A stretch of 15,759 nucleotides of DNA, from contig JBHLNZ010000067.1 in NCBI GenBank assembly GCA_048941015.1, positions 1-15,759 on the forward strand, in the 5' to 3' direction. Below the pieces are notes generated by a model. That model did not search any database. It saw nothing but the letters and a program-made list of their open reading frames with translations, and was not told the origin of the DNA. Positions 1 through 15,759 of the stretch are shown here, one piece after another (the stretch's first letter is position 1; every line of letters begins with the position of its first letter). The stretch comes from Promethearchaeota archaeon. GTDB taxonomy: Archaea > Asgardarchaeota > Lokiarchaeia > Sigyniarchaeales > SOKP01. Position numbers and translations under genes: made by a program.

Positions 1-123
1 ACAACTTTACATAAGTTAAGAAGTTTAATCCTTAAATATAAAGAAAATAATTCAGTTTTAAATCAAACAGAGATAAACGAAATTATTCAAAATATTGATG
101 AATGGAAAAAGCATTTACTATAA
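1..123 (+). CDS. Partial CDS (3' end) of an unknown protein running in from the left edge
   Basis: Frame 1 is open from base 1 to TAA at 121-123 (TTLHKLRSLILKYKENNSVLNQTEINEIIQNIDEWKKHLL*). It looks like an amphipathic helix and converges on the pssA-like gene. Confidence 0.7.
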   Translation, partial: TTLHKLRSLILKYKENNSVLNQTEINEIIQNIDEWKKHLL

Positions 124-146
124 TTGGTACAATTGTTTGTTTGGAT

Positions 147-905
147 TTACTTTTTATAACGTCTTTTTAAGAAAAAGCCTAATATCATATATCCAAAAAG
201 TCCAATAAAGGAACTAAAGAAAAAAATTGAAACCAATATTGAAATAATAAAGTTGGGATTTAAAATTCCAATGATACCCAAAATGGGGCAAAGAGGAGCG
301 ACACAAATTATAATTGTATAAGTTAATCTACTCTTTTCACCAAAACTGATATGAGTAGTAATATTAAACCATCCTGTTAATGCTAAGAAAAGCGGTATAA
401 AATAATAGGTTAATTCTGGAAATGCATAATGACTTGCTCCTCCATAGGCAAATGCATAAAAATAATTACCATAGAAATATGCAATCATTAATAAGGCACT
501 TAATGGAGTAGGTATACCAGTATATCCAAGACTATCCGAAATGTTGAATCTTGCTAATCGAAGTATAGCTCCTAATGCAAATAAGATGCACCCAATAATT
601 AATACAAAATCATAAGGATTTCCCGTTTTAAAAGCTTGATAAATTAGTATTGCCGGTGAAATACCAAATGTTAATGAATCACTCAGAGAATCAAGTTCTC
701 TTCCAATCTCATTTACCGTTCCTGTCTTTCGTGCAATATAACCATCAATTAAATCTGTACCTAAACTTATTGAAATTAAAAAAAAACCAAGAGATATGGC
801 ACTACGAGTCCCTATACCCGCACAAATAAGCGAGATTATGCCTAATGTCGATCCGATTAATGTTATATAATCTTTAAGTTTTAATAGACTCAGAATAGTT
901 GACAT
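147..905 (-). CDS. pssA: CDP-alcohol phosphatidyltransferase, PssA type (probable archaetidylserine/phosphatidylserine synthase)
   Basis: Complete CDP-OH motif DxxDGxxAR(x8)GxxxDxxxD (DLIDGYIARKTGTVNEIGRELDSLSD). PssA-typical motifs FGISPA, GAILRLARFN and YTGIPTP are present, with multiple TM helices. ATG at 905 (MSTILS) is preferred over 980, giving 252 aa. Confidence 0.85.
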   Translation of the reverse strand: MSTILSLLKLKDYITLIGSTLGIISLICAGIGTRSAISLGFFLISISLGTDLIDGYIARKTGTVNEIGRELDSLSDSLTFGISPAILIYQAFKTGNPYDFVLIIGCILFALGAILRLARFNISDSLGYTGIPTPLSALLMIAYFYGNYFYAFAYGGASHYAFPELTYYFIPLFLALTGWFNITTHISFGEKSRLTYTIIICVAPLCPILGIIGILNPNFIISILVSIFFFSSFIGLFGYMILGFFLKRRYKK

Positions 906-1033
906 TTTTTCTTCAAGTTGTAGTATTATTAATAATTTAAATCTAATTTTATTTAAATCATTTGCCAAGTATAAAAACATCCTTTTTTCCTAACCGTAAA
1001 TTTATTAGACAATAGGTATTATTGTTGATTAAT

Positions 1034-1070
1034 AAAAGTAAGAATTTATAATAACAATACAAGGATAGGA
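1034..1070 (+). promoter_or_regulatory. Putative archaeal BRE/TATA box plus SD-like site within the divergent pssA / scramblase-like intergenic region
   Basis: A purine-rich tract (aaaagtaagaa) is followed by TTTATAAT at 1045-1052, about 25 nt upstream of ATG 1073. AGGATAGGA lies at 1062-1070. The AT-rich background weakens the signal. Confidence 0.35.
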
Positions 1071-1072
1071 TT

Positions 1073-1861
1073 ATGAATTTTTGTCCTGAGTGTGGAGCTA
1101 AAGTAAGTGAAGAACAGAATTATTGTGAACAATGCGGTGCCGAATTATTAAAACAGTCTATATCTAAGGAACAATCTTCAGAAACAACATCAGAACCTGT
1201 CCCACATAAAAAGGGTGGTTTATTTGACATAAGCCGAAATTATTATGTTATCAAAGAAAAAATGTGGGATTTAGGATATGGTGATATTCTTGATGAAAGT
1301 GGAAACTTAATCGGTAAAATGAATCGAATTTTATTTAGTATACGAAGAAGAGTTGAACTTCAAGAATTAGATGGAACTGTAGCTGCAACCATTCATAGTA
1401 AGATTGTTTCAGCCAGAGGTGCCCAAGATCTTAAAGATCCTTCTGGTAATTTAATTGCGAGAATTAAGAGAAAGATTTTAACATTTTTTAGACATAAGTT
1501 TTATTTAGAAGATACTTTTGGAAACAGATGGTATGAAGCTGAAGGCGATTTTTTTGGTTGGAGTTTTAAAATTTATGATGTTTCATCAAAAAAACTTGTA
1601 GGTGAAATAGAAAAGTCAGATAGATGGCGAGATATTTTTCTGAGAGGTCTTTTTGATTTTGCAGATACTTATGCGTTAAAAATTTTAGATAACGAGACCG
1701 ATAGAAGGATTCTTGTTGGATTTGTACTTTCAATCGATAATGTTCTACATGATACAGGGGGTATGGGGCCAATGGTTGGTCCAGGTCCTTTTAGAGTACC
1801 TCCATATAGACGTGGGAGATTTCCTAGACGTTTTGGGGTACGTCCTGGTCGACGATTTTGA
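1073..1861 (+). CDS. Zinc-ribbon + LURP-one/scramblase (Tubby C-terminal fold) protein, paralogue 1, with Gly/Pro/Arg-rich tail
   Basis: N-terminal CPECG..CEQCG zinc ribbon. Repeated beta-hairpin units (ILDESGNLIGKM, LQELDGTVAATI, LKDPSGNLIARI) are followed by VGEIEK..W..FDFADTYALKI and the terminal helix DRRILVGFVLSID. This pattern is typical of LOR/scramblase barrels. Confidence 0.8.
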   Translation: MNFCPECGAKVSEEQNYCEQCGAELLKQSISKEQSSETTSEPVPHKKGGLFDISRNYYVIKEKMWDLGYGDILDESGNLIGKMNRILFSIRRRVELQELDGTVAATIHSKIVSARGAQDLKDPSGNLIARIKRKILTFFRHKFYLEDTFGNRWYEAEGDFFGWSFKIYDVSSKKLVGEIEKSDRWRDIFLRGLFDFADTYALKILDNETDRRILVGFVLSIDNVLHDTGGMGPMVGPGPFRVPPYRRGRFPRRFGVRPGRRF

Positions 1862-1875
1862 AATTTACCACAAAT

Positions 1876-1906
1876 TTCTGTTTATTTTTATCTTTATTTT
1901 TATTTC
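1876..1906 (+). terminator. Putative oligo(T) archaeal terminator
   Basis: T-rich tract (ttctgtttatttttatctttatttttatttc) just downstream of the stop at 1861. Confidence 0.35.
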
Positions 1907-1987
1907 TAAAATTTAAAAGATTAGTATAAATTTAAAAGACAAAATTTTCTTTTTTTTCTCAAAAAAATTAATCATTTTGTGAAATTA

Positions 1988-2659
1988 ATGTATTGTCAGA
2001 ATTGTGGAGCAGAAATAAAAGAATTGAATCAAAGATTCTGTCAGAATTGTGGAAGTGAAATTAAAGCTGCTATTGAAGGAACACCTAGCCCTTCTCAAAG
2101 CCCCCCTAAACCAGGTGGATTGTTTGATATTAATCGAAACTATTATATATTAAAAGAAAAATATTGGGACTGGGGTAGCGGCGATATTCTTGATGAGAAT
2201 AACAAGATCATCGGAAAGATGCATAGAAGAATTTTTAGCATTAGGAAAAAAGTTGAACTTATGGAACCCGATGGAACTATACTTGCCACAATACATGCTA
2301 AAATTATATCTGCCAGAGGTGCTCAAGATCTGAAAACTCCAGATGGTGACTTAATTGCAAGAATAAAAAAGAAAATTCTGTCTCTTTTCCGTCCGGTTTT
2401 TTATCTCGAGGCTCCAGATGGCACTCAATGGTACAGAGCTCAAGGTAAATTTTTAGGTTGGTCATATAAAGTTTATGACGTTTCAACTGACAAAATAGTA
2501 GCAGAAATTGAGAAGGCTGATAAATGGAGGGATGTATTTTTAGGTGGTTTATTAGATTTTAAAGATACCTATGCATTAAGAATCCTTGATAACGAAACCG
2601 ATAGAAGAATACTTGTTGGATTTGTTTTATCAATAGATAATGTTTTACATGATAATTGA
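1988..2659 (+). CDS. Zinc-ribbon + LURP-one/scramblase protein, paralogue 2
   Basis: CQNCG..CQNCG ribbon. The core is closely similar to paralogue 1 (shared GGLFDI, SARGAQDLK, ILDNETDRRILVGFVLSIDNVLHD). ATG 1988 is preferred over GTG 1979 by analogy with paralogue 1. Confidence 0.8.
   Translation: MYCQNCGAEIKELNQRFCQNCGSEIKAAIEGTPSPSQSPPKPGGLFDINRNYYILKEKYWDWGSGDILDENNKIIGKMHRRIFSIRKKVELMEPDGTILATIHAKIISARGAQDLKTPDGDLIARIKKKILSLFRPVFYLEAPDGTQWYRAQGKFLGWSYKVYDVSTDKIVAEIEKADKWRDVFLGGLLDFKDTYALRILDNETDRRILVGFVLSIDNVLHDN
1994..2053 (+). repeat. 15-nt direct repeat TGTCAGAATTGTGGA (1994-2008, 2039-2053) encoding both CQNCG knuckles
   Basis: Exact match with 45-nt spacing. The downstream residues are also similar (AEIK/SEIK). 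Confidence 0.8.
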
Positions 2660-2845
2660 TAAACACTTAATAATTTCTTTCCTTTTTATTTTTAGTTTAT
2701 TTAGCCGGAACTCCAAATTTAATATTTAAAAACATTTTTATTGATGAAATTTTATAATTTGGTAAAAAGAGTATTTTAATAAAGTAAATTATTATTTATT
2801 AAAGAGAAGAGATTCTAAAAACCTCAATAAAGACGTGAAAAATAA

Positions 2846-3802
2846 ATGACCGAGACATACGATGAATTCGTTGTATACGACCTAGAAAATACAGGAGAAC
2901 GCAAAAGATTAGATGTTACACAAGAGGATTTAGGAAAACAACTAAATCCCGACCAAGTTTTAATAATTATTCGTGAAGATTTGAGAAGGATATATATTTG
3001 GAAAGGTTCAAAATCTCCCGTTAGAAAGCGATTTATAAGTTCTAAAGTAGCACAAGATTTGCAAAGAGAACTCGTTAAAGATCCACGATACCATAGATGC
3101 AAAATTGTGTCTATTGATCAGGGAGATGAATTACAAGAATTTCTAAACGCATTTAAACTTGAATCTATGGAGGTAACAGAAAGATTACCTGATATGAGAT
3201 ATATAAGAAACATAGAACGAGACAGAGTTAAGGAAGTCGAACAAGTTTTGAAAGAAAAAGTGAGCGCTATAGAGGAAGATAAGCAATATTTCTCACCTAT
3301 ATTAGCCGATTCTTCTGATGATGTTGTTATTTCTTCTTTATCATATGGCATAACAATGCCTCCAAAAAGACCAGGAGAAATGATTAAACCAACAACAGTT
3401 AAGCGCTCTATTGGATTATCTGAAGAAGAAAGAACTAAAATTAAGGAAAACATTCTTAAAACTGAAGTTCCTGACAATTTAGAACGTCAAAATTTAATAT
3501 TAGGACATACTTTATATGCAGCAGTGTCTAAAGTCGCTGAAGTGTTTGGTAAAAGTATGGTTGATATTGTATGGGAAGAAGTTAGAAAACTTCCGAAAGG
3601 TATGATAGAGCTAGATAATAATATGCTTAGAGTGTATTTTAATCAACAGAAAGGAATTGTTGAAGCAGTAGAAGTTTTAAAAGAAAGAAGTGAAAAAATG
3701 AACAATTTGCCCAATGATGAAGTTAAAGCTCAGAAACAAGATAAAAAACCTTCATCATCGATAAAAAGGGATTTGCCCAAAATTCCAAAAGCTAAGGATT
3801 AG
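2846..3802 (+). CDS. Asgard gelsolin-domain protein (one N-terminal gelsolin domain plus uncharacterised C-terminal region; 1DGelX-like architecture)
   Basis: Residues ~1-105 match the gelsolin repeat pattern: LNPDQVLII..RIYIWKGSKS..KRFISSKVAQDL..IVSIDQGDELQEFLNAF (compare L...D.FIL....IYVW.G.......V.QG.E..EF...F). Confidence 0.8.
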   Translation: MTETYDEFVVYDLENTGERKRLDVTQEDLGKQLNPDQVLIIIREDLRRIYIWKGSKSPVRKRFISSKVAQDLQRELVKDPRYHRCKIVSIDQGDELQEFLNAFKLESMEVTERLPDMRYIRNIERDRVKEVEQVLKEKVSAIEEDKQYFSPILADSSDDVVISSLSYGITMPPKRPGEMIKPTTVKRSIGLSEEERTKIKENILKTEVPDNLERQNLILGHTLYAAVSKVAEVFGKSMVDIVWEEVRKLPKGMIELDNNMLRVYFNQQKGIVEAVEVLKERSEKMNNLPNDEVKAQKQDKKPSSSIKRDLPKIPKAKD

Positions 3803-3879
3803 ATTTTCTGTTTTAAGTATATTAATCCTTTTCCTTTGTAAAAAATGTATTAATTATTAAATTATCAGTTTTCTATTCT

Positions 3880-4557
3880 TTATAATTTATAAAAATCTTC
3901 ATCATCAGTTTGATTAACTTCTTGAAGTAATTTTGGTTCATCTTCATTTTCATCCACAGCTTCTGTTTCTTCTTCACTAATTTCTCTCTTTTCCGGTTCT
4001 GCCTCATAACTTATTTCTTGTTCTTTTTCTGGCTGAGGTATTGGTTTGTTTTTCTTTTTAATATTTTTCAAACCTTCAATAGCTTCCTTTCTTACGATTG
4101 GACTTCGATCTTTTAAAGCTTTAGCTAAAATATCCAAAGATATTGGGTGAGCCAATGTTCCAAGCTCCTCTGCGGCTTTTTTCCTCACATTTTCATCAAT
4201 ATCATTTAATAAAACATAGGTAAGTACTCCTAAAACCTTAATCTCCTCAAATTCACCTAGAGTATCAACTGCATCTTTTCTAACATCAGCTGCTGGATCT
4301 GAAATAGCTGTGATTGCTAATTGTTTTGAAACTTCATCACCCATACCAATTGGTTCGATTGAACTTAAATCTACTCCACAGAATTTACAAAAATTATGAT
4401 TGATTTTAATTAATTTTCCACAAGAAGGACAAATTCTCTGAGTATTGAAATCAATATTCACTTTAGTTGATCTTGTTGGAGTTGGAACTTCAGGATTTTC
4501 TCTTCTAACTTTGTATGGGTTATCATTAGGATTTGGGTAATAATTCGGTTTTCCCAT
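3880..4557 (-). CDS. Zinc-ribbon + HEAT-repeat protein with acidic disordered C-tail
   Basis: CPSCG..FCKFCG ribbon. Three HEAT_2/PBS-like repeats (DPAADVRKDAVDTLG, DIDENVRKKAAEELG, DRSPIVRKEAIEGL). E/D-rich tail. Confidence 0.8.
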   Translation of the reverse strand: MGKPNYYPNPNDNPYKVRRENPEVPTPTRSTKVNIDFNTQRICPSCGKLIKINHNFCKFCGVDLSSIEPIGMGDEVSKQLAITAISDPAADVRKDAVDTLGEFEEIKVLGVLTYVLLNDIDENVRKKAAEELGTLAHPISLDILAKALKDRSPIVRKEAIEGLKNIKKKNKPIPQPEKEQEISYEAEPEKREISEEETEAVDENEDEPKLLQEVNQTDDEDFYKL

Positions 4558-4637
4558 TTTAATTTCTCTTATAGCTAATTAAATATTATTAGTTCTTTTA
4601 TTTTAATAAAACTTTTTCCAATAAATAAAAATCGGAG

Positions 4638-4653
4638 TCCAATATTTATTGGA
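4638..4653. promoter_or_regulatory. Perfect inverted repeat TCCAATA-TT-TATTGGA; possible operator upstream of the HEAT gene
   Basis: 7-bp arms with a 2-nt spacer, and a third half-site TCCAATA at 4617-4623. Confidence 0.35.
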
Positions 4654-4659
4654 TTATTT

Positions 4660-4677
4660 AAAAAAAAGAAAAAAAAG
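4660..4677 (-). terminator. Putative oligo(T) terminator of fbaB
   Basis: Two long A runs on + (T runs on -) 13-30 nt after the fbaB stop. Confidence 0.45.
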
Positions 4678-4689
4678 ATTAATTAAATT

Positions 4690-5751
4690 CTATGCTATGG
4701 TTATGTCTTTACATAGATATACATCTTGAACAGCATTAAGAATCTTAATTCCTTCTAGAGTAGGTTTTTTAAACGCTTTCCTTCCTAAGATTAGCCCCAT
4801 CCCTCCAGAGCGTTTATTAATAACAGCTGCTTTAACAGCATCTTCTAGATCATTACCTCCGGATTCTCCTCCAGAGTTAATTAATCCTACACGACCCATA
4901 TAACAATTTGCTACTTGATATCTATTCCATTCTAAAGGATGATCAGTTGCTAATTTTTCATATACTAATTTATCCGTTTTTCCAAACTTTAAATCAAGAA
5001 AACCCCTACTCAAAGTAGAGATCTTTTGCTTTACAATATCTGCTTCAATAGTGACCCCTAGATGATTTGCTTGACTTTCTAAGTCATTTGCGGTATGATA
5101 GTCCTTCCCATCTTTTATGAATTCTTCCTTATTTCGCAAATAGCACCACAATACACAAACCAAACCAAGTTCATGGGCATATTTGAACGCTTCAGAAGTT
5201 TCTTGAATCTGTCTACGAGACTCAACTGAACCAAAATAGATAGTGGATCCGACTCCAACAGCTCCCATCTCCCATGCTTGATCCACTCCTGCAAACATAG
5301 TTTGGTCTGAAAGTTCGGGTTTAGTCAATAACTCATTATGATTTAATTTCACTATAAAAGGAAGCTTTCGAGCATATTTTCGACTAATCGATCCTAAAAT
5401 TCCAAGAGTGGAGGCCACAGCATTACAACCACCATCTATAGCTAACTTAATAATATTTTCAGGATCAAAATATGACGGATTAATAGCAAAACTAGCAGAC
5501 CCACTATGCTCAATTCCTTGGTCAACAGGTAGAATAGAAAGATATCCTGTTTTAGCTAATCTTCCGCGTTGATTGAAAATTCTTTCCATATTATTTAATA
5601 CTAAGTTATTCCTATCAGTATGTTCAAACACTCTTTCTATAAAATCGGGACCAGGTGCATGAATCATATTTTTAGGAATACCTGTACATGTATGAGTTAA
5701 AAGATCATCTGCTTCAGAACCAAGTAATTTTTTTATTTCTTCAAAATTCAT
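4690..5751 (-). CDS. fbaB: Class I fructose-bisphosphate aldolase (FbaB/DhnA family)
   Basis: [47 protein letters not shown], Schiff-base region [44 protein letters not shown]. This is the ~350-aa E. coli FbaB-type sequence. Confidence 0.95.
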
Positions 5752-5849
5752 AATTTCATCAAGAATATTTTATATCAAAAAATATAATAAATTATTTTTT
5801 ATGGATTATTGACTAAAAGTTTTTCTTATTAGATATTTTTTACTATTCA

Positions 5850-6182
5850 ATGCCAGATGAGTTTGATTTTAAAAATTACAAGTCAATGGAAGAATTTAGT
5901 AAAACGTTAGAAGGAACGAAGTATTTACATAATCTATATCTTAAAGCTGTAAACAATCCTACAAGAAGAGAGATTCTTGAAATAATAAATAATGCTAAAA
6001 GAATTTCAAAAGAGAACCTAATTAAAATGCTTATTGAAAAAGAGCTTATTAAAGATGAATCTAATTTTGATTATAATATAAATTATTTGATTAAAGCTTT
6101 TTGTGTTGAGAGGATCGAAGAAGGAGGGAAAATTTTTTTTGAAATTACTCAATCTGGTAAAGTGGTTGAATACTTAAAGTAA
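5850..6182 (+). CDS. ArsR-like winged-helix transcriptional regulator, paralogue 1
   Basis: LKAVNNPTRREILEII is the ArsR helix 1-2 pattern. Wing ending FEITQSGK. Confidence 0.7.
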   Translation: MPDEFDFKNYKSMEEFSKTLEGTKYLHNLYLKAVNNPTRREILEIINNAKRISKENLIKMLIEKELIKDESNFDYNINYLIKAFCVERIEEGGKIFFEITQSGKVVEYLK

Positions 6183-6221
6183 AGTTAAATTGATAATTCA
6201 GAAGTAGAGGATAATAAATAA

Positions 6222-6497
6222 ATGAGTGAACAAAAAAAAGTGAGCCATGCACAAACATTAAAAGCAGTTAATCACCCAATTAGAAGAGAGATACTTAGAT
6301 TTGTGAATGAAGCGAATAAAGTATCGAAAGATGATTTATTATCTAGATTAAAATTAGAAAAGATCCTTGAAAAAGAAGATACTTTTAATTATAATATGGA
6401 TTTTTTAATCCAAGCATTATGTGTCAAAATGGTTGAAGAAAAAGGTATCATTTATTTCGAAATATTACCGGGCGGTAAAGTTATTGAAAGTTTCTAA
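6222..6497 (+). CDS. ArsR-like winged-helix transcriptional regulator, paralogue 2
   Basis: LKAVNHPIRREILRFV, FNYNMDFLIQALCV and YFEILPGGK. Collinear with paralogue 1. GAGG lies upstream. Confidence 0.7.
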   Translation: MSEQKKVSHAQTLKAVNHPIRREILRFVNEANKVSKDDLLSRLKLEKILEKEDTFNYNMDFLIQALCVKMVEEKGIIYFEILPGGKVIESF

Positions 6498-6504
6498 AAA
6501 GGAT

Positions 6505-6966
6505 TTACTCATTAAATAATTTCTTATAACATTCGCAACAGGGAATTCCAAAACTTATTTTAACATTTTTTACTTTTACTTTTTTAATTTTAATAAATTT
6601 CATTAAGGATTCAATAATTTCTTGGTTTTGATCCTCTAAGAAGATATTTCTAAGATTGGAATAATGGTTGAAGTTCCCGCAAATAGGACAGGAAGAGTAA
6701 TTTCTTATAAACTTTTGAAATTTTCTTTTTTCTTTATTTGATAATTGGGCGTATTTTCTATCTGGATTGTTTAATATTATTTCTTTCAAATGATCTAATT
6801 CATGGAGCATTTGATCCCTTAAAACATTTGAATTATTAATTTGAGCCGTTAGATCATCTGAATTAGCCTCAAATCCGATATCATTGAATCTATCGAAATA
6901 TTCAATTGCTTCCCCAAAAAGGTAATGAGAATCTTTATTATATTTTATGTTCTTATTATTAGTCAT
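6505..6966 (-). CDS. Hypothetical protein with probable Zn-binding Cys pairs
   Basis: 153-aa ORF with CPIC and GIPCCEC motifs. No family recognised. Confidence 0.65.
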   Translation of the reverse strand: MTNNKNIKYNKDSHYLFGEAIEYFDRFNDIGFEANSDDLTAQINNSNVLRDQMLHELDHLKEIILNNPDRKYAQLSNKEKRKFQKFIRNYSSCPICGNFNHYSNLRNIFLEDQNQEIIESLMKFIKIKKVKVKNVKISFGIPCCECYKKLFNE

Positions 6967-7059
6967 TACTGTATCATAAATTGAAATGGAATTAATTCAA
7001 ATTATTATTAATGAATATTATTATATGAAAAAATTTATAATTTACATTAATATCAAATT

Positions 7060-8346
7060 TTATTTTAAAAAATCAAAACTTTTTTCTTTTCTTGAGAAAA
7101 TATCCTTTTCATTAATACCCGATAATCGTCGAATATCCATAATTTTTGATGAGGAAAAATATTCAAAATCAAAATCTACAGGATCTCCTTGTTTTTTTCC
7201 CGGGATTGGCATTAATCGGGCTGTCAAGGGTTTATCAAGTCTAATTGAAATTATACATAAATCTAACAGAATATAAAATAGCTCTTTTTCTGTTATATCA
7301 CCAGGTAAAGGGACACAATCTAAACCTGTTCCGCAAATAGTGGCATAAAGTAATAAGGTATTTAAATCAATTCTGTCATCTGATAAGCTATGTGCGATTG
7401 TATAATCCTCCAGCACAGAGGGCATAAAGCCAGAAAATCCTATTATTTTTTCTCTCTTAGGTATCGCATTTTTTATGAGGGCAACTCCTATTAACGATCC
7501 ATAAGAACCAAAATATTCAAAATTTAACTTTTCAAACGCGGTACCTATACTTTTATCCTTTGTAGGGTAAGGAGCAGGTGAAAAATCTATACCATGAAAG
7601 TGTATATTATATTTATTTCCGATTTCTTCACATAAGGGAACTAAGTTTTCATAAATTTCATTGAATCTATTTCTTAAATTTACCTGTGCTTGGTTTAATG
7701 TTTCAGAACCATCAAAAGCATTGACAACTTCATCTGCCATTTCTAATGCTAAACTAAAAGAAGATTTTTCTGAGAGATGATACGCAGCTGGAAAGAAAGG
7801 TGTGTCAGGGGAAACGTTTGAACTTAAACAGAATTTTAGATTATTAAAGGGATCTGGCTGTGAAAGACTTTTTATGATTTTTGCTGCTGATCTTATTGCA
7901 GATAAATTAATCCCATTATCACTAGACGCCACATGTAATGATGTGAAAAATTTTTCTTTCCGTTTAATAAACTGAGGAACCTCGTTTAAAAATAACTTTT
8001 CATAAACACCATATTTAGTAATTTGGTGATCAGCCAAAAGTGTACAAGAAGCAAGATAATCAAGATCATAACTTTTAATTAATCGCTCTAAAATGCTTAG
8101 CTGATCATGAAGTCTTTCTAAAGTTTCATTAAGATTCTTTTGATAAAGTTGTTGTTCATAAGATAATATTGGCTGTGAACATATACGCTTTGTTTGAACT
8201 TTAATACCCAAATTATCAAGATTTTCTATTAAATCTCGATTAAATATAAAGAAGTTTTCAAATTTATCTTTCATTGAACTTTCAAGAAATTTATCATCAG
8301 TAAGAAACGGAATTTTTTGCCCGATTGTAATTGCTCGAATTTTCAT
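7060..8346 (-). CDS. DUF711 (UPF0210, PFL-like fold) family protein
   Basis: MKIRAITIG, VQTKRI, PFFPAAYH, GIDFSPAP, GFSGFMPSVLED, ICGTGLDCVPLPGD and KPLTARLMPIPG are characteristic DUF711 motifs. ATG 8346 is preferred. Confidence 0.85.
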   Translation of the reverse strand: MKIRAITIGQKIPFLTDDKFLESSMKDKFENFFIFNRDLIENLDNLGIKVQTKRICSQPILSYEQQLYQKNLNETLERLHDQLSILERLIKSYDLDYLASCTLLADHQITKYGVYEKLFLNEVPQFIKRKEKFFTSLHVASSDNGINLSAIRSAAKIIKSLSQPDPFNNLKFCLSSNVSPDTPFFPAAYHLSEKSSFSLALEMADEVVNAFDGSETLNQAQVNLRNRFNEIYENLVPLCEEIGNKYNIHFHGIDFSPAPYPTKDKSIGTAFEKLNFEYFGSYGSLIGVALIKNAIPKREKIIGFSGFMPSVLEDYTIAHSLSDDRIDLNTLLLYATICGTGLDCVPLPGDITEKELFYILLDLCIISIRLDKPLTARLMPIPGKKQGDPVDFDFEYFSSSKIMDIRRLSGINEKDIFSRKEKSFDFLK

Positions 8347-8488
8347 AGTGATTTCCAAAAAAAGAAAATTGAATTCATTTTTAATTGATAAAATAATAAA
8401 GAAAAATCCTTAATAAGATTTATAGGATAATAAATAAATTGATATTGTTTTTAAAACTGATATAATCAAATAAAAGAATGATGACATT

Positions 8489-10888
8489 TCATAATTCATC
8501 TAATTTCGCTTTCTTTTTTGCTTTTTCTTCAATTGCTAATGGTCTTTTATATTCTCCAGGTTTAATGGGGCCTAAATTCTCGAGATCAGTTTTAAATTTT
8601 ATAATTTCTTGTGCAAATTTTTCACCTTCTCCTGCTGATATACTGATTATTTTGACTCGATTTTCATTAATACCTGTTTCAGCGAGCATTTCTTTTATAC
8701 TTGCATATCGCGTTTTTGCTCTAATAAAACCTGTGTTATAATGACAATCTTGCTCATGACAGCCTGCTATCAGCACTCCATCAGCACCTAAGAAAAAGCT
8801 TTCAAAAACTAAGGAGGGATCAAGCATAGCTGTACACATTACGTGAATAACTCTAACATTAGAAGGATAAGTTATTTTACTTGTACCTGCTAAATCAGCC
8901 CCCATATAGGAACACCAATTGCATAGAAAAGCCACTATTAATGGATAATCACTTTTACCTTTACTCAAAATGGTTTTGATTTGATTGGAAATTTGTAATT
9001 TTTTAAAACCTGGAATATATAAAGCATCATTTGGGCACATAGCAGCGCATGCTCCACATCCTGAACAATTTGCTTGAGTTAATATTAATTTTTTGCCCTC
9101 TATTTTTATTGCATTAAACATACAGATTTGTTCACACAATCTGCATAAATCACATTTTTTCACATCATAATATACAATATGTGGATCTAATTCTACTTTT
9201 CCTCTTGATATAAGGGCAATAGCTTTAGCTGCCGCACTTTCTGCTTGAGCAATACTATTTGGAATATCCTTTGGTCCTTGAATAACACCTGCTAAAAAGA
9301 TTCCATTAACAGAAGTTTCAGAAGGTTTTATCTTTAGATGTTTTTCCAATAAAAATCCATATGGATCTTGGGATATATTTAATATTTGACTTAATTGCTC
9401 TGTTCCTTTAGCCGGTTCAATTCCAATCGCTAGAATGACTAGATCAGTAAAATTTTCGAAGATTTTATTCTCAATAACATCTTCACCACGGATTAGAAGT
9501 TCATCCTCTTTAGATAAATCACTTTTTAAAATTGCAGAAACATTACTTTTTATAAATCTTATTCCAAAAACTTCACGAGCTCGATTATAAAATTCTTCAC
9601 AATTTTTACCCATAGCCCTAATATCGTTATAGTATATATTAATATGAATATCAGGGTATTCCTTTTTAAGTAATACTGCTTCTTTTATTGCCACATTACA
9701 ACATACTTGACTACAATAATCGCGATGAATAACACTGTTTCTTGATCCTACGCATAAAATAAAAGATACTTTTTTAGGGGGTTTTCCATTAGAAGGACGA
9801 ACTACCCTACCATGAGTTGGTCCATCATTATTAAGTAATCTTTCCATTTGCATGGTAGTAATTACATCGGGATATTTTTGATAATTAAGTTCGCCTAATA
9901 CACTGGGATCAAACGTGGTAAATCCTGTAGCCACAATAATTGAACCTACATTTATTATTATTTTCTCAGATTTTTGTTCAAAATCAATGGCATCTCTATC
10001 GCAAGCTTGTTCACAAGCTTTACAGCCTATACAATATTCCTCTAAAATATTGGGAAAAAGAGGGATAGCCTGGGGATAAGGCACATCTATTGCTTTTCTC
10101 GGAAAAAATGTATCATTAACATCAATTGGACAAACATCTCTACATATATCAAAACATCCTACGCAATTTTCCTCAATAATAAATCGGGGCTTTTTATTAA
10201 TAGTTACTTCAAAATTACCGACATAACCTTCAACTTTTTGTACTTCTGAATAAGTTAATAACTCAATATTTGGATGATCTTTTACTTCTCCCATAAGCGG
10301 ACCTAAAATACAAATACTACAATCTAGTGTAGGAAATGTTTTGTCAAACAAAGCCATGTGACCCCCAATAGTTAGATCTCTTTCCACTAAGTATACCTTA
10401 TAACCAGCATCAGCAATAACTAAAGCTGCTTTAATACCTGCTATTCCTCCGCCTATAATTAATGTTGAAGGAATAATATTTGCATATTGAACTTCAAGTG
10501 GTTCCAATAATTTAACATGTTCGATTGCCATATTTATTTGGTCAATTGCCTTAATCGTTGCTTTTTCAGGTTCATCAGAATGAACCCAAGAATTCTGTTC
10601 CCTTATATTTGCAAAGGAAATAAGAAATCTATTAATACCTGCCTTCTCAATTGTTTTACGAAATAGTAAACCATGTAATTTAAAAGAACAAGAAGCAATA
10701 ACTACTCGATCAATTTTTTTTTCTTCAATTTCTTCTGTTATTTTGTTTAATCCTGTCTCGGAACATAAGTATTGATCACCAAACACATAGACATCGGGAT
10801 ATTCCTTAAAGTGTTCAATTAATCTTTGGTTATCAATTACGCCACTAATATTTTTTCCACAATCACAAATAAATAATCCAATTTTCAA
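8489..10888 (-). CDS. hdrA: Heterodisulfide reductase subunit A fused to a C-terminal MvhD (hydrogenase delta, [2Fe-2S]) domain
   Basis: N-terminal CDCG/YLCS/ASCS, ANIREQNSWVH, FAD motif IIGGGIAG, DKTFPTLDCSICI, CVGSR..YCSQVCC, GPKDIP, four ferredoxin motifs. MvhD part: AFLCNWCSY..ADLAG..GADGVLIAGC..DCHY..ISAGEG. TTG start. Confidence 0.93.
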   Translation of the reverse strand: MKIGLFICDCGKNISGVIDNQRLIEHFKEYPDVYVFGDQYLCSETGLNKITEEIEEKKIDRVVIASCSFKLHGLLFRKTIEKAGINRFLISFANIREQNSWVHSDEPEKATIKAIDQINMAIEHVKLLEPLEVQYANIIPSTLIIGGGIAGIKAALVIADAGYKVYLVERDLTIGGHMALFDKTFPTLDCSICILGPLMGEVKDHPNIELLTYSEVQKVEGYVGNFEVTINKKPRFIIEENCVGCFDICRDVCPIDVNDTFFPRKAIDVPYPQAIPLFPNILEEYCIGCKACEQACDRDAIDFEQKSEKIIINVGSIIVATGFTTFDPSVLGELNYQKYPDVITTMQMERLLNNDGPTHGRVVRPSNGKPPKKVSFILCVGSRNSVIHRDYCSQVCCNVAIKEAVLLKKEYPDIHINIYYNDIRAMGKNCEEFYNRAREVFGIRFIKSNVSAILKSDLSKEDELLIRGEDVIENKIFENFTDLVILAIGIEPAKGTEQLSQILNISQDPYGFLLEKHLKIKPSETSVNGIFLAGVIQGPKDIPNSIAQAESAAAKAIALISRGKVELDPHIVYYDVKKCDLCRLCEQICMFNAIKIEGKKLILTQANCSGCGACAAMCPNDALYIPGFKKLQISNQIKTILSKGKSDYPLIVAFLCNWCSYMGADLAGTSKITYPSNVRVIHVMCTAMLDPSLVFESFFLGADGVLIAGCHEQDCHYNTGFIRAKTRYASIKEMLAETGINENRVKIISISAGEGEKFAQEIIKFKTDLENLGPIKPGEYKRPLAIEEKAKKKAKLDEL

Positions 10889-11019
10889 ATTAATAACACA
10901 TTAGTAAATGAAATTTTCGCAATATTATGAATAATATAAACTTAATTTTTTATTAATTGTTCCTAATTAATAAGAAAAGTTAATTTTAACGCTTGTCAAA
11001 AATAATTATAATAAGTGTT

Positions 11020-11613
11020 TTATTTATTAACCATATCCCTCGTCAAAAAGGGATATATCTTTAGAATATCGAAATTGTTATTTTTCATTTCCAAGAAATA
11101 ATTTTTTTCAATTAAATATTCTTTATTAGCCCAATCTAAGATTTTTTCTTTGGAATAAAAAGTGCCTTTTAAATCACGCAATCCTGGGCACTTTTTTGAA
11201 TAATCTATTAAATTTTTTCTGCTAGTAACCATCATCTGCCAAAAAGGAAAGCATCTACATTGAAATGGACGAACTGAGTGTACAGTACATTTATCATCTT
11301 TTAAAAATTCACAATGTTCATCTTTACCAGTAAACTTAAAGCCTAAAGTATCGATTTTGTAATTTTTTCCTCTTGTTGTATCTGGATCCTTCCAATAAAA
11401 TCTGTTTTTTATTACTTTAAGATACTTTTTTGCAAACTTTGTTAATGCTTCATTTCCTTTATAGCCTAAAAAATTAGCTAAATTAAGAATGTCATCTCTA
11501 TATAAATAGACTTCTCCTTCATTAAAACCTCGGCAACAAGTTCCACACATGTGACAAGAAAAGTGAATTCCGTTTTCAAGACTTTTGGATATTTTAAGTT
11601 CAGTTGATGTCAA
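11020..11613 (-). CDS. YkgJ-family (CxxCxxCC) putative Zn/Fe-S cluster protein
   Basis: FSCHMCGTCC ... CEFL..KCTVHSVRPFQCRCFPFW ... CPG. TTG start is uncertain. Confidence 0.85.
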   Translation of the reverse strand: MTSTELKISKSLENGIHFSCHMCGTCCRGFNEGEVYLYRDDILNLANFLGYKGNEALTKFAKKYLKVIKNRFYWKDPDTTRGKNYKIDTLGFKFTGKDEHCEFLKDDKCTVHSVRPFQCRCFPFWQMMVTSRKNLIDYSKKCPGLRDLKGTFYSKEKILDWANKEYLIEKNYFLEMKNNNFDILKIYPFLTRDMVNK

Positions 11614-11743
11614 TTTGATTAATATTTCTCTAATATCTAACTTTAGTATAGTTTTTAATACAAGGATAATAAATTTATATTTTAATATTAATTCATTGAT
11701 TAATTATAATAATAGTTTCAAGGATTCTAAATCTTTCTCCATT

Positions 11744-14014
11744 ATGATAAATTCCAAGAGAATTGACCCAAAAGATCTGCATGATCTTGAAGAAAAAATT
11801 GAAGAATTAGGAATTTTCTTGAGCAATCAAGAATTCCAAAAGACTGATCATTATAAGCTTTGGTATAAAGATTTTAGTAGAATTTATGGGCAAAATTTTA
11901 CTAATTTACGATTATATGTATTATCAGCGATATTATACTTTATGGGATACTTATTTATAGTCAAAATAATTAGAAATAAAAATAAAGAGTTTGATTTTGA
12001 AAAAATTAACACAAATATATTAAAGGAGATGCCAATAGAAATTGAAAGAAATTATCCTAATTTAGGGAAATTTACTATTGAATATTATAATATATTTCTT
12101 ACTATATTTCCCAAAGAACTCTTGAAATCTTTGACTGAAATTTTTCATTATTTATTAAAATCTATACTAAATTCTAAATTAAATCCAGAATACTTCTTTG
12201 ATTATCTCGTACAAAGTTTCTTATCTCCCTTAATCAGACATAAATCAGGAGAATTCTATACTCCTCCTTTTTTAGTAAAAAAGATGGTAAATTTTTCTTA
12301 TACTTTTGGAGAAAAAGTATTAGATCCTAGCTGTGGTTCTGGAAATTTTTTAATTGAAATTATCAAAAAAATTTTAACAACCAATAAAGCTAGACAAGAG
12401 AAAATAAAAGCAATAAGCAATATCCATGGCTATGATATTAACCCATTAACGATTTTTTTCGCAAAATTGACTTTCTTATATTTACTTAATGAAAAATTTT
12501 CCAAATTTGATATTAATTTATATGTTTTTGATAGTTTATTTCAAAATGATAAGAATTTACAAACTAAATTCGATTTAATAATTGGAAATCCTCCATGGTA
12601 TACTTTAAGGGATATTGATTCTCTCGAGATTCAAAATAAAGTCAAGAAATTAGCTGAAGAGCTTGAAATTAAACCCACACCTAAGAATGTTTTAAATATA
12701 GAAATCTCAGCACTGTTCTTTTATAAAGCGAAGGAATATTTCATGAAAAAAAAAGCAAAAATCTTTTTTGTTATTACGAAAGGGGTAATAAGCGGCTCTC
12801 ATGCCTCACGGTTTCGTAGCTTTAAAGGATTTAGTGAAATTAGAATATGGCTATTTAGTAAAAATATTGAAAAGATATTTAATATTGATTTTATCTGTTT
12901 ATATGCTAGAAAATCTGAAAATCCTGAATTTATTAGCAAATTCGAGATTCCAGCACATCAATTTTCTTTAAAGACGTGCACGGAGTCCCTTAATTATTTT
13001 AATGACATTGAACTAATACAAGAAAATTCAAAAACTTTAGTACCTTATTCAATCGAGAAAAAATCGGGAAAAATTCTTATAAAAAAGCTGATTTCTCAAG
13101 AGGACAAAAGAAACTTATTACCTATAAATGCGAGCTATTATAAAAATTTATTTCATAAAGGAGCAGATTTAAATCCTCGGAATTTAATATTCGTTATTTA
13201 TGAAAATCAAAACAATGATTTAGTTAAAATTAATACAGATCCAAGAGTCCTTAAAAGAGCTAAAACTCCTTGGAATAAAGAGGAATTTAAAAATGAATTA
13301 ATAGAAAAAAAATATATTTTTAAAGTAGTAAAAAGCACAGAACTTGTAAAGTTTTTAATTTATGACCATTATTACGTATTTCTACCATTAGAAAAAAAGA
13401 GTTTAGACTTCAATATTTCCACACTGGGAAAATATGCTAAAAGATTTTATGATACGATAAATAAAATTTATCTTAATAATAAAAAATCAACAACAAAAAA
13501 TAATTCACTGATGGAAAATTTAGATAGATGGTCTAAATTACGAAACCCAAGACAAATATCTAATATTAAAGTAGTTTATAACAACTCAGGTTCAATTATG
13601 AATGCTGCTGTTATTGAAGGTAACTTTTTAGTTACGGGAGATCTATCTTTTTTTAATACAGATGATCTTGATGAAGCTTATTATCTCAGTGCCATTTTAA
13701 ATTCATCCTTAATGAACAAACAAATCAGAATAAAAAAGAGTTCAAGGCATATTTTTAAAATTCCATTTGAGACACCGATAAAAAAATATGACGCTTCATT
13801 GAAAAATCATAGAGAACTGGTGGAATTAGCTAAAAAGGGTCATCATATAGCAAGAGAGACTGTTGAAAAACTGAAAAAAAAGCAAGATACTTTCCCTTCA
13901 AAAATAATTATTCAAAAAATGATTAAAACTAATTTAAAACAAATTTTAAAACTAATTGACAATAGTTTAAAAAAAGAATTTAGTAATTTAGATAATTCAG
14001 AAATAATATATTAA
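11744..14014 (+). CDS. Amino (N6-adenine) DNA methyltransferase, gamma-class / type IIG-Eco57I-like, with C-terminal target-recognition region
   Basis: Motif X GEFYTP, motif I VLDPSCGSGNF, GYDINP, motif IV FDLIIGNPPW, and C-terminal EAYYLSAILNS. ATG 11744 (MINSKR) is preferred over TTG 11585, giving 756 aa. Confidence 0.85.
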   Translation: MINSKRIDPKDLHDLEEKIEELGIFLSNQEFQKTDHYKLWYKDFSRIYGQNFTNLRLYVLSAILYFMGYLFIVKIIRNKNKEFDFEKINTNILKEMPIEIERNYPNLGKFTIEYYNIFLTIFPKELLKSLTEIFHYLLKSILNSKLNPEYFFDYLVQSFLSPLIRHKSGEFYTPPFLVKKMVNFSYTFGEKVLDPSCGSGNFLIEIIKKILTTNKARQEKIKAISNIHGYDINPLTIFFAKLTFLYLLNEKFSKFDINLYVFDSLFQNDKNLQTKFDLIIGNPPWYTLRDIDSLEIQNKVKKLAEELEIKPTPKNVLNIEISALFFYKAKEYFMKKKAKIFFVITKGVISGSHASRFRSFKGFSEIRIWLFSKNIEKIFNIDFICLYARKSENPEFISKFEIPAHQFSLKTCTESLNYFNDIELIQENSKTLVPYSIEKKSGKILIKKLISQEDKRNLLPINASYYKNLFHKGADLNPRNLIFVIYENQNNDLVKINTDPRVLKRAKTPWNKEEFKNELIEKKYIFKVVKSTELVKFLIYDHYYVFLPLEKKSLDFNISTLGKYAKRFYDTINKIYLNNKKSTTKNNSLMENLDRWSKLRNPRQISNIKVVYNNSGSIMNAAVIEGNFLVTGDLSFFNTDDLDEAYYLSAILNSSLMNKQIRIKKSSRHIFKIPFETPIKKYDASLKNHRELVELAKKGHHIARETVEKLKKKQDTFPSKIIIQKMIKTNLKQILKLIDNSLKKEFSNLDNSEIIY

Positions 14015-14087
14015 ATTATATTAGTCCTAATTATTTTTACTAAATAAAAAATTTGTCTATGATCTTTCGATTATTAAAATTGTAATA

Positions 14088-14618
14088 ATGTTCCATAAAA
14101 GTTTTGTTTTTAAAATTCTTATTGCTGGTGATGGTGGAGTAGGAAAAACCACCCTACTCCGTAGATTTGTTGATGGAGTTTTCGATGAATCAACTATAGA
14201 AACTGTTGGGGTAGATTTTTTTTTAAAAGAATTAAAGTTTGAAGAATTAAGAATTAAATGTTCATTACAATTATGGGATTTAGGAGGACAAGAACGGTTC
14301 CGGCATCTTTTAGATAGTTTTATTATGGGGGCTAGAGCAGCTCTTTTATTATTTGATTTAACAAGAATGCCAAAAATGAATAGTATTTTAGATTGGGTTA
14401 ATATAGTCAGGTTACATGATATTACCTTACCAATCATGTTAGTTGGAACTAAATTAGATCTTGAAGATGCGATTGCAGTTGATGACGAATACGCCTATAA
14501 TGTTAAAAACACTTTTAATATGTTAAACTATTTTAAAACATCTTCTAAAAATGCTTATAATGTTAACAAAGTATTTGAAGCATTAGCTAAAGAATTAATG
14601 AAAAAAAGTAAATATTAG
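14088..14618 (+). CDS. Rab-like small GTPase (Asgard Ras superfamily)
   Basis: G1 GDGGVGKT, G2 T followed by VGVDF, G3 WDLGGQERF, G4 TKLD, G5 TSSK. 176 aa with no C-terminal Cys. Confidence 0.92.
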   Translation: MFHKSFVFKILIAGDGGVGKTTLLRRFVDGVFDESTIETVGVDFFLKELKFEELRIKCSLQLWDLGGQERFRHLLDSFIMGARAALLLFDLTRMPKMNSILDWVNIVRLHDITLPIMLVGTKLDLEDAIAVDDEYAYNVKNTFNMLNYFKTSSKNAYNVNKVFEALAKELMKKSKY

Positions 14619-14667
14619 ATTCTAATATTAATTAGCTTTACTTAAATACTTGTTTTAAATTATAAAA

Positions 14668-15474
14668 ATGAATGATAAACTCATTATACTAGGATCTGGT
14701 GGGGGAAGACATCATATAAGAACCCAATATAGAGCAACAGGAGGTATATTATTTAAATTTAATAATATACAAGCCCATATCGACCCTGGACCGGGTGCGA
14801 TAGTACGAATTAATGAATATAATGAAGATCCTCTTAAAACTGAGTTAATTATTGTCACACATGCTCATGTTGATCATTATAATGATTTAACAGTGATTAT
14901 TGAAAGTTCGAGAGAAATATTACATGATAAGAACTATAATTATTATAAAAGAGGAGTATTGCTTACCACGGAAGAGGTTCTAAAATATATATCAGATTAT
15001 CATCTTGAAATGCTTGAAAAATATGTTTCTTTTAAAGCTGGAGACAGATATGAGTATAAAGGAGTAGAAATTATTGGTACTAAAGTAGTTCACTCCCCCT
15101 TAATTGAGGGTTTTGGTGTTAAGTTTAGGTTGAAAGATTACACACTTGCTTTTACAAGTGACACTATGGTATATGATGATTTTTCTAACCAGTATTCTGG
15201 CTCAAATATTTTAATCCTTAATCTATTAAGACCTGACTCTATCACTTGTAAAAGACATCTATGTACTGATGAAGTAATACCTTATCTAAATAAAATTAAT
15301 CCACCACTTGAAGCATTAATTATTACTCATTTCGGTTCCTACATGGATAGTCCGAGATCTGAGAAAAATTTTGTACCAAGTCAAGTAAAAAAATTCAAAC
15401 ATAAAACAAATATTAAAAGAATAATAGCGGCAGAAGATGGTTTGAAAATCGACATTAATGAACTTTTGACTTAA
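14668..15474 (+). CDS. Metallo-beta-lactamase fold hydrolase (RNase Z/PhnP-like)
   Basis: ILGSGGG, IDPGPG, THAHVDH (HxHxDH), VVH, TSDT, HL, ITHF, AEDG. Confidence 0.85.
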   Translation: MNDKLIILGSGGGRHHIRTQYRATGGILFKFNNIQAHIDPGPGAIVRINEYNEDPLKTELIIVTHAHVDHYNDLTVIIESSREILHDKNYNYYKRGVLLTTEEVLKYISDYHLEMLEKYVSFKAGDRYEYKGVEIIGTKVVHSPLIEGFGVKFRLKDYTLAFTSDTMVYDDFSNQYSGSNILILNLLRPDSITCKRHLCTDEVIPYLNKINPPLEALIITHFGSYMDSPRSEKNFVPSQVKKFKHKTNIKRIIAAEDGLKIDINELLT

Positions 15475-15593
15475 GATTACTTTTCTTGTATGAATTCTAA
15501 ATTAGACAAAAAAAAATAATGAATGATTATTAAAAATAAATCATACATTTTGTTCTTGATAGTAGGACTCCTATAATTTATAATACAACAATT

Positions 15594-15758
15594 TTAAAAG
15601 GACGAAGTGACATTACTAATTAGGAAGGGAAATTTAAAAACGATAATTTGAGCTAACATTGGATTTCGCCCTCTATTAAACTCGTTGAGTTTAATTCTCT
15701 CCCTGATTTTTAAATTTCGCTCAAATCTTTCGTTCCCTTCACTTTCTTTTTTAAAAAT
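15594..15758 (-). CDS. Possible 3' end of a CDS entering from the right edge
   Basis: The minus-strand frame is open for 54 codons from the edge (IFKKESEGNERFERNLKIRERIKLNEFNRGRNPMLAQIIVFKFPFLISNVTSSF*). No family recognised, and it overlaps a self-complementary region. Confidence 0.4.
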   Translation of the reverse strand: MFKKESEGNERFERNLKIRERIKLNEFNRGRNPMLAQIIVFKFPFLISNVTSSF

Positions 15759-15759
15759 A

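Follow-up and report, generated by a model that had tools for sequence, protein, structure and literature searches.

We identified a gene cluster that is specific to one order of Asgard archaea. Its core is a head-to-head pair of genes that encode a PssA-type synthase and a lineage-specific paralog of the gelsolin protein 1DGelX. In most genera, a gene for a Zn-ribbon Tubby/LOR protein sits inside this pair, and the genome studied here has two such LOR copies. We regard the cluster as a plausible lineage-specific membrane-lipid/actin module. The best explanation, to which we assign a probability of roughly 40%, is an order-specific cluster in which the serine lipid made by the synthase would provide a surface for the LOR protein and the gelsolin paralog. 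As far as published papers show, a persistent pairing of a gelsolin with a PssA-type synthase is undescribed in the literature that we searched.

Layout of the cluster

The cluster occupies positions 147 to 4557 of the window, meaning the whole 15,759-nucleotide stretch of DNA that was analyzed. Its strand order is synthase (minus), two LOR genes (plus), gelsolin gene (plus), and HEAT gene (minus). This five-gene layout had been proposed in a preliminary description of the DNA and is borne out here, with each gene lying where it had been placed.

147..980, minus strand: PssA-type CDP-alcohol phosphatidyltransferase, candidate archaetidylserine synthase (PF01066 and TIGR00473)
906..1072, no strand: divergent intergenic region of 167 bp (sequence reading and alignment of eight genus-level regions)
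1073..1861, plus strand: Zn-ribbon and LOR/Tubby-fold protein 1 (LOR1), 262 aa (PF13240, 33.6 bits; PF04525, 37.8 bits)
1979..2659, plus strand: Zn-ribbon and LOR/Tubby-fold protein 2 (LOR2), 226 aa (PF04525, 48.7 bits; 1zxu match)
2846..3802, plus strand: order-specific 1DGelX paralog, 318 aa (AlphaFold, Foldseek, alignment, and tree)
3767..3787, plus strand: C-terminal motif R-x-L-P-K-I-P, residues 308 to 314 of the paralog (paralog-clade alignment)
3880..4557, minus strand: Zn-ribbon and HEAT-repeat protein with an acidic tail (HEAT_2, 53.2 bits; Zn_ribbon_3, 22.7 bits)

A candidate archaetidylserine synthase

In profile searches, the synthase matched CDP-OH_P_transf (PF01066) with 55.6 bits against a cut-off of 22. 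The top NCBIfam model was pssA (TIGR00473) at 97.3 bits, which is under the cut-off of 107; orthologs of the synthase scored 92 to 108 bits against the same model, and three of them attained the cut-off. The TIGR00473 score far exceeded the scores for PgsA, AIP synthase, and other head-group models. Likewise, the nearest solved structure was the phosphatidylserine synthase of Methanocaldococcus jannaschii (MjPSS; 7b1k/7pow, 81 bits), while PgsA reached only 23 bits. Because the orthologs are 251 to 262 aa long, translation probably begins at Met26 (base 905), giving a protein of 252 aa. With this start, the gap to LOR1 is exactly 167 bp, in agreement with the preliminary description.

The catalytic motif of the CAPT family, D-x2-D-G-x2-A-R-x8-G-x3-D-x3-D, is complete in the window synthase, and D51, D54, G55, A58, G68, D72, and D76 (Met26 numbering) are invariant among 20 orthologs. 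The equivalents of MjPSS Ser63, Arg101, and Phe105 are also invariant among these 20 proteins. The equivalent of Arg104 is retained in family f1 and replaced by Trp in family f2, and the position of Ala59 is occupied by Arg or Lys, so that Ala is not conserved. Together, the catalytic and serine-site residues support the earlier claim of a serine-type enzyme, which would attach serine to a CDP-activated lipid and is thus a candidate archaetidylserine synthase. The window's genome had no match to PS decarboxylase (PF02666), and among 41 family genomes such matches were found in 2. Because none was found in the other 39, the serine lipid probably marks the end of its pathway.

The class I CDP-alcohol phosphotransferase motif is shared with MjPSS (7B1K/7POW) and with the MK-D1 homolog A0A5B9DD23. 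For the latter, which comes from a cultured relative, serine-lipid synthesis was already predicted in a preprint (10.1101/2025.05.16.653879), in agreement with the present reading. Compared with MjPSS, the C terminus of the window synthase is about 50 residues longer and has extra hydrophobic segments. The window synthase also differs in having a persistent gelsolin neighbor, a feature that the searched papers do not describe.

Persistence of the neighborhood within the order

The synthase and the gelsolin paralog are encoded less than 3 kb apart in nine of the ten genera of the order (g1 to g8 of family f1 and g9 of family f2). The preliminary description had allowed that the adjacency could be chance. 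However, the cluster recurs in 26 related genomes and in NCBI records CP070831.1 and CP070805.1, and the arrangement is therefore more than chance. The neighborhood of synthase, gelsolin, and usually LOR is kept throughout f1 and extends into the second family of the order; two contig ends account for the one apparent exception in f1 (genome G195).

Around this pair, gene content varies. LOR lies between synthase and gelsolin in six genera. In g4, LOR alone has been inverted in place and is co-directional with the synthase; in g3, g7, and g9, it is missing from the cluster, and the synthase and the paralog stay adjacent. In g9, genes for a Macro-domain protein and a membrane protein are inserted inside the pair, with linkage kept. 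Downstream of gelsolin there are HEAT and aldolase genes (g1 and g2), HEAT alone (g6), a small open reading frame (g3), or unrelated genes (g4, g5, and g8). The HEAT gene itself, which converges with the gelsolin gene, encodes a protein with a HEAT_2 match of 53.2 bits (cut-off, 27.7) and a Zn ribbon at residues 40 to 64. Its described adjacency to gelsolin holds wherever HEAT exists and its position was checked (g1, g2, and g6). Of 40 family genomes, 21 yielded an ortholog; the searched genomes of g3, g4, g5, and g8 yielded none. HEAT is an accessory member of the cluster.

The T-rich tracts that had been noted between the genes are present, one after each plus-strand gene, and an AT-rich, TATA-like box stands ahead of each. 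With a terminator-like tract and a TATA-like box of its own for every gene, the cluster does not read as an operon, and its genes appear to be separate transcription units. A scan for bacterial-type promoters and terminators was made, and such a scan is uninformative for archaea. Within the 167-bp region, an alignment of eight genus-level intergenic regions revealed invariant columns that form two AT-rich blocks (about 930 to 965 and 995 to 1008), conserved within the genus and approximately 40 to 60 bp apart. We infer that these blocks are candidate archaeal promoters, arranged back to back, for the synthase and LOR1.

Outside the order, the neighborhood dissolves. Other families of the phylum, represented by 20 1DGelX loci and 20 LOR loci, showed no linkage of synthase, LOR, and gelsolin within approximately 7 kb, and PssA-type genes in those families, where present, were far from the gelsolin gene. 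Conservation beyond close relatives, which the preliminary description had set as a test of its proposal, thus stops at the order level in these 40 loci. Asgard archaea as a whole do not share the cluster. Neither the synthase clade nor the gelsolin paralog clade extends beyond this one order.

It is quite possible that this neighborhood was inherited rather than maintained by function. Both genes could have originated in, or been acquired by, the ancestor of the order, adjacent by chance, and have stayed so because divergent neighbors whose promoters interleave are difficult to part; their proteins would work independently, one in ordinary membrane lipid synthesis and the other in ordinary actin regulation. 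The end of linkage at the order boundary and the apparently separate transcription units agree with such inheritance. So does the other flank of the f1 synthase, where three uncharacterized genes (c2, c3, and c3') form a larger block with the synthase, c3-c3-c2-synthase, that is equally persistent, so part of the conservation may be simple block inheritance. Moreover, collinearity between g1 and g2 extends for more than 11 kb, and much of the genome sample is not independent. Genus g10 of f2 (genome G165) retains all three genes dispersed on three contigs, and adjacency is therefore not essential. Against mere inheritance, the synthase-gelsolin pair outlasts every other gelsolin adjacency. The pair survives at least four changes of downstream neighbor, the LOR inversion, and the two-gene insertion, and it is the only adjacency in the block that reaches f2. 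Furthermore, the synthase and paralog clades have exactly the same phyletic range.

An order-specific paralog of 1DGelX

The Pfam Gelsolin repeat matched the protein encoded at 2846 to 3802 with 22.6 bits, just above the cut-off of 21. Despite this marginal score, the gelsolin fold is confirmed by the AlphaFold model, in which residues 8 to 103 (bases 2867 to 3154) superpose on Thorarchaeota ProGel 7c2f_B with a TM score of 0.89 by target length and an rmsd of 1.8 Å (Foldseek). A long helix (residues 118 to 143) and a disordered linker lead to domain X (residues 190 to 285, bases 3413 to 3700), which is followed by a disordered basic tail. Both domains have pLDDT above 90. A confident model of domain X (pLDDT, 87.8) shows a helix and a five-stranded sheet for which no clear structural relative was found. 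In an alignment of 46 proteins from 12 families, R214, P250, R262, and E276 of domain X are nearly invariant across both 1DGelX clades. Judged from sequence, domain X is homologous to domain X of canonical 1DGelX. In the alignment with 45 homologs, the residues invariant across both clades all fall within the gelsolin domain.

Phylogeny placed 26 sequences from the order beyond a single branch of length 2.53 (SH-aLRT, 100), and the second 1DGelX of the window's genome grouped with the canonical proteins. That canonical copy, on contig C35, has YjeF and Roadblock genes as neighbors, and canonical 1DGelX is beside a Roadblock/LC7 gene in other Asgard families as well; the window protein, in contrast, adjoins the serine-lipid synthase. 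It shares 19 to 26% identity with canonical copies and carries the paralog-specific motifs LESMEV-ERL-DMRYIRNIER, Y-x-SPAL, and C-terminal R-x-LPKIP. The last of these is present in f1, weaker in f2, and absent from canonical 1DGelX, and it fits the class I SH3-ligand consensus as a candidate site. By these sequence comparisons, the window gelsolin is an order-specific paralog of Asgard 1DGelX. Its identity as the pan-Asgard 1DGelX ortholog was considered and rejected, given the separate canonical copy and the split in the tree.

The closest characterized counterpart is 1DGelX of Thorarchaeota (Akil et al. 2020, PNAS, PMC7444086), with which the paralog shares a gelsolin/cofilin domain, a linker, and domain X. 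A coiled coil was predicted for the Thorarchaeota domain X in 2020, whereas that of the paralog models as a helix and sheet. [quoted passage not shown] The window paralog sequence contains no signal peptide, PGF-CTERM-like hydrophobic tail, or transmembrane segment.

In haloarchaea, an archaeosortase-linked PssA takes part in protein lipidation and sorting together with a PS decarboxylase partner. By analogy, the window synthase could serve such a system with the gelsolin paralog as its substrate. The context is alike in that a PssA-like gene stands next to one whose product has a conserved motif at its extreme C terminus, and the synthase weakly matches NF038086, the "protein sorting system archaetidylserine synthase" (48.5 bits). 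However, this score is far under the cut-off of 200 and below that of the pssA model. The paralog also has none of the sorting or membrane signals sought above, and the PS decarboxylase partner was not found in the window's genome or in 39 of 41 family genomes. We consider a sorting role highly improbable.

The LOR/Tubby-fold proteins

Both LOR proteins consist of an N-terminal Zn ribbon and a PF04525 domain (37.8 bits for LOR1 and 48.7 bits for LOR2; cut-off, 24.5), with positions 31 to 186 of the 187-position profile covered, so that the match takes in both barrel and C-terminal core helix. They share 66% identity. The Scramblase profile (PF03803) scored 20.5 bits for LOR1, under its cut-off of 25.4, and had no match in LOR2 at an E value of ≤0.01. 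LOR1 has a basic C-terminal tail rich in Gly, Pro, and Arg, and most genomes of the genus have this tailed type as their sole LOR. LOR2, which probably starts at the ATG at 1988, shares about 75% identity with the only LOR protein of the sister genus, and its residues 66 to 222 align with At5g01750 (1zxu; E value, 2.9e-5). As read, the LOR sequences have no additional hydrophobic segment besides the barrel core helix.

The archaeal proteins thus resemble the LURP-one-related/PLSCR/Tubby superfamily (At5g01750, 1ZXU) over the whole barrel and core helix, but they have a Zn ribbon where eukaryotic members have their own N-terminal regions. No archaeal member of the superfamily is known to bind or scramble lipids. 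Among 36 Asgard LOR homologs, ten residues are invariant and many basic residues are conserved, with K108, K179, and R209 invariant and R83, R89, R113, and R128 nearly so. LOR proteins with a Zn ribbon are present in clusters from Bathyarchaeota and Nitrososphaerota as well, and the architecture is therefore not a eukaryotic signature.

Alternatively, the functional pair could be the synthase and LOR, with LOR as a peripheral serine-lipid sensor or carrier and the gelsolin paralog as a bystander. One form of this would be a membrane-tethered regulator that is freed by a change in lipid composition, an idea put forward for Tubby and PLSCR proteins (Bateman et al. 2009, PMC2639001). The arrangement of the two genes, here divergent with 167 bp between them and in g4 tandem on the same strand, fits this proposal, as do the Tubby/PLSCR superfamily fold and the highly conserved basic residues of the LOR family. 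However, LOR is out of the cluster in g3, g7, and g9, where the adjacency of synthase and paralog is kept. In addition, the 20 LOR loci of other families had no lipid-synthesis neighbor and no widely conserved neighbor, and LOR occurs where no PssA-type gene was found, as in family f7 (LOR in 29 of 43 genomes, PssA-type in 0 of 43). A pairing that leaves out the gelsolin is thus rather improbable.

A possible link between membrane lipid and actin

In eukaryotes, actin severing and capping by gelsolin at the cell cortex is controlled by the anionic lipid PIP2. The favored reading of the cluster, with the serine lipid as a shared surface, resembles this control in concept only, by joining an anionic membrane lipid to a severing or capping gelsolin; here the lipid is a predicted serine lipid rather than a phosphoinositide, and the lipid-gelsolin link comes from gene order alone. 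The synthase would make, on the cytoplasmic leaflet, an anionic serine lipid as the terminal product, and the LOR barrel and the gelsolin paralog would act at that surface. There, by analogy with eukaryotic gelsolin and anionic lipids, the paralog might sever or cap Lokiactin filaments. We infer from this reading some co-regulation of the genes, lipid binding by LOR or the paralog, actin activity, and contact between the proteins. A more elaborate version, which we consider unlikely, is a Lokiarchaeia-type membrane-cortex module in which the serine lipid would recruit or switch the specialized 1DGelX paralog together with a Tubby-fold lipid reader, joined in certain genera by a HEAT adaptor.

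If such a module exists, it would place actin severing or capping at membrane regions such as dynamic protrusions and would represent a counterpart of lipid-controlled gelsolin that prokaryotes evolved independently. The preliminary description had gone further and suggested a pre-eukaryotic system. This suggestion is not supported, since the linkage ends at the order, the gelsolin is an order paralog, and Zn-ribbon LOR proteins also occur in non-Asgard archaea; the cluster is therefore an innovation of this lineage and does not attest a pre-eukaryotic system. Within the one order, the synthase-gelsolin linkage is a testable, if unproven, hint of joint control of lipid and actin. In NCBI records, homologs of the cluster genes are mostly labeled "Promethearchaeota" or "Lokiarchaeota archaeon."

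Gene content and layout of the cluster

The window, with a G+C content of about 30%, makes up contig C6 of a 3.59-Mb genome (144 contigs) that is 95% complete. All five genes that a preliminary description had placed at positions 147 to 4557 are present and arranged as described.

Genes of the cluster at 147-4557
147-980, minus strand, CDP-alcohol phosphatidyltransferase (synthase)
1073-1861, plus strand, Zn-ribbon LOR protein (LOR1)
1979-2659, plus strand, Zn-ribbon LOR protein (LOR2)
2846-3802, plus strand, gelsolin-domain protein
3880-4557, minus strand (convergent), Zn-ribbon HEAT protein

Homologs of the transferase, most of which carry the NCBI source names "Promethearchaeota" or "Lokiarchaeota archaeon," are 251 to 262 amino acids (aa) long, so the true start of the synthase is probably Met26, at base 905. 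With the start set there, the 167-bp divergent gap reported earlier is recovered. This region contains conserved AT-rich blocks placed back to back, an arrangement that fits two close divergent promoters and leaves joint regulation unproven. Each plus-strand gene is preceded by an AT-rich TATA-like box and followed by an oligo-T-rich tract, matching the T-rich tracts noted previously between the genes, and by these signals the cluster genes look like separate transcripts. A scan for sigma-70 promoters and intrinsic terminators, which is ill suited to archaea, returned counts at the level of shuffled sequence.

Downstream of the cluster lie unrelated housekeeping genes, which encode a class I fructose-bisphosphate aldolase, a DUF711 protein, an HdrA/FlpD-like protein, a DNA methylase, a Ras-family GTPase, and a metallo-beta-lactamase-fold protein. 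Two small tandem paralogous open reading frames (ORFs) without a Pfam family (5850-6497; 110 and 91 aa) adjoin the cluster region and are conserved there in most of the family's genera.

A specialized gelsolin paralog

To characterize the gelsolin protein, we built an AlphaFold model on 46 homologs. In the model, a confidently predicted gelsolin domain, which can be superposed on Thorarchaeota ProGel, leads into a long helix and a disordered linker. Another confidently predicted domain follows (domain X; one helix plus five antiparallel strands), and the chain ends in a basic, disordered tail. Proteins built this way are named 1DGelX, and domain X as modeled is not the coiled coil predicted for it in 2020. 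Foldseek matched domain X to nothing in the PDB better than an E value of 0.35. Comparison with 48,161 chains by VIA-align peaked at Z = 4.0, with Cache/PAS/GAF-like sensor domains at Z scores of 3 to 4 and no clear structural relative, and no Pfam family was found for the domain.

The window's gelsolin protein is not the pan-Asgard 1DGelX. The canonical version is encoded separately in the same genome, on contig C35, where YjeF-type and Roadblock/LC7 genes flank it. In a phylogeny, a branch of length 2.53 (SH-aLRT = 100) set 26 sequences from the window's order apart, and the C35 copy grouped with proteins of other families. Its exact placement is unsure, since the tree was a quick one and the C35 copy sits on a long branch. 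The paralog clade has its own conserved motifs, including R-x-L-P-K-I-P at the extreme C terminus (window 3767-3787). This paralog-specific motif matches the class I SH3-ligand consensus (+xLPxΦP). Paralog architecture is not uniform: the g3 and g5 proteins have two copies of domain X, and a helix-extension-helix motif resembling HeH/SAP (Pfam HeH, 24.7 bits, below the cutoff) is inserted ahead of the C-terminal motif in g2 and g7.

Variant gelsolin paralogs (fetched locus, coordinates)
L016, 9356-10537
L021, 8784-10112
L011, 7789-8925
L026, 736-1887

The synthase and its predicted product

The highest-scoring NCBIfam model for the synthase was pssA, at 97.3 bits against a cutoff of 107, with archaetidylserine synthase models next; PgsA, inositol-phosphate, choline, and cardiolipin models reached 19 to 33 bits. 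Its closest solved relative is the serine synthase of M. jannaschii (81 bits, versus 23 bits for PgsA). We mapped residues of that structure (PMC8633023) onto an alignment of 20 orthologs. No variation was seen in the phosphotransferase motif or at the positions that correspond to Ser63, Arg101, and Phe105; the equivalent of Arg104 is retained in the window's family (f1, genera g1 to g8) and is Trp in the second family of the order (f2, genera g9 and g10); Ala59 is not retained. Model scores, nearest structure, and serine-site residues all point to a serine-type enzyme, as proposed earlier from the sequence. A preprint has already interpreted the homolog of cultured MK-D1 as a serine-lipid synthase (10.1101/2025.05.16.653879). 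A role in archaeosortase-type protein lipidation was considered and rejected.

The genome encodes three other CDP-alcohol transferases. A whole-genome search of this 95%-complete assembly detected no phosphatidylserine decarboxylase (PF02666), and just 2 of 41 f1 genomes have a match to that family, even though almost every f1 genome has a PssA-type gene. The near absence of the decarboxylase suggests that the serine lipid would be an end product rather than a step toward an ethanolamine lipid.

Conservation of the cluster within the order

We searched a phylum sample of 201 genomes with the LOR, gelsolin, and synthase proteins and retrieved loci for comparison, 31 within the order and 40 in other families. 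PssA-type genes are patchily distributed in the phylum. The window's synthase clade occurs in 37 of 40 f1 genomes and all three f2 genomes, and no member at E ≤ 1e-20 was detected outside the order in this sample.

In genera g1 and g2, gene order matches that of the window for more than 11 kb, which reflects shared ancestry and is little informative. Beyond them, the downstream neighbor of the gelsolin gene is replaced repeatedly, and the synthase and gelsolin paralog still lie head to head. The two are directly adjacent in g3, one g5 genome, and g7. LOR lies between them in the other g5 genome, g6, and g8; in g4 it also does so but is inverted in place and hence in tandem with the synthase. 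The sole apparent f1 exception, genome G195, falls at two contig ends. In f2, the paralog and the synthase of g9 are separated by two genes (L027, 9216-10501), one encoding a Macro-domain protein and the other a membrane protein (234 aa, no Pfam family), and synthase, LOR, and paralog are dispersed in g10. The same cluster is present in two NCBI chromosome records (CP070831.1 and CP070805.1), each with its own gene calls. The HEAT gene is present in about half of f1 genomes and adjoins the paralog wherever its position was checked; no ortholog was found in g3, g4, g5, or g8.

These facts support a lineage-specific conserved cluster with the synthase and the specialized 1DGelX paralog as its core, LOR as a frequent member, and HEAT as an occasional one. 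Given the shared phyletic range of the core genes and an adjacency that survived several independent rearrangements, a functional link between them is plausible (probability of roughly 0.4). The main rival is that a tight divergent pair was inherited neutrally, an account only slightly less probable. In f1 the other flank of the synthase is just as stable, comprising three genes without a Pfam family (L001 of the closest relative, 1388-6347, to the left of where the window's contig ends), so conservation in that family may partly be inheritance of a block. The synthase-gelsolin adjacency is the only one in the block that extends to f2. Among the flank genes in f1, the first (657 aa, convergent with the synthase) has a wHTH-like N terminus and long coiled-coil-like regions; the second and third are paralogs of about 450 aa with a vWA-like N terminus and Cys-rich Zn fingers.

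If the two genes are functionally linked, the anionic serine lipid could draw the LOR protein and the gelsolin paralog to the membrane or regulate them there, by analogy with lipid-controlled eukaryotic gelsolin. In cultured Lokiarchaeia, protrusions are actin dependent and constantly remodeled, and gelsolins copurify with Lokiactin (PMC13716822). A paralog beside the sole serine-lipid synthase gene across an order offers a concrete, cheaply testable hypothesis on membrane targeting of actin regulators.

LOR proteins

LOR1 and LOR2 both exceed the Pfam LOR cutoff, and their alignment to plant LOR structure 1zxu spans the entire barrel, C-terminal core helix included. The Scramblase model scored below its cutoff on these proteins, so family membership does not support scrambling by them. 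The LOR family is present in 95 of the 201 genomes and is strongly conserved: columns of its alignment average 39% identity, ten residues are invariant, and many basic positions are conserved. The Zn-ribbon LOR architecture also forms clusters in Bathyarchaeota and Nitrososphaerota and is therefore not an Asgard or eukaryotic signature. At 20 LOR loci from other families there was no synthase or other lipid-synthesis gene, no gelsolin gene, and no widely conserved neighbor. The presence of LOR in other archaeal phyla and its lack of linkage outside the order weaken any special tie to eukaryote origins or to the synthase.

Within the order, two tandem LOR copies occur only in the window's genome and its closest relative. 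At least three further families (f13, f16, and f21; loci L052, L058, L059, L060, L061, and L063) also have tandem Zn-ribbon pairs, and the LOR proteins of family f7 have no Zn ribbon. In several g2 genomes and CP070831.1, one in-frame stop between Zn ribbon and barrel divides the gene into two ORFs. The codon varies by genome (TAA, TGA, or TAG), and the gene could be split, decaying, or read through.

LOR genes with an in-frame stop
Genome G049, contig C7, 103497-104228
Genome G156, contig C23, 11616-12338
Genome G195, contig C36, 188385-189119
Locus L076, 5114-5836

Neighbors of canonical 1DGelX across the phylum

The preliminary description had called for a synteny test across Loki-, Thor-, Heimdall-, and Odinarchaeia and framed the cluster as possibly pre-eukaryotic. 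Neither a synthase nor a LOR gene lay within about 7 kb of the best 1DGelX match at any of 20 loci from 10 other families. PssA-type genes of other families are far from the gelsolin gene (107 kb apart on one contig in genome G130). With linkage absent from these loci and from the 20 LOR loci, the cluster is an order-level, lineage-specific innovation, and the pre-eukaryotic framing is unsupported.

The older, phylum-wide partner of 1DGelX is instead a Roadblock/LC7 gene (about 130 aa), which directly follows the canonical copy on the same strand at 10 of the 20 loci, in five families; the window's genome shows this arrangement too. At an eleventh locus (family f5), a Roadblock/LC7 family member lies about 6 kb away on the opposite strand.

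Canonical 1DGelX neighborhoods
L075, 970-2440 (window's own genome, contig C35)
L036, 7298-8556
L037, 7620-8839
L040, 7737-9093
L050, 7349-8750
L046, 7687-9205
L034, 6533-8001

Together with a Ras-family GTPase gene beside 1DGelX in some families, this arrangement suggests that actin severing in Asgard archaea may be under small-GTPase/Roadblock control. We found no mention of either linkage in the literature searched. Three loci were examined in family f22; the GTPase gene directly follows 1DGelX at two of them and, in one genome, overlaps the 1DGelX stop codon by 4 bp.
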